Virus record (IMG/VR): IMGVR_UViG_3300011678_000001
Span: 96,001 to 160,000 of that record
Source: a virus
Lineage: Duplodnaviria > Caudoviricetes
Reading direction: 5' to 3' (one strand)
Length of the DNA stretch: 64,000 nucleotides
Below are positions 1-64,000 of this stretch, one piece after another. The notes below the pieces were generated by a model that saw only the letters and a list, made by a program, of their open reading frames with translations, was not told where the DNA came from and ran no database searches. A program made the translations under genes and the position numbers. Within the stretch, counting starts at the first letter, position 1. Every line of letters starts with the position of its first letter.

Positions 1-81
1 AGGGACATAGTCCCCCATGAACACTTCATCGTCCAGACAGATTCGGAGCATGTTACGGATTGCGATTACGTTGAGTTCCAT
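1..81 (-). CDS. hypothetical protein, partial (runs off the window)
   Basis: Read by hand: GGAG RBS, then ATG at 81, open frame MELNVIAIRNMLRICLDDEVFMGDYVP to the window edge. Confidence 0.6.
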   Translation of the reverse strand, partial: MELNVIAIRNMLRICLDDEVFMGDYVP

Positions 82-106
82 GATTGATCTCCAGAAGACC
101 AGGTTA

Positions 107-262
107 TTAACGACGTGCGTAACGGAACTCAGGCACGTCCGCAAGTAATTGGCTAAGTTTTTCTCTAAGAACCCGTTTCTTTTCCAGGTGCTTATAACCT
201 GCCACGCTAGCCGCAACACAAACAGCCACACACACCAAAGTAACGCCAGTACGTACAGTCAT
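107..262 (-). CDS. small membrane protein (51 aa), not in the ORF track
   Basis: Translated by hand: MTVRTGVTLVCVAVCVAASVAGYKHLEKKR...; GGAG RBS; lies just downstream of the early-type promoter at 296-332. Confidence 0.65.
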   Translation of the reverse strand: MTVRTGVTLVCVAVCVAASVAGYKHLEKKRVLREKLSQLLADVPEFRYARR

Positions 263-295
263 GATAAGCTCCTAAAGCTTAGAGGGTAGGATGAT

Positions 296-332
296 TCACT
301 GCTATCATGTACTGTCGTAATAAATTGGAATC
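296..332 (-). promoter_or_regulatory. early-type phage promoter, copy 1 (GATTCCAATTT...TACATGATAGCAGTGA)
   Basis: 33 of 37 bp identical to 4325-4361; both copies sit directly after a terminator and before an RBS. Confidence 0.65.
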
Positions 333-336
333 AAGT

Positions 337-365
337 CGGCATAAACGGAGGGCCGAAGCCCTCCG
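337..365 (-). terminator. intrinsic terminator with UUCG loop and TTTATGCCG tail
   Basis: CGGAGGGC-TTCG-GCCCTCCG followed by TTTATGCCG, downstream of the o-spanin. Confidence 0.8.
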
Positions 366-370
366 CTATG

Positions 371-625
371 TTAGTTGATGGTCCTGGCCTTGTTACGGGC
401 GTTGATCGCACGGATGTTGTTGTTGCACCGGGTGACCGACTTGACCTGATGGATGTAGGCATTGGACATGACGACCAAGCGTTCATCAGGATTGGCGTTG
501 AGGTACTCTTCAGTCTTAGGCGGCTTAGCCACCGTGCATTCAGGGACTTCCTGATACGACCGTGCACTGCAACCACCCAATGCCACCAACATAATCAACA
601 GCATGACGATGAACCCCAATGGCAT
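371..625 (-). CDS. o-spanin (outer-membrane lipoprotein)
   Basis: Hydrophobic signal peptide ending in lipobox LGGC; Pro/Cys-containing periplasmic part; directly follows an i-spanin-like gene. Confidence 0.7.
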   Translation of the reverse strand: MPLGFIVMLLIMLVALGGCSARSYQEVPECTVAKPPKTEEYLNANPDERLVVMSNAYIHQVKSVTRCNNNIRAINARNKARTIN

Positions 626-645
626 GGGCCAACGGGGCTTACCGG

Positions 646-1164
646 TCAACGGAAAGGTACACATACTTCATCCTCATTGTTGGTGGCCGTGCAATAGGCA
701 CGCCAACTGTTGTTGATCACCTGAGCGGCAATCTCATCATTGACTGGACGTAGGGTGCTCTTGGCAGGGTCGAACACTTCAGCCTTGGTCGGATCACTGG
801 TCGGACACTGGCTGTAGCGATCACGGTATTTGACCACCTCAACGATTTGCGGTGCGGCGTCAGGAATGACGGGAGCGGGGGCATCGTAACGAGCCGAACA
901 CAGTAGGTTGACTTGCGATTGCTCGATGTCGTCAAAATTAAGCTTGATCTTCTTCTTGACACTGGTGTAGTCGTCAATGGAATCTTTAAGCTTGTTGACC
1001 TCAGCGTTCAGGTCGCCGATGGTGTCAGCTTGGGTCTTGGTCAGGGCATGGGTGTCTAGGGACCAATTGATCCAGAAACCCAAAGCGACCAGCAGCACAG
1101 CGCCACCGATCAGTTTTAAGATCAGACCATTGAGGCCTGTCAGTGCGACTAATTTGCTAAACAT
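646..1164 (-). CDS. i-spanin (inner-membrane Rz-like protein)
   Basis: N-terminal TM helix, coiled-coil segment, C-terminal Cys residues; upstream of a lipoprotein gene. Confidence 0.65.
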   Translation of the reverse strand: MFSKLVALTGLNGLILKLIGGAVLLVALGFWINWSLDTHALTKTQADTIGDLNAEVNKLKDSIDDYTSVKKKIKLNFDDIEQSQVNLLCSARYDAPAPVIPDAAPQIVEVVKYRDRYSQCPTSDPTKAEVFDPAKSTLRPVNDEIAAQVINNSWRAYCTATNNEDEVCVPFR

Positions 1165-1246
1165 CAGAAAGGCCTCATAGGGACGTGACTCATATTAGTA
1201 GTGAGTCGGTATAAGGAGCCGCCCAACCGGACGGCTCCCTTGAGGC

Positions 1247-1612
1247 TTACAGCTGCGCGATGAACGCGGCGAGGATGGCAGCGGACAGGGCTGTGATGGT
1301 CACTTTGCGGCGCTTGGCTTCTTCGGCCAACTTAGCGCGGTGCTCGGGACTCAACTTGCCGCCGACCAGGCTCGCGAAGAACACGGACAGATCGACCTGT
1401 TCTTTCTGAGGCTTCTTTGCAGCTGCGCGCTTAGCTACAGGCTTCGCAGTTGCCTTTACAGGCGCCTTGGGCGTGGCTTTGGCCGCAGGCTTAGCCTTGG
1501 GTGCAGCAACAGGCTTCTTGGCTGCTACAGGCGTTACAGGGGCTTTGACGGGCTTCTTAGCCGCAGGCTTCTTCACTACCTTGTCTTCAGACGCTTTCTT
1601 GGCAGATGCCAT
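1247..1612 (-). CDS. histone H1/AlgP-like Lys-Ala-Pro-rich DNA-binding protein with possible C-terminal ribbon-helix-helix
   Basis: Repeated KKPAAK/KAPVK units; C-terminus LSPEHRAKLAEEAKRRKVTITALSAAIL resembles RHH helices. Confidence 0.6.
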   Translation of the reverse strand: MASAKKASEDKVVKKPAAKKPVKAPVTPVAAKKPVAAPKAKPAAKATPKAPVKATAKPVAKRAAAKKPQKEQVDLSVFFASLVGGKLSPEHRAKLAEEAKRRKVTITALSAAILAAFIAQL

Positions 1613-1678
1613 GGTGCATTCCTTGTTCAGTGTGTGGGCAGATGGGTCATCATCGTTGGATTTCCCATATGATGGCCA

Positions 1679-2233
1679 CTAGCTATCACTTTTCAAGGAG
1701 AAGATGTTTACCAGGCGATTTCCATCGGCAAACACCAAGGGCTTGCTGTCTGGGTCACACTTACGACCAATAAGGTCAAAGAGACTGTTGCTCACTTCGA
1801 GCCGTAAGACTGGATGTGCCTCAAGCTTACTGACCACCCCATCGCCGACCAAGAAGAACATCCGCTTGGCCTTAGGTCCCGAAGGATGATGGAAGACGAA
1901 CTTCTCACGGCCGGGTGTTTTGCTGGGTAACGGGTACGCACCCAATAGCACCAGTTCGCTGACCCACCGGTCAATGATCTGAGGGTACCCTTCGGCGTAA
2001 TACATGCACCCCAGTTGCTTCTTATCCAGGATCTCTCGAACGATGTCAGTTACCGATTGCTTGAGCATCATCCGAGCAAAGTCAGGACCAAGACCACCCT
2101 TGAGGTCTAAGAAGACGTAGAAGGTGTCTTGTTGGATCACGGTTTCAAGGATTTGCTTCTTGATCAGTCTTAACAGCTTCTTTTTCCTTGAGCGATGCAT
2201 GCACAGGTCCAAGAGCATCGACAGGTATCGCAT
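1679..2233 (-). CDS. hypothetical protein
   Basis: 184-aa ORF in a co-directional run. Confidence 0.7.
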   Translation of the reverse strand: MRYLSMLLDLCMHRSRKKKLLRLIKKQILETVIQQDTFYVFLDLKGGLGPDFARMMLKQSVTDIVREILDKKQLGCMYYAEGYPQIIDRWVSELVLLGAYPLPSKTPGREKFVFHHPSGPKAKRMFFLVGDGVVSKLEAHPVLRLEVSNSLFDLIGRKCDPDSKPLVFADGNRLVNIFSLKSDS

Positions 2234-2663
2234 AATGGTAAATTCCGTCTTGGAGGCTATCGATCAATTGCGGGAGATGTAACGCCACCAATGTGGACAG
2301 AGCCTTATGGAGTCGGTAGATCGTGGTCATGGTGTTGGCCTTGTGGATCACTGCTTGCAACATGCAGTACTCACCCCTGAAGGGCAGCAACAACCCATTG
2401 ACCGCTTTAAAGCTGGGTTCATCGAAAGCATATCCTTCTGTCCCAACTGCGACCAAGTGCCAGAAGTCGTACTTGTCGTTGTCCTTAAAGACAATCTCCC
2501 AGGTGGAGTCGTAGATACCGAGCTTACCCGAGTACTGCCTGGATTCTGCTTCAGGATTCATGTCGACAAAGTCCTGCCTGATCACTTCGCTATTGTATAG
2601 ATAATCTTCTACCTCGTGAGGTTCAGGACATGACCCTTCACGGAAAACGAGCAGCTTTTTCAT
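2145..2663 (-). CDS. hypothetical protein
   Basis: 172-aa ORF; protein-like composition. Confidence 0.7.
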   Translation of the reverse strand: MKKLLVFREGSCPEPHEVEDYLYNSEVIRQDFVDMNPEAESRQYSGKLGIYDSTWEIVFKDNDKYDFWHLVAVGTEGYAFDEPSFKAVNGLLLPFRGEYCMLQAVIHKANTMTTIYRLHKALSTLVALHLPQLIDSLQDGIYHYAIPVDALGPVHASLKEKEAVKTDQEANP

Positions 2664-2724
2664 CAGTGTAGCCCTTCACAATTCTACACTATCGGCCTAA
2701 GTTTTATTTATTAACGAGGACACC

Positions 2725-3192
2725 ATGCGCCATCTCTATCACGGCTCAGGCTATCAGCAGAACGAACTCAAACCGGGCATTCACTACACCGGTGAGAAGG
2801 TCGAATGGGACAAGACCGAATCCAATGAGTGGTTGTACGCGACCACCTCCATGGAAGAAGCCATTGCTCAAGGGTTTGCCTCCACTGTTGAGAAACACTA
2901 CGCCCTCGCGCGGTTCATGTCCCACGGTCGAGACCTGACCTTGGTGTTCGACAAGCAGGTGCCAACGCTCCAACAACTGACCGACCTTAAGGTGTACCTC
3001 TACAAGATCGATTGGGACATTGCACAGTGGGTCAAGGTCAACAACCTGCACAATGGCATGGAGACTGAATACAAGACCCAAGCCACCCTCAAGGGCGATG
3101 TGATCGACAGTTGTACCCAGGTGGACCTTAAGCAGTGGCTGAGTCGCAAGACGGTCAAACTGCTGAGTAAGAAAGCGGCCCTGAACTGGTGA
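2725..3192 (+). CDS. putative ADP-ribosyltransferase-fold protein (Arr-like)
   Basis: GAGGA RBS; LYHGS...ELKPG and WLYAT...EEA motifs match the H-Y class ART/Arr pattern; late ETEYK may supply the catalytic Glu. Confidence 0.5.
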   Translation: MRHLYHGSGYQQNELKPGIHYTGEKVEWDKTESNEWLYATTSMEEAIAQGFASTVEKHYALARFMSHGRDLTLVFDKQVPTLQQLTDLKVYLYKIDWDIAQWVKVNNLHNGMETEYKTQATLKGDVIDSCTQVDLKQWLSRKTVKLLSKKAALNW

Positions 3193-3248
3193 TTTAGAAT
3201 GAAGCCTGTCTATGGTGTGGTTCTATTCCATCCCCCTAGGATCTCACC

Positions 3249-3605
3249 ATGGACATTCAGATCAACGCAGGCGCTCTCATCGATGAAAACTGGCTTAAGG
3301 ACGAATACACTAAGTTGTTCTTGGGATTAGACCACAGCGGTAACTACATCCATCCGCAGAAGGCCATCACGTTAGAGTGCTGGCGGTGTCTCCCAGACTG
3401 CGTACGTGAAACAGGTCCAGCCTTCAAAGAAACCCCTGAGGCCTTGGTGCTGGCTGTCTTGCGTAAAGGGGGTCAGTTCTACTCGCTATATACCAATGTC
3501 CAAGCCAAGACCAACGGTGAGGTCTTAGCCTGGTTGACGACGATACATCGCTACCCTGAAGGCGACCTGAACCAAGTCACGATTGAGCAGCTTGAAACCG
3601 CCTGA
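3249..3605 (+). CDS. hypothetical protein
   Basis: AGGA RBS; follows the ART-like gene; ends at a hairpin. Confidence 0.7.
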   Translation: MDIQINAGALIDENWLKDEYTKLFLGLDHSGNYIHPQKAITLECWRCLPDCVRETGPAFKETPEALVLAVLRKGGQFYSLYTNVQAKTNGEVLAWLTTIHRYPEGDLNQVTIEQLETA

Positions 3606-3607
3606 CA

Positions 3608-3648
3608 AAGAAAAAAGAAAGAGGGGCGTTGGCCCCTCGATCTATTTT
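3608..3648. terminator. bidirectional terminator between convergent genes
   Basis: GAGGGGC-GTTG-GCCCCTC with an A-rich tract on the left. Confidence 0.65.
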
Positions 3649-3656
3649 GACTCACC

Positions 3657-4274
3657 TCAACGACCGTTGAGGAAGTCTTTGGCTTGCTTGGCAGTGAGGT
3701 TCTGAATCCCCTTGCCACCGAACCGTGAAGCACTGCTGCTGATGCCCATGAACTCACCTTGAGCACTATCACTTTCAAGGCTCTCGTACGAGGCCACAAA
3801 GGAGATATGGCCTTTGGTCACATGCAGTACACCGGACTGCCCGTCCAACATGGCACGGTGATAACCCCTTGCCAGATGTTGAGGGCGCGTGTTGAAGTCG
3901 TCCCAGCTCAGTTCGATCACGTCGGGACGACGGATGTTACTGACGAAGTTGCTCCAAAATAGCGGGGTAGCAATGACCTTCTCAGGCTTGGGTTCAGCCA
4001 CCCGCATGCGCGATACAGAAACCATGCCGATAGCCGGATCATGCTTGACTATATCTTCAGGGACTTTAGCAACCGGTGCTTGTTCTTCAGCAACAGGCTC
4101 AGGTGTGGGCGTCGGTTCAACGACCGGTTCGGTGGGTTCGGGTTGCTTGTACTGAGTGGCCACTGGTGTGGTCATGGTCAGTTGGACTTTACGGCCGGCT
4201 ACCAACTTGGCACCCAGACCACCGAGTGCAGCAGCACCCACGACACCCGCAGCGATGATAGCAGATTTAGACAT
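3657..4274 (-). CDS. membrane-anchored protein with Pro/Glu linker
   Basis: GGAG RBS before MSKSA; N-terminal hydrophobic helix; PEPTEPVVEPTPTPEP linker; under promoter copy 2. Confidence 0.75.
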   Translation of the reverse strand: MSKSAIIAAGVVGAAALGGLGAKLVAGRKVQLTMTTPVATQYKQPEPTEPVVEPTPTPEPVAEEQAPVAKVPEDIVKHDPAIGMVSVSRMRVAEPKPEKVIATPLFWSNFVSNIRRPDVIELSWDDFNTRPQHLARGYHRAMLDGQSGVLHVTKGHISFVASYESLESDSAQGEFMGISSSASRFGGKGIQNLTAKQAKDFLNGR

Positions 4275-4324
4275 GATGTTCTCCTTAAGAACAGGGTAGT
4301 CAGAGGGAAGAAGGTTCTTCCTTA

Positions 4325-4361
4325 TCACTGCTATCATGTATTGCCATAAAAAATTGGAATC
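4325..4361 (-). promoter_or_regulatory. early-type phage promoter, copy 2
   Basis: Near-identical to 296-332. Confidence 0.65.
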
Positions 4362-4387
4362 GGCATAAAGGAGGGCGCAGGCCCTCC
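4361..4387 (-). terminator. terminator with TTTATGCCG tail
   Basis: GGAGGGC/GCCCTCC hairpin plus conserved tail. Confidence 0.7.
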
Positions 4388-4397
4388 CCTATGTTTG

Positions 4398-4691
4398 TCA
4401 CGACTTGGCGACACACATCTGATAAAACTCAGTGTGGACCTCAAGGATTTCATGAAGTGTGGTCACCGTCTGGATGCGGTCAATGAACACCCCGCACGAA
4501 GCCATCACATGGATGAGCAGTTCACGGGCGGCTTCAAACTCATCGCCTTTCAATAGACTGGCGGGACAATCTCGATACATCTCCAAGAAGACCCGTAGGT
4601 GACTAGCGGTGATGCGTGCTGCTACCCAACGCTCACGGTTATCGAGAAACCCAGGTGATGTACGGTTGGCAGGGGAAATGGAAACATGCAT
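4398..4691 (-). CDS. hypothetical protein
   Basis: 97-aa ORF between the upstream gene and a terminator. Confidence 0.65.
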   Translation of the reverse strand: MHVSISPANRTSPGFLDNRERWVAARITASHLRVFLEMYRDCPASLLKGDEFEAARELLIHVMASCGVFIDRIQTVTTLHEILEVHTEFYQMCVAKS

Positions 4692-4704
4692 GCTGAATCA
4701 ATCC

Positions 4705-5352
4705 TTAAGCGGTGGTGGCACTGTCCATGGACATGTCAGGTGGTGGGACCAGGTAGAAGCTCCATGTCACTGCCTCAAGTGCTGCTCGGTCATTGGCGGT
4801 ATACGCTGCCACGAGGCGCTTCTCTGCAGCATGGCGTTCTGCTGTGAATAATGCCATCGCCGGCGAGAACTGAGAGTCGTTGTGCAGTACCCGGTTGGTC
4901 AGGTCCAGAAGATCACTCTCCAGTCCTTTAGCAATGCGGCTCATGGCCAGGTCATACAGGAACGGTGCTAGTTCACGAGGAAAATCAGCCACAACGCGCG
5001 ACTGGTCTTCTGCTAACCACGATTTAACCATACGTGCATCGACCACCTGAACGGGCCAGGTGATGGTCTCAGCCAAGGGATAGCCTGACTTGATGTAGTC
5101 GACAGCAAAGTCATAATCTTCGTTGAGCTTCTGGACTCGAAGGTCGAAGACAGTCTTAAGTGGAACAATGACCGGTTCGGCAATCGGCGGCTCAATGGTG
5201 ATGGGATTACCTGACTCATCACTCGTCAAGATACGTCCTGCTTGAAGCTCGCTCAGGATACGCTGATAATCTTCCTCTGGGACAGCGACGACGTCAGCCC
5301 AGATGGTCCCGTCGTTGATAAAGGCATTCCGGCTAGGGGAATAGTACATCAT
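4705..5352 (-). CDS. tail fibre assembly (Tfa-like) protein
   Basis: N-terminal YYSPSRNAF...DVVAVPEEDY...G..LTSDESGNP pattern typical of fibre-assembly proteins; late-type ATCCTATG upstream at 5390-5397. Confidence 0.55.
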   Translation of the reverse strand: MMYYSPSRNAFINDGTIWADVVAVPEEDYQRILSELQAGRILTSDESGNPITIEPPIAEPVIVPLKTVFDLRVQKLNEDYDFAVDYIKSGYPLAETITWPVQVVDARMVKSWLAEDQSRVVADFPRELAPFLYDLAMSRIAKGLESDLLDLTNRVLHNDSQFSPAMALFTAERHAAEKRLVAAYTANDRAALEAVTWSFYLVPPPDMSMDSATTA

Positions 5353-5419
5353 GATAAAGGGCCTATTAAACAGTGAAGCGAAAAAGTCTCATAGGATGAC
5401 GCTCTGTTTACGGCCAAAC

Positions 5420-6293
5420 AAAAAAAATAAAGGAAGAAAGTCTTGGGGAAGCTTGGATGTCCACAATTGCCGGAACGCTCAGGTTCCACTCAGGGGCGAC
5501 CTGAGCTGTGTACAAGTGCCATCTTCCCCGTAACCTTTGTTGCCATGCGCCTACGGTTTGGTAGGACTTAGATGACCTGTGGTCATCAGATAACCGAACT
5601 CAATCGGTGCGAGAGATTAGGTGGTAACCCAATGTTGTTACCCGACCTATGAAATGCTGACGGAGCCCACAGCCACCGTGCAATTCGACAGATCGAGCCG
5701 CTTTAAGTACCTGCCCGCTTACCTGTTCGCTTGGAGCTTCACCGCGATCAATTCCAATGTACAGCGATTCTCCGTTGTGACGTGGTAACGTCACCTTTGA
5801 CAGCACAATGGCCGGGATGTCGAGAAAGGCTGGATTGTTTGATGCACTAAAGTGTTGCTCGCTGGAGAACCAACCGGCTTGTGTCTTGCCGTGATGCCCC
5901 ATCAAGAGTCCGAGTAAGAAGACCAATACCAAAGCTGGTCCGCGTGTGACGATAATGTTCTCCGTTTCATGATAGGTTTAGAGGGCAGGTTAGACGCGCC
6001 CTGTTGCCGTCTCAGTTAAGTTCATAGTCACGTTCGGTCGCCACCGTACCATGCGCCTTATGCATGAGGCGGGACCGACTCCCGATTAAGTTCGTGCGAC
6101 GCTTACTGTGCCTGACCTCACGGTGCCGTGCAGGACGAAGGCGATAGAAGGGAGTCCAGTGGACCACCAACACCTTCTTTCTAATCCAGCACGACTGATG
6201 CCATGAGGTCGAGCGCAGGGCTTCGCTAAGCCAGCAAAAGTGCATGCAATTCCTTAGCCAATGTCACAGTGCTACTACATAGATATAGCACTG
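5420..6293 (-). ncRNA. candidate large structured non-coding RNA (about 870 nt)
   Basis: No convincing ORF; at least 11 local and long-range helices; T-tract on the minus strand at about 5417-5431; strand inferred from context. Confidence 0.55.
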
Positions 6294-6307
6294 ATCGTAA
6301 AAACAAA

Positions 6308-6595
6308 CTACCCTACGGTAGTGGGCGTAATACCTCGCTGTTGAAAGTCTTCGGTGTGTTCCAAGAATACGAGGGTGATGTCCCCCGTCTCGATGTCGAT
6401 CAAGATCCGAGACCCCGGTTGAATGCTGGTGGGACGATTGCCCTCGAACTCGACAGTCATCTCGATGGTCCGCCCCATGGCAAACGACAGATGATTGTCG
6501 GTGCTGATCTCATTGATGATAACCACCAATTCGTTCATGTACCCGGCAATCAGGTTCAACAACGGATGATGGTGTTTGATGTTCTTAATACGCAT
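6308..6595 (-). CDS. hypothetical protein
   Basis: 95-aa ORF overlapping the end of the upstream gene. Confidence 0.65.
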   Translation of the reverse strand: MRIKNIKHHHPLLNLIAGYMNELVVIINEISTDNHLSFAMGRTIEMTVEFEGNRPTSIQPGSRILIDIETGDITLVFLEHTEDFQQRGITPTTVG

Positions 6596-7022
6596 CTGGA
6601 AATCCTGGTAAGCATTGTTGGGCGAGAATGTCGATCAGAATGTCACTCGCTTCAGTCTCGACCTTGGCCGGTATGTTGTCCGACCCCCAGAGGAACACGT
6701 GACCGTGATCTTTGGCATACAGCGGTACCAGGGTCAGGAAACGATTGACTCCGTCGGGGTTGGCATCGTAGTTCTGAAGCAAGGCCAGGTGGAACGAACC
6801 TAGCTTCACATAGATCGTTTCATTACATCCCATCATGCTGGACTCGTACTTGACTATTTCAGGTTTCCCCAATAGCCCCCAGATTGCCAGTAATCGCCGA
6901 ATCGATTCGGCATCCGGAAAAGCCGGATGGTCTTTTGGTGCCGGTTTACTGTTTCGGGCCGCTTCGGTACTGACCTTAACCAACAACTTGCTCAAGATTA
7001 AGCAGACGTTTTGAATGTTCAT
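6585..7022 (-). CDS. hypothetical protein
   Basis: AAGGAG RBS; 145 aa. Confidence 0.7.
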   Translation of the reverse strand: MNIQNVCLILSKLLVKVSTEAARNSKPAPKDHPAFPDAESIRRLLAIWGLLGKPEIVKYESSMMGCNETIYVKLGSFHLALLQNYDANPDGVNRFLTLVPLYAKDHGHVFLWGSDNIPAKVETEASDILIDILAQQCLPGFPDAY

Positions 7023-7038
7023 CTGTTAGCTCCTTTGA

Positions 7039-8199
7039 TTAACCAGTTATCATGGAGTTGCGACCGCGCCCGAGTGGACTATTCTGATAGTAGCTGGGCA
7101 TGCCCATGCCCATTGGACGTTCGATGTTTTTCACCGTCCTAACAAAGTTTGTCGGATAACCGTACTGCAATGTCACCGTCATACTGGTAACCTTACCCTC
7201 TATTCGGATCAGGTGTTTGTCGGTTTTGGACAGGGTTTCGGTATTTAACGCCACAGTAGTGGACAGGTTGGTCACCGACTCGTCTTCCTCCTTCCTCTGT
7301 TCGGTCAGGGACAAATCACCATCCAGAAGTGTCACATGGTAGCCGTAACCTGGATTGTCAATGATGGAGGCGTCGTCGAACTCGAGGTTCTCGATTTGCC
7401 ATTCAGTGACAGGGAACTTTGGCACGTTGAGAATCTCCAAGCGTGCGGCCAGTTCGTTCGCATCGGTCAGCCCGGCTGATTCACGAATCGCACACAACAG
7501 CGAGTCGTAATTGAGGTGCCCACGGCAGGAACGAGCATAGTACTTAAACGCCGCATGAAGCGATTCTGGGATGGACATGGTTTTAAGGATGTCCGCCAAG
7601 GTTTCCTGATCCACGCCGCCTTCGTACGAAATGGCGTAGCGGAAGCGCTGAGGACGACAGAACAGATACTCGGAGAACTCTTCGCTGTCGTTGCCGGTGA
7701 TGGCAAACATGACCCCGGTGAACGAGGTATCGCTGAACAGGGTCAGCATGCGCTGACGATCTTCTTTATCGCTGTAGACCTTACCGAATTCATCGATGTA
7801 GATCATGCAGGGTCCGATAGCCCGGATGATGATACGGATCTCTTCAGCAGACATGGGCGCATCAATCATGACCACAGGCAGGTCCTGTTTGATCATCCAG
7901 TTGCCGATCTCTTCAGCCATCAGGGATTTACCCGAGCCTTTCTGGCCATATAGCAGGACGCCGGTGCTGTTGCCCTCTTTGCTGTAATTGGAGGTGATCT
8001 GGTTGAAGTAGCGCTTATGACGCCCGAAACGCAGTTGTGGCAAGGTGAAGGACGGACGATCCTTGATCAGAATGATCTTGTCGCGCAGGACGGCTTTATA
8101 CACCATCGCAGGCACATGGTCGATGGTGTTTGATTGATCGGTGACCGAGATGGTCAGGACGTTGTCGTAGTTGTTGATGGTGATAGATGATTTAGCCAC
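7039..8199 (-). CDS. AAA+ family ATPase
   Basis: Walker A GQKGSGKS, Walker B IYIDEF, sensor-1 ITGN, arginine-finger region RPQRFRY. Confidence 0.9.
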   Translation of the reverse strand: MAKSSITINNYDNVLTISVTDQSNTIDHVPAMVYKAVLRDKIILIKDRPSFTLPQLRFGRHKRYFNQITSNYSKEGNSTGVLLYGQKGSGKSLMAEEIGNWMIKQDLPVVMIDAPMSAEEIRIIIRAIGPCMIYIDEFGKVYSDKEDRQRMLTLFSDTSFTGVMFAITGNDSEEFSEYLFCRPQRFRYAISYEGGVDQETLADILKTMSIPESLHAAFKYYARSCRGHLNYDSLLCAIRESAGLTDANELAARLEILNVPKFPVTEWQIENLEFDDASIIDNPGYGYHVTLLDGDLSLTEQRKEEDESVTNLSTTVALNTETLSKTDKHLIRIEGKVTSMTVTLQYGYPTNFVRTVKNIERPMGMGMPSYYQNSPLGRGRNSMITG

Positions 8200-8243
8200 G
8201 GTAGGCTCCTTGATGAGTGAGATAGTGATTATAGGGGTTAAGT

Positions 8244-8277
8244 CGGCATAGCGGTGATGGACCGAAGTCCATCACCG
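8244..8277 (-). terminator. terminator (UUCG loop, TATGCCG tail)
   Basis: CGGTGATGGAC-TTCG-GTCCATCACCG, 11-bp stem. Confidence 0.8.
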
Positions 8278-8285
8278 TGTATCAC

Positions 8286-9356
8286 TTAGCCTTCGAGAAC
8301 GGCAGGTTCTTCAGGACGAGCATCGACGCGGCATTCGGTGCGCAGGATGTGTTCCATGGCATCGATGTGCTCGAGCAGGTACTGGGTCCAGGGCTCGCAA
8401 CGCGGGCGCAGTTCCAGCAGCTCTTCCTTGGTCTTCCAGCCGACGGTGGTGTACTTCTCCTCCAGAACTTTGAAGTCGATGTCACTCTTCACGCGCAGCA
8501 TGGCCAGCACGCCCAGGTGGGTATTGCCCACGAAACCAGGCTTGTCCATGTCGCGATCCGAAACGAACCCGAATGGTACAACGTTGCCGTTGACGTCCGC
8601 AGGATCGACCGTATGAACTGGTTGACGCTGAGCGAGCATGGCGTAGATCTCTTCCAAGCTCGGGCCGTTTTCCAGTCCATAGAGAATGGCGCTACCATCT
8701 TCGTCGCTGCGCTGCAGAATGGCGGCTGGGGTGTTTATCAACGCACCTTCAGTGATTGCCGGAGTGAAAGACTGCACCTGGACGAATTCCATGCTGCCAG
8801 GGAAGCCAAACCCACGTGCCAGATCGGCCAGCATTTCTTCGACGGTCATCGGACGTTCAACGTCGCCCTTGTTGAACAGCAGCACTTCTTCAGCCAGTTC
8901 ACGCATGCCCGAGTTCAGGGTCGAGTAGAAGCTCGACGGCACGTCTGGGATCTCGACGTACTGACCTTCTTCATTGTGGGCGTAATGACCATGTAGGTCT
9001 TCGCGCTCAACATGACCACCAAAGCCGATGGAGAACCCGTCCTTCAACCGTGCTTCAGAACCGGCCGCACGCTGGTACACCGCAAACCGCACGGTGTCGT
9101 TTTCGTCGATAGTGCCGATCGGCGTATACAGGATCAGCTGACGCATGTTTTCCAGCTTGTCGACCAGCGAGCGACGCATGCCCACGAAGCCTTCATCCAT
9201 CTGCATCATCAGGTCATGGACTTCCAGGGACGAGTAGATGCGGGCATCGCCTTTCATGTTACCCACCAGATCGGTAGGAACGAATTCCGGCAGGATACCG
9301 AAGGTCATTTCATCGCGCTTGGTGCGGGTATACAGCTTAGGTTGTTGCTGGCTCAT
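8286..9356 (-). CDS. NUDIX-family phosphoesterase with internal insertion
   Basis: RQLILY, E.RL...SIGFGGHVE and RELAEEV Nudix-box motifs, later HLG; AAGGAG RBS before MSQQQ. Confidence 0.75.
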   Translation of the reverse strand: MSQQQPKLYTRTKRDEMTFGILPEFVPTDLVGNMKGDARIYSSLEVHDLMMQMDEGFVGMRRSLVDKLENMRQLILYTPIGTIDENDTVRFAVYQRAAGSEARLKDGFSIGFGGHVEREDLHGHYAHNEEGQYVEIPDVPSSFYSTLNSGMRELAEEVLLFNKGDVERPMTVEEMLADLARGFGFPGSMEFVQVQSFTPAITEGALINTPAAILQRSDEDGSAILYGLENGPSLEEIYAMLAQRQPVHTVDPADVNGNVVPFGFVSDRDMDKPGFVGNTHLGVLAMLRVKSDIDFKVLEEKYTTVGWKTKEELLELRPRCEPWTQYLLEHIDAMEHILRTECRVDARPEEPAVLEG

Positions 9357-9399
9357 TGGAGCACTCCTTGGTGTTAAACTGAATTGAAGAGGGTTGAAT

Positions 9400-9630
9400 T
9401 TAGTGACGAACAGATTCGATGATTTTGTCAACGGTGCCATGGACATCAAAGGTGTTTGGCGTTCCACGGGTCATGAGGACCTCTACCGTACGACGTTTGA
9501 TCTTCGCCCAGTAGGCATCATTACGCTCAACACCCGGTCCGTTACGATGGTCGTGACTGACGATCAGGTTGTACGCCTGGTTGCGCAGTTCTTCTTCCGT
9601 TTGGGCAGGTGCTTTAATCGACAGCGGCAT
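9400..9630 (-). CDS. hypothetical protein
   Basis: 76-aa ORF with RBS-like sequence. Confidence 0.6.
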   Translation of the reverse strand: MPLSIKAPAQTEEELRNQAYNLIVSHDHRNGPGVERNDAYWAKIKRRTVEVLMTRGTPNTFDVHGTVDKIIESVRH

Positions 9631-9644
9631 GGATACCCCTTTTT

Positions 9645-9917
9645 TTATCGGCCGTTACCGGCCCGGTCGTAATAACGCTCAAGCTTGTTGTGGAACTTAC
9701 GCTTGGCTGGCGTGTTCCGCTTGAGGATTCCCAGCTTGTTGCAGTTCTGCGGACACCAGAACTTATCACGCAGGTTGGTGTGCGTGAGCAGGATCTGGAC
9801 CTTGTAGGTATCCCACAGGCTACGCTTGGGGTTCCAGTGAGACTTGTCCTGCTTGAGACGTTCCAAGCCTTCGGTCCCGACGTACTGAAAGTGCTTTTTG
9901 CCCAGTCTACGGCTCAT
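9645..9917 (-). CDS. basic hypothetical protein
   Basis: AAGGA RBS; Lys/Arg-rich 90 aa. Confidence 0.6.
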   Translation of the reverse strand: MSRRLGKKHFQYVGTEGLERLKQDKSHWNPKRSLWDTYKVQILLTHTNLRDKFWCPQNCNKLGILKRNTPAKRKFHNKLERYYDRAGNGR

Positions 9918-9919
9918 GG

Positions 9920-10255
9920 CTATTCCTTAGGTGCGTTATCCAGCGGAATCATGATGGCGGTTAACCGCTGCCCATCGGTGAGTGATTCAGCCAGGACTTC
10001 AATGTGATCCAAGTCGGGATCGAGACATTCGAAACCTTTTGCCGGACGGGCCGGAATGGTCTCAGCCAGATGGCGTTGGAGCTTAAGATGCATGTCAAGA
10101 CGCTCTGCGGCTCCTTGGAACTTATGGGCTCCCGTCCTGGCGGTAATCAGACTGAATTCGCCTGGCTTATTCCCGGCAAGATATTGCCTGTTCTGGTTCT
10201 TACGCCAGAAGGAAATAATGGATTCATCTTGTTCTGCATTAACATCGTTGTTCAT
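9920..10255 (-). CDS. hypothetical protein
   Basis: ATGA overlap with the upstream gene. Confidence 0.7.
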   Translation of the reverse strand: MNNDVNAEQDESIISFWRKNQNRQYLAGNKPGEFSLITARTGAHKFQGAAERLDMHLKLQRHLAETIPARPAKGFECLDPDLDHIEVLAESLTDGQRLTAIMIPLDNAPKE

Positions 10256-10722
10256 TTGCCACCCTCGATAACTTTGAAGTTTGCCCGGTTGGTCTCAGCC
10301 AGGACCCTTTCTAAACAAGGCGCTGCACCCAACAACACACTGCAGACGATGCCGTCTTCCAGCGCCGACTCGATGTCACCAAGGGTTTCAGGAAAGTCGA
10401 TCTCCGCCCGGATCTCTTTGATCACCTCAAGGATCAACGCAACACGGTTGTTCACCTCGGTGCCGTTGATGGTAGGACCGAGTTCCAGCGCCCCTGGAAA
10501 GACCACGGCCACGTTAGGGGATTCAATGTCAGGTTCCAAGACTCGGAAGATTCGAATCACCGCCCCTTCGACCTTGGTGAACACTTCGTACTGCGTGATC
10601 TGACCCCAGAGGCATTTCCCTGAGGTCGCCCGATCGAATCCTGCGTACTTCAATAGGTCTTCGGTGTCATCGGACGGTGCTTTGCCTTCGAACCCTACCG
10701 CAATGATGTTGAACGCCATCAC
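10252..10722 (-). CDS. hypothetical protein
   Basis: Abuts the upstream stop codon; 156 aa. Confidence 0.7.
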   Translation of the reverse strand: MMAFNIIAVGFEGKAPSDDTEDLLKYAGFDRATSGKCLWGQITQYEVFTKVEGAVIRIFRVLEPDIESPNVAVVFPGALELGPTINGTEVNNRVALILEVIKEIRAEIDFPETLGDIESALEDGIVCSVLLGAAPCLERVLAETNRANFKVIEGGK

Positions 10723-11934
10723 TCACCCCTGCTGTTCGAGTTTATACCGCTCTACCCCGTCTTCGATGTCAATCTCGATCCACGGTGCAAAGCCTGCTTT
10801 CACGCCCAACCGGGCTTTATGGCTGTCAATGCGGTACAGCTTGTCTTCACCCTTGGTGACTCGGGCACTGACTTCCACCGCTTGCTTCTTGAAGTACAGA
10901 CGCCAGTCTTCCGGCAGTTGATGACGGTTGATCTGAATGTCCAACACCTCGGCCTTATTGGAGAGGATGTTGGTTTCATACGCCCAACCAAAGCACAGCT
11001 CTTTGGTACTGTTGGTGTCACGCAAGGTGATCCACAGCCGCTGTTCGCCGGGGCGGGGTTGCTTAGAGGCCTTGGCGAAGTGCTTCTCTTCTGGAGCAGG
11101 TGGAGTGACAGCGGCTTGGACCGTCAGGTGATACGCCAGCGCCGCACGAGCGGCTTTGGTCAGATGACCTTCGTACGTCCTGAACCACTCAGGCAGATGA
11201 CGCTGGGTCCAACCGCGTTTACAGATCAGTTCACGGATGTACGCTGCATCGTGAGTGCTGAAGCTGTCAGTGTACAGCAACAGACTGCGCGAAGCATCAA
11301 TCATGTCCTCAGTCATGTGTCCAGGGGCTGGCACCACGACATGTGTCTGACCGATGTCCTTAAGGTCCTTCAAGCAATCCGGCAGACCATCCAACATGGC
11401 CAGTGCTTGCGAGTTCTTCTCATTGATGATGAGGTCACGCAGCTTGCGAAACCATTCGACACCAGTGAGATTGGAGTTATCCTGTACATCTGGAAACGCG
11501 TCGTCCTCAGTCACCGCCTCGGGCGCATCGAGGCCCGACAGGATATTGCGCATTCTTTCTATACCGGCGTTCATCCTGCCTTCTTGTGTTGAGAATTCGG
11601 ACTCGCCGTATATGCGAACAGGGCTCTGACGGGTAGGGGCTTCTTCGTTCCCTGAGACCTGAGACAATACTCGCGGACGGAGTTCAACCACCAGTGCGTC
11701 GAAACGCGCAGTGTCTTCGTCTGAGATGGCATTGAACCCACGACCCCAGCCACGCCAGCTCAGGTTATTGCCGTCACCATCGTCGCTTTCCATCCAGGAC
11801 TCGATGTTACGCTCAACGCCTTCACGCCATTCTTCGAACCGCGCCACCACGTCTGCCGGAATTGGACACTGCACCGCAAAGACTTCTTCTTTGAGCCAGT
11901 CCTCTAAGGTGGCGGCTCCGTAGTAATCTGACAT
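10723..11934 (-). CDS. hypothetical multi-domain protein
   Basis: AAGGAG RBS before MSDYY; long ORF. Confidence 0.8.
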   Translation of the reverse strand: MSDYYGAATLEDWLKEEVFAVQCPIPADVVARFEEWREGVERNIESWMESDDGDGNNLSWRGWGRGFNAISDEDTARFDALVVELRPRVLSQVSGNEEAPTRQSPVRIYGESEFSTQEGRMNAGIERMRNILSGLDAPEAVTEDDAFPDVQDNSNLTGVEWFRKLRDLIINEKNSQALAMLDGLPDCLKDLKDIGQTHVVVPAPGHMTEDMIDASRSLLLYTDSFSTHDAAYIRELICKRGWTQRHLPEWFRTYEGHLTKAARAALAYHLTVQAAVTPPAPEEKHFAKASKQPRPGEQRLWITLRDTNSTKELCFGWAYETNILSNKAEVLDIQINRHQLPEDWRLYFKKQAVEVSARVTKGEDKLYRIDSHKARLGVKAGFAPWIEIDIEDGVERYKLEQQG

Positions 11935-11987
11935 GACACTCTCCTTGACTGAACATAATTGATGAGGCATTCGTTTTCTTTGACAGG

Positions 11988-12018
11988 CGGCATAGACGGC
12001 GCCCCGCAGGACGCCGTC
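11988..12018 (-). terminator. terminator with TATGCCG tail
   Basis: GACGGCG/CGCCGTC stem plus tail. Confidence 0.7.
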
Positions 12019-12024
12019 CAGTGA

Positions 12025-12507
12025 TCAGCGGTAAGCCGCAAACTTTGGGTGTGCGTTACTTACGCGGAGTTGATTGATCGCCCCAAGCAATTCAACCTTC
12101 TCCGATCGCTCCAGCAGGTTGATGGCAAAGCGAGCCATCTTCAGCGAGGTGATGTCACCGGGCCGTTCGAAGATGTACCAGTTCTGCATCTCCGGCGCTT
12201 TAAAAGCCCCTGGCAGGAGGTTCATGATGTAACCGTGAACAAGAGTCGCCTCTTGTGCGCTCACTTCATGGATGTTCTCTGGTGTGATAAGATTGAGCTC
12301 TTTCACACGGGTGGGTCGTGTCTGAGCACTACCGCTCTTTTCGAGCAACTTATCCAGAGCCTTTGTGTCTTTAGGGGTCAAAGCACGGATGCTTGTGAGC
12401 CTAACTAGAACCATGGATTGACCGCGTGGAATTTCCCCTTTCACGAGAAACAGCTCACTTCCCGGTTGCCCCATGATCACCGGTATAACATACTTACCCT
12501 TTGACAT
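12025..12507 (-). CDS. hypothetical protein
   Basis: AAGGA RBS before MSKGK; preceded by a TACATTATT motif at about 12591-12600. Confidence 0.7.
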   Translation of the reverse strand: MSKGKYVIPVIMGQPGSELFLVKGEIPRGQSMVLVRLTSIRALTPKDTKALDKLLEKSGSAQTRPTRVKELNLITPENIHEVSAQEATLVHGYIMNLLPGAFKAPEMQNWYIFERPGDITSLKMARFAINLLERSEKVELLGAINQLRVSNAHPKFAAYR

Positions 12508-12712
12508 GGTGAGTAATTCCTTGAGGTGTCGTGTAGAAACCCCCTCATCATCCACCAGGCTTTAATTTGAATTAATGGTTTGCACGGCTGAATAATGTAG
12601 GGTTTTGTTTTAGTCGAGTCGTATGCTCGCTTCATAAAATGACACTAAAACACCACCACGGATTAATCCCATGAAAAAAGAAAAATAAAGAGAGGGGCCG
12701 AAGCCCCTCGTC

Positions 12713-13234
12713 TTATTCTGCCTCGATGGCTTGGTACGTTTCGAACAGCAGCGACTCGTCTATCAAGGCGCTGGAAGTTTGCTCGTAACGACCCCAGTAT
12801 GGCGGCCTGAGACCTGGTTGTTCCACTAGAGCAGGACGACCTTTGATCTCGTGTTCATCCAGGACGACGGTGCGGTAGACGGTGTCGGCAATCTTAATGC
12901 CTTCATCGATCAGCCCTGCGCCTCCAATGATGAACACTTCATCACCGTGATTACCGGCCCACGTGATCGCCTCTTCCAGCGAGTTGACAAACTGCACCCG
13001 ATCCATTGGACCAAGACGCGCCAACCCTTTACTGCCCGTCACCACCAGATGGTAACGACCCGGCAACAGGTTCGGCAGACTATCAAAGGTATTGCTGCCC
13101 ATGATGATCGGTTTATCCTGGGTCAGCACTTTGAACCGCTTCAGATCAATAGGATAGTGCCACGGTAATGGATGAGGGCCCAACGCACCGATAGCACCGC
13201 CTTTGGTCTGGGCGAAGATCACCGAGACTTTCAT
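12713..13234 (-). CDS. folA: dihydrofolate reductase
   Basis: IG...LPW..P.DLKRFK.LT, IIMG..TFDSLP.LLPGR and VFIIGG motifs. Confidence 0.93.
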   Translation of the reverse strand: MKVSVIFAQTKGGAIGALGPHPLPWHYPIDLKRFKVLTQDKPIIMGSNTFDSLPNLLPGRYHLVVTGSKGLARLGPMDRVQFVNSLEEAITWAGNHGDEVFIIGGAGLIDEGIKIADTVYRTVVLDEHEIKGRPALVEQPGLRPPYWGRYEQTSSALIDESLLFETYQAIEAE

Positions 13235-13800
13235 TCTGCCACCGTTTCCTTAGGCTTGTTCACGATCGCCTGCAGTTGCTTCATCATCAACTGCGATTGC
13301 GTCAGGCGGTAGAAGTTGAGCGACATTTCCAGAACCGCGAACTGTTCGCCCTCTTCCAGCACCAGGATCAGCTCGCAGCCTACGCCTTTGCTGGAGGCCT
13401 TCCACTGACGCAGGTAAGCGTTGGTACGGCTGTAACCTTGCAACGCCGTGAACACGCTCTGAGCGACCTCAAAGGACTCGTCCAAGTACTCTTCCGGCTT
13501 GAGCTGGAAGACCATCGGGATGGCCGGCAGTTCGAAGTCGGCAGGCAGCACCGTCCATGGGAATTGCTTATCCCCTTCGATGGCCTCGCGGTACTGACTC
13601 ATGGCTTCTGAGGCAGCACCCAGTTTAACCAGATCGTGACGCAGGGTCACTTTGGAGATCAGGTTATCCTGCGCGTACCGCACACGGAAGAATTGGTTGC
13701 CAAACCCAGCACGACCGTGGGCCGAAATCTCGACGCGGTCTTTGAGTGGGTTGACAGCTGCCATGGCAGCGGCGTAAGGATGGACGGTGGCTTGAGTCAT
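13231..13800 (-). CDS. hypothetical protein
   Basis: ATGA overlap with DHFR. Confidence 0.75.
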   Translation of the reverse strand: MTQATVHPYAAAMAAVNPLKDRVEISAHGRAGFGNQFFRVRYAQDNLISKVTLRHDLVKLGAASEAMSQYREAIEGDKQFPWTVLPADFELPAIPMVFQLKPEEYLDESFEVAQSVFTALQGYSRTNAYLRQWKASSKGVGCELILVLEEGEQFAVLEMSLNFYRLTQSQLMMKQLQAIVNKPKETVAE

Positions 13801-13801
13801 G

Positions 13802-14254
13802 TTAGTTCTTCTTTGGCAGAATGTTGTTGATGACCACGTGATCGGAGTACTCACGCAGACGGGTCAGGATGTAGCTGTCGACCAGGTGATTGTCGTCGAG
13901 GACCAGGAGCATCATGCCCTGATCTTCTTCGGCGGAGGACTCCTGAATGACGTGCACCTCGTAGCTGTCGAAGTGGCCAATCAAGGTTCCTTGCTGGTTG
14001 CAGCGAATGAATGCATCACGGGCCGTGGTGGCCCCTTCTGGCATGTCGTACAACAGTTGGGCGATACCTTCAGTCAAGGCCAGTGCATACCGGTAATGCT
14101 CCGACCGTGAGGAGGCCAGCAACACCATCGCACGGACGGTGTCACGGACCATGGACTGAACACCCCAACCCAGTGCCAGTTGCATGTCAGGCAATTTAGC
14201 AATCGCCTCAGCAATCGGCAGTGGTTGAGGAAACTTGATCAGTTCCGTGCTCAT
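13802..14254 (-). CDS. hypothetical protein
   Basis: 150-aa ORF directly after the ligase. Confidence 0.75.
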   Translation of the reverse strand: MSTELIKFPQPLPIAEAIAKLPDMQLALGWGVQSMVRDTVRAMVLLASSRSEHYRYALALTEGIAQLLYDMPEGATTARDAFIRCNQQGTLIGHFDSYEVHVIQESSAEEDQGMMLLVLDDNHLVDSYILTRLREYSDHVVINNILPKKN

Positions 14255-14260
14255 TGAAAC

Positions 14261-16258
14261 TTACTCCTGTTCAACACGTGTAAGAGAATTGGGATTGACC
14301 AGTTGTAGGCCGTCTTCGGTGAACCCAAGGTCACGGGCTTTCTTGACTTTGTCAGGTCCAGCACCCACACCGGCAAAGACGATGTCAACGTTCTTGCTGA
14401 CCGACTTGACCAGTTTAGCGCCTCGAGAGATCACGGACTCTTCCATCGCTTTACGGTTGAGACCATCAAAGTCCGAACCCGTCACCACGACCGTTTTACC
14501 GGCGAGGTCTTGGACTTCGGCTTTCTTGATGACTTCATCGGTGTAGGTCAGGATCTTATCCAAGCTGGTCAGGTCTGCCTCGGTAACGTCATCGAGAGTC
14601 CTGATGCTCGCTACCACAGCAGGTCCTACGTCATTGACGGACAACAGCTCTTCATCTGACGAACTGAACAATGCTTCAAATGACGGGAACCGTACCGCCA
14701 GTGCTCGCGCTGTGACATCGCCGATTTCAGGAATCCCGACCGCCCGCAGGACTTTATAGAACGGCAGCTTCTTGCAACGTTCGATGCTGGCCATGATCTT
14801 ATCGGTCGTGGACTCTCCAAGACCGGCCCCATAGAAATCATGCTCGCCCAAGAAGAATAGTGAACTGAACGACCCCAGTGAGCCTACAGCGATCAGACCT
14901 TCAACCGCAGCAGGACCCAAGTGTTTGACGTCAATGCCACTCCGCCCAACGAAATAGATCATCTTGTTGATGACCTGCGCCGCACAAGTGGCAGGGTTGG
15001 TGCAGAACAATTCCACACCCTCATTGTCGCGCTTGGCCACCGGAGACCCACAGCACGGGCATTCGGTTGGTGTTGCGATCAGGCCGTGTTCATCGGTCCG
15101 CAAGGCTTCGACCACGCTTTCGATCTTTGGAATCACATCACCTCGGCGAGAGACCACCACAGTGTCCATAATCCGCAGACCGAGTCGCTCAATCTCCTCG
15201 AAGTTGTGCAAGGTCACGCTACTGACCGTCACGCCGCAGAGTTTGACTGGTTTGATCTTGGCCACCGGTGTCAAGACACCCGTACGACCGACTTGGACTT
15301 CCACCCGCTCCAGGATGCTCGTTGCTGTCTGAGCTTCGAACTTGTACGCCACTGCCCAACGTGGGGAGGTGGAACGAAAGCCGAGCTTCTGACGCACCTT
15401 AGGGTCGGTGATTTTCAGCACCAAACCATCGATGTCAAAGCCAATGGAGCCGCTCTCACGCGCTTCAGCGACAACGTTGATCTGATCCATGATCTTATCG
15501 ACACTGCCAGTCAAGCCACGCCAGACATGGTTCGCTGTCTCATACGGCCAGGCCAGGTCGTCCACGATCTGACGGAAGGTCTTGTCGATCCACTCCACGT
15601 CATCGTGCACGGTGGCTTCATAGGCTACGAACTTCAGCCCGAGGCCTTGGATGGACTCACCGTCTTTACGACGCATGATCCCAGCGACCATGTTACGCGG
15701 GTTGGCATAGGTGGGTTTACCTTTTGCCGCACGGCGTTCATTGGCCTTGATGAAGTGGCTGTGAGGGATGATGACCTCACCGCGAATCTCCAGATGGCCT
15801 TTGACCGGTTTACCCAGCAGGTCCTGCGGAACGCCTTCAAAGAAGACAGCGTTGTCGATGACATCGTCCCCTTCAATCCCATCACCACGGGTCACCGCTG
15901 CAATCAGCTTGCCATTGCGGTAAATGAGGTTCAGGCTGGCGCCATCGAACTTGTATTGCAGTTCAGCCAGTACTGGCATCCCGAGTCCTACGACCCAGTC
16001 TGTCAGTTCTTCTTCGTTGTAGACGTTGGCCAGGCTGAGCATCGGCGAGAGATGACGGACTTTATCAAACCCACCATCCGACGGTGCACCCACCAGGTTC
16101 AGGGGTGAATGGGGATCATCAGTCTCCCCTTCGAGTTCGCGCAGTTCGCGCTTGAGTGAGTCGTAGACCTCATCCGATACGTCGGACTCACCCTTGTTGA
16201 AATACAGATTGTTCAGACGCAGAATCTCAGCACGTAAGGCTTCGATACGGTTGTCCAT
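14261..16258 (-). CDS. ligA: NAD-dependent DNA ligase
   Basis: KFDG adenylation motif, TRGDG, EIRGE, DGLVLK, PRWAVAYKF, GDVIP, C4 zinc finger, HhH repeats, C-terminal BRCT. Confidence 0.97.
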   Translation of the reverse strand: MDNRIEALRAEILRLNNLYFNKGESDVSDEVYDSLKRELRELEGETDDPHSPLNLVGAPSDGGFDKVRHLSPMLSLANVYNEEELTDWVVGLGMPVLAELQYKFDGASLNLIYRNGKLIAAVTRGDGIEGDDVIDNAVFFEGVPQDLLGKPVKGHLEIRGEVIIPHSHFIKANERRAAKGKPTYANPRNMVAGIMRRKDGESIQGLGLKFVAYEATVHDDVEWIDKTFRQIVDDLAWPYETANHVWRGLTGSVDKIMDQINVVAEARESGSIGFDIDGLVLKITDPKVRQKLGFRSTSPRWAVAYKFEAQTATSILERVEVQVGRTGVLTPVAKIKPVKLCGVTVSSVTLHNFEEIERLGLRIMDTVVVSRRGDVIPKIESVVEALRTDEHGLIATPTECPCCGSPVAKRDNEGVELFCTNPATCAAQVINKMIYFVGRSGIDVKHLGPAAVEGLIAVGSLGSFSSLFFLGEHDFYGAGLGESTTDKIMASIERCKKLPFYKVLRAVGIPEIGDVTARALAVRFPSFEALFSSSDEELLSVNDVGPAVVASIRTLDDVTEADLTSLDKILTYTDEVIKKAEVQDLAGKTVVVTGSDFDGLNRKAMEESVISRGAKLVKSVSKNVDIVFAGVGAGPDKVKKARDLGFTEDGLQLVNPNSLTRVEQE

Positions 16259-16282
16259 CGTGATGCTCCTGATGAAAGGTCA

Positions 16283-16747
16283 TCAGACCTGAGTAAAGCC
16301 AATCACGGCATCCGGTCGAGGATGCACCAGGGCTTTACTGAAGCCGATGAGCTTGCGACCTTTCGATCGGTCGTTGGGGTCGATGTCAATGCTATTTACC
16401 AGCAGGTCTATCGAAGACAGGTGACGGTGTTCGACAAGATCGCCGGCGAGGTACTGAATCGTGGCATGTAATACCCACTTTTCTTCTATTTTCACCAGAG
16501 CGTAGGCATGCAGCTCGCCAATCAAGCCGGGTTTACGACGCTGGTAGAGATCCACCAGTCCTTTGATGTCGCCCAGATCACGCTTGGGCCAGGTGACGTA
16601 CAGCGGAATCACGGCTGTGGTCAGGATGGCTTCAAGGTCAGCGCGCTCCATACCTTCACTGTACGCAACAGGCAGTTCAACGAGGCTTCCATGAGCCAGT
16701 CGCTCGGGGACAGCTTCTTTCTCGAGCAGGGTCATTTGCATGTTCAT
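16283..16747 (-). CDS. hypothetical protein
   Basis: 154-aa ORF in the operon. Confidence 0.7.
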   Translation of the reverse strand: MNMQMTLLEKEAVPERLAHGSLVELPVAYSEGMERADLEAILTTAVIPLYVTWPKRDLGDIKGLVDLYQRRKPGLIGELHAYALVKIEEKWVLHATIQYLAGDLVEHRHLSSIDLLVNSIDIDPNDRSKGRKLIGFSKALVHPRPDAVIGFTQV

Positions 16748-16756
16748 GGCAATACC

Positions 16757-17239
16757 TTATTTCACCGCGACCAGTTTAGGGCGGTTCTTGAGTTTAGCGG
16801 CATCGTCCATGACTTGTTTACGCTCTTGCTCGAACTCCATGAGCTGCGTGGCGCCCAACGGACGCAGGGCGATGTTACCGCCATCGACACTGGCCACCGG
16901 TATCGTTGCGAAGTCGTACATGTACTGCGCGCCCGGCTCGCCCATGCCGATTACATCCCCGTAATGAATCTCCAGGGTATGAGCCACGCCTTTGAAGCGG
17001 GCACTGAACGAGAAACTGTAATCGTGATACGCGAGATCACGGCAGGCGTCGGCACCGACATTGAGGATGATGAACTCCACCCCGTTGATCACGCTCAGCA
17101 TACCGGTCAGAAACGGGTAGCGTTCCTTGAACAGTTTATCGGCACGCACGAAGATGTGGACCTTATCTGAACGCAGGGACAGGTAGTTCCGGCAGGCATC
17201 GAAATAAAAACGGGCAAGTTGATTGACATCGGGCAACAT
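16757..17239 (-). CDS. sspB: SspB-like ClpXP adaptor with C-terminal XB motif
   Basis: IILNVG..AC.DL...FSARFKG...I....VIG matches the SspB core; C-terminal RPKLVAVK resembles the E. coli RPALRVVK ClpX-binding tail. Confidence 0.7.
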   Translation of the reverse strand: MLPDVNQLARFYFDACRNYLSLRSDKVHIFVRADKLFKERYPFLTGMLSVINGVEFIILNVGADACRDLAYHDYSFSFSARFKGVAHTLEIHYGDVIGMGEPGAQYMYDFATIPVASVDGGNIALRPLGATQLMEFEQERKQVMDDAAKLKNRPKLVAVK

Positions 17240-17250
17240 GAAACATCCCC

Positions 17251-17583
17251 CTAAGGATTAAGACAAAGGTAATCGTTACTGGCTAGTGCTTTAAGCTCTT
17301 TAAAAAGCCCTGTACGGGCCTTTTTGGCTTTAAGTGGGTACTCGTATACCCTGATGGCAGAATCGCGTGCATACAGCTCGTTAAGCAGCTTCTTGGGGTG
17401 TTTACCCAAGGCCAGCTGAGCGAGTTGTTTATCGACATCTTTACTGACCTGGTTGCTTTCACCCAGATAGAAACGGCCAGTGGCGTCATGCTCAAGCATG
17501 AAGCATCCTTCCTGCACGTCTTCGGTGCGTTTACTGCGTCCACTGGGTGAGTGGAGCCACTTGACGACGGTCAGTGTGTCCAT
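17251..17583 (-). CDS. degenerate GIY-YIG-like nuclease domain protein
   Basis: GCFMLEH..TGRFYLGES...L..GKH...L pattern; catalytic residues look diverged. Confidence 0.55.
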   Translation of the reverse strand: MDTLTVVKWLHSPSGRSKRTEDVQEGCFMLEHDATGRFYLGESNQVSKDVDKQLAQLALGKHPKKLLNELYARDSAIRVYEYPLKAKKARTGLFKELKALASNDYLCLNP

Positions 17584-17590
17584 GTGCGGG

Positions 17591-18034
17591 TTAGCCTTTC
17601 TCTGGTATGGTGGCCTCAGCCACGATGTGACCGAATTTAATGATCTTCGACCCAAGGCGGATGTTGGCTGGATCGACAAAGGCGAAGATCGGGATCAGCT
17701 CCATCCGTGCCAGCTTGGATTCATCAAAGAAACCGGCATGGTGGTAGCACAACATACCCGTCAATGACCATGCACACCTCCGTTCAGGGAAGTGACCGAT
17801 AGCCTCAGGCTTAAAGGTCCCGATCAAGGTCGGCCGACGGTAGCGGTTGATGCTGCAGACTTTCGGATCGTCTTCATCAACGTCCGGCCAGACCATGTAG
17901 ATGTCAATATCACCATTGACCGCAATATGGATGTCATCGGAGGTCGTGTGCTTGGTGGCATCGATAGGCAACTCGACACGGGTCCGATGATGGAAAGTGT
18001 TGGTGCTGTCTCGTTGTACGGACAAGACTTTCAT
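17591..18034 (-). CDS. hypothetical protein
   Basis: AAGGA RBS before MKVLS. Confidence 0.7.
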   Translation of the reverse strand: MKVLSVQRDSTNTFHHRTRVELPIDATKHTTSDDIHIAVNGDIDIYMVWPDVDEDDPKVCSINRYRRPTLIGTFKPEAIGHFPERRCAWSLTGMLCYHHAGFFDESKLARMELIPIFAFVDPANIRLGSKIIKFGHIVAEATIPEKG

Positions 18035-18084
18035 GGTCGTTCCTTTAGGTGAGCTGCCGGACTGTCCGGCAGCGTACGGTAACT

Positions 18085-18687
18085 TTATTGACAGAACTGC
18101 TCGTAGTTGATGACGACGGCCTTCTTGTCGGAGGTCACGATGTAGGTATGCGCATCTTTCAACAACTTGATGCCCTGCTCGCCAGTACCAATGTAGACCC
18201 CCCACCATTGGTCAGCGGTCAACCCGACAATGGTCATGGCAGTGCCCTTGACATCTACCTGCGTGGTTTCCATCACGTTATCGGCGTGACGGATGTCGAG
18301 GCCGAACAGTGACTTTTGCATGTACGAGTATTCACGGCGACCGGTCAAGGTAAAGTGCTGCTTCTCGTCCACGAACTCACAGTTCTTGTACGTCACGATA
18401 CGTTTGCCGGGTTTGTTGTATTCCAGGTAGAGGTAGTACGCCCCCGCTGAAATCACAGCAATGACGATGAAGTTGATAAACAGGTACGACATCAACAGCG
18501 CCCGTTTGACTCTACCGCCGCGCGCCTGAATCTTCTCACGGGCCCGTGCACCAGCATCGTTGTGGTCTTCAGGCATCAGCAGCAGTGAATCGGTCTTCTT
18601 CATAGTCTCAATCGGTACACCGTCAATGATACGGACTGAGGTTTCAGGCTTTTCGAGGTCGTTACCCATTAGATCTTCAGCAGACAT
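18085..18687 (-). CDS. single-pass membrane protein
   Basis: TM segment ALLMSYLFINFIVIAVISAGAYYLY; AAGGA RBS; TACATTAT motif upstream. Confidence 0.8.
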   Translation of the reverse strand: MSAEDLMGNDLEKPETSVRIIDGVPIETMKKTDSLLLMPEDHNDAGARAREKIQARGGRVKRALLMSYLFINFIVIAVISAGAYYLYLEYNKPGKRIVTYKNCEFVDEKQHFTLTGRREYSYMQKSLFGLDIRHADNVMETTQVDVKGTAMTIVGLTADQWWGVYIGTGEQGIKLLKDAHTYIVTSDKKAVVINYEQFCQ

Positions 18688-18815
18688 CTAGGTGTTCCTT
18701 CTTAGTTGTGGTTGGCATTCCGTAGTTATAATGTATTGCCCCAGATTTTTTAATTACGGAACCAATAAAAAATAAAGAGGCGGCATAAAGGCCGGGTCCC
18801 CCCGGCCCCTATGGC

Positions 18816-19238
18816 TTAACGCCGTCCATACCCTAACTCTGCGTAAGGGTCATCACGTTCCTCATCGTTCACTACAACGAGGACAGGTTTCGGCATGGTG
18901 CGTACGGGCTCCACTGGAGGCTGAGCAGCTACTGTGATGGCTCGGTCGAGGTCGTCAGTCACCAGGACCCGCGTCATCCAATCGACATTGAAGCCGATGA
19001 ACTTACGCTTACCCTGAAAACTCATGACTCCGCGGCGAACGGTCAAGAACTGCGTGAGACGCTCCATCTTGGTCTGGCTGTCCAGCACGGCAGTGAACAC
19101 TGCATCTGGTTCAGTCAAGCACACATCCTGGAGACTGCTCAGTGGGTGAGCGACGCTTACGCCTAATGTTGCCAATAGACGGTTTACTTCACTTTCAGAA
19201 TCGGCCAATACAATGCTCACCCCATTGTCATTGCGCAT
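18816..19238 (-). CDS. hypothetical protein
   Basis: GAGGAG RBS; 140 aa. Confidence 0.75.
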   Translation of the reverse strand: MRNDNGVSIVLADSESEVNRLLATLGVSVAHPLSSLQDVCLTEPDAVFTAVLDSQTKMERLTQFLTVRRGVMSFQGKRKFIGFNVDWMTRVLVTDDLDRAITVAAQPPVEPVRTMPKPVLVVVNDEERDDPYAELGYGRR

Positions 19239-19262
19239 GATACTTCTCCTCGATATGAAGCC

Positions 19263-19637
19263 TTAGGTGCCAGTTACTTTTACCATAACAGTAGCGACAT
19301 CGCGTCCGCTAAAACCTTTTTTGCTGCCAGTGATCACGCGTCCTTCGACACGTGTTCTGGAGACGCGGTTCAGCGCAGCAATGGTTTGTTCTGAGAATTG
19401 CTCGGAATCGTAGATGACTTGCGGTTCGACATGGAGGATCTCCGTGAACCCTGCCGAGGAAATGTCCAGGTTGAACACTCCGCCCTTGGCCATCGTAACG
19501 CCGTACCATTCTTTTACATCAACCTCAATCAGTCCTTGTGGTGTGTACACCTTACGCGACTTGCGGTCGACGTAAGACTTTATTTTTGTCGGCAGCACCT
19601 GGACACTTGCAATAAGCTCGCTTAATCCAGCAACCAT
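19263..19637 (-). CDS. putative small virion/fibre-associated protein
   Basis: N-terminal amphipathic helix like neighbouring fibre-module proteins; beta-rich remainder. Confidence 0.55.
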   Translation of the reverse strand: MVAGLSELIASVQVLPTKIKSYVDRKSRKVYTPQGLIEVDVKEWYGVTMAKGGVFNLDISSAGFTEILHVEPQVIYDSEQFSEQTIAALNRVSRTRVEGRVITGSKKGFSGRDVATVMVKVTGT

Positions 19638-19684
19638 GGTTCGACCTATTTCTTCTCGATCGGTTAGCGTGATGACGGCATAGT

Positions 19685-19725
19685 GGCATAAATGACCTGC
19701 ACGGGTTTTACTCCGTGCAGGTCAT
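19685..19725 (-). terminator. terminator of the small RNA unit
   Basis: ATGACCTGCACGG/CCGTGCAGGTCAT 13-bp stem followed by TTATGCC. Confidence 0.8.
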
Positions 19726-19835
19726 GTACAGGCGCCGTGGTCGCGGGTTACGACTTCTCGTCGAGGCCATCTTGCGGACCGGGTAACTCTGAGCTGGATC
19801 ACCCCCTCACTAGACAGTATCTACTGCCTGTACAT
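19724..19835 (-). ncRNA. candidate small structured RNA (about 112 nt)
   Basis: Perfect 10-bp closing stem ATGTACAGGC/GCCTGTACAT, several internal hairpins, own TACATT promoter motif and terminator, no real ORF. Confidence 0.55.
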
Positions 19836-19857
19836 ACAATAGGTATTTCTCTCCTCT

Positions 19858-19887
19858 ACAATGTAGGGTTATAAGAAAGTCCAATCA
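19858..19887 (-). promoter_or_regulatory. early-type promoter (CCCTACATTG with upstream T-rich tract)
   Basis: Same CCCTACATT core as at about 12594-12602 and 38602-38610. Confidence 0.55.
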
Positions 19888-20463
19888 GACTGCGAAAGTC
19901 ACCCGGTTACTGGTCGAGAGTTTGCATTGGATCATGCCGCGCTTAATCCCGACGTTTACACCGCATCGCATGGTATCGACTTCAAACGAGCTGTAGTAGG
20001 CACTCGACAGTAGGAAGCACAGGACAATATTGCCATTGGTGTCGGCGTATTGGTCTACAGTTACCGTGCCCATGGCCTCTTTGTTGAGAAATGAGTTACT
20101 TGGGCTGTAACTGTACCCGACGTAGGTGCAATCAATGATCTTGGCAGATCCGTAAGAATACCCCCTGACCCGGACATAGTGCATCCAGGTGTTCAGGTTG
20201 ATGTTACCTGGTAGCTTCAAGTGAACGTAGACGTTGGCTTGAGTGCTGATGCCCGATACATCGACAGGATCACCGCCCACGCGCTTGTTCGTGGCATCGA
20301 TGCTGTAGATCATCAATTGATAGACGTTGCGAAAGACTGTGCCAATGGAGGCTTCAGGTCCGATGATGAACTTTTGATTCTCGTAGTTGGCCAAGGTGTC
20401 CCGTACCGTGAACAGGTAATTCGACAATTTGGTTTTAAGGGTTTGCCACAGGCTTGCGTTCAT
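19885..20463 (-). CDS. putative fibre/receptor-binding accessory protein (paralogue of 20472-21017)
   Basis: Shares YVHLKLP...GYSYG.AKI...Y.D.NG.IV with the neighbouring gene. Confidence 0.6.
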   Translation of the reverse strand: MNASLWQTLKTKLSNYLFTVRDTLANYENQKFIIGPEASIGTVFRNVYQLMIYSIDATNKRVGGDPVDVSGISTQANVYVHLKLPGNINLNTWMHYVRVRGYSYGSAKIIDCTYVGYSYSPSNSFLNKEAMGTVTVDQYADTNGNIVLCFLLSSAYYSSFEVDTMRCGVNVGIKRGMIQCKLSTSNRVTFAV

Positions 20464-20471
20464 GGTCAGGC

Positions 20472-21017
20472 TCAGAAAGTTAAATTGGAAGTCAGGCTGG
20501 CTTTGGCCGTGATGTTATTCAGTGCCGTTCGGGTGGCATCATCTGCACTCATGCCCGACACAGTCAGGTTTAGGACGTACGCACTTGAGAAGAACAAGCG
20601 ACACACCACGTATCCATTGTCGTCCATGTAGATACCCGGACTGTGCGCCGTGGTTCCTTGGACATGGGTGCTCAACGTAGCCCCTATACGGCCTGCAAAG
20701 AATTGACCACGGACAATCTTACCGACTCCGTATTGATAGCCTTCAATGTCAAGACGACAACAGAAATCAGTCCCAGGCGCAAAGGGTAGCTTGAAATGAA
20801 TATAGATGTTTTCAGTCTGACCGAGGTCATCGGCAGGAATGCCGGAGGTACTCGGGGCCCCATGGATACCGCCCAATGACCAGACATAAACCACCTTAAT
20901 TCGTTGTCTGAGCCAACTGCCGGTTTCGGCATGGGTGACTAACGCGGTGTAACCAGCACTGAGCAGCCCCATAATCTTACTTGCATAGCGATTAAACGCA
21001 TCGATAACGGCGCTCAT
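20472..21017 (-). CDS. putative fibre/receptor-binding accessory protein
   Basis: GGAG RBS before MSAVI; YIHFKLP...GYQYG.GKI motif; late-type ATCTTATG at 21049-21056. Confidence 0.6.
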   Translation of the reverse strand: MSAVIDAFNRYASKIMGLLSAGYTALVTHAETGSWLRQRIKVVYVWSLGGIHGAPSTSGIPADDLGQTENIYIHFKLPFAPGTDFCCRLDIEGYQYGVGKIVRGQFFAGRIGATLSTHVQGTTAHSPGIYMDDNGYVVCRLFFSSAYVLNLTVSGMSADDATRTALNNITAKASLTSNLTF

Positions 21018-21066
21018 GTATAACTCCGAGATGGAAAAGATAAAGCTACATAAGATTTTAGGCAAA

Positions 21067-21104
21067 CGGCATAAAGGGAGGGCCGAAGCCCTCCCTTTAT
21101 GCCG
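21067..21104. terminator. fully symmetric terminator
   Basis: CGGCATAAAGGGAGGGC-CGAA-GCCCTCCCTTTATGCCG: perfect 17-bp stem with a TATGCCG tail on both strands. Confidence 0.85.
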
Positions 21105-21108
21105 CATC

Positions 21109-21557
21109 TTATCGACCGCACCAAGAAGTCTTGGTACCGCCGTCGTAGCGATCAGCTAACCCTTTGGCGATCAGCGTTTCACCCACGTCGACTCCATCGA
21201 CTTCAACCCGTGCCAACAACCGGAAGTACTTATCGCGCTGAAGATCCAGCATGACCAGTACCTTACCGTTGGCCACCATGTCCCTGACCGTGTCCCGAGC
21301 CAAGACGGCTTTGTATTTCTCAGCCGCCTTCAGTTCAGGGGTGGAACAGCTGCTTGACATCTCGGGCGTATTGATCCCAATGACCCGGACCCCAGTTCCC
21401 GTCCGAAGACGGGGTAGAGGCCGGTGAGGTTCACGGTCAAGGTATCGCCATCGTAGACCCGGACCACATCGACCGTGGAGATTCCGATAGCGTCAGCTGC
21501 TTTGACACTGGGCACGACTGCAACCAACCCTAAGGCCAGTAAAAGTGCTCGTAACAT
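21109..21557 (-). pseudogene. secreted thermonuclease (SNase family), frameshifted at a G run
   Basis: Signal peptide plus VVRVYDGDT in one frame; VRVIGINTPE...DKYFRLLA...LI..GLA..Y.GG in another; one extra G at 21390-21393 restores a single frame. Confidence 0.8.
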
Positions 21558-21568
21558 GCCATCACCTA

Positions 21569-22453
21569 TCAGAGGACCAGCTGCAGGACGGGTTTCCAAT
21601 AGCCACTTGATGTCAGCGCAATGTTGCTGATGCCAGACACAGCGTTGGGCGCGCCTCTAGTGGCGCGCGTGGCGGTGGTGGTCCCGATATCTGCGCAAAG
21701 GATAGTTGACTGACCCTTTTGCATGTTGTCGTGGCTGAGGTCGTCCCACTTCATCCGGCTGTCCGCCTGAGCCAGGACGGTCGGGTAGTGCATCCGGTCC
21801 CATTCAGACTGATCGGTCGGTCGGGTGGCGGCCAGTGCTTCGGTGGGGTTGTTAGTCCCGACAGGCAGGCGCACGACGAATTGATGTTCGTTCTTCTGCA
21901 CGGTCTTCATCTGGTTGACCGGACTGCCCACAGGCGACGGTGCGAATCCAGGACCGTCAACGCCGTAGACGAGGCCTTTCTGGTACAGCGTTTCCCAGCT
22001 CAGGTTATAGGCAACCGGACCGTCTGGCAGGAAGAGGATTTTGCCATCGATGGCGTATTTAAACCACTTGGTAGTCACCCCTATGCGTGTACCGCCACTG
22101 CCGGAAGCAGTCATCAGTTCAGCATCAGTGAACATGTCGGCCTGAGGCACCGAGCCGAAGTAGCCGTCTTTGAAGTTACCACGGATCGGCTGTTGAGGAC
22201 CTGGGCCTGTGTAAGGAAACGCACCCAAGATCTTCTCATTTGAAAGCGTCTTGTCAGTTCCTTTGAATGATTCGAACCGGTAATAATAGACCTTGTTCTG
22301 CTCGAGGGTCTCATCCACGAACTCCATGACGCCTGGCCCTACCGTACCAATAGGTGCGGGGAGTGAGGCGGGATTCATCGGAGCGGTACTGCGGTAGATC
22401 CGCGTGCCATCGGAGGCCACGTTGCGGTCTTTCCAAGTCAATTTAAGTGGCAT
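21569..22453 (-). CDS. virion structural protein, phiKZ gp131-like paralogue family
   Basis: FN3-like N-terminus; TGPGP...GYFG...WFK...GKILFLP...SWETLY.KGLVYG motifs shared with the two neighbours. Confidence 0.75.
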   Translation of the reverse strand: MPLKLTWKDRNVASDGTRIYRSTAPMNPASLPAPIGTVGPGVMEFVDETLEQNKVYYYRFESFKGTDKTLSNEKILGAFPYTGPGPQQPIRGNFKDGYFGSVPQADMFTDAELMTASGSGGTRIGVTTKWFKYAIDGKILFLPDGPVAYNLSWETLYQKGLVYGVDGPGFAPSPVGSPVNQMKTVQKNEHQFVVRLPVGTNNPTEALAATRPTDQSEWDRMHYPTVLAQADSRMKWDDLSHDNMQKGQSTILCADIGTTTATRATRGAPNAVSGISNIALTSSGYWKPVLQLVL

Positions 22454-22465
22454 GGTCTGGCTCCG

Positions 22466-23422
22466 TTAGATGTTGAGGTTGACAGGGTAGGACGGGATGT
22501 GTTCCAGCACTGGCCGCCAGCACTGGCCTGAGACTGTAGACAAAGCGACCTGCTGTCCGAAGATGAGCGCAGTCTTGTCCGAGTAACCCGGACTCCCACG
22601 TCCAACTGCAAGGCCTGGATTGTTGACCGCCAATTCCTGACACCATGCGGTTTGGAAGTTGTTAAAATCAGCACGGGTTTTGGCAGCCCAGTTAGAGCGT
22701 CTTTGGGTGGCAGGTACCCATTCACAGGTCGGGTAAATCAGATCATCCCACTCAGAACCCGTTGACTGGGTCTGGGTCGTGGTGCTGGTGATGGCCAGCA
22801 TTCCGCGATCAGGTCGGGGAGCAGCTGACGTCATTAGACGCACCAAGAAGGATTCCTTACCGATGGTCACCACACGCTTCTGGTTGACTTTGGTGCCCGC
22901 ATAGAGCGAAGAGCCGAAATCGTCCGTACCGTAAACCAGTCCGGCGTCGTATAGCTGTTGCCAGCTGACGCTGCCGCTGATGTGCTGCAGGGGAGTAAAT
23001 AGGGTTTTCCCATTGCGGGCAAACTTAAGCCACGGGGTTTCTGGGTTGGTGACTGACCCCGGTGTGAAGTTAAGCGCTGCGCGAAGGTTAGCCGGTGTGA
23101 TGAAATCACTGCCCAGCAACTCGCCGTAAAATCCGTTTTCCAGATCGCCATCAACCAGTTTCTGTGAACCAGGACCGGTGCGTGGGAGTGCCCAGATCTG
23201 CTGGTTCAACGACACGTTACGGCCTTTCGAGGTGACAGACTCGAAGACGTAGTAGTACAGGGCACCGGCCACGACGTTCGGATCGATCCATTCAAGTTCG
23301 CCTTGAGTCAGAGTGGCCACTGGTGTGCCGAGGTTGTTACGATCGATGGGCGCGGTGGCCCGATAGATCTTAGTGGTCGTAGCTACCACGTTGGGGTTAT
23401 TCCAAACAAGCTTCAATTGCAT
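22466..23422 (-). CDS. virion structural protein, phiKZ gp131-like paralogue family
   Basis: Same motif set (TGPG, GFYGE, WLKF, SWQQLY.AGLVYG, WRPVLE). Confidence 0.75.
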   Translation of the reverse strand: MQLKLVWNNPNVVATTTKIYRATAPIDRNNLGTPVATLTQGELEWIDPNVVAGALYYYVFESVTSKGRNVSLNQQIWALPRTGPGSQKLVDGDLENGFYGELLGSDFITPANLRAALNFTPGSVTNPETPWLKFARNGKTLFTPLQHISGSVSWQQLYDAGLVYGTDDFGSSLYAGTKVNQKRVVTIGKESFLVRLMTSAAPRPDRGMLAITSTTTQTQSTGSEWDDLIYPTCEWVPATQRRSNWAAKTRADFNNFQTAWCQELAVNNPGLAVGRGSPGYSDKTALIFGQQVALSTVSGQCWRPVLEHIPSYPVNLNI

Positions 23423-23433
23423 GGTATTGTACC

Positions 23434-24417
23434 TTAGACAATAGTGGTTGTGACGTTACCGATGGGTAACAAGGCGTCTTCAGTGGCGTAACTTGCCACT
23501 TGAATTCGAGCTACAGCTTCGTGTAACACGCCATCCATACCACCTACGCTTAATGGCTGGTCGAGGGTGTCGTAACCGACCACGTTGATTCGGAAGATCG
23601 ACTGACTATGGTCGTAAGAGACATCGCCCACATTCAGAAGGAGCGGAGACATCGAATCGAGTTGAATGCCGCCGGCGTTGAAGGCAAACAAGTCGTTTGG
23701 AATCAATTCCAAGACTGGACGCCAGCCGTAACTGCCGGTCGCAGTCGCACTGGAGGTGTTGGTGAGAATCCCTGCCAGGCTGCTGTGGGTGCTCGCAATA
23801 CGCCAAACGCGCATGCCGCCGGCGGTCTTGACCTCACTGGCTGGTTTTTCCTGCACCCAACTGTATTGACCATTGCCTGAAAAGCCCAGTTGGACAGCCG
23901 TTTGACGAGTCCAGTACTCGCCCGAGGGATCGTTATCCCACAGCTTGAACAGCAGGTCGTCGACTTCACCGCCAATGGCGGTAGCCGGGTTGGCGTTACC
24001 GCCCTTCATCAACCGAACGATGTAGGCGTTATTATTGATGACCAGAATCTTCTTCTGATCGACTGGACCGTTATTGCCAGTGAACGGACCTGAACCTTCG
24101 AGCCCATAGACCGCACCAGCTTCGTAAATCTTGTCCCAAGACATGTCGTAGCGGTACGTCATCTTAGGGATGAACAAGGTCTTCTTACCGTGCATGAACT
24201 TCAGCCAAGGGGCTGTCGTGTTTGCAGCAGTGCCCGTTGTTAACCCGACCAAAGATGCCAGTGCAGCACCGTCGATCAGGTCAGCAGTCGGAACCTCGCC
24301 AAAGTAACCCTTATCGATATTGCCTGCGATGAGGGCTTTAGCACCGGGTCCCGTATACCTGAACGGGTTGAAGCCCTTGCGTTGTCTCGCCGCAGCGACC
24401 ATCAGCGCATGGAGCAT
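23434..24417 (-). CDS. virion structural protein, phiKZ gp131-like paralogue family
   Basis: Same motif set (TGPG, GYFGEV, WLKF, SWDKIY.AGAVYG, WRPVLE); start at MLHAL after AAGG. Confidence 0.75.
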   Translation of the reverse strand: MLHALMVAAARQRKGFNPFRYTGPGAKALIAGNIDKGYFGEVPTADLIDGAALASLVGLTTGTAANTTAPWLKFMHGKKTLFIPKMTYRYDMSWDKIYEAGAVYGLEGSGPFTGNNGPVDQKKILVINNNAYIVRLMKGGNANPATAIGGEVDDLLFKLWDNDPSGEYWTRQTAVQLGFSGNGQYSWVQEKPASEVKTAGGMRVWRIASTHSSLAGILTNTSSATATGSYGWRPVLELIPNDLFAFNAGGIQLDSMSPLLLNVGDVSYDHSQSIFRINVVGYDTLDQPLSVGGMDGVLHEAVARIQVASYATEDALLPIGNVTTTIV

Positions 24418-24448
24418 GTTTGTGTACCTTCGTGAGTTCAAGCCAGCA

Positions 24449-24519
24449 TAGCAACGATTGCAGGTGCAATCCCCCATGGCACAAATCATCCATGAGATCA
24501 CTGCACCTGCAATCTGCTA
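24449..24519. other. long intergenic stem-loop
   Basis: GATTGCAGGTGCA (24456-24468) pairs perfectly with TGCACCTGCAATC (24502-24514), extended by TAGCA/TGCTA and an inner CATGG/CCATG. Confidence 0.7.
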
Positions 24520-24523
24520 GTTC

Positions 24524-25036
24524 TTACGGAACCAGTACCATGCCCTTACCGAGCAAGTAACCGTCCCACGTTGCACCACCGTCGACAGTGCTGAAGGCCA
24601 GGGTGTCACGACCGTTAGCGCTCAGTTCAGGCTTCGCACCGTCCGACCAATGGATGTTGTTCCACCAGGTGATCGGGAAGGCAGCGCCGTTGGTCAGGCG
24701 CAGCGTGAAGGTGTAGGCCCGACCAGCGGCTGGTACACGCGACAGAGTGAAGGTGGTCGCAGCCGTGATGGTCTTGCCGAAGTGGTTGGCCACCCAGCAA
24801 TCGATCGCAGCGCCAGCGCCCAGGGCTTCGTAACGCTCAGTGATAGCGACGCCGATGTCACCGCCACTGAACATGCCCATCTCGATGTTTTCAGCGTCGT
24901 AGGACTGACGCAGCTCTTCGATCAGGCGGTCTACTTCAGCGATAGAGGCAGCATCGCCTGCATCGATAGCCGTTTTGACTTTGCCAGAATAGTTCTGGAG
25001 GGAAGCCAACAGGGCTTGTATTTTAGTTGCGTCCAT
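24524..25036 (-). CDS. tail fibre-associated protein
   Basis: C-terminal domain ITW...I.W..GA.P.LSA.GRD.LAF.TVDGGATW is typical of phage fibre tip/adapter domains. Confidence 0.6.
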   Translation of the reverse strand: MDATKIQALLASLQNYSGKVKTAIDAGDAASIAEVDRLIEELRQSYDAENIEMGMFSGGDIGVAITERYEALGAGAAIDCWVANHFGKTITAATTFTLSRVPAAGRAYTFTLRLTNGAAFPITWWNNIHWSDGAKPELSANGRDTLAFSTVDGGATWDGYLLGKGMVLVP

Positions 25037-25067
25037 TGTGGTCTCTCAATGTGTGGAGTGTTGGCTA

Positions 25068-25505
25068 TCAGCCCTTGAAGTGGCTTTCCCCACCGATGCG
25101 GACACCGGCATAGAAGATCGCCGCGCGCCAGCGAGCAATTCCTTCATCTCGCAGAGCACGGTACAGCACCTCGTCGGCTTCCTTACGCGTCAGGGCACGA
25201 GTCGTGCCATCGGGCAGGGTTACCGGGTTGCCGCTGTACAACCAATCGTGAATCGTTGCAGCCTTATCCCCATAGTCCGCCAACAGGGCGTAGAGGGGGA
25301 ACAGGAACAGGTTACGCAACGCATCCAAACTGGCGTAGTTGGTCTCAAATCCTTTCTTGACCGTGATGGGTCCGAAGACTTCATCGTTGTAGGTGAAATC
25401 ATTGAGCATCAAGTACAAACGACGTCTGAGTTCACGGGTGTCGAAATTGGAGAACTTCCCAATGCCCAATGTATCGGTGTATTGAGGTAGTGCCAGATCG
25501 TACAT
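25068..25505 (-). CDS. DUF1353-family protein
   Basis: V.KGFETNYAS, AATIHDWLY, RKEAD.V...AL, YAGVRIGG motifs. Confidence 0.8.
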   Translation of the reverse strand: MYDLALPQYTDTLGIGKFSNFDTRELRRRLYLMLNDFTYNDEVFGPITVKKGFETNYASLDALRNLFLFPLYALLADYGDKAATIHDWLYSGNPVTLPDGTTRALTRKEADEVLYRALRDEGIARWRAAIFYAGVRIGGESHFKG

Positions 25506-25558
25506 GATCAAATCCTCGAAGAAGGCGGGAAAATCCAGTCTCATAGGATTTGTCGATT

Positions 25559-25587
25559 CGGCATAGAAAGCGGGCAGAACGCCCGCT
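25559..25587 (-). terminator. terminator ending the desaturase cassette
   Basis: AGCGGGC/GCCCGCT stem followed by TTCTATGCCG. Confidence 0.75.
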
Positions 25588-25599
25588 GACTAGGGTGTT

Positions 25600-26523
25600 T
25601 CAGGCAAAAGCTTCGAGAATGTCCTCGATCACCGTTGCCTTGTTCGGGATGGCTTGATTGAGCGCAATACGCAACCGATGCCGTCCATTCATGGACACTG
25701 CTTGGACTCGCCCCATCTGATTCTTCTTAAGCATCTGGAAGATCGCAGGGGTTTCGTAGTTGGTCCGGCCTATGGGAGAGGACCCCACAAAACAGTTACC
25801 ATTGGTCTCACTTTGCCCATGGGCAATCATCAACCGCGTGAAGTTCTCATGACTGCAGTCTAATGAAAAGACATCGTCCTTCACCGAGCCTGAACCGTAC
25901 AGTGAGTAGTGTCCGTAACAGTGTTCAAAGCCCTCTAGGATCTTGCTGGTGATGATGTTCGGATTACCCAGTGCGTTGCATGCCGCTTGTGCTAGGAAGT
26001 CTTGTACGCGCATCCCAGCGGCCTTAGCGCGCCTTAAGTAATCGTCACTGATAAAGACCGTAGTCGTCTCAGCTTCACCTTCAATGCCCTCGAAGTTGTA
26101 CAGCCTCGGGTTGAATACCTGGTTGGGTATGATCTTGCCGATGGTGGTTGGAGATTCGTAATGCATGAGCATCCCGCCGGCTGCTACCCGAAAAAGTTCA
26201 TGGGTCAAACGACTGTAACTCCAGCCATCTAAGAACTCGTGAGTGAACGACAGCCAGTACCCTTCTTCACACTCGGCCACCTTAAAGCAGCTGGGATGAT
26301 CTAAGTGGTCGCGAGGATGGGTCGACAGTAACGTCAACCGATCCGCGATCTTGACCTGATCCCCATGCCAGTATGCACGCATCGCAGGGATGTGTTGAGC
26401 AATCTCATTGGCCGCCTCAATGAGGACATGGCCTGGGCAGTCGAAGTCCGGTACAAACAAGGCACCGTAAGTCATCTGCTTACCGTGGCCCGAGAAGGCC
26501 CGCTGCATGGGGTTCAGTCTCAT
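25600..26523 (-). CDS. stand-alone NRPS condensation-like / CoA-dependent acyltransferase
   Basis: N-terminal LNPMQ (C-domain motif C1, LSxxQ) and active-site THEFLDGWS (HHxxxDG); ATGA overlap with desaturase 2. Confidence 0.7.
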   Translation of the reverse strand: MRLNPMQRAFSGHGKQMTYGALFVPDFDCPGHVLIEAANEIAQHIPAMRAYWHGDQVKIADRLTLLSTHPRDHLDHPSCFKVAECEEGYWLSFTHEFLDGWSYSRLTHELFRVAAGGMLMHYESPTTIGKIIPNQVFNPRLYNFEGIEGEAETTTVFISDDYLRRAKAAGMRVQDFLAQAACNALGNPNIITSKILEGFEHCYGHYSLYGSGSVKDDVFSLDCSHENFTRLMIAHGQSETNGNCFVGSSPIGRTNYETPAIFQMLKKNQMGRVQAVSMNGRHRLRIALNQAIPNKATVIEDILEAFA

Positions 26524-27263
26524 TTCTTGATCATCCTTACAAACCAGGAGGTGGGGTCGACTTCCCACTTCTTAATGGCAAAGTTCCACCGGTTCGGAAA
26601 CTTGTGGTGGTTGTTGTGCAACCCTTCGCCGCCAAAGAGCCAACCCAAGAGCTTGGAGTTCCGCGAGCCTTCACCGGTGTCGTAGGACACATAGCCAAAC
26701 TCGTGAATCCATTTGATCGTCACATACTTGCGAGCAAACTGCATCGCCACCACTGGAATGGCCCAGAGGTAAATCAGGGCTTCAAGGGAGATCAAAGACA
26801 GTAAGGCAATCGCCACGAACGAATACGCAAAGTAGTAGCGGTAAGTGCGCATCATGATCGGATCAGAGACAAACCTGCGCTTCATGCCAGGGGTCATCTT
26901 GACGTTGATGTTCTTGAACGACACCATGCCGCTTTGGGCGTAGTAGTGATGCGGGTCTTCAGGCGTATCGGACTTCAGGTGGTGTTCCAGATGAATGATT
27001 GCGTAGAGGCCCGGATGACCGGAGAGACTCGTGCACGTCGCCCAGATCATAAACTCACGCCAGAACGGCGTGGTCTCAAAGGAATGGTGAGTGAAGTAGC
27101 GATGGTTCCCAGCTGAGAGTCCTGCAATCCAGTAGACCTGGAACATACAGAACGAGCCCAAGAGCCACCATCCGTTCGGCATAAAAAGCGCCCCGACAGA
27201 GATGACCATCGCGAAGATGGTCATCGCCGCAGCCTGTCGGTGATCAGACTGAAGGAACCGCAT
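26520..27263 (-). CDS. membrane fatty-acid desaturase 2 (delta-9/OLE1-like)
   Basis: His boxes HRYFTH, HLEHH, GEGLHNNHH; DT.EDPH; TM helices; WEVDP. Confidence 0.9.
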   Translation of the reverse strand: MRFLQSDHRQAAAMTIFAMVISVGALFMPNGWWLLGSFCMFQVYWIAGLSAGNHRYFTHHSFETTPFWREFMIWATCTSLSGHPGLYAIIHLEHHLKSDTPEDPHHYYAQSGMVSFKNINVKMTPGMKRRFVSDPIMMRTYRYYFAYSFVAIALLSLISLEALIYLWAIPVVAMQFARKYVTIKWIHEFGYVSYDTGEGSRNSKLLGWLFGGEGLHNNHHKFPNRWNFAIKKWEVDPTSWFVRMIKK

Positions 27264-28060
27264 TATGCAGCCTCAGGCTTCTTGGTGCGGATCAGGCGGA
27301 TGAATTGATAGCCAATATCAAACTCCCACCATTTCTCACCCAACTCAGCACGCTTGGGGCGTTTGTGATGGTTATTGTGCCAACCTTCACCACCGGCAAT
27401 CAGTGCTGCAAACCACCAGTTGTTACTGTAGTCGCCGTTGTCGTACGTCTGATAGCCCAACCCTTTCACGTGGCCTGTCCAGAGGACGAAGCGCAGCGTC
27501 AGTTGAGACATCCCCGCCGGGACCATCCACAGCCAGAATACCGCTTCAAGGGCATTCAAACCCACCGCTACACCGATCAACGCCGCCATCAGGATGTACG
27601 ACGCTACGTAGAGCCAGTAGTACTTGATGGTCAGTTGATGCAGGGTATCTCGGGCCACCATGGTCAATAGGAAGCGCTTGCTGACCTTCGTCTTGTGATC
27701 GAAGGGCGATTCACCGGTCAACTGTAACTTGACGTAAGGATCTTCTGGTGTATCGGCTTTACGGTGGTGCGTCATGTGCGTATCGGCCCAGATGCACGGC
27801 GGTCCCACCAGGGAGACCATTGCACAATAGGACATCACCCATTGCCAGAAGCGGTTGGTTTCGAACGCGTTGTGTGAATAGTACCGATGCACCCCCACAC
27901 TGATGCCCACCACGTTCAGGATCTGCCACAGCACCAAGGCTGCGATGATCAGAACGGGATTGAACTGCAAGAACGCGACGATCGGGGCGAGTGCCACCGA
28001 TGTCATGATGATCCGGTTACCCCAGACCATGTTGGTGTTGGTTGGTTTGAACATGTTCAT
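27263..28060 (-). CDS. membrane fatty-acid desaturase 1 (delta-9/OLE1-like)
   Basis: His boxes HRYYSH, HMTHH, GEGWHNNHH; DTPEDP; WWEFD; TAATG overlap with the next gene. Confidence 0.9.
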   Translation of the reverse strand: MNMFKPTNTNMVWGNRIIMTSVALAPIVAFLQFNPVLIIAALVLWQILNVVGISVGVHRYYSHNAFETNRFWQWVMSYCAMVSLVGPPCIWADTHMTHHRKADTPEDPYVKLQLTGESPFDHKTKVSKRFLLTMVARDTLHQLTIKYYWLYVASYILMAALIGVAVGLNALEAVFWLWMVPAGMSQLTLRFVLWTGHVKGLGYQTYDNGDYSNNWWFAALIAGGEGWHNNHHKRPKRAELGEKWWEFDIGYQFIRLIRTKKPEAA

Positions 28061-28068
28061 GCTACCCC

Positions 28069-28698
28069 TTACCCCTGTAGGATTTTCACGGTCGCCAAGG
28101 CGTCTGGTTCGACTTCCGGATACAGCGCCTTGATGTCTTCTTTGGTCACTTCATACATATACACCACAAAGGCGTTTTCAGTACTGGTGTTGGTCAAGGT
28201 GTAGGCTTGGGGCTTGGTCAACTTGAGGTGTTTGAATGCATTGTGCTCGCCAGTACCAATGGTGACGCTGCCTTCGACAATGAACAGGTTGCGCTCAAGG
28301 TCAGAGGCCTCGATGGTCACCGATTCGCCCGGTGCGAGTGGATAGTTCGCTGACCGATACAGCTTAGCACTGATGTCGTTGGCCATGATGCAGACAAACT
28401 TGCTGTCATCTTCACCACCCTGAACCCGGTACTCGCCCTTAACGCTCAAACGTGCATCCAAGGTAGCATCGCCCCGGTGACGTTCGAAATCAGGCATGGT
28501 TGCCGAGACGAACTGAATCGTGCCTTTGACAATGGCATTGGCCCGATAAGTGTTGACCCCAATGGTGGAGTCGTTGAAGGCTGTTTCACGAGGGACGTCC
28601 ACCGCAAGCACCACGTACTGGCCTTTGTTCAGACTCAGCTCATAGACCTTGAAGTTAGGCAGTACCCGTACGTTCCAGCCAGCTGGTAGGAATTCCAT
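28069..28698 (-). CDS. cupin/double-stranded beta-helix-like protein
   Basis: Two beta-rich halves with L.PGESV.I...LFIVEGSV.I pattern; inside the cassette. Confidence 0.45.
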   Translation of the reverse strand: MEFLPAGWNVRVLPNFKVYELSLNKGQYVVLAVDVPRETAFNDSTIGVNTYRANAIVKGTIQFVSATMPDFERHRGDATLDARLSVKGEYRVQGGEDDSKFVCIMANDISAKLYRSANYPLAPGESVTIEASDLERNLFIVEGSVTIGTGEHNAFKHLKLTKPQAYTLTNTSTENAFVVYMYEVTKEDIKALYPEVEPDALATVKILQG

Positions 28699-28700
28699 GG

Positions 28701-28928
28701 TCAGATCTCCTCAGAGTCAGGATGTCGATCAATGGCAGTGGTGGTGGGTGACGGAATATCCGCCGGAGGTAAACCGCTGTTCTCGATCAGGGCGTATGCC
28801 ATGCCCAGAACAAAAGCTTCCTTAACCGACAGACCTCCGAGGTCAAGTGGGGCGAAGTTGATTTTCGACTCCCCGAGGTCACCGCGCACCGTGGCGCTGG
28901 TGGATTGGATCGAAACTACTTTAAGCAT
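28701..28928 (-). CDS. small hypothetical protein
   Basis: 75 aa; AAGG RBS; tightly packed in the cassette. Confidence 0.65.
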   Translation of the reverse strand: MLKVVSIQSTSATVRGDLGESKINFAPLDLGGLSVKEAFVLGMAYALIENSGLPPADIPSPTTTAIDRHPDSEEI

Positions 28929-28948
28929 GACAATGTACCTTTAACAAA

Positions 28949-29533
28949 TTAGACCAAGACAACCGTGGTGGTCTGGTTGACAATGGCGTTATAGATGGCC
29001 TGCCACTGCGCGGAGCTTAAAGTCACACCTCCCACCCAACCGGCAGCAGTAGTGGGCTTGAAGCTACAGGTGTTGAGGTTAGCGCCTTTGAGGTCCTGAT
29101 CTCGGGTCATGTATCCAGCTATCGTGATACCGCCGATATTGATGCCTCGCACGCTTGCGGTCTGGGTGTTGCCTGGCGTGTTAAGCTGGAAGTAGATTGA
29201 GTAGCTATATGTTCCGTTATAGAGCGACCGGTTAATACGGATCTGCACGATGCCAGCACCCATGATAGAACCTGGGCTGACTGACCCGTAAGAACCTGGC
29301 ATGGAGCCAGTGTCTAAGAAATCGGCCGATGTCTGTGAGTTTACGGCGTATAAACTAAACGAACCCAGGCCTACCACAGCCGACTTACCACGAAGTTGAG
29401 TCAGTGAGATAGGACCGCTACCGACACCAGCCAAGCCTCGAACGTTAGAGGCACCTAGACTTATCGCACCACCGACGCCCAATTCGGCTCGCACTTGCGC
29501 CAATGAAATAGGACCACTTGAAGGTAAAGCCAT
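28949..29533 (-). CDS. fibre-tip adhesin / gp38-like receptor-recognition protein
   Basis: N-terminal MALPSSGPISLAQVRAELG...ISL...VRGLAG...GPISLTQLRGKS module, commonly found right after S74-containing fibres; Gly/Ser-rich variable C-terminus. Confidence 0.6.
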   Translation of the reverse strand: MALPSSGPISLAQVRAELGVGGAISLGASNVRGLAGVGSGPISLTQLRGKSAVVGLGSFSLYAVNSQTSADFLDTGSMPGSYGSVSPGSIMGAGIVQIRINRSLYNGTYSYSIYFQLNTPGNTQTASVRGINIGGITIAGYMTRDQDLKGANLNTCSFKPTTAAGWVGGVTLSSAQWQAIYNAIVNQTTTVVLV

Positions 29534-29597
29534 GATGGGCTCTCCTGTTCAATAAGGTGGAGTCATAGAGGAGAGGCTAGGCCTCTCCTCTATTTCG

Positions 29598-30047
29598 TTA
29601 GACCGCCGGTGTCTCGGTTCCTGTGTCGTCGACAGGTTCCTCAGCGTTAGCGGCTTCTTCTGCCGCGGCAGCTTCTGCATCACGCTCGGCTTGTTCCATC
29701 TCCAGCAGACGCAGGTAGTCTGCATCACGCTTGTCGGCAAAGTGCACGTAAGCAGAGGTCAACAGGGCTGCCAGCGTGGCCACGTTCGCTTGCTGACCCG
29801 AGGGCGTACCATCAGGGTTGAGTACCTCGAACGTTTCACCGATGTTAGCCGCATCAATGGCCATCATCAGTTCACCAGCAGGACGCCGGAAGACCGTGCC
29901 GTCCATTTCGACGACTTGCTCTTCAGCGAACATCACCCGAGGAATCTGACCGTAGTCGTTGTAGATGGTGATCGAGGACGCCCGCTTCCAGGTGTCACCT
30001 GTAGCAGTCTGGATGTTGTATTTGAAATCCATCGTTGGGATTGTCAT
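29598..30047 (-). CDS. tail fibre accessory/chaperone-like protein
   Basis: Directly follows the fibre gene; acidic tail. Confidence 0.5.
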   Translation of the reverse strand: MTIPTMDFKYNIQTATGDTWKRASSITIYNDYGQIPRVMFAEEQVVEMDGTVFRRPAGELMMAIDAANIGETFEVLNPDGTPSGQQANVATLAALLTSAYVHFADKRDADYLRLLEMEQAERDAEAAAAEEAANAEEPVDDTGTETPAV

Positions 30048-30071
30048 GAACGCATTGCCTTATGGATGGGG

Positions 30072-31556
30072 TTACTGACCTGCAGGTGACTGAGCCACTT
30101 GCGTCTGGAGTTCTTGGAACAGGGCTGTCAGGATGTCGACACGCTGACTCAGTGCATCGATCTGATTACCTTGATCGACGACAATGCCGTGCAGCTCCTT
30201 GATGCCTTCAGCCAGCAGGGCTGTGACGTTACCGTAGGAGATACCCATGTAGCCGTCTGGTTCGCCCTTGGAGACGACTTCCGGCAGCACCTTGTACATC
30301 TCTTGGGCAATGAAGCCTGCTTGAATCTGGCCACTGTCTTTACGACGGTAGATCACACCCCGCACACCATGAATGCGCTCAAGGGGATTGTCGATGACCC
30401 GGATATTATCCTTCAGTCGGATGTCCGAATACGCCGTGATGTTACCGGCGGCGTAAATGTCCAAGGCCACACCCAGACCACCGGAGATACGCACCGCGCC
30501 TGAAGTGGCCGACGTGGCGTTACTGGTGTTGCCGAACGTGGTGATCCCGGTAACCGTACCACCGCCAGTTGAGAACTTCGCATCCAGCGCAGCTTGCAGT
30601 CCCGATACGGTCGAGATGGCTTGTGTGCCGGTATGGTTAGCTCGGTTGATCAATACCGCATCAGAGGAGTTGACCGTTGCACCGGCTGCAACCCCATCCA
30701 GTTTGGACTTATCTGCTGCGGTCATGAGACCCGCCAGGGCTGTGGTCGCTGCCGCGATGGCCGCATTAGCCCCGGTGGAACTGGAGACTGTACCGGCAGT
30801 TGCAGAAGCCGACCATGACAGGTTTGTTGCGACGTTGACTTGTGCACCGGCTTGAATGCCGTCCAACTTGCTCTTGTCCGCTGAGGTCAGAAGACCTGCA
30901 GCGGCTGTAGTAGCTGCTGGAAGTGTGGCGTTAGTGCCTGTCGAACTGACCACTGTACCGGTGGTGGTGGCCGTGGTATAGCTGAGGTTGGTGGCCACGT
31001 TAACCTGAGCACCTGCCTCAATACCATCCAGCTTAGTTTTTTCTGAAGAACTGTTCCACCAGCTGGCGATGGCTTGACGTACCCGTTCTGCTGTCCACGC
31101 TCGGCGAGTGGTAGATGTACCCGCTTCCGCTTCCGCTTGTGTGATGGTGGAGGCGACCCATTCCCGACTGTTGGTCAGACGGACATCGGTGTTTTCCACC
31201 TTGGTAGCCAGCGAATCGCTTAAGCCTGTAATCTTACTGATCTCAAGGGCTGGGATATCCGCTGCAATCAACAGCTCGCCTTTGGTGACACGGCCTTTAC
31301 TGTCCACGGTGACTTTGGGGTAGATCCCCGGAGCCACTGCGGTGTTAGCCAGGGTCAAGGCAACCGATACAGCAGCATTACCAGGAACCGACTTGGTGCC
31401 AGTGGCATCGCCTGTGAACGACAGGGTAAACGGGTTGGTCAGCTTATCGGCGCTGACCGCGGCTGCCGTTTTGTCCAACTTCGTATCAATGGATGCAGAG
31501 ATCCCCGACATTAAGTTGGCAAACTTCAGCTTGAGTGCTTCAATTTGAGTTGACAT
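30072..31556 (-). CDS. tail fibre with C-terminal intramolecular chaperone (peptidase S74)
   Basis: gp53-like YPKVTVDSKGRVT, internal 55-aa tandem repeat (KLDG..AGA.VN), YSDIRLKDNI cleavage motif, GFIAQE, terminal coiled coil. Confidence 0.88.
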   Translation of the reverse strand: MSTQIEALKLKFANLMSGISASIDTKLDKTAAAVSADKLTNPFTLSFTGDATGTKSVPGNAAVSVALTLANTAVAPGIYPKVTVDSKGRVTKGELLIAADIPALEISKITGLSDSLATKVENTDVRLTNSREWVASTITQAEAEAGTSTTRRAWTAERVRQAIASWWNSSSEKTKLDGIEAGAQVNVATNLSYTTATTTGTVVSSTGTNATLPAATTAAAGLLTSADKSKLDGIQAGAQVNVATNLSWSASATAGTVSSSTGANAAIAAATTALAGLMTAADKSKLDGVAAGATVNSSDAVLINRANHTGTQAISTVSGLQAALDAKFSTGGGTVTGITTFGNTSNATSATSGAVRISGGLGVALDIYAAGNITAYSDIRLKDNIRVIDNPLERIHGVRGVIYRRKDSGQIQAGFIAQEMYKVLPEVVSKGEPDGYMGISYGNVTALLAEGIKELHGIVVDQGNQIDALSQRVDILTALFQELQTQVAQSPAGQ

Positions 31557-31594
31557 CTTGGTTCAACCTTGTAAAGAGGGAGAGCCCACGACCC

Positions 31595-33652
31595 TCACCG
31601 CTTGAACAAGGTGCTTAGGGCACGCAAGTTACGCGGCAGAGACGGGGTGAATTCGACAGTGCTGTATTCAGGCAGGGCTTTGAGGTCTGCCATGGCTTTA
31701 CGCAAGCCTCTGACCGGGGTGGCTTGTCCGGCGTAGCTGTTGATCGTGTTCAGGGCATTGGGCACGTAGTTGGTATCCAGTACAGGCTGGAACCGCTTGA
31801 CCGTGAAGACGGCCGTCATGTTCAAGGGCGTTGACAGGATCACCTTAAAGGTGTCACCGTTGTTGACCAGGAACGAACCTGTGACACCTGAATCCCACGT
31901 CAGTTTAGACCCGCCAGCGGCGGTGTAACCCACGGTGCCCTTACGGACATCATTGACGTAGAGGATGCCTGCAACGGTTTCAGCTGGGGTTCCACTGATC
32001 CCGGCGGCCACATTGACCATGTGCGCAATGCCTGCATCGAACACACTGCTGTCAGCGATCGCTTGACCGTTCCCAGTGAAGGTCACTTTAAAGTCCAATA
32101 CGTAGTAGTAGACTCGCAGGATCTCCACACTGCCATCCTTAAGGCTTGCGGCCACTTGAACTGTAGTCCGGCCCGGTGCAATCTGAAACGATGGCACCTG
32201 ACCTGGCAGGTACGATGGCGTCTGTGCGACCCAAACACGGCTCTCTGACGCGCCGGCGTAGATGCTCTCACTGTCAGCCATCCCAGCATAAAGCGGGTGA
32301 TCACCGTACGTACTGCGCAAGAAGCCCACATTGACTGGTGTGCGGTTGTAGTCGCCTGAGAACCAGCAACCAAACCGGGTGATCAGACGGTTAGCCGTGT
32401 TGAAGAATCCGCTCCGAGATGGAATGGCTTCTTCGATGGTGTTCAGGACGGGTCCGTGGTCAGTGATGACCATTAGCCCGTTGCCTTGCTCCCGGTACAG
32501 GACCATGGCGTCAATGGCCTGTTCGGTGATCCGATCCGCGCTCAGTGCACTTTCACTTGACATCAGAATCACAGCAGCGTATTGGTTCAACTCAGCCAGA
32601 GTCGGGTTGAGTTTGGCTTCTGGCCAATCGCTGGTGTCCTTGATGGTCAGCTGGACATTCGCCACTTTTGCCAGATGAAGGAAGCTCAGTGCAAAGTCAC
32701 TCGCAACCGATGTGCCCTTGATCCAATAGCTTCCAGATGACTTATCACCCAGCAGCAAGATCTTGCGATTACCAGCGGCAAACTTAGTCGGATTGGCGAT
32801 GAAGTTGATGGCGTTGTACAAGAACTTAAAGCTTGCGGTCAACTGCCCCATCGGGGTAACCACATCTTTGGAGATAAAGGTGTAGTTAGAGATCCCGGCC
32901 TCTGGCACCGACATGGTTTCAGGCACAGCCAAGGTCCCATCGAACACGACGAACTTAACCGCGCCATTGCGATCAAGGACGTAGGCCTTTGACAGATAGC
33001 CGGTGAAGTATTCCGCTGTGTCACCTTCCATCGCAAAGGACCAATCGTACAGTGTCGTTCCCACGACGGGTGTCAGGTCAAATTCCCGATGGTACCATTT
33101 CTCTTTGGCGTATGCGGTGATGTCACGGCCTGCATGTGCGGCGATGCCATTCTGGTCAACAAGACTGTCGACATGCCGAAGCGTCGGTAATGATCCACCA
33201 CTCATCAGTGCATCCACACCCATGCGGATGTTTGAGCCGTATCCGTAAAGGTCGTAGACCAGTCGGTCACCTGCCACGATGGCTACACTGCCGCGGTTGA
33301 TCATCTCGTAGTAATGCGAATTGATCGTCGTGGATGTCGTGGTGCATTGGGTTCTCAGGCGGATGGCCTTTTCGAACGCATGTTGAGCCACGTCAGCAGG
33401 GGGCGCTGAGTTGTTGTAAAACTTCGGGAAGCCGCCGTCGTACACCACATTGCCCAGACCGTCTTGGGTCACCGCAATAAAGGGCACCGGTGGGGTGCTG
33501 GCATCATACGCCACGTATTTGGAGATGGAGGGTGCACCGGCGTTGACCGTGTACTGCACGCTTTCCACTTCACTCGATAACACCAACTGCACAGTGGCTG
33601 GGTCATCATAAAAGCCGGGTTGTTTATCGAACGATACGTTGGCCATGGTCAC
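31595..33652 (-). CDS. virion structural / tail fibre-related protein
   Basis: 685 aa in the fibre operon; VVYDGGFPKFYN motif seen in jumbo-phage tail proteins. Confidence 0.6.
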   Translation of the reverse strand: MTMANVSFDKQPGFYDDPATVQLVLSSEVESVQYTVNAGAPSISKYVAYDASTPPVPFIAVTQDGLGNVVYDGGFPKFYNNSAPPADVAQHAFEKAIRLRTQCTTTSTTINSHYYEMINRGSVAIVAGDRLVYDLYGYGSNIRMGVDALMSGGSLPTLRHVDSLVDQNGIAAHAGRDITAYAKEKWYHREFDLTPVVGTTLYDWSFAMEGDTAEYFTGYLSKAYVLDRNGAVKFVVFDGTLAVPETMSVPEAGISNYTFISKDVVTPMGQLTASFKFLYNAINFIANPTKFAAGNRKILLLGDKSSGSYWIKGTSVASDFALSFLHLAKVANVQLTIKDTSDWPEAKLNPTLAELNQYAAVILMSSESALSADRITEQAIDAMVLYREQGNGLMVITDHGPVLNTIEEAIPSRSGFFNTANRLITRFGCWFSGDYNRTPVNVGFLRSTYGDHPLYAGMADSESIYAGASESRVWVAQTPSYLPGQVPSFQIAPGRTTVQVAASLKDGSVEILRVYYYVLDFKVTFTGNGQAIADSSVFDAGIAHMVNVAAGISGTPAETVAGILYVNDVRKGTVGYTAAGGSKLTWDSGVTGSFLVNNGDTFKVILSTPLNMTAVFTVKRFQPVLDTNYVPNALNTINSYAGQATPVRGLRKAMADLKALPEYSTVEFTPSLPRNLRALSTLFKR

Positions 33653-33658
33653 TATCCC

Positions 33659-34183
33659 TTACGCTGAGACAGGTTCAATCATGACGCGGACGTAGCACTC
33701 GATGGCTTTGCCAGATTCGTTTGCCACGATCACGTAACGGTTGTCTTTCACCCCATAGACCACATAGGCCTGAGCGTTGACAAAGGCACCCAGCGTGGGC
33801 GAGCCTGTGACCGTGTCCTTGACGCGCACTTCGACATCCACGTTAGTCAGGTCGTACTTGGCTGCATTGACCCCAAGCAGGGTTTGCAGGTCGTACTGCT
33901 TGACCTGATCAATGGTCATGTTGAGGGTTTCTTTAACAGTGACCGATGGACGGACCCGTTGTAGACCGGAAGCACTGAAGGCCACTTCGATTAGAACGTT
34001 CTCATCCCCATAGACCGCATCACTGCCATCTACGTCACCCACAAGTTTCAATTCAAATGGGTTGGTCAATTTGACCGCACTGGCGGCAGCTTCCGTCTTC
34101 CCGAGTTTGCCGTCGAGTTTATCGGAGATGGCTGCAAACAGCGCAGTGAATTTTGCTTTCACGGCATCGATGCTGGTTGACAT
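33659..34183 (-). CDS. short tail fibre protein
   Basis: First about 70 aa align with the 31556 fibre (MST.I.A.K.KF..L...IS...D.KL.KT.AA.SA.KLTNPF.L...GD..G); late-type ATTCTATG at 34230-34237. Confidence 0.7.
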   Translation of the reverse strand: MSTSIDAVKAKFTALFAAISDKLDGKLGKTEAAASAVKLTNPFELKLVGDVDGSDAVYGDENVLIEVAFSASGLQRVRPSVTVKETLNMTIDQVKQYDLQTLLGVNAAKYDLTNVDVEVRVKDTVTGSPTLGAFVNAQAYVVYGVKDNRYVIVANESGKAIECYVRVMIEPVSA

Positions 34184-34260
34184 TTTTAAGTACCTAAATA
34201 GTACGACATGGGTGAATCGTAAAACTTTACATAGAATTGTCCGAAAAAATAAAAGGGATG

Positions 34261-34298
34261 CGGCATAAGTGCAGGAGAACCCGAAGGCTCTCCTGCAC
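34261..34298 (-). terminator. terminator with TATGCCG tail
   Basis: GTGCAGGAG/CTCCTGCAC stem with UUCG-containing loop. Confidence 0.75.
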
Positions 34299-34302
34299 TC
34301 TG

Positions 34303-35121
34303 TTAGATTGAGGCGTCGCGCCATTCGCGGATTTGCTCTTTGGTCCAGTGGGGCGACCGGCCTTTGAAACGGATCGGGTCAGGGAACGGCGGCTTGTGTC
34401 CGGGAACGTCTCCGCTGCGATAACGACTTAGCGTGGTATTGGCAATGTCCAGCATCATCATCACCTCTTGCGCGCTGGCGAGTTCGAACCACGGAATGTC
34501 ATGGACATGGACAGTACCTTCTTTGGATGCACTTGGTCCCAAGCGAGTATGCAGGCTATGCATGATGGCTTGCATCGCTGAATGCCATTGTGCTGTCACG
34601 CCTTCTCGGATGGTCCCTGCTGGAAAGGCTTCTAACGCATGATTGGCTGCGGTCTGACACTCCCGAATATAGTCCTCCACTGAGACCGCCTGACCATTGA
34701 AGAACAGGCCGCCGTTAACACCAATAGCCGCTGCATTGACTTTCAACGCCTGGAGAAATGACGGGGATGCAATACACAGACCGAAGTTTGTAACCACGTC
34801 CTCAGGTCCGTGTATCCACATCACGCGCAGACCCTCAGGTGATCCGAACGTATCGGTGTTGCCTGCATGGACCCCCAGCAGCCAGACCAGTTGTTTGAGC
34901 TTGAACTTCTGGTTGATCAGGACGTTGATCTGGTAGTCATAATCATCCATCCCACCGATGACCTGACGCAGGTAGAGGTTGGTCTCCTCCATTGTCATGA
35001 TCACTTCTGGTGTGCGTTGAAAGGGATTGACAGCGGTGACAATCACCTCGTCTCGAGAGCGAGTGGATTCAAGCTCTTCTAACTTACCGGTACTGCTGTT
35101 GAACACATAGGTTGGAAACAT
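34303..35121 (-). CDS. protein with C-terminal AlpA/excisionase-like winged HTH
   Basis: SAQEV..MLDI...TL.RY......PFPDPI...GRSP.W....I.EW matches the AlpA pattern. Confidence 0.6.
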   Translation of the reverse strand: MFPTYVFNSSTGKLEELESTRSRDEVIVTAVNPFQRTPEVIMTMEETNLYLRQVIGGMDDYDYQINVLINQKFKLKQLVWLLGVHAGNTDTFGSPEGLRVMWIHGPEDVVTNFGLCIASPSFLQALKVNAAAIGVNGGLFFNGQAVSVEDYIRECQTAANHALEAFPAGTIREGVTAQWHSAMQAIMHSLHTRLGPSASKEGTVHVHDIPWFELASAQEVMMMLDIANTTLSRYRSGDVPGHKPPFPDPIRFKGRSPHWTKEQIREWRDASI

Positions 35122-35171
35122 GGGCGGTCCCCTTGATGAGCTGACATAATGGCCCCCGAAGGGGCCACCTG

Positions 35172-35405
35172 TTATTTGACGTAGATGACGACTCCGGTAC
35201 AATCCCGGATGGCCACGATCGAATCGGTACTGACCTCATGCTGAGTCACAAAGGTCTTAACCTGCTCGACTTCCCATTTACGGGAGAACAACGCTTTGAA
35301 CTTGAAACGGTTATCGGCTTTGATAGACAGGTGGTGGGTGGGGGTTTCAACGGTGTAGTCCGGCCGGGAATGTAGATGCGGCAATACTAAGGTTAAACCA
35401 CTCAC
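35172..35405 (-). CDS. hypothetical protein
   Basis: GGAGG RBS; GTG start. Confidence 0.65.
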   Translation of the reverse strand: MSGLTLVLPHLHSRPDYTVETPTHHLSIKADNRFKFKALFSRKWEVEQVKTFVTQHEVSTDSIVAIRDCTGVVIYVK

Positions 35406-35413
35406 ACGACCTC

Positions 35414-35716
35414 CTAGCGAAAGACGCTGTCACTGAGTTCAGATAACGGCAGGTAACCCGGCTTGATGTCATCCACAGTGATCAGCAACCCATAACCCGT
35501 CATCAAGCGCGACACCGGATCAGGACCGATTTCGTTGATCAGCAATATCGTGACGGCATCGTGCTTCAGGCGGTACGCCTCATTCACTTTGAATCGCGAA
35601 TAGTCTTGCTTGACCATCTCACGAGCTTTCTTCAAGTTAACCTTGAGACGTGTAGTGGGGGTGAAGTGCATCGCCGAGAGGCCATCTAACTCGTCGTCGG
35701 TTATATCGTCGGCCAT
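35414..35716 (-). CDS. hypothetical protein
   Basis: AAGGA RBS; 100 aa. Confidence 0.7.
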   Translation of the reverse strand: MADDITDDELDGLSAMHFTPTTRLKVNLKKAREMVKQDYSRFKVNEAYRLKHDAVTILLINEIGPDPVSRLMTGYGLLITVDDIKPGYLPLSELSDSVFR

Positions 35717-36078
35717 GGAATATTTCCTTTGTCAAGGTGGTAGAGCGCCCACCACAGGTAGAAGAAGATAGCAGGGTAGTTCAGGCCACAATCAACCATG
35801 TGCTGCCACAGGGGTTTGTGGGTGTACTGCAATTTGTTCTGGCTGAGTTTGAGCAAGCCATTGACCTGATCACGCGGGATCTTACGCCAGCTCTGGTACA
35901 TCCAGAAGTAAAACCGTCCGGCGTTCCAGAAGGGAATGCGACCGACCCGGTATGTCCAGGTTTGTCCGGCGGTGTGAAACTCACCGGTCACTTGTGGGTA
36001 GCGGGTGCTGTGGACAATGTACGCAATGAGGACAGTGCCGATGAATGAAGCGACACTGATTAGAAAGGGGTCAAACAT
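35701..36078 (-). CDS. membrane protein
   Basis: Two hydrophobic segments; late-type ATTCTATG at 36112-36119. Confidence 0.65.
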   Translation of the reverse strand: MFDPFLISVASFIGTVLIAYIVHSTRYPQVTGEFHTAGQTWTYRVGRIPFWNAGRFYFWMYQSWRKIPRDQVNGLLKLSQNKLQYTHKPLWQHMVDCGLNYPAIFFYLWWALYHLDKGNIPWPTI

Positions 36079-36142
36079 TTTAATTACGCCTGAAAAAGGG
36101 TGGTAGGGATTCATAGAATCCCTATCCGGTGTAATTATTTAA

Positions 36143-36358
36143 TCAGTCGTCGAGTCTGTTTTCTTCCTCTTCGTCTTCATCATGAATGATCTGATCCATC
36201 TCTTGACGGTCGCGCTCGTCCGAGATCTTTTCCATGTAGTAATAGTAGATCTGTTCTTTGGTCATGCCATCGAACGTTCCTGCTTGCGCAAGCTCATCAT
36301 AGTCGTGCTGAGATTCGGGTTCGAACTCATCAACGCTCATGTCGAGTATATCTTTCAT
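36143..36358 (-). CDS. highly acidic small protein
   Basis: AAGGA RBS before MKDIL; very D/E-rich. Confidence 0.65.
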   Translation of the reverse strand: MKDILDMSVDEFEPESQHDYDELAQAGTFDGMTKEQIYYYYMEKISDERDRQEMDQIIHDEDEEEENRLDD

Positions 36359-36362
36359 GATG

Positions 36363-36884
36363 CTATTCCTTTTCTGGTCTACATATCCGATCGAGCCAAG
36401 CCCGTCGGAATTCACGGCGTTTACGCTTTACCATCGTCCTGACCGATACATCTCCACTGATGACTAAGTGGGCCTCGTCTGTCGTCAAGGCAATGTCCTC
36501 ATGGACGATTACATCATTGAACGACCAGAAGGCTTCACTGCCTTCGTCACCGTCTACTGCATGACACTGCGCACGGCTAATACCCAGTGTCGTTTCAAGG
36601 CCCCGTATCAACAGACTCCCGTAGCCACGGCGACGGTGGTCGTGGTGCACGTAGACCATGATCTGGTGTGTCCGTCTGTTGTATGCAGCGCAGCCCACCA
36701 AGGTGCCTTTGATCTCAAGGCCCACCACTTTCCAAGGGGAAGGGCGATGTCCGTCCCAAATGCCGTCCAAGGCGTCATGCAGGGTCCCTAACCGACCGTT
36801 GTTCAACTTGGCGTCAAGACAACGACCGGCGACGGTCACCTGATCCTCGTAAATGAACTTAGCGGTTTCGGCCACGGTATCCAC
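36363..36884 (-). CDS. GNAT-family acetyltransferase
   Basis: Motif A VYVH.DHRRRGYGS.L and later ..AFW. Confidence 0.8.
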   Translation of the reverse strand: MDTVAETAKFIYEDQVTVAGRCLDAKLNNGRLGTLHDALDGIWDGHRPSPWKVVGLEIKGTLVGCAAYNRRTHQIMVYVHHDHRRRGYGSLLIRGLETTLGISRAQCHAVDGDEGSEAFWSFNDVIVHEDIALTTDEAHLVISGDVSVRTMVKRKRREFRRAWLDRICRPEKE

Positions 36885-37503
36885 CTCGTTTCATGTGCGG
36901 TATTCGTTCTGACCGCGGTCGCTTCACCCGTGCATCGAACGCCCGCAGAATATTGTCATTGTAGTACGCATTGTGATTCTCGACAGCCCGCGCACCGAAG
37001 GTACTGTTCTTTGCGATCGCCTCAGAATACAGACCGGGAGCTGCCATGGATTCTCTCAACTGACGGCTGATTTCCTCCTCTTTCTCCTCGTCTTCAATCT
37101 GACGCATCAGATCGCCCAACCTGCGGCCGATCTTGGCGCCTTGGTGAATCATGCGGTCCGCTTCCAGTGTATCGAGCGGCGATAGGGAATCGATGAGCAC
37201 CGTGGGTGCGTCTGGATGACTTTCGTGCGCGAAGAAGGATTCTCGCCAAGCCTCAACCGCCTCAGGCGATACAGCATGCTCCGTCAAACCCTCTATCTTC
37301 TTGCACAGTTGTTCGTCCTCAAAAGGGTCAGATTCAAGGTTGTAGTAGAGTTGTGTTTTAGACGCAGGCGTGTGGGCGAACAACCCGAGGCAGGACATCA
37401 GGGGTGTGCCGTGAAGGAGAACACTCGTGTCCATGACCGCTTTGACTGAGTCCATTGACGGACTGACCGTAACCAGTTTATCAAGAGGGTTGAATTTATC
37501 CAT
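36859..37503 (-). CDS. hypothetical protein
   Basis: 214-aa ORF; basic RGG-like C-terminus. Confidence 0.7.
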   Translation of the reverse strand: MDKFNPLDKLVTVSPSMDSVKAVMDTSVLLHGTPLMSCLGLFAHTPASKTQLYYNLESDPFEDEQLCKKIEGLTEHAVSPEAVEAWRESFFAHESHPDAPTVLIDSLSPLDTLEADRMIHQGAKIGRRLGDLMRQIEDEEKEEEISRQLRESMAAPGLYSEAIAKNSTFGARAVENHNAYYNDNILRAFDARVKRPRSERIPHMKRGGYRGRNR

Positions 37504-37611
37504 GAGGTTGTGCTTCCGGGGGTCTTGACTAAGGTTTCAACTGGATAACATGCAAACGACATAAGTCAGAGGTCGCCAAGGACGCGGCTGCATCCTCAAC
37601 GACCCAACCGG

Positions 37612-37887
37612 TTAGCCGCCAGTATGCGGCTGTGTTAATTCAACGATGGGGCCGGTACCCCATTGATCAAACCGACGCTTCAGGTGCACGTAGCGCTCCG
37701 TCATCGTCAGTTGAGCAGTCAGACGTGAATGGCCCGGATCGCTTGTTGGCGTGTTGGCCAGTACACTGCGGTACCACTTGATATCCTCTTCCATGTCGAT
37801 GATCTCGCAACCGTGCAGAGAATGGCTGTTGAGTTCGTCGTATTGGGCAGGGGTCAGAGGCCCGGTGTTTTCAACATCAGTTTCCAT
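37612..37887 (-). CDS. hypothetical protein
   Basis: Probable start at METDV; overlaps the upstream stop region. Confidence 0.6.
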   Translation of the reverse strand: METDVENTGPLTPAQYDELNSHSLHGCEIIDMEEDIKWYRSVLANTPTSDPGHSRLTAQLTMTERYVHLKRRFDQWGTGPIVELTQPHTGG

Positions 37888-38563
37888 GGTCGTTCTCTTG
37901 AGTAGGTGTAGGCGATGAGACGTGAGCGAGGGCCGCTTCAAGATTGGTCAGCGGTACCCTCCATTGTTTCCCATCTTCATCGCGATAGGTGAAAGGGTAG
38001 AAGAATTCGTCGAAGTCTTGGCGGGTCATCCACAATGTCTCGCCTGTTTTGAGGCGGCGACTGAAACACTCTCCCTCATCGACTTTAATGGTGGCGACAT
38101 ACCGTCCATGATGTAGCGTATCGTAGACGGCGTTGATGCGGACTTCCATGCCACTTCGCAGAAATGCCTTGGTCGGCGGTGCATCCGAATGGCGCGTCCT
38201 GGCGGCGATCATCATCTGATGCGCTGTCCAGTCTCCATACAGTCGGCCCTTATCAACCGGTTGCATCCATTCGGCGAGATCGGCGTCGGCCTGCTCCCCA
38301 ATGGTGACTTTGATAAGTGTCTGAGAGCCTCGCCCCAAGTTATGTCTGAGACTACCGGCGGCGGCACAGATCGCAAGCTCATTGGTCGAAGAGCCACGAT
38401 TGGTGTCGATCATATACTGCAACCAACGGATCTTGGTGGCCAGATCTTCGAAATTTGGTTCATAGTCCCTTACACATGAACGACAGAGGCCAAACTCATT
38501 CAGCGAGATTATACTCATGGCTTGTTTACATTCAATGCACGGTGCAGAATCGAGAAAATCCAT
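37877..38563 (-). CDS. hypothetical protein with N-terminal CxxC...CxxC zinc ribbon
   Basis: CIEC...CRSC; GGAG RBS; CCCTACATTATT promoter motif just upstream. Confidence 0.7.
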   Translation of the reverse strand: MDFLDSAPCIECKQAMSIISLNEFGLCRSCVRDYEPNFEDLATKIRWLQYMIDTNRGSSTNELAICAAAGSLRHNLGRGSQTLIKVTIGEQADADLAEWMQPVDKGRLYGDWTAHQMMIAARTRHSDAPPTKAFLRSGMEVRINAVYDTLHHGRYVATIKVDEGECFSRRLKTGETLWMTRQDFDEFFYPFTYRDEDGKQWRVPLTNLEAALAHVSSPTPTQENDHGN

Positions 38564-38598
38564 GGCTGATACTCCGACGTATAGGGTAGGTTCTCCTG

Positions 38599-38630
38599 AA
38601 TAATGTAGGGCCAAGAAAAAATCCATTCCG
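38599..38630 (-). promoter_or_regulatory. early-type promoter
   Basis: GATTTTTTCTTGGCCCTACATTATT; shares the TACATTAT core with 12591, 18728 and 54643. Confidence 0.55.
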
Positions 38631-38669
38631 CTATAGGGCCAGAGGATAAACCTCTGGCTTTATGTCGTG

Positions 38670-38966
38670 CTACATCGAGCCGAAGCCAAAGTCACCGGCC
38701 GCACTGATGCAGTGCGCGCTGATCTCGGTCTTACCGCCTTCAATGGCGGGTCTGAATTCAATACGGACTTCGTACTGCTCTGTGTCACCTACACACTCGG
38801 TGATTGTGATCTCCTCGTCACCCTGCATCTCCTTGTACTCGTTGATCAGACTGATCGTGAAATCACCTTCCAGTATTTCGACGCACTCCGCGCGCCAGTC
38901 TACATTGGGGTCATCCTTGAGTGCCAAGAGGTCCGTCCGGGTCATTGTCTGAGGGATCTTAATCAT
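38670..38966 (-). CDS. acidic hypothetical protein
   Basis: ATGA overlap with the upstream gene. Confidence 0.65.
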   Translation of the reverse strand: MIKIPQTMTRTDLLALKDDPNVDWRAECVEILEGDFTISLINEYKEMQGDEEITITECVGDTEQYEVRIEFRPAIEGGKTEISAHCISAAGDFGFGSM

Positions 38967-39223
38967 TGTGCGGTGTCCTCTTTCTCAGTGAACTGCTTCA
39001 TGAATAGCGATTCTGCGATTACCCAGATCTCACCCGCAGGGCGGTCGTGGGTAGGTGTCAGATTGGTGTACACCACCATCGGCCAGGAACAGTCCTGCCC
39101 ATGCTTGGCGCGGTGCAACACCTTAAACGGCAATCCCGACGGTGACAGGTACTCACAGTCTGTGCGGATCTCAGACAGGATTGTCACGGTAATGCATCTC
39201 CGCCATGACTCGACCCTTGTCAC
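38963..39223 (-). CDS. DUF1653-like protein (start uncertain)
   Basis: Y...G..F.VL..AKH......MVVY..L.......W.....F...F pattern. Confidence 0.5.
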   Translation of the reverse strand: MTRVESWRRCITVTILSEIRTDCEYLSPSGLPFKVLHRAKHGQDCSWPMVVYTNLTPTHDRPAGEIWVIAESLFMKQFTEKEDTAQ

Positions 39224-39404
39224 TGAGCATGTTAGGCAGATCCTTGGAGTAGTCCTTCTTAGCTACCCCGAGGGTAATCAATTCAGCCATGCCTGACTTG
39301 CTGGGTAGGTCTCCATCGGCCTGCGGGCCGTGATGGTACAGTTTATACATGACATCGATGGCTGCCCCGCTGACCAGGATATCGCCGATTTGATGCTGGC
39401 TCAT
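39171..39404 (-). CDS. small winged-helix-like protein
   Basis: AAGGAG RBS; DGDLPSKSG..ELI..G pattern. Confidence 0.6.
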   Translation of the reverse strand: MSQHQIGDILVSGAAIDVMYKLYHHGPQADGDLPSKSGMAELITLGVAKKDYSKDLPNMLSDKGRVMAEMHYRDNPV

Positions 39405-39413
39405 GGGAGCTCC

Positions 39414-39902
39414 TTAAGCAGTTGCAGGTTCGTTGCAAAGGGTTGTGATGCCCAGATGCGTTCCATCGAACGTCAGGCTGAAATCCTTGTGGTGATAGCG
39501 CTGAACCGGCACCCCGGCGTTCAGACGAGCCAGGAGGTTACATAGGTACATGCGCTGTGCCAATCCCTCCAGCAGGAAGGTTTCTTCATACCGACCGCAG
39601 TTGACCGTTACCACGGTGGCAGTGACCTGCTGACCGATGACTTCAAACTCAAACGAGCTGTATTTCGGTCGGTCGATCAAGCACATGATTTTCTTATCGA
39701 GAAACACCTCCCACAGCCAGCTTAACACGCTATGCATATCGAGGTGGCGCGGGCGGACATAGAGCTCGACAAACTCGGTCAGGACATCTAGGCGAATCTC
39801 GCCCAGCTGACTAAAGTCCGTGGTCGGTGAACCATTGACCGTTGAGGTGGCCTGGACCAAAGGCTCAAGACAATCGAAGAATTCCTTTGTCTCCGGTTTC
39901 AT
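39414..39902 (-). CDS. hypothetical protein
   Basis: AGGA RBS; 162 aa. Confidence 0.7.
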   Translation of the reverse strand: MKPETKEFFDCLEPLVQATSTVNGSPTTDFSQLGEIRLDVLTEFVELYVRPRHLDMHSVLSWLWEVFLDKKIMCLIDRPKYSSFEFEVIGQQVTATVVTVNCGRYEETFLLEGLAQRMYLCNLLARLNAGVPVQRYHHKDFSLTFDGTHLGITTLCNEPATA

Positions 39903-39911
39903 GACAGGTTC

Positions 39912-40121
39912 CTACTTCTGGTTGGGGTTGTTAAAGACCATGACAGGTTTGTTCTCCATGACTAAGTAATCTCCGATACGCTGACGACCCAGATGGCCAA
40001 GGGGGACTTCTTCAACGTCGATGGCCAGTGTCCGTGCCAATTCCGTCTTCCCTTCGGCTGATCCGTACTCGCCCGTTTCTGTGTTGTACACAGTGAATGT
40101 TCGGGATTCATCGTTTGTCAT
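39912..40121 (-). CDS. small protein, possible NUMOD1-like DNA-binding module
   Basis: GAGGA RBS; VYN.ETGE......TELAR.L.I pattern. Confidence 0.5.
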   Translation of the reverse strand: MTNDESRTFTVYNTETGEYGSAEGKTELARTLAIDVEEVPLGHLGRQRIGDYLVMENKPVMVFNNPNQK

Positions 40122-40143
40122 GCGGGTCCTCGTTTCATGGGGG

Positions 40144-40341
40144 TTATTTGTTGTTGGGCACCATGGGTAACGATAATGTTCTGGGCGACTCTTGTAACGC
40201 AACTTTGGTTTGTGCCATGGTGTATAGCGCCGATAATCCAATGATCAATACAGTGACTACGATCAACGACGGCCAGCCCTTATCGTGTTTCATGAAGATA
40301 CTACTGCTCTGACAAATCAAAAAGAAATGAACTGAATGCAC
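40144..40341 (-). CDS. small membrane protein
   Basis: TM segment WPSLIVVTVLIIGLSALY. Confidence 0.55.
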   Translation of the reverse strand: MHSVHFFLICQSSSIFMKHDKGWPSLIVVTVLIIGLSALYTMAQTKVALQESPRTLSLPMVPNNK

Positions 40342-40622
40342 TCATGGTCAGCCGGAATCTCCAGCTGACCGAGGGTGGCGACGGCGTGCATGCCGTCCCC
40401 TGAGCGCTCCATGATGTGAATGGTCTGAATGATGGGGTTCCCGTACCCCGTGGTCAACGCCAACGTTCGATCACCGATCTTGATAAACACTTCCAAAGGG
40501 TAATCGAACGCGACGTGAAACTCGTACGTATTGCCTTTCACAGCCAACTTGGCAGGCTGTCCTTCAATCTCATAGTGCAGCTCATTGGGATTGAAGGACA
40601 GAATGAGGTTGGACTTGGGCAT
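40317..40622 (-). CDS. hypothetical protein
   Basis: GAGGA RBS before MPKSN. Confidence 0.65.
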   Translation of the reverse strand: MPKSNLILSFNPNELHYEIEGQPAKLAVKGNTYEFHVAFDYPLEVFIKIGDRTLALTTGYGNPIIQTIHIMERSGDGMHAVATLGQLEIPADHECIQFISF

Positions 40623-40935
40623 GGGTGGCTTCCTCTGGTTCACCGCACAGTTGGCGGTAGTGGGTGTCGGTTACAACCAAGTACACCCCTTCCATGGGTT
40701 CGATGATCCAGTCACCTGGCTCAACGACCACTTTACCCCGATTCGTATCAATGATCCCCATGGCCACGTAGGTCCAGTAAGGATATCCCTTAGAACAACC
40801 CGACGTCCCGTAGAGGTCGGCAATCTCCATGTAGTGCGTAGGGCGTACCGCTGGATGATCGGCATTGTCCCGAGTCCAAGCTGGTACGCCCTTCTCATCA
40901 GGGGTGTTCCATCGAGTGGCTTTAAATTGACGCAT
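40582..40935 (-). CDS. hypothetical phage protein with PGDWII motif
   Basis: GGAG RBS; I.T..G.V.V.PGDWII motif of a widespread phage family. Confidence 0.65.
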   Translation of the reverse strand: MRQFKATRWNTPDEKGVPAWTRDNADHPAVRPTHYMEIADLYGTSGCSKGYPYWTYVAMGIIDTNRGKVVVEPGDWIIEPMEGVYLVVTDTHYRQLCGEPEEATHAQVQPHSVLQSQ

Positions 40936-40948
40936 GTGACGCTCCCTG

Positions 40949-41170
40949 TTAAACGCGGTGGGACTTCAGCAGTTCTGTGTTGGCGTAGACTTCCAACTCT
41001 GGCTCGGCTGAAGGCTCGTCCTGCTTCTCGATCTCACGGGCCATGTAGGCTGCCCAGTTGGACGTGCCGGTGAGAATGGTTGAAGGTTTGTTCAATTGCG
41101 CTTCAAGAATCCTACGCATTAATTGTTCTTGTGTCATGGTCATGCCTTTAACTGCTAGGGTGTGCCACAA
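40949..41170 (-). CDS. hypothetical protein (start uncertain)
   Basis: Short ORF filling the gap between neighbours. Confidence 0.55.
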   Translation of the reverse strand: MWHTLAVKGMTMTQEQLMRRILEAQLNKPSTILTGTSNWAAYMAREIEKQDEPSAEPELEVYANTELLKSHRV

Positions 41171-41531
41171 TATCTAACGGCACGGTGACAGTGTCGCCTA
41201 ACAAGCCGCCCACATAGCCTCGTGCCAACCAAAGTAATACATCACCGGGTTCCCCGTCGACGTTGTCACGCCAATTGGGCCCTAGGTGCTCAATCAACCA
41301 TGTGGTGATCGTTCGCCAATGTCTGTCGATCAAAGGACCGGCTTGTTTCCAATCGACATCGGCTCTGAAGAAGCCTTGATCACCCTCCACCAGTATGCGA
41401 TGGCCCGACCCATAGACCGGTGGATGAACCGTGAATGGCATACCGCGGGCTTGGGCCATGGCGTACCGTAGTGCAGACCCTCTCAAGGTACTGACAACCA
41501 CGATCACCTGTTCTGACTCGACTGCTCCCAC
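41148..41531 (-). CDS. NinX/DUF2591-like protein
   Basis: L.G.AL.YA.A.A.G and DW.QAGPLI.R motifs; AAGGAG RBS. Confidence 0.6.
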   Translation of the reverse strand: MGAVESEQVIVVVSTLRGSALRYAMAQARGMPFTVHPPVYGSGHRILVEGDQGFFRADVDWKQAGPLIDRHWRTITTWLIEHLGPNWRDNVDGEPGDVLLWLARGYVGGLLGDTVTVPLDIVAHPSS

Positions 41532-41542
41532 GTCCTGCTCCT

Positions 41543-41941
41543 TTATTGGGATCTACGTAACACTGACGCCTGACGTTTGGTATCCAGTAACCTGTCGTCT
41601 TTGGCGAGTGTGTATTCAACCGAGCCCTTGATGGCTTCACGGTCATGCCGGTTAAGCATGGGCGCTAACCAAATTCGGGCGTGTTCAACACGGGCTTTCT
41701 TATCTGGATACAGGCGCTTGTATGCACTGCTGTAACTGGCTTGCCCGTACCGTAGGTGTTCCAAGGTCCGGCGAATGCATTCGGTACGCATGACTGCAAA
41801 GCGCTCAGAGATACGGTCCTGCAACAAGATCAGGTAGTGGCTGTACGTCGGTCCCGGTAAGTCAGCGGCGTTGAACTTCTCGGTGATCGAATGTTCGGTG
41901 AAGACAGTCTCATGGACCGTCAGGGTGGGTCTGGTGTCCAT
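41543..41941 (-). CDS. hypothetical protein
   Basis: AAGGAG RBS; 132 aa. Confidence 0.7.
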   Translation of the reverse strand: MDTRPTLTVHETVFTEHSITEKFNAADLPGPTYSHYLILLQDRISERFAVMRTECIRRTLEHLRYGQASYSSAYKRLYPDKKARVEHARIWLAPMLNRHDREAIKGSVEYTLAKDDRLLDTKRQASVLRRSQ

Positions 41942-41950
41942 TCAAGCTCC

Positions 41951-42625
41951 TTAGGAACAGATGGTCTCTTGTGTGCGGAGACTCTTGACGTACTCTTCCA
42001 TGGTAACCAAGAAATACGGGGTTTTGTCATTCCAGAGCTTCTGCCCGGCCTTGGTGAACATGGTCACACTGGACAGGAAGTTCGCCTGACCATCCATCAT
42101 GACCTCTTGGCTGATCGAATGTCCTAGACGTACTTCAATCTCGGCTCGTAAGTGCTCAATGATGATTTTTGGATCACCGGCACAGGATGCATAGAGCAGG
42201 TCCGCATCACGCAAGACCATTTCAAGCTTGTTACGTGGTTCAATCCGGAAGGGGAACTCGGTACAGCGGATGGCATCTTCGGCCATGTCCAGTTCTTCAG
42301 GGCGGACGCCTGCATTGATCAGCTTCTCTTGATGGAACCGAAGGCCAGCACGTGCACGGTAAATGTTGATGCTGTCTTCCTCGACCCCTGCGGTGTGGTC
42401 GAAGTCATGGAACAACGCCGCAATCGTCAGCACCACCTCAGGTCGGATGTTCTCCATCCCCAAGTCTTCTTTCTCAAGACGCCACAGGCCTTCAGTGATG
42501 CACTGCACACCCACCATGTGGTGGTTGTTGTGATACGGTGCCTTTGCTGAGCGATTGTGGGAATCAATAATCGCCATGGCTGCGCCGAGGATTTGGCGGT
42601 GTTGGATATGCTCGACGATGTTCAT
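41951..42625 (-). CDS. HD-domain phosphohydrolase
   Basis: YHN..H, AALFHDFDH and LRDADL metal-binding motifs. Confidence 0.85.
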   Translation of the reverse strand: MNIVEHIQHRQILGAAMAIIDSHNRSAKAPYHNNHHMVGVQCITEGLWRLEKEDLGMENIRPEVVLTIAALFHDFDHTAGVEEDSINIYRARAGLRFHQEKLINAGVRPEELDMAEDAIRCTEFPFRIEPRNKLEMVLRDADLLYASCAGDPKIIIEHLRAEIEVRLGHSISQEVMMDGQANFLSSVTMFTKAGQKLWNDKTPYFLVTMEEYVKSLRTQETICS

Positions 42626-42837
42626 GCAGGTTTATTCCCTTGGGTTCTGAAACAGTTCGTGATACGCTCAGCCATGACAACCACCCACAGAACAATCTGC
42701 AGGAGTGTTAAAACAGGCACCATCAAATACATCGCGAAGGTGTTGGCCTTCAGATTGGGTTCCTTATTTCCCTCTTCCAGCAAGCACCAGACGATGCACG
42801 CCAACCACAATGCCACGATCCATCCTAGGTATTCCAT
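42622..42837 (-). CDS. small membrane protein
   Basis: Two TM segments; ATGA overlap with the HD gene. Confidence 0.65.
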   Translation of the reverse strand: MEYLGWIVALWLACIVWCLLEEGNKEPNLKANTFAMYLMVPVLTLLQIVLWVVVMAERITNCFRTQGNKPA

Positions 42838-42862
42838 TTGCTACCTTGCTCCTTACGTTCGG

Positions 42863-43105
42863 TTATTTACAGCCAGAGTGAGTTTCCACAGCGTCAAGTA
42901 ACAGTGGCCTAATCGCCACTTCCAACCCTGCCAAGTCAGCAGCGTTCATCCCCATGCCCCGAGCCAGAATCTGCCGTTGCAAGAAATCAATCTCCCGGTC
43001 AAGGATCTGTTTGATACCCTCAGCAGCAGATCGAACTTCTGGGTTGGGGTCTTGATCTTCAGCTTTGCGCAGCGGTGGTGGGAAACAATCGCCATCTGCA
43101 ACCAT
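42863..43105 (-). CDS. hypothetical protein
   Basis: AGGAG RBS; 80 aa. Confidence 0.6.
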   Translation of the reverse strand: MVADGDCFPPPLRKAEDQDPNPEVRSAAEGIKQILDREIDFLQRQILARGMGMNAADLAGLEVAIRPLLLDAVETHSGCK

Positions 43106-43120
43106 GGTGACTCCTATTGC

Positions 43121-43408
43121 TTAGAACGGCGTTCTCGACGCCTTAATATCGTCCTCTGTGCGAGGAACCCCTAGTACGATCCAACTGCCAGTAACGCCCA
43201 GGACGATAGACGCGGCTATCCAGTAGATTTCAGTCGGGCGAGACTGAGCCAGCTCGTATTTATCCTGCTCAGCGTCGATCTCCTCGTTCATACGCCGCTC
43301 GAACTCAGCTAGCGACATCCGTCGAAGATTACGCGCTTGACGAATACGAGAGCTGACCGTGGTTGCGTTCAGGCTGCCCCATTGTTCAGACAGGGTCTCA
43401 TTGGCCAT
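43121..43408 (-). CDS. XRE/Cro-like helix-turn-helix protein
   Basis: RIRQAR..R.MSL.EF.........YE.....P......A...LGV...W...G pattern; AAGGAG RBS. Confidence 0.65.
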   Translation of the reverse strand: MANETLSEQWGSLNATTVSSRIRQARNLRRMSLAEFERRMNEEIDAEQDKYELAQSRPTEIYWIAASIVLGVTGSWIVLGVPRTEDDIKASRTPF

Positions 43409-43460
43409 ACGTGCTCCTTACAGTGAAGAGGGCGGGTAATCCCGCCCTCTATGCCGACTA

Positions 43461-43739
43461 TCAGTTTCGCTTAAGGTCGCGTAGCCATTCGATCAACATG
43501 CAACCCCACCAGAGGAGGACACAGAGCACCACCAAGAGCGCTGTGATCGGCCAGAGCGTCATCATCCACCAATACTGGTCGTCAGTGAACGCGATCAGAC
43601 CCGAGCCTCGCTGATTCCAGTTATGGGGATTGCGGCGATAGTAATCCTTCCGGTACCAATGAAAGCCCAATGCTCCAACCGTCCAGATTACGGCGGTTGC
43701 CAAGATAGACAACATGCTAATTCCCGCCACGTTGATCAA
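43461..43739 (-). CDS. membrane protein
   Basis: Two hydrophobic helices; overlaps the thyA stop. Confidence 0.65.
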
Positions 43740-44032
43740 ACAGCCACTTTCGCGGCGATGTGAGGATGGGACTCGTAACCGACCAGATCAAAGTCGTCGA
43801 TGGTGAACCCAAAGATGTCCTTGACTGCCGGGTTGATCTTCATCTTCGGCAGCGGCATCGGTGTGCGGGTCATTTGCAGATCGGCCTGTTCCAGATGGTT
43901 GCTGTACAGGTGCGTGTCGCCACCGGTCCAGATGAACTCGCCAGGAACATGATCAGTGCACTGGGCGATCATCATGGTCAGCAGGGCATACGAGGCAATA
44001 TTAAACGGGACGCCCAAAAAGACGTCCGCGGA
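43736..44032 (-). CDS. thyA: thymidylate synthase, exon 2
   Basis: Starts [18 protein letters not shown], contains [10 protein letters not shown], ends [10 protein letters not shown]. Confidence 0.93.
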
Positions 44033-44321
44033 CGCTATCTTCAGATAGGTTCGTTAGGCCTACCCCGCCTCTCAGTAGCAGGCAGCTGCATGTCGCCATG
44101 CAGGCGAGATCATATCACGCTCCACTTCCTGTGGAGCCCTCCCATTTCGAGGTCACTTGACCCCTACTCTACTCACCTTGTTTATCCATCATGGCAAGGT
44201 TTTCGATGATCGTTGAACGTTCCCTTGTACGGGGCTTCGCTGCTGATTGCCTCAGTGAGGGTTCCCAGCAATTAGAGAGGTTATTCAAGATAGCTTACGC
44301 TACCAGGGCGCACTTTACTTT
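44033..44321 (-). mobile_element. group I self-splicing intron in thyA, 289 nt, no endonuclease ORF
   Basis: Exon 1 ends in U (CGT) and the intron ends in G. Core elements: P AATTGCTGGGAA (44262-44273), Q AATCAGCAG (44240-44248), R GTTCAACGATCA (44207-44218), S GTGATATGATCT (44107-44118). P1 has the U.G pair. Removal restores YQR-SADVFLG in frame. Confidence 0.92.
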
Positions 44322-45077
44322 ACGCTGGTACAGCTGGCAAGACAAACGACGCTTCGGCACGCCCTGGTCGTCCAAGTACTGATCGATCATCTGACCCAAG
44401 GCTTCGCCCTTGATGTTGTCATCGAGTTCGCACAACCAATTGGAGTACTCGCTATTGTGGCCGTCGTAACCTGGCTGAAGGATCTTCTCACGCTCTTGGC
44501 GTGTCAGCTTGACTGAGTAGAACTGGAACAGGGCATGACACGGCGGCAGGGCCATCTGATCCACCAAGGCAGGGTTCCACGCACTGACGATCAGGCGGCG
44601 ACTGTCTGGGTTCTTCTTCAGCATATCGATCAGGTTGGTAATCTGATCAATGCCTTCGTTACCACGACCCTTACACTTCGGACACGTCCACTCATTGAAG
44701 GAGACGTCGCCGAAGTCTGCATCGTTGCACTTACCCGTTCCACCACAGGTTTCGCACTTAACAGGGGTGGGCCAGCTGCGCCACTGGGCGCCATAGACCG
44801 GACCGAGTTCGCCGTTCTCATCAGCCCATTCGTCCCAAATCCGAACACCGTTCTCTTTCAGGTAACGAATGTTGGTGTCACCCTGCAGGAACCACAGCAG
44901 TTCGTGGATGATCGACTTCAGATGACACTTCTTGGTGGTCACGAGCGGGAATTGTCCTCCGCTCAGGTCAAACCGCATCTGATAACCAAAGACGCTGTAC
45001 GTTCCCGTGCCAGTTCTGTCTTCCTTGAATACACCATTGCTTCTAACGTGCCGCATCAAATCTAAATACTGCTTCAT
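44322..45077 (-). CDS. thyA: thymidylate synthase, exon 1 (with two in-frame insertions)
   Basis: [32 protein letters not shown], catalytic [13 protein letters not shown]; exactly 252 codons to the splice site. Confidence 0.95.
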
Positions 45078-45104
45078 CGTCCTTACTCCCCAGGTGTGTT
45101 AGGT

Positions 45105-45377
45105 TCAGCGAAAATAAAGTTTATGTCGGATGGGCGTTACTTGCTCAAAAGCAATCCCGGCCGTGACGCGGCACTGCTCGATGTGTTCAGCAGGAGACCA
45201 TGCCTCGGCAATGTTCTTCGTTGGGACTTCAACCGTCGTATACGCGCAGATGGCAAATGTCATCAACGCTAGACGCTCTTTATCTCGCGTGTTCCCATCG
45301 ACCATCCAGTACATCATCAACGCAAACGAAATGAATGCGAAGAGGAGGCTCAGAATGGATACGGTCCGAATGTTCAT
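45105..45377 (-). CDS. membrane protein
   Basis: N-terminal TM helix; AAGGA RBS. Confidence 0.65.
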   Translation of the reverse strand: MNIRTVSILSLLFAFISFALMMYWMVDGNTRDKERLALMTFAICAYTTVEVPTKNIAEAWSPAEHIEQCRVTAGIAFEQVTPIRHKLYFR

Positions 45378-45474
45378 GGAGGGGTTTCCTTAAATGATGG
45401 CCAATGGCTTTCATATTCCACCCAACCTATCATCTATCTGATAGGCTGGATACGTTCAAAAACACATGGCGACT

Positions 45475-45505
45475 CGGCATAAGGGGAGAGCTTCGGCTCT
45501 CCCCT
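45475..45505 (-). terminator. terminator with TATGCCG tail
   Basis: AGGGGAGAGC/GCTCTCCCCT 10-bp stem. Confidence 0.75.
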
Positions 45506-45511
45506 ATGTTT

Positions 45512-45679
45512 TCAGATGAATCCGGTCATCTGCATGATGCGTTCCATCATCAGGTAGAACGCCCAGGGGAAGCAGAAGATACTGGCAACTGTTGACCAAA
45601 AACCCTTCGCCAAGACCACGCCGCCAACCCAGAAGGTAAAGAACAGAATCACGGTGAGGTAACGCATTGCCCATTTCAT
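45512..45679 (-). CDS. small membrane protein (55 aa), not in the ORF track
   Basis: Translated by hand: MKWAMRYLTVILFFTFWVGGVVLAKGFWSTVASIFCFPWAFYLMMERIMQMTGFI; ATGA overlap with the upstream stop. Confidence 0.65.
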   Translation of the reverse strand: MKWAMRYLTVILFFTFWVGGVVLAKGFWSTVASIFCFPWAFYLMMERIMQMTGFI

Positions 45680-46344
45680 GCTGGTGAATGATCCATGTGG
45701 CCGATGGTGCCGACGTTCACACGCTGTCCCGGTTGCAGGATCGTGGAGCGAGACGTGTAGAACGGTACACCGTCGAGAATGTTAGTGACAGACTGCACGC
45801 AATGAATCGGACGGGTGAAGCGCGGGAACTCGAACGCGCTCAGGTCGAACCGCTGCTGCATGGTAAGTGCACTGTAGTACACCGGAGCTGCCACGGTCGG
45901 CATGCCTTTGAGTGCCAGGTAAATCCCATCGTCTGCCGTCTCAGGCAGGTCAAGGGTCTCCAGGAAGTACGCTTCACGGCAACTCAGGTTATTCACGGCC
46001 CGATGACGGCGTAGAGCTGCATCGATGTCAGTTGCGGGCAGGAGGGAGATGAACATGAGGTCCTGAACCTCACTATAGCCGGCATTGTCAGCACGGGCTT
46101 GTTCGACGTCATTCATAGCGCGGAACAGGGAGTTCCAGCTGCCAGCCGGACGGATGCGGAACAACCGTGCATTGCGAGCCTTGAAGGTCTCGGCCACGGC
46201 TTTCGACGGACGCTTATTGTTATCACCCAGGATGAAGAACTCTTTGACAGCAGCCTGGCGCTTGACGATCGCTTCTGCTTGTTCGAAATTGTCGACAAAC
46301 AGAATGGCCACGCTTTGCAGCGTCAATGGATTGGTGGTGCTCAT
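45676..46344 (-). CDS. hypothetical protein ending in an EF-Tu-like peptide
   Basis: Start MSTTN after AAGGGG; C-terminal VNVGTIGHMDH. Confidence 0.7.
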   Translation of the reverse strand: MSTTNPLTLQSVAILFVDNFEQAEAIVKRQAAVKEFFILGDNNKRPSKAVAETFKARNARLFRIRPAGSWNSLFRAMNDVEQARADNAGYSEVQDLMFISLLPATDIDAALRRHRAVNNLSCREAYFLETLDLPETADDGIYLALKGMPTVAAPVYYSALTMQQRFDLSAFEFPRFTRPIHCVQSVTNILDGVPFYTSRSTILQPGQRVNVGTIGHMDHSPA

Positions 46345-46381
46345 GACTTCCCCTTGTACTACGGTGTGTTGGCTAAAGTGG

Positions 46382-46699
46382 TCAGACGGCTTGCGCCATC
46401 TCAATTTGGTCTGGGTCGATCCCACATGATTCGGCGAATCGTGCTAAGAGGTTGACCGCTTCAGTTTTGGTGAAGGCAGAGGGCGAGACTTCTCGGATAG
46501 AGAGCCGGGCCATGACCTGTTCCAGACGCTGAGCGATCTCCGCTTTAGGTGTCGGCACATACTTTAACTGTATGGACTTCAGGATGCGCCAAACGGGCTT
46601 GACCTGTTCCAGGGCAGCGTACGATTTGACCTTCTCTAGTTCTTGGGTGAACGTGTCCACCAGGCGGAAGGTTTCGTACCAATTGTTCTCGATCATCAT
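46382..46699 (-). CDS. hypothetical protein
   Basis: GAGGA RBS before MMIEN. Confidence 0.65.
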   Translation of the reverse strand: MMIENNWYETFRLVDTFTQELEKVKSYAALEQVKPVWRILKSIQLKYVPTPKAEIAQRLEQVMARLSIREVSPSAFTKTEAVNLLARFAESCGIDPDQIEMAQAV

Positions 46700-46703
46700 G
46701 TCC

Positions 46704-47231
46704 TCATGATCGGCTGGCCACACGCTGTGGTTCAGCCTGTAGCGGTGACGATTGCATCTCTTCATTGCGGTGAGGAGAACCCGGTGGATAGACCACGGGC
46801 GGCATAGCAATCACGTTAAGCTCACCTTGTTCTGTTACCGCCCCAAATGTACCTTGACCCGACATCACTGCTCGGATCGCGTGGTATGGAATGGACAGGA
46901 CTTGATCAGCATGGTTAAGACGAATGCCCAAGGTCAGGACTTCATCGCCGAACTCCAACCGGGTGACAAACCCCGGCGAGATACAGATGGTGAGTTCCCC
47001 ATACCCACCTCCGTTAAAGGACGCAAGGAGCACATCTTTCAACAACGCATTGTCGATGAGAATGCACGCCCCCACGCTCCGTTCGGTAAAGTAGTCAATG
47101 GCTGCCTTGACTAAGTGTTTTGCCCAAAGTACAGGCACTGTACGATTCACTGGCAATACTCCGATGTCTGACGTTTCCGGTTTATACCATAGGATCATAC
47201 CTGCCTGTCTTTTATTCCCCTTCGAAGGCAA
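46704..47231 (-). CDS. second, divergent SspB-like protein lacking the XB tail
   Basis: LTICISP..V..LEF.DE.L....RL......LSIPY.AI.AV matches the SspB core pattern. Confidence 0.55.
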   Translation of the reverse strand: MPSKGNKRQAGMILWYKPETSDIGVLPVNRTVPVLWAKHLVKAAIDYFTERSVGACILIDNALLKDVLLASFNGGGYGELTICISPGFVTRLEFGDEVLTLGIRLNHADQVLSIPYHAIRAVMSGQGTFGAVTEQGELNVIAMPPVVYPPGSPHRNEEMQSSPLQAEPQRVASRS

Positions 47232-47955
47232 TCAGGCCGGTTTCCTCATCGAGCGTAAGGTTTACCTTAGTGATTGAGTCCGGTTGGTCTCGCAGAAACA
47301 TCAGTGCTGCCAAGGCAACGTAATCAATCGAATGCTCCATGAAACGGTCGATGAGCCACGGCGCTTGATGCTGACGCAGGTGGTGGGTGGGGACGCCATT
47401 GATTTCAATAGTGACCGGGCGGTCGCACGTAGGTACCACATCCACCAACATGCCCATGTCGATCATTCCACCTTCGACATTGAAGAGCATCTTCATCAAC
47501 CCGACCTGAGCCGGTTTCATGAGGTCGCGCTGATGCACGAAGTTGCGGGTGTCAATGTCAGTGAACGTCACGCACTCGTCGACCATGTGTGGTTCACTGC
47601 CAAAGAACTCATGGACATGTCCCATCATCTTTGGACTGATCTTGAACGACAGTTCTTCAAAGTGACCCCAAGTGTCATCTTGGAAGCGCGCCGAATAACG
47701 GATCACGGTATCTTCGATTGTCGTGCCGTGATACGCACTTAATTCGCCCCGGTAGGTGACGCTGGCGTCGCCCTCGGACATGTGAGTCCCCGGCACTGCG
47801 ATACCCGTACGGGCAAAGAGCTCAACCGCATGGATCAGCGACAGGCTTTCGACCAGAGATGGACGCTCACCGGGTTCTTCTTGCAGCATCCGGTCCAGAT
47901 TGATGTCCAGACCTTTCATCATCAGCTCGAGTGCGACTAGGTTGTTAAGTGACAT
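47212..47955 (-). CDS. hypothetical protein
   Basis: Likely start MSLNN overlapping the upstream stop. Confidence 0.7.
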   Translation of the reverse strand: MSLNNLVALELMMKGLDINLDRMLQEEPGERPSLVESLSLIHAVELFARTGIAVPGTHMSEGDASVTYRGELSAYHGTTIEDTVIRYSARFQDDTWGHFEELSFKISPKMMGHVHEFFGSEPHMVDECVTFTDIDTRNFVHQRDLMKPAQVGLMKMLFNVEGGMIDMGMLVDVVPTCDRPVTIEINGVPTHHLRQHQAPWLIDRFMEHSIDYVALAALMFLRDQPDSITKVNLTLDEETGLIAFEGE

Positions 47956-48568
47956 CGATGTCATCCTTCTTGTACGTGACAATCGCGGTGGAAAGGGCAT
48001 TGAGAGAGGCAGTGTCCTTGAGGATGTCGGTATGTGAGATCCGTCCGTGGACAGTGCCGAGCTGTTTGGCCAGCTCATCGACGACGAAGTTGTTGTCTCC
48101 TTGCAGTTCCAGGGTCCAGACAAACTCTCCCGTAATAATGGCCGGGAAGGTGAATTTATCCAGCTTCAGGTTAAGGTCAATGTGCGGTTGATCGAAGATC
48201 TTGATGACCTTGCCGATCATGGTCTTGGCCAAGGACATCATCTGCTCGCCCTCTGGGGCAATGAAGTCATCGGGGGTGATCTGGAAGCTGACGTAGACCG
48301 TGGGTGCACCTTTGGCGTCAAAGATGAAGTAGTAGCGCTCACCGTCGACCACCGTGTAAGGGACGATGTGGATGGCCACCGGCCGGTAATGCGGCGGTTG
48401 TTCATCGTCCACGGTAAAGCAGTCGAGTTGCTCCCCGTTGGTGTCGATTTCCTCTGTCAACATGCGGTCGAGTTTGTACGACTCATCCGGGTTCTGGCTG
48501 AAACCAACCGAATCCAACAACCGAGCCATCTTGGCATCATCGAGCACAAATAACTTTTTCATGATCAC
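47945..48568 (-). CDS. hypothetical protein
   Basis: 207-aa ORF. Confidence 0.75.
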   Translation of the reverse strand: MIMKKLFVLDDAKMARLLDSVGFSQNPDESYKLDRMLTEEIDTNGEQLDCFTVDDEQPPHYRPVAIHIVPYTVVDGERYYFIFDAKGAPTVYVSFQITPDDFIAPEGEQMMSLAKTMIGKVIKIFDQPHIDLNLKLDKFTFPAIITGEFVWTLELQGDNNFVVDELAKQLGTVHGRISHTDILKDTASLNALSTAIVTYKKDDIDVT

Positions 48569-48576
48569 CCCTTACG

Positions 48577-49224
48577 TTATTTAGATTTCTTCGTCGCGTC
48601 ACGTTCGATGCGGTCGACTTTAGCTTCCATGATTTCCACCAGGTCAGCCACATCCTTCATTTTGGAATACCCTCGGACGAAGTAGTTGGTGCCAGGGTAA
48701 CGCTCCATGCCTTCGGTGTCATCGCTGCACTGCATCTCGATCACACGCGGTTGTCCGGAGAAGCCAAATTGCGGGAACAGCACCACCTTGCCCAAGAAGT
48801 AGCCTTTGTCGTGCTCTTTCATCCAGGCATTGGCGGCATCATGTTGAATTTTAAGTTCGTCTTCTTCATTCCAGCGATCATCAGCCTTGAGCCAGTTTTG
48901 CTGGGTGTTGAGTTTGACCGGGTAGATGGTCCGACACTTATGGCCTGTCATGATCATGCCGTGACAGCCGTCGTTAATGAACTGCTCAATGATCACCGCG
49001 CACTGTTCCACATGGTCAATGCAATAGTTCAGGTACTTGAGCGGGTTATCCGCCTGGATCAGGTCCATGAGCAGGTTACGCTGCACCGGTAGCGTGGCAT
49101 CTTTAAGCAGACGCACTGCCATGGAGCGGACTTTCTTGGGGTTCTTCAAGTTGGCGTCCTTGAAGATCTTGATGATGCCGGACTCTTGGGCCATGGAGTC
49201 AAGGTAAGGGGTTTGTTCGGACAT
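48577..49224 (-). CDS. hypothetical protein
   Basis: AGGAG RBS; 215 aa. Confidence 0.75.
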   Translation of the reverse strand: MSEQTPYLDSMAQESGIIKIFKDANLKNPKKVRSMAVRLLKDATLPVQRNLLMDLIQADNPLKYLNYCIDHVEQCAVIIEQFINDGCHGMIMTGHKCRTIYPVKLNTQQNWLKADDRWNEEDELKIQHDAANAWMKEHDKGYFLGKVVLFPQFGFSGQPRVIEMQCSDDTEGMERYPGTNYFVRGYSKMKDVADLVEIMEAKVDRIERDATKKSK

Positions 49225-49291
49225 GTTCGTGCTCCTGTTGTCTATGCGTGAAACGAGGAGGGGCCTGACCCCTCCGGTTATGTTGAATGTG

Positions 49292-50077
49292 TTACTTATC
49301 CGTCACCAATTCGATTCCGGAAATCGCAGCCATGACCATCTGGTCTTCGCTGGGATTAACTGTTTTGCTCGATGGACTGGCCAAGATATCGTGAACCTCT
49401 TCCGGTTCCAGTTCCATCGATGCCGAACGAATCAATGCACGGGCAACACTCTTGCGCAGTGCCTCATTCTTGATGGCGTGTTCATCCACCAGAGGACTCA
49501 CGAACTTGTTGACGTAGTAGTCACCGGCTTCATGGGGCTGGTGTTTGGCGTACCCGTTGACAGCGGTTTCCAATTCGTCGATGTGCATGATCACCGGGAT
49601 GTTGAAATCACGGGTGACAATACGACTACCGCCTGAGTGAGCACCTGGCAGGTTACGGTCGCTGAACACGGCCCACTGCGTGGTGATGTTCTCCACCATG
49701 AAGTAGTTGGCCGCCATGACCGTCAGCAGGTCGTACAGCTCATCAGGGTTGATGTCTGTCTCAATCGCCGGGTTATGGTAGTCATCATGGAAGATGCGGG
49801 TGTGAGGCTGGTACCCGAGCAGTACAACCTTATCGCGCAGGGCTGACAAGACTGTGTTGATGCTCTGGTCTTCCCCGTCATAAAGGCCATACGCTTCGCC
49901 GATAAGCTCGATGGCTTCTTTAGCTGTCAGGGCGCTGCCTTCATCTTGCACCAGATCAAAGATGTCCGGATGCTCGGTGACTTCGAGGTCTAAGACAATC
50001 GACAGTTCTTGCAACGAAGGGTAATCGGTGACGTTAGAGAACTGGATACGATGATAGGACACAGAACAGACGTGCAT
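49292..50077 (-). CDS. hypothetical protein
   Basis: AAGGAG RBS; 261 aa. Confidence 0.75.
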   Translation of the reverse strand: MHVCSVSYHRIQFSNVTDYPSLQELSIVLDLEVTEHPDIFDLVQDEGSALTAKEAIELIGEAYGLYDGEDQSINTVLSALRDKVVLLGYQPHTRIFHDDYHNPAIETDINPDELYDLLTVMAANYFMVENITTQWAVFSDRNLPGAHSGGSRIVTRDFNIPVIMHIDELETAVNGYAKHQPHEAGDYYVNKFVSPLVDEHAIKNEALRKSVARALIRSASMELEPEEVHDILASPSSKTVNPSEDQMVMAAISGIELVTDK

Positions 50078-50088
50078 GTGTAACTCCT

Positions 50089-50697
50089 TTAGAATAGACG
50101 GTGTTGTTCAACTAACTCATCAGCCACGCGATCGGCTCTATCGCATGAATAACGATCCACGTAAGACAAGGTACCCCACCCGCTGACACTGTAACCGATT
50201 AACTGGGCAAACTGACGCCATTCCTCGTCACTGAATTTACCCATACCCGCCATCAGGTTCATGTCCATTCCGCGTGGCTCTGCAAACCGGTACAGGTCTC
50301 TGACCATGCGATTCTCAAGGAACCGTATCACGCCGTGTGGATCGAGCCCGATCGGCTGCATCGGTTCTTCGTCGCCAATGTAGATTAATTGACCGGGGCT
50401 TAATTGATCAGCAATCAGCCTGGCTTTGATGCGAGAACATGGGTTCACGAAGGGCTGCTCCATCCACGTATGAAGATGCCACCCGAGCAATTGAGAGAAT
50501 TGCCGCCATTCTTCATCCGAATACTGGCCGGAGCTTTTCATCTCATCCATACCAAACCGCTGGTCAAGACCAAATAGGTACAGACTGAGAACCATTCTAT
50601 TCTCAAGGAATCGGACATCGCCGTTCGAATCGATACCGATGGGTTGCATCGGTTCTTCATCGTTGATGTAGATGAGCTGTGGATGATCGATCATCAA
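50089..50697 (-). CDS. hypothetical protein made of two tandem copies of one domain
   Basis: QLIYI.DEEPMQPIG.D..G..RFLENRMV..LY.F and SDEEWRQF.QL.G each occur twice. Confidence 0.8.
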   Translation of the reverse strand: MMIDHPQLIYINDEEPMQPIGIDSNGDVRFLENRMVLSLYLFGLDQRFGMDEMKSSGQYSDEEWRQFSQLLGWHLHTWMEQPFVNPCSRIKARLIADQLSPGQLIYIGDEEPMQPIGLDPHGVIRFLENRMVRDLYRFAEPRGMDMNLMAGMGKFSDEEWRQFAQLIGYSVSGWGTLSYVDRYSCDRADRVADELVEQHRLF

Positions 50698-50705
50698 ACA
50701 CCTCG

Positions 50706-51125
50706 TTACTGGAAGATGTAACCCAAGAGGAACAGTTGCAGGGAGGGGTTAGGGAGTTTGGTCAACGCCGTTGGCAGGTAACTGGATTTCTGGAGCAAGG
50801 TGGCGCCTTGCGTATCATCAGGTACCTGTTGCAGCGCCAGGTGTTTGACCGTTTCCAAGTCATTCTGAATGCGCTGCAAGGCCCGGAGTAACTGGTCGTG
50901 TGAGTTGTTACCCAAGACCAGTGACCCTTTGATAGCTTTCTTGATGGCAATGATCTCATCGAGCGTTGCCTTGCCTATGTTGGGGATTCGCTTGGCCTCA
51001 TCCAGCGGCAGGTCCATGAAGCTTTGAAGGGTGAATATACCATCACCGCGCAAGGCCCCGGTCAATCGAACGGAAGGCTCGATTCCTGACACTTTGAAAA
51101 TCTCGGCACGTAGGGAGGTGTGCAT
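50706..51125 (-). CDS. RNA polymerase alpha-subunit C-terminal-domain-like protein
   Basis: SVRL..AL...GI.TL..........KRIPNIGKATLDEI matches the alpha-CTD pattern (VRSANCL...I..I..L.......LK.PNLGKKSL.EI). Confidence 0.7.
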   Translation of the reverse strand: MHTSLRAEIFKVSGIEPSVRLTGALRGDGIFTLQSFMDLPLDEAKRIPNIGKATLDEIIAIKKAIKGSLVLGNNSHDQLLRALQRIQNDLETVKHLALQQVPDDTQGATLLQKSSYLPTALTKLPNPSLQLFLLGYIFQ

Positions 51126-51193
51126 GGTGTAAATCCATTACAGGTTAATGACGAAGGGCATAGCGCGGTGGGACACCCCACCGCGACTACAGG

Positions 51194-51877
51194 TTACAGC
51201 GAAGGACGACTCCAGACAGTACCGAGTACGGTCATCAGGTGGGGGATCAATTGTGCAGTCACCTGCTCGAAGGACAGTTCCGCATTGATAACGGCGTAAC
51301 GATCCGGTGCTGCTGCCGCAAACGCCAAGAACAGTTCACGACTGTCTTGTTGGAACTTAAGGCTGGTGTTGTCCAGACGGTTCATATCGCCACGGGCTTC
51401 GAGGCGTTTACGGAACACTTCAGGAGCACCGTCAAGCACGATGGTCAGGTCAGGCCGGATATCGTCCAGAGCCTGCTTGTGAAGCGATTGGAGCAACGTT
51501 ACGTCCAACCCCCGGCCAGCGCCTTGGTAACAGAAGGTACTGTCACAGAAGCGATCTGTGACGACCACACGACCTTCATTCAACCTCGGCAGGACCAGTT
51601 CAGTTAGGTGTTGATGACGCGATGCCATGAACAACAGGGTCTCGGCCATGGGCGTCAGCTGGTCATAGGACGGGCGCTCGGTCAGGATGATCTCACGGAT
51701 GAGTTCTGCCATCGGCGTACCGCCTGGCTCACGGGTCATCACCGGGGTGATGCGATGGACTGAGAACCAGTCGTATATCCATTGCCGGGTGCTGGTCTTG
51801 CCGGCCCCGTCGATGCCTTCCAGTGCTAGGAAGAAACCTTTGTAAGGACGTGAAGGCGATGTGACTTGTTCATTCAT
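51194..51877 (-). CDS. tmk: thymidylate (dTMP) kinase
   Basis: LEGIDGAGKTS P-loop, TREPGGT, DRF.DST..YQG.GRG, PDLT. Confidence 0.95.
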   Translation of the reverse strand: MNEQVTSPSRPYKGFFLALEGIDGAGKTSTRQWIYDWFSVHRITPVMTREPGGTPMAELIREIILTERPSYDQLTPMAETLLFMASRHQHLTELVLPRLNEGRVVVTDRFCDSTFCYQGAGRGLDVTLLQSLHKQALDDIRPDLTIVLDGAPEVFRKRLEARGDMNRLDNTSLKFQQDSRELFLAFAAAAPDRYAVINAELSFEQVTAQLIPHLMTVLGTVWSRPSL

Positions 51878-52526
51878 TCGGTATGGTCTCGATGGTTGGC
51901 ATATCGGGGATTGAGATCCCTCTCTTGGTGAGTTGGCCCTTGAGCCACTCGACAAACTTGGTGCGTTCTTCCTCGACGTAGAGGTTAATGCGAGGAATTC
52001 CATTCATTATGGAAATTTGAATACTTGTGTTAGTGCCGCCCTTCCAGCGCGTGCCTTTCTTGTTAGCCGGCTCGGCGTAGAACAGGGTGATCCAGCGAGG
52101 GTCTTCCAGCGTCTCTGAGAGGACTTGGAACGCATTGCGGGTGTGTAGTCCTACGCCGCTCGGAAACAGCCCCTCGAAGCTCCCACGGGCTTTAAACGCT
52201 ATGGCCTTGGCAGCTTCGTAGGTGTCGTACCGTTCAGCTTCGTGTTCACCGTGCATGGGGTCATGCCTTAAGCCTACCCGTTGCTTTTTCAAGCGCGTGT
52301 AGTAGACCTGAGCCGGTGGCATGTTGTCTTTCTTCCCTTGGTTGTAGCCCAAGTAGAAGTACGTATCGGACCCTGGGGCATCACCGGTGGACAATACCCC
52401 ACCAAGCAAGGCCATGCAGTGCCCGATCCAGACCAATAGAGGAACATGTTCAGCCGGGACCTCGCGAGTGCCCACACCGCACCAGACAAACGACCACTCC
52501 CAGCCCATGTTCTTCCAGAGTTCCAT
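51870..52526 (-). CDS. DprA/Smf-like SLOG-family protein
   Basis: GVGTRE.P, STG.A.GSD..F, LH.RN.FQVL and GGT motifs. Confidence 0.75.
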   Translation of the reverse strand: MELWKNMGWEWSFVWCGVGTREVPAEHVPLLVWIGHCMALLGGVLSTGDAPGSDTYFYLGYNQGKKDNMPPAQVYYTRLKKQRVGLRHDPMHGEHEAERYDTYEAAKAIAFKARGSFEGLFPSGVGLHTRNAFQVLSETLEDPRWITLFYAEPANKKGTRWKGGTNTSIQISIMNGIPRINLYVEEERTKFVEWLKGQLTKRGISIPDMPTIETIPNE

Positions 52527-52528
52527 AC

Positions 52529-53077
52529 TCAGCCCTTCAATTGTTCACGCAAGACACAGGTGTCAGGGACCTTGAGTTCTGGCGTGGTGATGATCCCAGC
52601 GTACTTCTTGACCACGTCGTAGTGGGTGATCTCAAAGGGAATGCCAAAGTAGCCATTGGTGAGGATCGCTTGGAGCGTATCTTCGCCTTGGACGTCTTCG
52701 AGCAGTTCAGTGTCCACCACTGCCTGCAAGGTGACCGGTGGAATCAATTGCCCACGGTACTGCTGGGTGTTCTCAGCCTGACGCAAGGCCATCTTCAGAT
52801 GACCTGGCAGGACAGGGAAATCCCGGTTACCGCCATCGGCTTGTTCCATGATGGAGAAGGTGGCCATCAGACCCCAGTTATTCATCCACCAGATGAACAC
52901 GTGAGTCTCTTCATGACCTTCGACTTCGACAAAGCCTCGACCGGTGATGTCCAGTTTCCAGCGGCGGTCGTCTCGCAGGGTGTGGAAGATCTCATCGGCA
53001 TGCAACTTGCCGTCGAGAAAGGCCAGGTCAAGTTCAGCACGGGATTCAAATTCAATGACGCGGTTGGTGATCGACAC
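52529..53077 (-). CDS. hypothetical protein
   Basis: AAGGA RBS; GTG start. Confidence 0.7.
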   Translation of the reverse strand: MSITNRVIEFESRAELDLAFLDGKLHADEIFHTLRDDRRWKLDITGRGFVEVEGHEETHVFIWWMNNWGLMATFSIMEQADGGNRDFPVLPGHLKMALRQAENTQQYRGQLIPPVTLQAVVDTELLEDVQGEDTLQAILTNGYFGIPFEITHYDVVKKYAGIITTPELKVPDTCVLREQLKG

Positions 53078-53129
53078 GGCTATATTCCTTAAAAGGTAAG
53101 GGCACAGTATTGAGCAGGAGGGTTTGTTT

Positions 53130-53537
53130 TTACGGGAACAGCTTGGACAACCAAGGGATTACCATCCCGATTGAACCTGCCACCCCCACCACGGTCCAGA
53201 AGATCCATGGGAAGCGCTTACGGCGGCGCTGACGGGCTTGTTCCTCTGCTAGGCGGCGTTGGTTCCAGGCCGCTTCCCACTGCGCCGCTTGACGGGTGAT
53301 GAGCTCGTCATAGACGTCTTTATGCACCGCGCCTTCTGGCGCATGGGTCATGATGTCGTCATACGTGGGGAAGGTCTCCTGTTGCCAGTTGATGGTCTGA
53401 CGCCTGGCACCGTTTTCAAAGAACGCCCCGCCATACGACCGGACACTCCGATTACCCGTCTCCATGTTGGTGATAAAACAGGACCCGGCTAACCAACCAA
53501 ACTCGGTGAGGGTGAAACACTGATTGATCTGGTACAT
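53130..53537 (-). CDS. C-terminally anchored membrane protein
   Basis: Basic RRRKR followed by a terminal TM helix. Confidence 0.7.
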   Translation of the reverse strand: MYQINQCFTLTEFGWLAGSCFITNMETGNRSVRSYGGAFFENGARRQTINWQQETFPTYDDIMTHAPEGAVHKDVYDELITRQAAQWEAAWNQRRLAEEQARQRRRKRFPWIFWTVVGVAGSIGMVIPWLSKLFP

Positions 53538-53556
53538 GGTACAATACTCGAACTGG

Positions 53557-53583
53557 CGGCATACAGGGAGGCCGAAGCCTCCC
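53557..53583 (-). terminator. terminator (UUCG loop, TATGCCG tail)
   Basis: GGGAGGC-TTCG-GCCTCCC plus tail. Confidence 0.75.
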
Positions 53584-53592
53584 GCATGACAC

Positions 53593-53880
53593 TTACTTGT
53601 AGAACTTCAAGAACTTGGCCAACGGCATGGTGCTTGCATGTTTGTCCTCAGGCTTGTCCTTATAGGTCACCGTGTCCTTCTTCACTTGTGTCACGTAGAT
53701 CGACACCTTACGGCCATTACGGACGGTGGAGTAGAACTTGTTGACCTCGCCGGTGAACACCAAGGGTTCAGGCTGGGGCTGGGGTGCCGGCTTGATACCA
53801 TTGAGGTCCATCAATTTCCCGAGGCTGCTCAGCTCTTTGGTGCTGGGACGAGTCGGACGGGACAGCGTGTGTGTGCTCAT
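53593..53880 (-). CDS. hypothetical protein
   Basis: AGGA RBS before MSTHT. Confidence 0.65.
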   Translation of the reverse strand: MSTHTLSRPTRPSTKELSSLGKLMDLNGIKPAPQPQPEPLVFTGEVNKFYSTVRNGRKVSIYVTQVKKDTVTYKDKPEDKHASTMPLAKFLKFYK

Positions 53881-54610
53881 TCGTGTTTCCTGTTTCAGGG
53901 AGGGAATGGGAAGGGATTGAATGTGTGGGCAGATCGGATAAGTGACGCTTAAACGGGTTGGTGCCAAAGTCCGGATTTGGGATGAGTGTGACTTTGTTCA
54001 CCAGGACGCTGATCTCAGTCATGTTGAGTGAGATGTCGGCCTGTAAGGCCAGTCGAATACGCTCGATGTCTTCGTCATCGATCAGGGTATGTCGATTGTC
54101 TGAAAGTACTGACAACCGTAACACCCCTAATGGGTCTCCTGTCAGGTCAATGATCTCAGCCAGAATGGTGAACGGGGCATCCGGTCCGGACATCACGGTC
54201 AACATGTGGCTTTGGTGGGTGAACACCGTAAACGAGTTAGACTCGTAACGATGGATGAGTTTGGCTTCCCAGAACGACTCTGGGTTGAGCTTAAACCGGT
54301 ACTCGTTCAACAGACGGGCAGCGGGCCTGCGTTTGGAACCGAAGTGAAGGCTCACCTCGTTACCGACATGCAAGAGTCGCTTTTCCGTCAAATACTGAAT
54401 GAAGCCGGGCAAGGCTTCTTCGGTATAAATCTCACGAGTCGCGCGATTAATGCCCTCACAATACGTAGCCATCTCGGCACTGAGATCAATGTCTGCAATG
54501 GCCACGACTGTGATGTGTTTCTTCTTTTCAGGGATGGATTCGTCGTATGTAAAGGTGAGTATTTCTCCTGCCCGGACCTTTATCCTCCCCAGCGTGTGAT
54601 GATCAAGCAT
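53768..54610 (-). CDS. hypothetical protein
   Basis: 280-aa ORF downstream of a TACATTAT motif at about 54643-54650. Confidence 0.7.
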   Translation of the reverse strand: MLDHHTLGRIKVRAGEILTFTYDESIPEKKKHITVVAIADIDLSAEMATYCEGINRATREIYTEEALPGFIQYLTEKRLLHVGNEVSLHFGSKRRPAARLLNEYRFKLNPESFWEAKLIHRYESNSFTVFTHQSHMLTVMSGPDAPFTILAEIIDLTGDPLGVLRLSVLSDNRHTLIDDEDIERIRLALQADISLNMTEISVLVNKVTLIPNPDFGTNPFKRHLSDLPTHSIPSHSLPETGNTNEHTHAVPSDSSQHQRAEQPREIDGPQWYQAGTPAPA

Positions 54611-54659
54611 CGCTTGGGACCTCAGGTTGTTGGTGCAGTTAGATAATGTAGCGTTTCAT

Positions 54660-56027
54660 TTAAGTCTGTTCGTCTAAGTACGCTTGGTACGCAGGCGACA
54701 GCCGATCGACCAACACCACCACTTCTGTGGTTGTCTGATGGACTTTCTGATGCAGACCTGTTCCTGCCAAGGCAGAGTAGGCATGCGCATGAACCACTAC
54801 AGCATTAACAAAGGCAGGCTCTCCATTGACAATGAATCCGACTTCGCACTGCAGCCCTGGGGTGATCAGATCAGGGTTACTGTTCTCCCACAGCATGACG
54901 AAGTACGCCCCATTACGTTCAGCCAATTTACTGGCCTCATGGAACGCGTTGGACGTGGCCATGTCTTCAGAAACCCTGGACATGGATGACCCTTTACGAT
55001 GGATTGCCTCGTACTCATTGGCGTTGTTAGTTCTTTTTGCCACGGCTTTGTTACCGGACACTTCGAAAAACCCGTCCATGGCCGTGCTGGTGTTGGCAAA
55101 TCGGGTGCCATTGCCTTCATTGAGCAACCGAGCCTCTGACGGGTCCAGGCGCTTGACGCCGCCGGTAATCAGGGCCACGAAATGCTTGTCCACCACCCGG
55201 TGCGTCAGCTCGATGCCTCGATACCGCTGCGAGGGCGCTAGAATAAACAACGCGGTGTATTCGGCTTCATCATAGCGCTTGTGGTTATACAGCGGCCAGA
55301 TGTACCAGTGACCCCCTTGCAAGTAGCAGCCAATCCCCGTGCTGTAGATGCCGCCGTATTGGGTTTGCAGCTTGTCAGCCACTTGGACCAATGGCGTGCC
55401 ATGGGGCAATAGCGTGTGGCGACGTTTGACTTGGTTGTTGGGTTCGACTGCATTAATGCCTTTGATGGCCACGGCCTGATCCAAGTCCATGTTCTTCATG
55501 GATTCAACCAAGAGCGACATGAGAACATCAAAAGGCCTGCAATCGGGGAATGTTCCACCCACCATTTCCGAGCGTACCCGGTCAAAGGCTTCTTCGACCA
55601 ACTGCACCTGCACAATACGAATGCCCGACAAATCCGCAGCAAACTGCGTGGCCGTCTCCGGACTGTCTGACAGCATACCGGTTTCAGCTTCCACAGGCAG
55701 ATGGACAATGAACGTCTGTTCCAACCGCGCTGAGGTAATGAAGGCGCCTGACCGAGCGATGGCTTGCCGCACCACGGTCATGCGAAGGTTTTCTTTGTAC
55801 GGCAAGACATGATGCAGGTATTCACCCCACGGCACTGCAACCTTGATCAGGACCTCATCGGCGACCGCCTTGCGGTAATCACGGATGCGGTCCACACTGA
55901 CCACCGACAGAACCGGAAGTTCTTTCTTGTCAGTGACGAAGGTCGCCTCGTACTGGTAGTACGTATCACGACCTTCGCGTTGGATCAAGTTGTACTCAGC
56001 GCCGAAGGTCGTTTGGGAAAATTCCAT
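54660..56027 (-). CDS. virion structural protein (phiKZ gp101-like position, possible baseplate hub)
   Basis: 455 aa; last gene of the conserved block after the inner-body paralogues; GGIYS.G.G.Y.Q...WY..PLY motif. Confidence 0.55.
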   Translation of the reverse strand: MEFSQTTFGAEYNLIQREGRDTYYQYEATFVTDKKELPVLSVVSVDRIRDYRKAVADEVLIKVAVPWGEYLHHVLPYKENLRMTVVRQAIARSGAFITSARLEQTFIVHLPVEAETGMLSDSPETATQFAADLSGIRIVQVQLVEEAFDRVRSEMVGGTFPDCRPFDVLMSLLVESMKNMDLDQAVAIKGINAVEPNNQVKRRHTLLPHGTPLVQVADKLQTQYGGIYSTGIGCYLQGGHWYIWPLYNHKRYDEAEYTALFILAPSQRYRGIELTHRVVDKHFVALITGGVKRLDPSEARLLNEGNGTRFANTSTAMDGFFEVSGNKAVAKRTNNANEYEAIHRKGSSMSRVSEDMATSNAFHEASKLAERNGAYFVMLWENSNPDLITPGLQCEVGFIVNGEPAFVNAVVVHAHAYSALAGTGLHQKVHQTTTEVVVLVDRLSPAYQAYLDEQT

Positions 56028-56042
56028 ACAGACCCTCTACAG

Positions 56043-56618
56043 TCACTTGCGTTTGTTACGATCTGCCAGCAACCGTTCAATGCGGTCCATGAGCGGGGCG
56101 GTTTCCTGCACGTCACCCATGCCCACACCTGTGGGGTTGAACAGGGCTTCAGCACCCGGAATGCCACCAAACAGCGTGGAGATCCGCTTGAGTTCCGGTA
56201 CGTCATCCACCTTAGGCTTAAAGCCTGTGACCTGATCCTTGATGGTCTTGGCGAAATCGCTCATCAGGTACAGGGATTCAAGCGGCGCATCTTTGACGTT
56301 CGGGTCGTGGTTGACATGGTCCGCCCACATTCCCAAGTGTGCCACCAGCACTTCATAGATGGTCACGATGTCCTCAGGGTGCAGGAACTTGATGTCCGCC
56401 CCTTGCTCGTAGAGCTTGAGGATGTCTGCGATGGTGCCGCCAATGTTGACGTACTCGGCCATGGCCGCCTGGTCCATCTTCTTGGACCCGGTGTGCAGGT
56501 GACCCACCTTCTCGTTGTACTCTTTCGAATACCGGTAGTAGCCGGGGATGGCGTACAGGTAGGTCTGGTGAAAGATGTGCCGGCGGACTTCGGCCGGGTC
56601 ATCGAACTTACGACTCAT
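56043..56618 (-). CDS. conserved jumbo-phage protein in the virion block
   Basis: ATGA overlap with the upstream stop; GGAG RBS. Confidence 0.65.
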   Translation of the reverse strand: MSRKFDDPAEVRRHIFHQTYLYAIPGYYRYSKEYNEKVGHLHTGSKKMDQAAMAEYVNIGGTIADILKLYEQGADIKFLHPEDIVTIYEVLVAHLGMWADHVNHDPNVKDAPLESLYLMSDFAKTIKDQVTGFKPKVDDVPELKRISTLFGGIPGAEALFNPTGVGMGDVQETAPLMDRIERLLADRNKRK

Positions 56619-58012
56619 TTGATTCTCCGACGATACACCCGAAGCAGGGTGAACAAGATGGGGAAGTAATAGAACCGTTCCACGTTGTCCCAACGCGGGG
56701 CGTGGGTGCAGAGGAAGTCCAGCGTCCGGATGTCGATGGCATCGCCTTTCAAGGCAGCCATGGTCAAGGCTTCGAGTTTGCTCAGCGCCTGATCAGGCGT
56801 GTGCTCGTAGAAGGCCTGACTCAGGACGTAATAGTCATCTACCGTGACCCGCTTGATCTGCGGCGTGCGGACAGGTGACTGGGCTTCATAGACCTCAAAG
56901 CTTGGGTCCATCTCCAGCGTGGGTTTGAACAGGCGGTTCAGTTCACGAAAGCGTGCGCACCCTCTGACCAGGTCTTCGAGTTCCGGGTCGGTGAACCCCC
57001 GATACCCAGCATCGACGTTTGTCGGTGTCAGGTCTGGGTAGACCACCGCTTCCACACCCGAATAGTAAATGCTGTTCAGGGTAGGGCGGCCATTGAAGAA
57101 CTTGCACACGTCCACGATCCCGGCTTGATGCACGCTCATGTCAAGCAATGCATGGTCCATGGTCTCAAGGCAGTTCCACAGCGTGAACTCGTACATGGTC
57201 TGGTCGCCCTGTACATTGAGCTCAGCCATGTGGCGCATCAATGGGTGGTCATCGGTGGTGAGGATGGTTTTAACATACCGTACCAGGAACGGGTCATACG
57301 TAACCCGAGGTTGGTTCGGCACGAGTAAGGTTTTGCGATCCCGACTGAAGAAGTCATGGAAGTACAGGGTGATCAGACGCCCATAATGCTCGGCCATGTT
57401 GTTGACGAGCTGGGTGTGTTCCTCACTGAGCAGTGGGGTGTTGCCACTGTCCAGGAAGTTCTTGTGAAACACCACGGTCTCGACGGTCTTGCGGACCAAG
57501 TCTTCCCGCGTCTGAGCGCTGGAGAACTTGATCATGGTGTATTCGATCTGATACACCGCCGACATGTAATGCGACATCCGGGTGGTGGAGGTCACATGGA
57601 ACAAGCCTTCACGTCCGTCACCGATGTCAGCCAAGAACAGGTCGCCTTCCTTAGGGATCAGCACGCCATAGACGTTAGCAGAACCTGAGAGCGTCTGATC
57701 CTTGGTGTCATTGGCTTGGGTCGATTGCAGGTCTTGGGTGACCTTCAATTCAAAACCTTTGATCAGCTTGTACTGTTGGTACACCGGGTGCAGGTCAGAT
57801 TCAAACGGACGCGCATCGTCGTCTCGTCCCCGGATCAGGGAGAAGAAGTCAACGTCCCACGCTTGGCCTGCGATGTAGGTGGTCAGTTGATCGAAACGCA
57901 CTTCTTTAGTATCGACCGTGGCGCCCACAAAGGGTTTCGGTTGGATCTTCACCGGCTCGACCGCAGGGGTCTTGACCACGGTGTCCATGTTACTCGGCGT
58001 TGGCACTGGCAT
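56615..58012 (-). CDS. virion structural protein (phiKZ gp99-like position)
   Basis: 465 aa; P..GD.F.AD.GDG..G.F motif seen in phiKZ-like virion proteins. Confidence 0.6.
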   Translation of the reverse strand: MPVPTPSNMDTVVKTPAVEPVKIQPKPFVGATVDTKEVRFDQLTTYIAGQAWDVDFFSLIRGRDDDARPFESDLHPVYQQYKLIKGFELKVTQDLQSTQANDTKDQTLSGSANVYGVLIPKEGDLFLADIGDGREGLFHVTSTTRMSHYMSAVYQIEYTMIKFSSAQTREDLVRKTVETVVFHKNFLDSGNTPLLSEEHTQLVNNMAEHYGRLITLYFHDFFSRDRKTLLVPNQPRVTYDPFLVRYVKTILTTDDHPLMRHMAELNVQGDQTMYEFTLWNCLETMDHALLDMSVHQAGIVDVCKFFNGRPTLNSIYYSGVEAVVYPDLTPTNVDAGYRGFTDPELEDLVRGCARFRELNRLFKPTLEMDPSFEVYEAQSPVRTPQIKRVTVDDYYVLSQAFYEHTPDQALSKLEALTMAALKGDAIDIRTLDFLCTHAPRWDNVERFYYFPILFTLLRVYRRRIK

Positions 58013-59648
58013 TGTTTTCTACCCTGTTACGGTTCTGGGCGATGATCGTCAGGATCTCGACGTAAGGGACGTCAAAACGACCACCGAAAGAGGCGTCGTT
58101 GTCGTACCAACTCGGGTTGTCCAGACGATTGTTGTTAAGGTTGGTGCTGTGAGTCTGTGCCGGAGCACCGATCCGTTGGGCTTGCAAGAAGCCAAAGAAC
58201 CGTTTGATGTAACTGATGCTGAGCTTGCCGTCTTCTGACAGGTGGTTGGCAATGGCGTCTTCCACATCCAGACGATTGACCACGGTTTGGAACAGGCGCA
58301 AGGTCACCAGTCCATTCTCGTGCATGCTCATCAAAGCCTCGTCGGTGTACTTGCCCAACTCCGTGCAGAAGCTCATGCGCAGGTGATAGCGCTGGCGCAA
58401 ATCGGCTGGGGTCTTGACCCGGATCTCGAACGCAGACGGGGTGTCGACGTATTCAAGGTTACCGTCGTCAATGAACTGGGCATCCCGGTACAGCGCGAAA
58501 TGCAAGGGGCTGTGTCCTAAGCGCAGCATCTTACTGCCTTGGGCTTTCATGTACGCCAACACATCCGGCAGGAACTCGGTGGCCAGCACATCCGACTCAC
58601 CAAAGGCCAAGAACAGGTCCTTGGGCTCGAAGACGATCATCCAACTGATGAAGCTGGTGGTGTAGGGCACGACGTTAGCGGGAATCCACTCATCGTACTC
58701 CGGGACGCACAAGCCGCCGATTGGTTTCTGCGGAATCCGCGCCAGGTAATCGAAGTTATCCAAGGCGAACCGGTAATCGCTTTTGTACGTGGGCAGCAGC
58801 AGTGGGTCTTCGACCTTAGGCTTGACCACAATGTACTCCGGCGAGATGAGCTGGTTGTGCACCACTTGCGGGTAGACCACATTGAGCTCGACCGGCTTGC
58901 TGTAGCTGAACTTGTAGTTGAACTGCACGAGGTAGGACGGACCGCCTTCGTTCTTTTCTTCTTCAACTGGCAGGTCAAAGTCAAACCAGCCCTGCACGCC
59001 AAGTTGTTTCTCGCCAATCACCAACAAGGTGCTTTCCTGACTGCCCGCTTGGTTGGTCAGGACGGTGGCTCGTTTGGTGTAGTAGCGTTTTAAGTACTCG
59101 CCCAATGACTCACCGTAACCGGCTACGCCTTCACGCAAGGTGTAGATGTGTTTGAGCAGCATGGAGCAGAAGTTCGGGATCGGGAAATGGTACTCGACTT
59201 GATGCAGGTGCGATTGACGGTTGTCCGCCATGCGCACTTTGATGTCGTCACGCCAGATCACCGCTTCTTGCTTACTCTTAGCCCGGTAGGTGAAGTTCAA
59301 CTCCATCTCGGTGTTGCTGTAGACGGGTTTCAAGTGCACGCCAATCATCGGGTCAGCAAAAATAGGCTGAGCGTAGGGATGACGCACTTCGGCGTTGATC
59401 ACTTCGGTGTCGACGTAGGTCTCACGGAAGCTTACGATCACGCGCTCATCTTGAGCCAGACGGACTTGGGTGTTCTCATCGCCCAGTTCAGAACCCGGTT
59501 GCGCAGCCACTTGAGCCTCGCCTCGGATTTCAACCCGGCACTTCTTATCGATGTCACTGATGCGGATCACGTTGTCGATCACCGACTTAGCCACCCGGCG
59601 AGACACCGAGTCGTACGTCATGGGCAACGGGATTAATAGGTTAGGCAT
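57990..59648 (-). CDS. virion structural protein (phiKZ gp98-like position)
   Basis: 552 aa; late-type ATTTTATG at 59678-59685. Confidence 0.6.
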   Translation of the reverse strand: MPNLLIPLPMTYDSVSRRVAKSVIDNVIRISDIDKKCRVEIRGEAQVAAQPGSELGDENTQVRLAQDERVIVSFRETYVDTEVINAEVRHPYAQPIFADPMIGVHLKPVYSNTEMELNFTYRAKSKQEAVIWRDDIKVRMADNRQSHLHQVEYHFPIPNFCSMLLKHIYTLREGVAGYGESLGEYLKRYYTKRATVLTNQAGSQESTLLVIGEKQLGVQGWFDFDLPVEEEKNEGGPSYLVQFNYKFSYSKPVELNVVYPQVVHNQLISPEYIVVKPKVEDPLLLPTYKSDYRFALDNFDYLARIPQKPIGGLCVPEYDEWIPANVVPYTTSFISWMIVFEPKDLFLAFGESDVLATEFLPDVLAYMKAQGSKMLRLGHSPLHFALYRDAQFIDDGNLEYVDTPSAFEIRVKTPADLRQRYHLRMSFCTELGKYTDEALMSMHENGLVTLRLFQTVVNRLDVEDAIANHLSEDGKLSISYIKRFFGFLQAQRIGAPAQTHSTNLNNNRLDNPSWYDNDASFGGRFDVPYVEILTIIAQNRNRVENNASANAE

Positions 59649-59733
59649 GGGGGACTCCCCGAATGAATGAGCTTTGTCATAAAATCAGGTAAAAGAACAT
59701 AGAGGAGAGGCCCGAAGGCCCCTCCTGTTCTGT

Positions 59734-61146
59734 TTAGCGGTTGGTCGCTACGTACGCCTTGAGTTGCTCTTCTGCCACGTACAGCGAGGCGTGAAGCACA
59801 CGGAAGTGCGGATCACGGCAGACTTCTGCGTGGTAGTAGGCTTTGTCCAGGAAGTAGAACATCGCGTTGCACGCAATGTCCACCGCACGCCACAGCTCAC
59901 TGTTCATCTGTGGGAAGTCAGCGCCCTGCACCATGCCGACCAGACGCTCGTAGTCGTTGTTGGCTGCGCCCCAGGCTTCAACCAAGGTGTAGTAGTACAC
60001 GAAATCAAAGGTGTACTGCTTCTCCAGGTTGTCCGCCACGATGTCCAGGATCTCACGCAGCTCATTGAGGTCAACGGCTTTGCCCGACACCCGGCCAGTG
60101 CGACGATGACGTCCAAACAACTGGTTGGCTTCGATCAGGTTAACCAGTTCCATGATCCATTCGGCATCACGGTAGCGCGAACGGTAACCCATGGAGCCGT
60201 CGACGAAGTTGATCCCGCCGATGTCACGGCCGTACTTGACCGCTTTGCTGACCGGCAGTTCCTTGGTGACGTCTTTGTACATGCCACGGGCGATTTCTTC
60301 AGCGCCAACTTGGTCACGGGCGACCAGGATGGTGGGCAGCTTCGTACCCAAGGTCACCGAACGCTCGCTGGCGTCATCGGCCAGCTTGGTCACGCCGTAC
60401 TCGAGCAGCTTGTAGGTCTCGGTGAACAGCTTCTTCAGATCAGCGGCTTCGAACTCGATTTCCTTACCGTCGAGGTAGAAGTAGGCGGTCTCGGTGGTGT
60501 CGTAGCGCAGCGGCTTGCCAGGAATGCCGTACTCTTCCGGCAGGCTTTCCAGACGCTTCTGGCAGGCTTGCAGGCGGGCGATCAGTGCTTGCTTGTGAGT
60601 GAAACCTCGGCGCATGGAAATGCGGATGTTCTCCAGCTTTTCCTTGATCCACTTCTTCATCTTGGCAAAGGCCGCCTTGATGAAATCAAGCAGACCTTCC
60701 ATCGAGGCTTCTGTGACCTTACCGTCTTCAGCTTCAATGACCGGCACCGGTGTACCGGTTTGCAGCGCCACCGCGCCCAGTGCCTTGTTGGCCACTTCCA
60801 CGGTTTCATCAGTGATGCTTTCCATGGAGGCCAGCACGCCGAGCATTTCCAGTGAGGTCACCGCCGAGGTCACAACCTCACGGACTTCTTTGAGTTCACC
60901 GGCCGCGCGCGAACGGTCGAGTTCACCGGAGGCGAAGAAGTCTTCGGCCACTTGACGCAAGGTGGTCTCGTCGGTGTAACGCTCATCTTGCATGTGCTCA
61001 AGTACTTCCTGCTCGATTTGCTTGCTGTCAATGGTCAGCAGGCCTTCGACTGGACCTTCTTGCACTTCAGCGGTGTCAACCGACTGATTGAGTTCTTTCA
61101 GATCACTCAGCGACGCGGCGAGGATCGATTCGATACTGACTTTCAT
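59734..61146 (-). CDS. internal head (inner-body family) protein
   Basis: Acidic propeptide with SIE/SLE/SME sites ending ASME-GLLDFIKAAF.K.K.WI; matches the S/A/G-x-E specificity of the phiKZ gp175 protease. Confidence 0.75.
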   Translation of the reverse strand: MKVSIESILAASLSDLKELNQSVDTAEVQEGPVEGLLTIDSKQIEQEVLEHMQDERYTDETTLRQVAEDFFASGELDRSRAAGELKEVREVVTSAVTSLEMLGVLASMESITDETVEVANKALGAVALQTGTPVPVIEAEDGKVTEASMEGLLDFIKAAFAKMKKWIKEKLENIRISMRRGFTHKQALIARLQACQKRLESLPEEYGIPGKPLRYDTTETAYFYLDGKEIEFEAADLKKLFTETYKLLEYGVTKLADDASERSVTLGTKLPTILVARDQVGAEEIARGMYKDVTKELPVSKAVKYGRDIGGINFVDGSMGYRSRYRDAEWIMELVNLIEANQLFGRHRRTGRVSGKAVDLNELREILDIVADNLEKQYTFDFVYYYTLVEAWGAANNDYERLVGMVQGADFPQMNSELWRAVDIACNAMFYFLDKAYYHAEVCRDPHFRVLHASLYVAEEQLKAYVATNR

Positions 61147-61161
61147 GAAGGCAGTTCCTTA

Positions 61162-62424
61162 TCAGGTATTGGAGAGGGATTTACGACCGTATGTCAACAA
61201 GCTGCGCGACACAGTCAACAGGTTGGTGGTCAGCTGATCCACAGGACCGACTGCCCAAGCGGCGTAATTGCGAACAAACCGCAGGACACTGAGGTCGTAC
61301 GAATCACTGACTTCGCTGGACCGGTTTTGGTACTGCTCACCGGCACGAAGAACATTCTTGATCTGCTGCTCAACGCGGCTGAGTTTCATGACCCGTTCTT
61401 GCTGCTCGATCAGATCCAGGATGTCAATGACGCGCCGGGCTAGGTGTTCGACCTGTTGACCTGAAGCGGTCTTGACGGTTCCTGTCAGTACGTTACTGCG
61501 GTTCACACTGGTCAGGGCAAACTTGATCCCAGTGGTCCGCAGGGCGGCAGCGAAGTTCAAGGGGTCGACTGAGGCCAGATCCCGTTGAGCTTGTTCGAGG
61601 GTCAGGAAGTACAGGGTCCAACCACCGATGATCGGCGGAGCCGCCATGGTCAGTCGACGTCCAAAGCGTGGGTCACGGTAGACCATGGCCTTGACTTGTG
61701 AGGCGATCTTGTCCAGAGGCATCTGGGTGAACAACTGGCAGGTCTCAGACAACATGTCCTGACCCGACTTACCCGACTGCAGCAGGCGCTCAAAGCGCTG
61801 ACCAATGTCAATCATCCCCGCCCCGTAATGGGTGGTGACAATCTTGTATTGATCCATGGCCGCCGAGATCGACCGGATCAGGGCATCAGGGTCATTGACC
61901 ACCGAGTTACCCACGATCAAGGACTTGATCTCCATGCCCAGCTCCACATTGGGGTTGCGCACAGTGATGTGACGACGCGCCCCAGCATGCTTGGCCAGGT
62001 GTTCGGCTGTCATGCGAAGCCGACCCCGGAACGATTTGATCCGGTTCCAGAACTCCCGCACAAAGGCGAGGATCTGAAGAATGGCGTTGACCAGATGGGT
62101 CCACAGCCCTTTCATTTTGTCTTTGAGCGACTCAGTGGAGACAGTACCTGCCTCGTGCCCTTCTAAGCTCGGTAGCAGGTCGTTAACGCTGATCCCTGAT
62201 TCGCCTATCAGGTTTTCGAAGCTGACCACTACGGCCTGTTTGTGAGCCTTTGAGACGATGTCGGTGGTGTCCAGGTGAGTGATCAAGGCTTCCAGTGAAT
62301 CAGTCGCATTGAGCAACGATTCCAACTGGGCCCTGGCTTGGAGCAGGTCGCGCTCAGCCTCTAGGACATCAACGAACCCCTCACTCTCATGGCCCAGGAC
62401 CTCGGGCGTTTCTTCTTCGGACAT
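61162..62424 (-). CDS. internal head protein (inner-body paralogue)
   Basis: Acidic N-terminus with SLE/SFE/STE sites, then SLKDK...LW..L; late-type ATTCTATG at 62463-62470. Confidence 0.75.
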   Translation of the reverse strand: MSEEETPEVLGHESEGFVDVLEAERDLLQARAQLESLLNATDSLEALITHLDTTDIVSKAHKQAVVVSFENLIGESGISVNDLLPSLEGHEAGTVSTESLKDKMKGLWTHLVNAILQILAFVREFWNRIKSFRGRLRMTAEHLAKHAGARRHITVRNPNVELGMEIKSLIVGNSVVNDPDALIRSISAAMDQYKIVTTHYGAGMIDIGQRFERLLQSGKSGQDMLSETCQLFTQMPLDKIASQVKAMVYRDPRFGRRLTMAAPPIIGGWTLYFLTLEQAQRDLASVDPLNFAAALRTTGIKFALTSVNRSNVLTGTVKTASGQQVEHLARRVIDILDLIEQQERVMKLSRVEQQIKNVLRAGEQYQNRSSEVSDSYDLSVLRFVRNYAAWAVGPVDQLTTNLLTVSRSLLTYGRKSLSNT

Positions 62425-62479
62425 AGTGCATGCTCTTAAAAAGGATAGAGTGGATAATTCACCATAGAATTCGAACTTC

Positions 62480-62520
62480 CGGCATAAAAAACATCTACCC
62501 GGCGTGAACCGGGTAGATGT
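62480..62520 (-). terminator. terminator with TTTTTATGCCG tail
   Basis: ACATCTACCCGG/CCGGGTAGATGT 12-bp stem. Confidence 0.85.
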
Positions 62521-62537
62521 GTGCGTGCAGACTAGAC

Positions 62538-63866
62538 TCAGGCCGGGTTCGGCAGAGCCTTGGTGTCAGCATCGTTCGGCTCGACGTTCGGCTTGCCCTG
62601 TTCACCTTTGGCGTAGCCTTTGATGACCATGGTACCGAATGCAGCGGCAGCCTTAGCAGCACCGCCCATGAAGGACATGTACTGGTGGGTGCAACCGGCC
62701 GTCAGGCGAGCGACCTTGTTCATCTTGGCCAGCGCCGCTTTGGCTTGCGCGACTTCAGACTTCTGCAGGCCATTGCTCTTGGCAACGACAGCGTTACCTG
62801 CTGCAACGACGTCTTTGACGCCTTTCTCGATCAGACCCTGGACCTTACGGACTTCAGTCATCGATTTACCGATCTGAATGATGCCGTCAGCCATGGCGCT
62901 GATTTCTGCCACGGACGGCAGGTCGAGGTCGTAGCTGTCTTTCATCGCAGTCTTGTCCTGGGACAGCTTGAGACTGGATGCAGCCAGCATGTCGAGGCCG
63001 CTACCACCACCGACGGTGAGGTCGAACCAGTAACCACCAGGCAGCTTGCCTTTCATGTCGTCAGCGAGGACGCCATCGATCTTGATCGAGTCGCCTACGG
63101 ACTGAAGACTGCGCGGGGTGATGTCGCCTTTACGGACGGTGTCGAGCAGCGGGCTGACCGCTTTAACGACGTTGCCAGTGTATTGACGAACACCCACATC
63201 GAAGCCATGCACGATGGCCTTGAGGGCTTCAGCCGGGGCGATCTTGTCACCCACGACCAGGTACTGGGCATGAGCACGGCTCAGACCACCGGCCACTTTG
63301 AAGCTCTTGGCATCTTTGACCGCTTGGGCGCGCTTCTTCAGCGACTGACCAGCAGCAACGACAGCCGGACCGCTCTTGCCGATAGCGGCGTAGAAGTCTT
63401 TGGCAGCGTTCCAGGCACCTTCAACCGCAGAGCGGACGGCGTCCCAGATCTTGCCGAGCAGGGCTTTGACGTTGTCCAGGGCTTCCATCGAAGCAGTGAG
63501 CTTGTCGCCCGTGCCGCCGAAGGACTCAGTGGAAACGGTGAAGTCAGCGGCGTTGACCGGCAGCTTGCGGGTAGCGATCTGCAGGGCACGTGCATGCATG
63601 TCAGCCGTTTGCGGAGCCATGCCGCCGTCAGCGATGAAGCTTTCCAGCGAGCTGATCAGGCTTTCGAGGCTGTCGGCTGCGTCGGTGAGTTCTTCAACGG
63701 CTTCGTCGTGCTCGTCAACCGAGGCTGCGCCTTCACGCACTTCTTCGAGGAGCTCGTCGATTTCGACGATGGTTTCAGAGGTGACTGGATTGATTTCCTG
63801 GTTCTCAGCTTCAGCAGCCGATTCCAGGGACACAGCCAGCGCGTCTTGGAGAATCGAGTTACGCAT
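62538..63866 (-). CDS. major internal head protein (phiKZ gp93-like family)
   Basis: SLE, STESF and ASME-AL..VK..L.KIW propeptide pattern; LPGG motif; late-type ATCTTATG at 63943-63950. Confidence 0.75.
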   Translation of the reverse strand: MRNSILQDALAVSLESAAEAENQEINPVTSETIVEIDELLEEVREGAASVDEHDEAVEELTDAADSLESLISSLESFIADGGMAPQTADMHARALQIATRKLPVNAADFTVSTESFGGTGDKLTASMEALDNVKALLGKIWDAVRSAVEGAWNAAKDFYAAIGKSGPAVVAAGQSLKKRAQAVKDAKSFKVAGGLSRAHAQYLVVGDKIAPAEALKAIVHGFDVGVRQYTGNVVKAVSPLLDTVRKGDITPRSLQSVGDSIKIDGVLADDMKGKLPGGYWFDLTVGGGSGLDMLAASSLKLSQDKTAMKDSYDLDLPSVAEISAMADGIIQIGKSMTEVRKVQGLIEKGVKDVVAAGNAVVAKSNGLQKSEVAQAKAALAKMNKVARLTAGCTHQYMSFMGGAAKAAAAFGTMVIKGYAKGEQGKPNVEPNDADTKALPNPA

Positions 63867-64000
63867 TGGGTATTGCTCCACTTGTTTGCAAACAGGAGTA
63901 AGAATGTGCAGACAGACCTAGGCATTCTGCATCTCTGCACACCATAAGATGTAATTACCCGGAGGCGGTTAGACCGCCTCAGAGTGTTCGTGCCAGCCGT

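Follow-up and report, generated by a model that had tools for sequence, protein, structure and literature searches.

The locus studied here raises the question of whether a stretch of about 0.86 kb, in which an initial annotation had seen no convincing gene and had proposed a large non-coding RNA in the size class of GOLLD and ROOL, is indeed non-coding or is read by ribosomes. The window (the whole stretch of DNA analyzed, 64,000 nt) comprises bases 96,001-160,000 of a 269,790-bp IMG/VR virus record. The closest cultured relative of this record is Pseudomonas phage pPa_SNUABM_DT01 (DT01 hereafter), to which a virion protein is 72% and a nearby ATPase 50% identical. The genome encodes an RNA polymerase beta-like protein (PF00562 match in a 742-aa frame), and a multisubunit RNA polymerase is typical of phiKZ-type phages. 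The stretch is placed between the minus-strand genes 6308-6595 (95 aa) and 4705-5352 (phrog_188-like). No ORF of a known family was found between these two genes, in line with the initial annotation, but two reading frames are maintained there in all eight homologues. We conclude that the stretch is a discrete, self-contained, heavily base-paired minus-strand RNA unit, which is common to a small clade of giant Pseudomonas-type phages. Its boundaries, the covariation of its RNA, the frames with Shine-Dalgarno-like (SD-like) motifs and the modular exchange of its domains are, as judged from sequence comparison, firm.

The set of eight homologues consists of the window, three IMG/VR jumbo phages, three metagenome or read-assembly contigs and the cultured phage DT01, and represents only about five to six independent lineages. 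The IMG/VR contigs (L002/L003, L004, and L005) were retrieved with a flanking-protein search and a conserved 20-mer, L006 with a metagenome scan for the 20-mer, and L017/L018 and L019 by searching the translation of the second frame (ORF2) as a protein. L019 is a Logan contig (SRR28911045) and the DT01 copy (L020) was taken from MW735835.1. Ten of the 11 metagenome hits of the 20-mer (L007-L016) were chance matches in unrelated genes, and the genome_contigs pattern hits L022 and L023 were dropped because they do not match covariance model R1 (see below). Further pattern scans of IMG/VR gave no contigs beyond the same three, and when the region and its DT01 copy were compared by BLASTn with 50,697 phage records, DT01 itself was the sole hit. 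DT01 and the window have in common a 5′ end with TCTATG followed by TAGTAGCACTGTGACAT, a GGUC...GACC hairpin, the sequence CGAUUAAGUUCG, and a tail of AAAGGUUACGGGG ... CCCC-AGACUU-U-run. A single CDS of 77 aa is annotated in the syntenic 1-kb stretch of DT01 (L020:7887-8120; MW735835.1, PA10_00292); it is the equivalent of the first frame (ORF1) and is listed as a hypothetical protein. The next 640 nt are unannotated and contain the ORF2 equivalent and the 3′ domain. In the DT01 record the unit is located at about 249,884-250,780.

The unit and the elements that delimit it are as follows:
5420-6278, minus strand: whole transcription unit, about 859 nt (835-894 nt in homologues), with a minimum free energy (MFE) z-score of -5.7 and 205 consensus pairs, 54 of them compensatory.
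6307-6322, minus strand: terminator-like hairpin and U-run of the upstream 95-aa gene, forming the upstream boundary of the unit.
6278-6281, minus strand: TATG motif matching the phiKZ late-promoter consensus, with the putative start at the G at 6278.
5420-5427, minus strand: U8 run, the terminator tail that ends the unit.
5390-5393, minus strand: next TATG, a promoter-like motif of the downstream gene.
4398-4691, minus strand: gene of a 97-aa helical protein, the sole neighbor that every genome has beside the unit, from which it is one gene more distant in the window.

The hairpin upstream of the unit and its GTT(A/T)GTTTTTAC tail are kept in the seven close homologues, with merely a comparable AT-rich stretch in DT01. 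The TATG motif follows 16-20 nt past this U-run (or past the AT-rich stretch of DT01) in 8/8 homologues. A TATG with transcription starting at its G is the late-promoter consensus of the phiKZ non-virion RNA polymerase (PMC4666361). With this motif in every copy and a multisubunit RNA polymerase encoded by the phage, the locus has the marks of a phiKZ-type late transcription unit, which would start at the G of TATG. The AT-rich stretch that had been described as promoter-like is in fact the terminator of the upstream gene, and the conserved TATG comes after it. A hairpin proposed at 6267-6274/6286-6293 is not supported: it spans the predicted start, and L002 does not preserve its upstream arm. 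At the other end, the unit closes with a long stem (AAGGUU-ACGGGG ... CCCC-AA-GACUUU) and then a U-run (5427-5420), which is found at the same place in 8/8 homologues, so the T-tract end noticed earlier is real. The next TATG lies about 30 nt beyond this U-run and reads CCTATG in the window, L019, L004, and DT01. Both the strand and the extent originally proposed were right, given the conserved boundaries (6278-5420) and an excess of G-U pairs.

The 97-aa protein shows 48-88% identity across genomes, its gene being located at L002:5843-6133, L004:1809-2099, L005:1542-1832, L017:3524-3814, L006:11196-11486, and L020:8806-9096. A helical bundle is predicted for it with confidence (pLDDT 82), and searches for Pfam, PHROG or PDB fold relatives returned no match (E ≤ 0.001 in the fold search). 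In the window, L019, L002, and L004 only, the phrog_188-like gene (tail fiber assembly; 4705-5352, minus strand) is present between the unit and the 97-aa gene; it is absent from this place in L005, L017, L006, and DT01. Given this patchy occurrence, it looks like an insertion/deletion polymorphism.

The fold of the unit is organized in four parts, given in the 5′ to 3′ direction of the RNA:
6079-6229, minus strand: variable, stably folded long hairpin arm inside ORF1 (helices 3-5; 13 of 19 pairs with double changes).
6034-6078, minus strand: conserved GGUC...GACC hairpin (helices 6-7), kept in DT01, with loop AUAAGG in the window and DT01.
5640-5940, minus strand: central domain of long irregular helices (5935-5912/5724-5700, inner branches and a 24-bp hairpin at 5698-5640; helices 11-22).
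5420-5610, minus strand: ORF-free structured 3′ domain (hairpins 5607-5594, 5587-5571 and 5567-5547, a junction and the U-tract).

The density of helices noted initially is borne out by folding against shuffled controls, with z-scores of -5.7 for the minus strand and -2.9 for the plus strand. RNAalifold predicted the 205 pairs on an alignment of seven sequences (A5) beginning at the putative start. In these pairs, 93.9% of the cells are paired, versus 34-40% when partners are slid. Changes on both sides affect 54 pairs, compared with 32.7 ± 3.4 in shuffles (0/500 reach this number) and 9-16 with slid partners, although the structure, coming from this very alignment, is favored in the comparison. 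The homologue covariation that the initial annotation had suggested as a check is thus present. In addition, G-U cells (207) far outnumber A-C cells (27), which identifies the minus strand as the RNA. Together, these comparisons point to strong selection at the RNA level. The arm at nt 50-200 of the unit cannot be aligned between lineages (31-46% identity), yet folds with z-scores of -4.4 to -5.8 in 6/8 copies. The last ~190 nt are folded RNA without an ORF. Their junction is closed by 5529-5519/5456-5445 and extended by AAGGUU/AGACUU, and helices 25, 27, 29, and 30 covary.

Covariance model R1, which was built on this 3′ domain, finds one match in every relative. It hits DT01 once, at the syntenic place (E = 1.5e-4 for the locus and 4e-4 for the whole genome). 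No match was obtained in the more distant jumbo phages Noxifer, Xoo-sp14, and FLC9, which is weak evidence because the model is low in information.

Most individual helices of the initial annotation recur in this structure. Six local helices (5445-5451/5523-5529, 5550-5554/5561-5565, 5571-5577/5581-5587, 5618-5628/5637-5649, 5777-5783/5788-5794, and 6034-6039/6073-6078) were confirmed in the homologues, most of them with compensatory changes, the second being invariant. The long-range pair 6114-6120/6204-6210 agrees with the extended 5′ arm. Other pairs did not survive the comparison. At 5477-5484/5499-5506, a change of the first arm in L004 and L006 is compensated by an adjacent CCUGAG-type arm, while ACCUGAGC is fixed as a loop; the long-range pair 5829-5836/6183-6190 is broken in L005 and L017, with a competing local pairing that covaries. 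The pair 5864-5870/5957-5963 is compatible with all sequences but has no double changes and competes with a helix that has one. The repeated 10-mer was found to be specific to the window. A pairing of the 5′ AAGGAA with UUCCUU in the 3′ tail was considered separately and rejected, as by eye it is not kept in L002, L006, and DT01.

The same RNA contains two open reading frames, each preceded by an SD-like motif:
6251-6255, minus strand: AAGGA motif, 5 nt before the AUG of ORF1.
6012-6245, minus strand: ORF1, with 77 codons in the window (homologues: 71-123) and a non-conserved peptide.
5951-5963, minus strand: GGAG-N6-AUC in the frame of ORF2, a candidate non-AUG start in a single-stranded linker.
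5600-5953, minus strand: ORF2, 117 codons from the AUC here and 98-108 elsewhere, with a hydrophobic N-terminal segment.

The frames are open at about nt 34-267 and nt 312/326-608/679 of the unit in 8/8 homologues, including DT01 with its unalignable interior, and both start at the same positions in L002 as in the window. Neither frame has an in-frame stop, compared with 1-9 stops off-frame, a count at or above expectation; for ORF1 the other frames contain 1-8 in the eight homologues. ORF2 has no polymorphic stop site versus 3-6 in the five other frames. AAGGA-N5-7-AUG is found in 8/8 copies, shifted by 9 nt in DT01, in a context similar to the ribosome sites of real genes in the phage. GGAG-N6-AUC is invariant in seven homologues, and DT01 has GGAG-N8-AUC in frame. 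ORF2 would then be initiated at AUC, which is a very poor start codon. Read from this codon, the product begins in both clades with a short polar stretch followed by a hydrophobic segment.

The frames do not look like ordinary genes. Variable columns are spread evenly over the codon positions (49/52/51 in ORF1 and 33/28/36 in ORF2), as opposed to 34/24/66 in the real upstream gene of the same genomes. Codon-usage log-odds range from -0.16 to 0.15 in the clade of the window (0.01-0.15 for ORF2) versus 0.45 ± 0.12 for real genes (minimum 0.25); ORF1 of DT01 scores 0.28, on a foreign training set. On the side of coding, the closest informative pair yields a dN/dS ratio of 0.28 for ORF1 (1.1-1.5 off-frame). 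The ratios for ORF2 are 0.38-0.83, and in three independent pairs the synonymous share equals that of one off-frame. AlphaFold gives ORF2 a pLDDT of 38, compared with 82 for the 97-aa neighbor at the same alignment depth. Compensatory helix changes lead to radical residue changes, such as R-H to Y-Y in helix 21. The ORFs of DT01 and the window show no BLASTP or profile similarity, though the flanking proteins are 50-52% identical, and searches of 5.8e9 and 1.84e9 proteins gave no ORF homologue beyond the clade of the RNA itself. Two hits of the ORF2 profile (P0006 and P0007) were spurious, resulting from summed weak matches to repeat proteins. P0006 (1623 aa), whose E-value of 1e-21 arises in this way, is built of about 18 copies of an 88-aa tandem repeat and has the appearance of a DNA satellite in translation.

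These properties would suit a purely non-coding large structured RNA, acting in trans late in infection (scaffold, RNP or multimer), as has been proposed for GOLLD and ROOL, with frames and SD-like motifs that are incidental or serve at the RNA level. Its proponents could point to the covariation and strand asymmetry, the flat codon-position variation, the codon usage unlike that of genes, the low pLDDT of ORF2 and the lack of peptide conservation between clades, and also to the central domain, which is 77-94% identical between lineages beside a gene with saturated synonymous sites. Moreover, two open stretches of this length occur in 5-14% of dinucleotide shuffles of single sequences for most copies (0/1000 for L005). 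We nevertheless regard such an RNA as doubtful. The frames are found at the same places in at least five lineages with unalignable interiors, while off-frame stops are at or above expectation and ORF2 has no polymorphic stop, and in DT01 the SD-like motifs are again found, at shifted positions, with in-frame starts at the correct spacing. The chance of such positional frame retention is at most 1e-3, as a rough and post hoc estimate.

What is expected of a non-coding RNA is thus found in compensatory changes beyond the controls and not in its reading frames, two of which stay open in 8/8 copies behind SD-like motifs. Conversely, what is expected of coding sequence is found in frames that are open across diverged relatives with a ribosome-binding site, and not in product conservation, genome-typical codon usage or a foldable product. 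Conserved codon patterns and translation of the ORFs at 5600-5932 or 6012-6245 had been named beforehand as observations that would speak against a non-coding RNA. The homologues bear this out only in part: the frames are open in 8/8 copies behind SD-like motifs, yet without classical codon-pattern conservation. The proposal of a large RNA in the GOLLD/ROOL size class consequently stands as to a discrete, structured RNA of ~860 nt in jumbo phages without an Rfam family, but its ‘non-coding’ part is weakened. Since two small frames are kept open, an unusually structured small-protein transcript with a folded tail is likelier than a purely non-coding giant RNA. Our preferred reading, to which we give a probability of roughly 0.55, is that DT01-like (phiKZ-type) jumbo phages make the unit late, as a structured transcript that is translated. 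It would encode two small, weakly constrained peptides and end in a folded 3′ domain that has no ORF and contains the terminator.

According to this reading of a translated late transcript, the RNA would be made late in infection by the phage non-virion RNA polymerase from the TATG start. A 33-nt leader with AAGGA-AUG would be followed by ORF1 (about 75 codons), coinciding with the 5′ RNA domain (variable arm and conserved hairpin), and then by a single-stranded linker that contains the ORF1 stop and GGAG-N6-AUC. ORF2 (about 100-117 codons), with a signal- or anchor-like hydrophobic N-terminus, would coincide with the central long-helix domain, and the ~190-nt ORF-free, multi-helix 3′ domain would end transcription by its closing stem and U-run. 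The two unpaired linkers would serve as ribosome entry sites for two small peptides that evolve fast, that of ORF2 being made at a low level from AUC. Conserved helices within and after the ORFs would set the stability of the RNA and the reading of each frame, as in MS2-type RNAs. Because the ORF boundaries are also RNA domain boundaries and the ribosome sites lie in unpaired linkers, this layout resembles structured polycistronic phage RNAs. We infer the start site, translation, the AUC start, the functions of the peptides and the regulatory coupling from the sequence features described above.

The comparison with the neighboring 97-aa gene concerns constraint at the nucleotide level. Between lineages, the synonymous sites of the 97-aa gene are saturated (pS 0.68-0.82; 54-74% nucleotide identity), whereas the ORF2 region, at most 1 kb away, is 77-94% identical with a ‘dS’ of 0.12-0.43. 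L005 and L017, on the other hand, share 98% identity in the 97-aa gene and only 84-87% in the RNA. The two comparisons point to constraint at the RNA level on all codon positions, to movement of modules between phages, or to a combination of the two. For the central domain, L004 is closest to L005 (94%); for the 3′ domain, L004 is closest to L006 (80%) and L005 to L002 and the window. Such discordant patterns of domain similarity argue for modules being exchanged between phages. In the sequences compared, L019 is the cleanest natural experiment, with a fully compensated 3′-domain allele in near-identical flanks: all five flanking proteins are 100% identical to those of the window and about 4.4 kb of DNA contain ~12 differing positions, while 5400-5599, which holds the 3′ domain, has 39 differences with every helix preserved. 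A further mosaic junction emerges from the comparison of L019 with the window at 2700-4300: apart from the 3′-domain patch, the two are near-identical down to ~4400 and then diverge strongly across 3100-4200, with 86% identity in a 226-aa protein.

The constraint also bears on whether the region simply contains two ordinary small protein genes, with the RNA structure being an artefact of the alignment and folding programs. Gene callers do annotate ORF1 and ORF2 in several records. We consider this reading very improbable in the face of the slid-partner and shuffle controls, the G-U/A-C asymmetry, the z-scores in unalignable arms, the compensated L019 allele and a ‘synonymous’ divergence of 0.12-0.43 where the neighboring gene is saturated.

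Domain exchange could instead reflect a strictly dual-function RNA, one that yields the peptides and whose fold, chiefly the ORF-free 3′ domain, has a trans role of its own, such as binding of a phage or host factor, allele exchange being the mark of an arms race. Such a role would explain why the 3′ domain keeps its architecture even in DT01 and is swapped as a block, with full compensation, in otherwise near-identical genomes; the discordant similarity patterns among domains and the 97-aa helical protein as the only constant neighbor also fit. We judge it unlikely, given that a terminator or stability element is a simpler account of the 3′ domain, that the fold search of the 97-aa neighbor was empty, and that no motif is enriched (GGA occurs 11-18 times versus 12.7-15.8 expected). 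The idea of an RsmA/CsrA sponge was dropped on the latter ground.

Searches of the window, DT01, and L006 against Rfam gave no family match, with only chance-level hits at permissive E-values of up to 10. For GOLLD (RF01998) this holds both at the gathering score and at E-values up to 10, and there was likewise no covariance-model match to ROOL (RF03087), OLE (RF01071) or HEARO (RF02033), nor an Rfam match to group I or II introns, RNase P RNA, tmRNA or 6S RNA in the region. This agrees with the initial annotation, which had seen no group I, group II, RNase P, tmRNA or tRNA hallmarks. An intron would interrupt a host gene, whereas the unit is flanked by the preceding terminator and the promoter that follows. 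ARAGORN detected no tRNA in the 64-kb window, and a tRNA association of the GOLLD type is accordingly lacking. The unit resembles GOLLD and ROOL in size (~0.6-0.9 kb), a multi-domain ornate fold, the phage context, and its own promoter and terminator, and differs from them by the lack of a covariance-model match and of adjacent tRNAs. To our knowledge, GOLLD and ROOL have not been described as keeping two open frames with SD-like motifs, as the unit does.

The RNAs of MS2/Qbeta-type ssRNA phages likewise have compensatory helices inside coding regions and ribosome entry at unpaired linkers, and in MS2 the control by structure of how much each frame is read is established. Unlike these, the unit is a transcript of a dsDNA jumbo phage with barely constrained peptides. 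A long-range pairing of the 5′ end with the region near the ORF2 start (6272-6263/5950-5942) was rejected and is not relied on: it does not covary, mismatches in L002 and L006 go uncompensated, and DT01 lacks it. A match to the MS2 operator was at chance level only. Bacterial dual-function RNAs (SgrS/SgrT, RNAIII/hld, and SR1) also combine a folded RNA with a small ORF, but they are shorter base-pairing regulators with conserved peptides, while the unit has two ORFs on ~860 nt. We know of no described dsDNA-phage transcript that combines helix compensation over ~860 nt, open frames with drifting peptides and domain exchange.

The interest of the unit lies in compensated helices over ~860 nt together with two open frames whose peptides drift almost freely, and in the swapping of whole RNA domains among genomes that are otherwise identical. 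Should coding prove to be the main role, the unit clearly exemplifies a phage mRNA under heavy structural selection that also has a conserved non-AUG start, and it would be a warning for ncRNA screens built on ‘gene-free’ gaps. If a role at the RNA level dominates, it would be a new large RNA class in nucleus-forming phages, in which RNA is the only phage nucleic acid exposed in the cytoplasm. The unit might even be above all a trans-acting large RNA of these phages that founds a new class, with exchangeable domains, a 3′ domain or whole fold that binds a phage or host partner late, and frames that are secondary or only load ribosomes; we hold this to be possible, albeit rather doubtful. As the unit is present in a cultured Pseudomonas aeruginosa phage (DT01), it is directly testable.

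Two further elements were observed in the same genome. The only group I intron of the window is located at 44086-44331 on the minus strand (RF00028; 53 bits versus a gathering score of 50, E = 1.2e-10) and overlaps the 5′ part of ORF 44295-45077. In addition, a separate structured RNA of ~440 nt (G000:C1, ~89,256-89,700) without an Rfam family shares with the unit the phage clade, including DT01, and a TATGTAG before its start, but has neither sequence similarity to it nor an R1 match. The minus strand of the window has only three TATGTAG sites. One belongs to the unit, the other two (21046-21052 and 36379-36385) are found shortly before gene starts, and all three closely precede the start of a gene or an RNA. 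The position of the motif before these starts and before the ~440-nt RNA fits a late-promoter core that may be longer than TATG.

Follow-up and report, generated by a model that had tools for sequence, protein, structure and literature searches.

Phages are known to carry single Delta9 DesC-like desaturases as AMGs (PMC5776448). Those of cyanophages, the vFADs, make Delta9 C16:1 and have been interpreted as fluidity AMGs (Roitman et al., ISME J 2018, PMC5776448). The core of polyyne biosynthesis is a triad of cooperating membrane desaturases acting on a thioester-bound chain (PMC9828172).

The locus described here lies in a 64,000-nucleotide window, the whole stretch of DNA that was analysed (positions 96,001 to 160,000 of IMG/VR record IMGVR_UViG_3300011678_000001), from a giant phiKZ-related phage. 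It appears to encode a viral lipid-tailoring pathway that has not been described before. An earlier sequence-only reading of the window was not aware of any system with such an arrangement, and literature searches, which found no published description of it, agree. The favored explanation, with a probability of about 0.55, is a self-contained operon for phage-specific acyl-chain tailoring that moves as a block with the tail fibre and a tip-adhesin-like protein. As anatomy the pathway is well supported; its chemistry and target we infer from family and fold.

Organization of the Locus

The minus strand carries six co-directional ORFs bracketed by two stable hairpins (29570-29594 and 25569-25587), and every ORF lies where the sequence-only reading had placed it: A194 (29533-28949, 194 aa), B75 (28928-28701, 75 aa), C209 (28698-28069, 209 aa), desA (28060-27263, 265 aa), desB (27263-26520, 247 aa), and C-like (26523-25600, 307 aa). 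The last three genes had been described as translationally coupled, and both overlaps can be read directly in the sequence: desA and desB share 1 nt in TAATG at 27263, and desB and the C-like gene share 4 nt in ATGA at 26523-26520. The remaining gaps in the unit are 20, 2, and 8 nt. The C-like gene starts at ATG 26523; GTG 26568 was ruled out because the homologues begin with MRLN or MKLN. To judge by its position and strand, the operon is probably expressed late.

The upstream hairpin (29570..29594, minus strand), at the 5' boundary of the unit, has an 11-13 bp stem (AGAGGAGAGGC / GCCTCTCCTCT) with the loop CTA and runs into CTATGAC (-23.2 kcal/mol, z -6.6). Its position is kept, with changed stem sequences, in eight related contigs (L005, L015, L016, L001, L018, L010, L019, and L021). 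The downstream element (25560..25587, minus strand), at the 3' boundary, consists of AGCGGGC-GTTCT-GCCCGCT at 25569-25587 followed by TTCTATGCC (-16.3 kcal/mol, z -3.4). About 10 sites on the same strand of the window, none of them inside the cassette, have this kind of "hairpin + TATGCC" punctuation, which recurs in the genome; hairpin+TATG counterparts of the downstream element are present in L005, L015, and L016.

Three minus-strand context genes flank the unit. The 494-aa tail fibre (30072..31556) matches many PHROG tail-fibre families and carries a C-terminal Peptidase_S74 intramolecular-chaperone domain (PF13884, E 3.2e-14, residues 377-428). Between the fibre and the cassette, outside the core, lies a gene for a 149-aa protein (29598..30047) that occurs only in the closest relatives (L015/L016, 66-77% identical), is absent from L001, L018, L019, and L021, and gave no match in family searches. 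On the other side, a DUF1353/tail-assembly-chaperone-like protein (25068..25544; PF07087, E 3.2e-15; phrog_1158, E 1.9e-27) is encoded, and in L005, L011, and L012, too, its gene comes after that for C-like. The whole block is absent from the closest cultured phage, pPa_SNUABM_DT01, where the DUF1353 gene comes immediately after the large fibre gene, so that it delimits the inserted block on its far side.

Fibre-Associated and Accessory Proteins

A194 is a soluble, fibre-associated, adhesin-like protein (phrog_26817, E 2e-11) and is encoded by the first gene of the unit in every complete cassette. Its N-terminal part of about 60 aa (MALPSSGPISL..., with SGPISL repeated) and its last 20 or so residues are conserved, residues 61-174 are hypervariable, and Ser6, Ser39, and Ser86 are invariant. 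The N-terminal module is common to small proteins adjoining tail-fibre genes in 24 phage records. The label "gp38-like" given to A194 in the sequence-only reading holds for the gene position and the shared fibre-associated module, while its sequence side fell away: neither Pfam GP38 nor Gp38_N matched A194, and the one Gp38_N lead came from the Atlas, where 16% of one cluster carries this domain.

B75 is a small acidic protein with a conserved core, EAFxxGMAYAxxxNxGLP, and a C-terminal (S/T)E(E/D)I tail. Homologues occur in L001, L005, L006, L010, L019, L021, and L027, and the gene is accessory, being missing in L007. B75 is not a carrier protein, since Ser34 of its "LGGLS" is not conserved and the genome contains no PF00550 match.

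C209 is a soluble protein, possibly a metal-free cupin. The cupin-like character proposed earlier is echoed by weak hints, all below threshold: Pirin_C (E 0.044) and KduI (0.076) in Pfam, ureidoglycine aminohydrolase (E 0.73), and Atlas cupin clusters (0.86). The family alignment has no invariant His, and R75-G76-D77 is conserved almost throughout. The family is rare (8 clusters), and its gene lies directly 5' of the first desaturase gene in every contig where the region is visible.

Desaturases and the Condensation-Fold Protein

DesA and DesB, the only proteins of the cassette with transmembrane segments, are SCD-type di-iron enzymes that reside in the host inner membrane and are not redundant with each other. 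DesA is an integral-membrane SCD/Delta9-type desaturase (PF00487, E 4.6e-21, 76 bits; SCD1 4ymk, E 4.8e-9) with hydrophobic segments at 17-54 and 150-168; its best match outside the cassette is at most 32% identical, and no close cellular relative appeared. The paralogous DesB (PF00487, E 1.5e-14) is 33% identical to DesA. Both exceed the Pfam cut-off and all nine di-iron His ligands are invariant in both, so the two non-identical desaturases with three intact His boxes recognized earlier are real, and the motifs and SCD1 similarity uphold their delta-9-type assignment. In the tree the position-1 desaturases are monophyletic (support 100/99), as are those of position 2 (100/100), which form the sister group to position 1 (99/97); the position-3 desaturases (DesC) of some relatives form their own fully supported clade.

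C-like is a soluble, miniature stand-alone condensation-fold protein, as evidenced by AF2 modelling, Foldseek, and an invariant motif. The AF2 model, built from a 12-sequence alignment (pLDDT 93.7, pTM 0.90), shows both lobes of the NRPS condensation-domain fold in full (VIA-align Z 22.8, rmsd 3.2, 304 of 307 residues aligned), and the best Foldseek matches are all NRPS C, E, or Cy domains (E 8e-14). The protein has no Pfam match, the Condensation model included; a profile search against the PDB gave C domains as its top four hits, aligned at HHxxxDG (best E 0.007). The HEFLDGWS motif that had first suggested a C domain is invariant across the family as [STN]H[ED]xxDGW, with His95, Asp99, and Gly100 of HxxxDG unchanged and S, T, or N in place of the first His of HHxxxDG. 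Thus, structure prediction and search bear out the condensation/CoA-acyltransferase fold proposed for this protein. Its structural neighbours include acylators of sugars and lipid alcohols (PapA5, Z 18.7; PapA2, 15.6; mannosylerythritol-lipid acyltransferase, 17.6; TRI3, 19.8) and chain offloaders (enacyloxin C domain 6cgo, Z 16.8; VibH, 16.3; SgcC5, 19.1); AzeD and Cy domains are also among the best matches. Acyl transfer is not guaranteed by the fold, which epimerases, cyclases, and dehydratases have as well.

Distribution and Co-inheritance

The C-like family is represented by 9 clusters among 1.84 billion proteins, and its dozen or so known members come exclusively from phage contigs; a pattern-limited scan of 185,579 prokaryote species genomes revealed no relative. 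The cassette is found as one block in about 19-20 phage contigs, down to 24-26% identity, and the co-inheritance of the genes, on which the sequence-only reading made its interpretation depend, is confirmed by this synteny survey. The order desA-desB-C-like, with the same two desaturase orthologues, is kept in 17 of 17 contigs with readable upstream sequence, and nine contigs additionally have the third desaturase gene, desC. Twelve contigs have the Peptidase_S74 fibre and A194 upstream of the cassette, and the most distant contig, whose C-like is 24-26% identical, is one of them. Strong purifying selection acts on the enzymes (dN/dS 0.03-0.08), with values of 0.055 for desA, 0.03 for desB, and 0.07-0.08 for C-like; with C209 (0.11-0.13) the four core genes span 0.03-0.13. 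Between this phage and L016, the enzymes are 81-95% identical while A194 falls to 43%, indicating that the enzymes are not tuned to adhesin specificity. Instead of a common function, the fibre linkage could have its origin in the transfer of a hypervariable island as a block.

Proposed Pathway and Alternative Explanations

The earlier remark that no ACP or acyl-ligase gene was visible holds for the whole 270-kb genome, from which fatty acyl-AMP ligase, dedicated ACP, thioesterase, and rubredoxin are all missing; no ferredoxin encoded by the phage was found either. Lacking carrier protein, ligase, and electron donor, the pathway must take all its substrates from the host. DesA and DesB, drawing on host electron donors and O2, would desaturate an acyl chain, supplied as host acyl-ACP, acyl-CoA, or phospholipid, at two different positions, and relatives with DesC would add a third desaturase to the pair. 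His95 of C-like may then act as general base in transferring the chain from a thioester to an acceptor hydroxyl or amine, a reaction that would stand in for the thioesterase or carrier steps found in cells, and C209 may be an obligate non-catalytic accessory, e.g., one that binds the substrate or acceptor. Given the constant linkage of the block to the fibre and adhesin, the acceptor is most likely part of the host envelope or the fibre tip; a role in adjusting bulk membrane fluidity is less likely. No finding of the analysis points to the phiKZ "lipid compartment", a target also named in the sequence-only reading.

The precedent of the vFADs, the SCD/Delta9 character of the phage enzymes by motif and similarity, and the absence of co-variation between enzymes and adhesin would all fit desaturases that only raise host phospholipid unsaturation during infection, with fibre adjacency incidental and C-like re-esterifying or remodelling acyl chains. 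This seems unlikely: vFADs are single, host-like genes, DesA lacks a close cellular relative, and the fibre and adhesin linkage persists to the lowest identities, while the machinery exceeds fluidity needs, since the two to three paralogues, phage-only and deeply diverged, persist as distinct orthologous groups and are always accompanied by the condensation-fold enzyme and C209. A somewhat improbable explanation is that a lipid component of the infected-cell envelope (lipid A, a glycolipid, or an outer-membrane lipid) is altered, blocking superinfection or the adsorption of progeny to debris. Receptor-masking genes do adjoin receptor-binding-protein genes, as T5 llp does the pb5 gene and cor genes do fibre genes; the strict linkage of the block across lineages and the sugar and lipid-alcohol acylators among the neighbours of C-like point the same way. 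However, masking should follow receptor specificity, whereas the enzymes are conserved as the variable domain of the adhesin is replaced, and the apparent late expression, in the structural region, leaves little time for envelope turnover.

The same constancy of the enzymes would be expected if C-like attached the tailored chain covalently to A194 or the fibre, giving a lipid-bearing adhesin, because the modification site would then be constant on a variable binder; the leading position of A194 and its invariant serines and conserved termini around a variable core are consistent with this. It is nevertheless decidedly unlikely: to our knowledge, no condensation-fold enzyme acylates a folded protein, and the N-terminal module of A194 is found in many phages without the enzymes, which means that acylation is unnecessary for this part at least. 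Very improbable, finally, is a diffusible toxin or signal, in which the desaturase pair or triad would build a polyunsaturated or alkyne chain, as the polyyne and jamaicamide pathways of bacteria do, for C-like to offload as an ester or amide. The polyyne triad (PMC9828172), the three desaturases of nine relatives, and the offloading of chains onto free acceptors by stand-alone C domains such as 6cgo, VibH, and SgcC5 are precedents, but the ligase, ACP, thioesterase, and rubredoxin are missing, and the advantage for a lytic phage is not evident.

Comparison with Known Systems

Like the polyyne cay and pgn pathways (Kim, Ishida and Hertweck 2022, PMC9828172), the cassette has adjacent genes for different membrane desaturases, which would work on one acyl chain, and a putative dedicated enzyme for its release; the FAAL-type ligase, ACP, thioesterase, and rubredoxin partners of those pathways are missing here, and release would use the condensation-fold enzyme. 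C-like shares with stand-alone condensation-fold acyltransferases (PapA5 1q9j, PapA2 6aef, SgcC5 4znm, VibH 1l5a, enacyloxin Bamb_5915 6cgo, and CDA starter 4jn3) the two-lobed fold over nearly the whole protein (Z 15.6-21.2), the catalytic His-x3-Asp-Gly at the lobe junction, and a free-standing state without an adenylation domain. It differs in its length (307 aa versus roughly 400-450), the lost first His and absent Pfam Condensation match, and a genome without a partner carrier protein. With T-even gp38-type adhesins, A194 has in common a small size, a gene directly after the long-fibre gene, and conserved attachment and hypervariable parts; lacking a Pfam GP38 or Gp38_N match, it is a positional analogue rather than a member. 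Similar to vFAD-I/II, the desaturases are phage-borne, membrane Delta9/DesC-SCD-type enzymes with three His boxes and host electron donors. Unlike those single host-derived genes, the cassette has two to three deeply diverged phage-only paralogues (247-265 aa), which share an operon with a condensation-fold enzyme and C209 and are joined to a fibre/adhesin block.

Phage and Genomic Context

The window derives from positions 96001–160000 of a 269,790-bp record rated complete in IMG/VR. Homologues of a 552-aa conserved protein of this genome occur in 173 phiKZ-type jumbo-phage records; the closest of them (71% identity) belongs to Pseudomonas phage pPa_SNUABM_DT01 (DT01), whose virion and non-virion RNA polymerases are phiKZ-like (PMC8541153). 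The presence, outside the window, of a tubulin-family (PhuZ-like) gene (G000:C1:227085–227513 of the whole genome; E 2.6e-11) is consistent with a nucleus-forming phiKZ-type lifestyle. The window DNA is present in three DNA runs, all from one aquatic-metagenome study, and the listed sequencing runs containing it include no RNA run.

Organization of the Cassette

Six genes are encoded on the minus strand from 29533 down to 25600: the adhesin-like A194, the 75-aa B75, the 209-aa C209, two desaturases (desA and desB) and a 307-aa condensation-fold protein (C-like). The sequence-only reading had placed six open reading frames here, and all were recovered at their positions. The first four genes are separated by 20, 2, and 8 nt, while the translational coupling proposed for the last three can be read directly in the sequence as overlaps of 1 nt (TAATG) and 4 nt (ATGA). 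The two hairpins said to bound the cassette are likewise present and stable, as judged from folding energies and z scores: the upstream hairpin occupies 29570–29594 (–23.2 kcal/mol, z –6.6) and the downstream one, on the minus strand, 25569–25587 (–16.3 kcal/mol, z –3.4), followed by TTCTATGCC.

About ten punctuation sites of one recurrent class, the downstream hairpin among them, lie on the same strand of the window; in each, (T)TATGCC begins a few bases at most after a GC-rich hairpin (346–365, 4370–4387, 8252–8277, 18790–18807, 25569–25587, 45482–45505, 51164–51185, 53566–53583, and 62491–62520, all minus strand). A same-strand scan of the window found no such site within the cassette. This element is probably a terminator joined to the late-type promoter core of the phage itself; TATG, which we take to be the core of the phiKZ late promoter, gives a hint that the cassette is expressed late. 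In the relatives a hairpin lies at the equivalent site 5′ of the first cassette gene and the stem sequences are unrelated, indicating that the structure is conserved and not the sequence. A sigma-70 promoter and terminator scan was set aside because the phage has RNA polymerases of its own. No enrichment was seen for the “CCCTACATT” motif, which has no occurrence near the cassette.

A tandem array of three paralogous virion-protein genes (294, 318, and 355 aa; phrog_1062/phrog_3589) occupies 21569–24501, downstream of the fibre region; in two related loci, L015 and L016, extra copies of these paralogues flank the cassette.

Desaturases

The assignment of desA and desB (265 and 247 aa) as desaturases is upheld by matches to Pfam FA_desaturase (PF00487) of 76.2 and 54.8 bits, respectively, against a curated cut-off of 29.7; in a six-frame search they are the sole genes of this family in the genome. 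The three His boxes (HxxxxH, HxxHH, HxxHH) had been described as intact, as indeed they are, together with the extra di-iron His ligands: nine residues (H58, H63, H95, H98, H99, H197, H228, H231, and H232) are invariant in 12 of 12 sequences representing all three paralogue types, among them a third desaturase (desC) carried by relatives. DesA aligns over boxes 1–2 and box 3 with SCD1, an acyl-CoA Delta9 desaturase of solved structure (4ymk; E 4.8e-9). Hydrophobic segments, consistent with paired transmembrane hairpins, precede box 1 and lie between boxes 2 and 3, and among the cassette proteins segments of transmembrane grade are confined to these two. Both proteins are thus predicted SCD/DesC Delta9-type membrane desaturases. 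Their scores against the bacterial DesA-family equivalog NF049918 (70 and 56 bits) fall far below its cut-off of 400, so that they appear to be relatives rather than members of that equivalog.

DesA and desB are only 33% identical to each other. In a maximum likelihood tree of 35 sequences, the position-1 (desA), position-2 (desB), and position-3 (desC) desaturases each form one fully supported clade, the first two being sisters (support 99/97). The paralogues thus diverged long ago and have been maintained separately, a pattern that favours distinct roles over gene dosage.

Condensation-Fold Protein

At E ≤ 1 the C-like protein has no family match in Pfam (the Condensation family, PF00668, included), PHROG or NCBIfam, and its relatives are few: a word-indexed search of 5.8 billion proteins yielded four, and an exhaustive HMM search across 1.84 billion yielded nine representative clusters. 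Profile scans limited to chosen patterns found none in 185,579 prokaryote species genomes and none in metagenome contigs. Its profile, compared with the PDB, has NRPS condensation domains as the four best matches, aligned exactly at the HHxxxDG motif; bacitracin synthase 3 (E 0.007) provides the best sequence evidence. The first His of this motif is replaced by S, T or N in the family, while the second, catalytic His corresponds to H95, which with D99 and G100 is invariant in 12 of 12 sequences; W101 is nearly so.

AlphaFold2 gave a pLDDT of 42 with a 5-sequence alignment and of 93.7 (pTM 0.90) with a 12-sequence alignment. Foldseek searches with the model returned exclusively C, E, and Cy domains as top matches (E 8e-14, probability 1.00), and with VIA-align more than 40 entries of the C, Cy, E, PapA, BAHD, and TRI kinds aligned to residues 1–307 at Z scores of 22.8–15. 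The named matches, each spanning about 300 of the 307 residues, are the pyochelin synthetase Cy domain (22.8), AzeD (22.7), the CDA starter C domain (21.2), TRI3 (19.8), SgcC5 (19.1), and PapA5 (18.7). The earlier description of the protein as NRPS C-domain-like thus stands as regards the two-lobed CAT-like fold, as modeled, and the catalytic residues H95, D99, and G100, but not as a Pfam Condensation match. Given the extent of these alignments, the model presents the protein as a trimmed yet complete condensation-fold enzyme, the smallest complete one found in the present analysis, whose structural neighbours point to no single subtype. Complex predictions with C209 and A194 scored 0.00 and speak neither for nor against pairing.

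A194, B75, and C209

About 60 N-terminal residues of A194 are conserved and recur without the remainder of the protein: 24 phage records encode small proteins with this module beside tail-fibre genes, one example being Vibrio phage PhiImVa-1, where it directly follows the gene for the long-fibre distal subunit. Residues 61–174 are hypervariable and the last 20 or so are conserved, an architecture predicted to be that of a fibre-attached binder. The label gp38-like, proposed previously, reflects gene position rather than sequence: six members of the A194 family gave no GP38 or Gp38_N profile match at E ≤ 5.

C209 had been considered cupin-like. All its cupin matches are below threshold (Pirin_C 14.6 bits, cut-off 27; bicupin E 0.73) and the family contains no invariant His, so the protein would be metal-free, if it is a cupin at all. 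The C209 family (gene at 28069–28698) has a nearly invariant Arg-Gly-Asp sequence (R75-G76-D77).

B75 (28701–28928) is small and acidic. The segment LDLGGLSV resembles a PCP core, but homologues do not retain the candidate Ser and PF00550 is absent from the genome, and the protein was therefore rejected as a carrier. Its C-terminal (S/T)E(E/D)I tail is kept in all homologues, which suggests a possible docking peptide.

Conservation and Possible Mobility of the Cassette

Synteny was analyzed in 19 contigs carrying the C-like gene. The grouping of the desaturases and the C-like gene into one co-inherited unit is borne out by all 17 contigs with upstream sequence, in which the C-like gene comes immediately after the position-1 and position-2 desaturases; in the remaining two, a desaturase follows it. 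A third desaturase is found after the C-like gene in nine contigs. C209 lies just before desA wherever the region is visible, except in L007, the most distant contig, where the C-like protein shares only 24–26% identity with that of the window and a 185-aa protein without a BLAST match to C209 takes the place of C209. A Peptidase_S74 fibre gene followed by an A194 homologue is located just upstream in twelve contigs, L007 among them, and the S74 domain of the window fibre was confirmed.

Between the window and the 254-kb relatives, identity is 95–96% for desB, 88–89% for desA, 81% for the C-like protein, 66–74% for C209, 56% for the fibre, and 43–70% for A194. The dN/dS values of 0.03–0.08 for the enzymes and 0.11–0.13 for C209, rough because dS is near saturation, point to strong purifying selection on both.

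In DT01, the closest cultured phage (L014, 223685–226836), a large fibre gene directly abuts the DUF1353 gene that lies downstream of the cassette in the window, and the S74 fibre gene, a 149-aa gene, and the six-gene cassette (25545–31594, about 6 kb) are absent. This block appears to behave as an insertable fibre module. Among GenBank phages, megablast and blastn found no match to the cassette, and tblastn none to the C-like protein.

Desaturase matches filed under “Acinetobacter phage MD-2021a” were discarded. The locus (L013; CAKLQH020000002.1 49255–61869) carries trpBC, btuB, baeSR, ugpQ, and a 390-aa desaturase; these surroundings look like a bacterial chromosome filed as phage, and its desaturase is accordingly not taken for a phage gene. 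A metagenome contig of 31% GC (L022:3066–9786) represents a second kind of multi-desaturase cluster: three short SCD-type desaturases (250–257 aa, mutual identity 28–32%) are interleaved with proteins of no assigned function, Asn_synthase, TctC, and UbiB genes flank them, and a C-like gene is absent.

Proposed Pathway and Its Possible Targets

The anatomy of the cassette supports a dedicated acyl-tailoring pathway, predicted from the genes, in which the desaturases would cooperate on an acyl chain, the C-like protein would act as a His-dependent transfer or release enzyme, and C209 would be an obligate partner. The earlier remark that no acyl carrier protein or acyl ligase is encoded holds for the whole 270-kb genome, which contains no match to the PP-binding and AMP-binding families, nor to the 2Fe-2S ferredoxin and rubredoxin families; both acyl donor and reductant must consequently come from the host.

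The lasting linkage to the fibre and adhesin block suggests that the role of the pathway may be tied to adsorption. The enzymes have, however, remained constant while the variable core of A194 has turned over, which speaks against their being tuned to one particular receptor; a constant modification site and a function independent of specificity would each fit this pattern. Candidate targets are the envelope, the adhesin, the bulk membrane, and a metabolite. The boldest version, to which we assign a probability of roughly one in eight, holds that the phage makes a di- or polyunsaturated, possibly alkyne-bearing, chain, and that a carrier-independent C-like enzyme attaches it covalently to its own fibre-tip adhesin or to a receptor-bearing envelope lipid. 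Such a system, if real, would be the first case of virus-encoded lipidation linked to host recognition.

Should the acyl-tailoring cassette constitute a working pathway in any form, it would show phages carrying out lipid chemistry of their own that is connected with adsorption. Enzymology would gain a 307-aa minimal C domain needing no cognate carrier protein, and short SCD-type desaturases (about 250 aa) of possibly new regiospecificity. All parts of the cassette are small and intact, and each can be tested directly by expression.

Comparison With Known Systems

[quoted passage not shown] The phage, in contrast, lacks the ligase, ACP, and thioesterase of polyyne and alkyne cassettes, as well as rubredoxin. 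Unlike C domains with a carrier or adenylation partner nearby, the C-like protein has none encoded in the 270-kb genome. The nearest phage precedent is the single-gene cyanophage vFAD (PMC5776448). Full-text literature searches turned up no paper describing jumbo-phage desaturases or a phage condensation-domain enzyme. To our knowledge, phage desaturases have so far been known solely as single, host-like “fluidity” genes, whereas the cassette contains two or, in relatives, three phage-only paralogues, and unites them with a predicted condensation-fold enzyme and an apparently obligate accessory protein in a host-recognition module.
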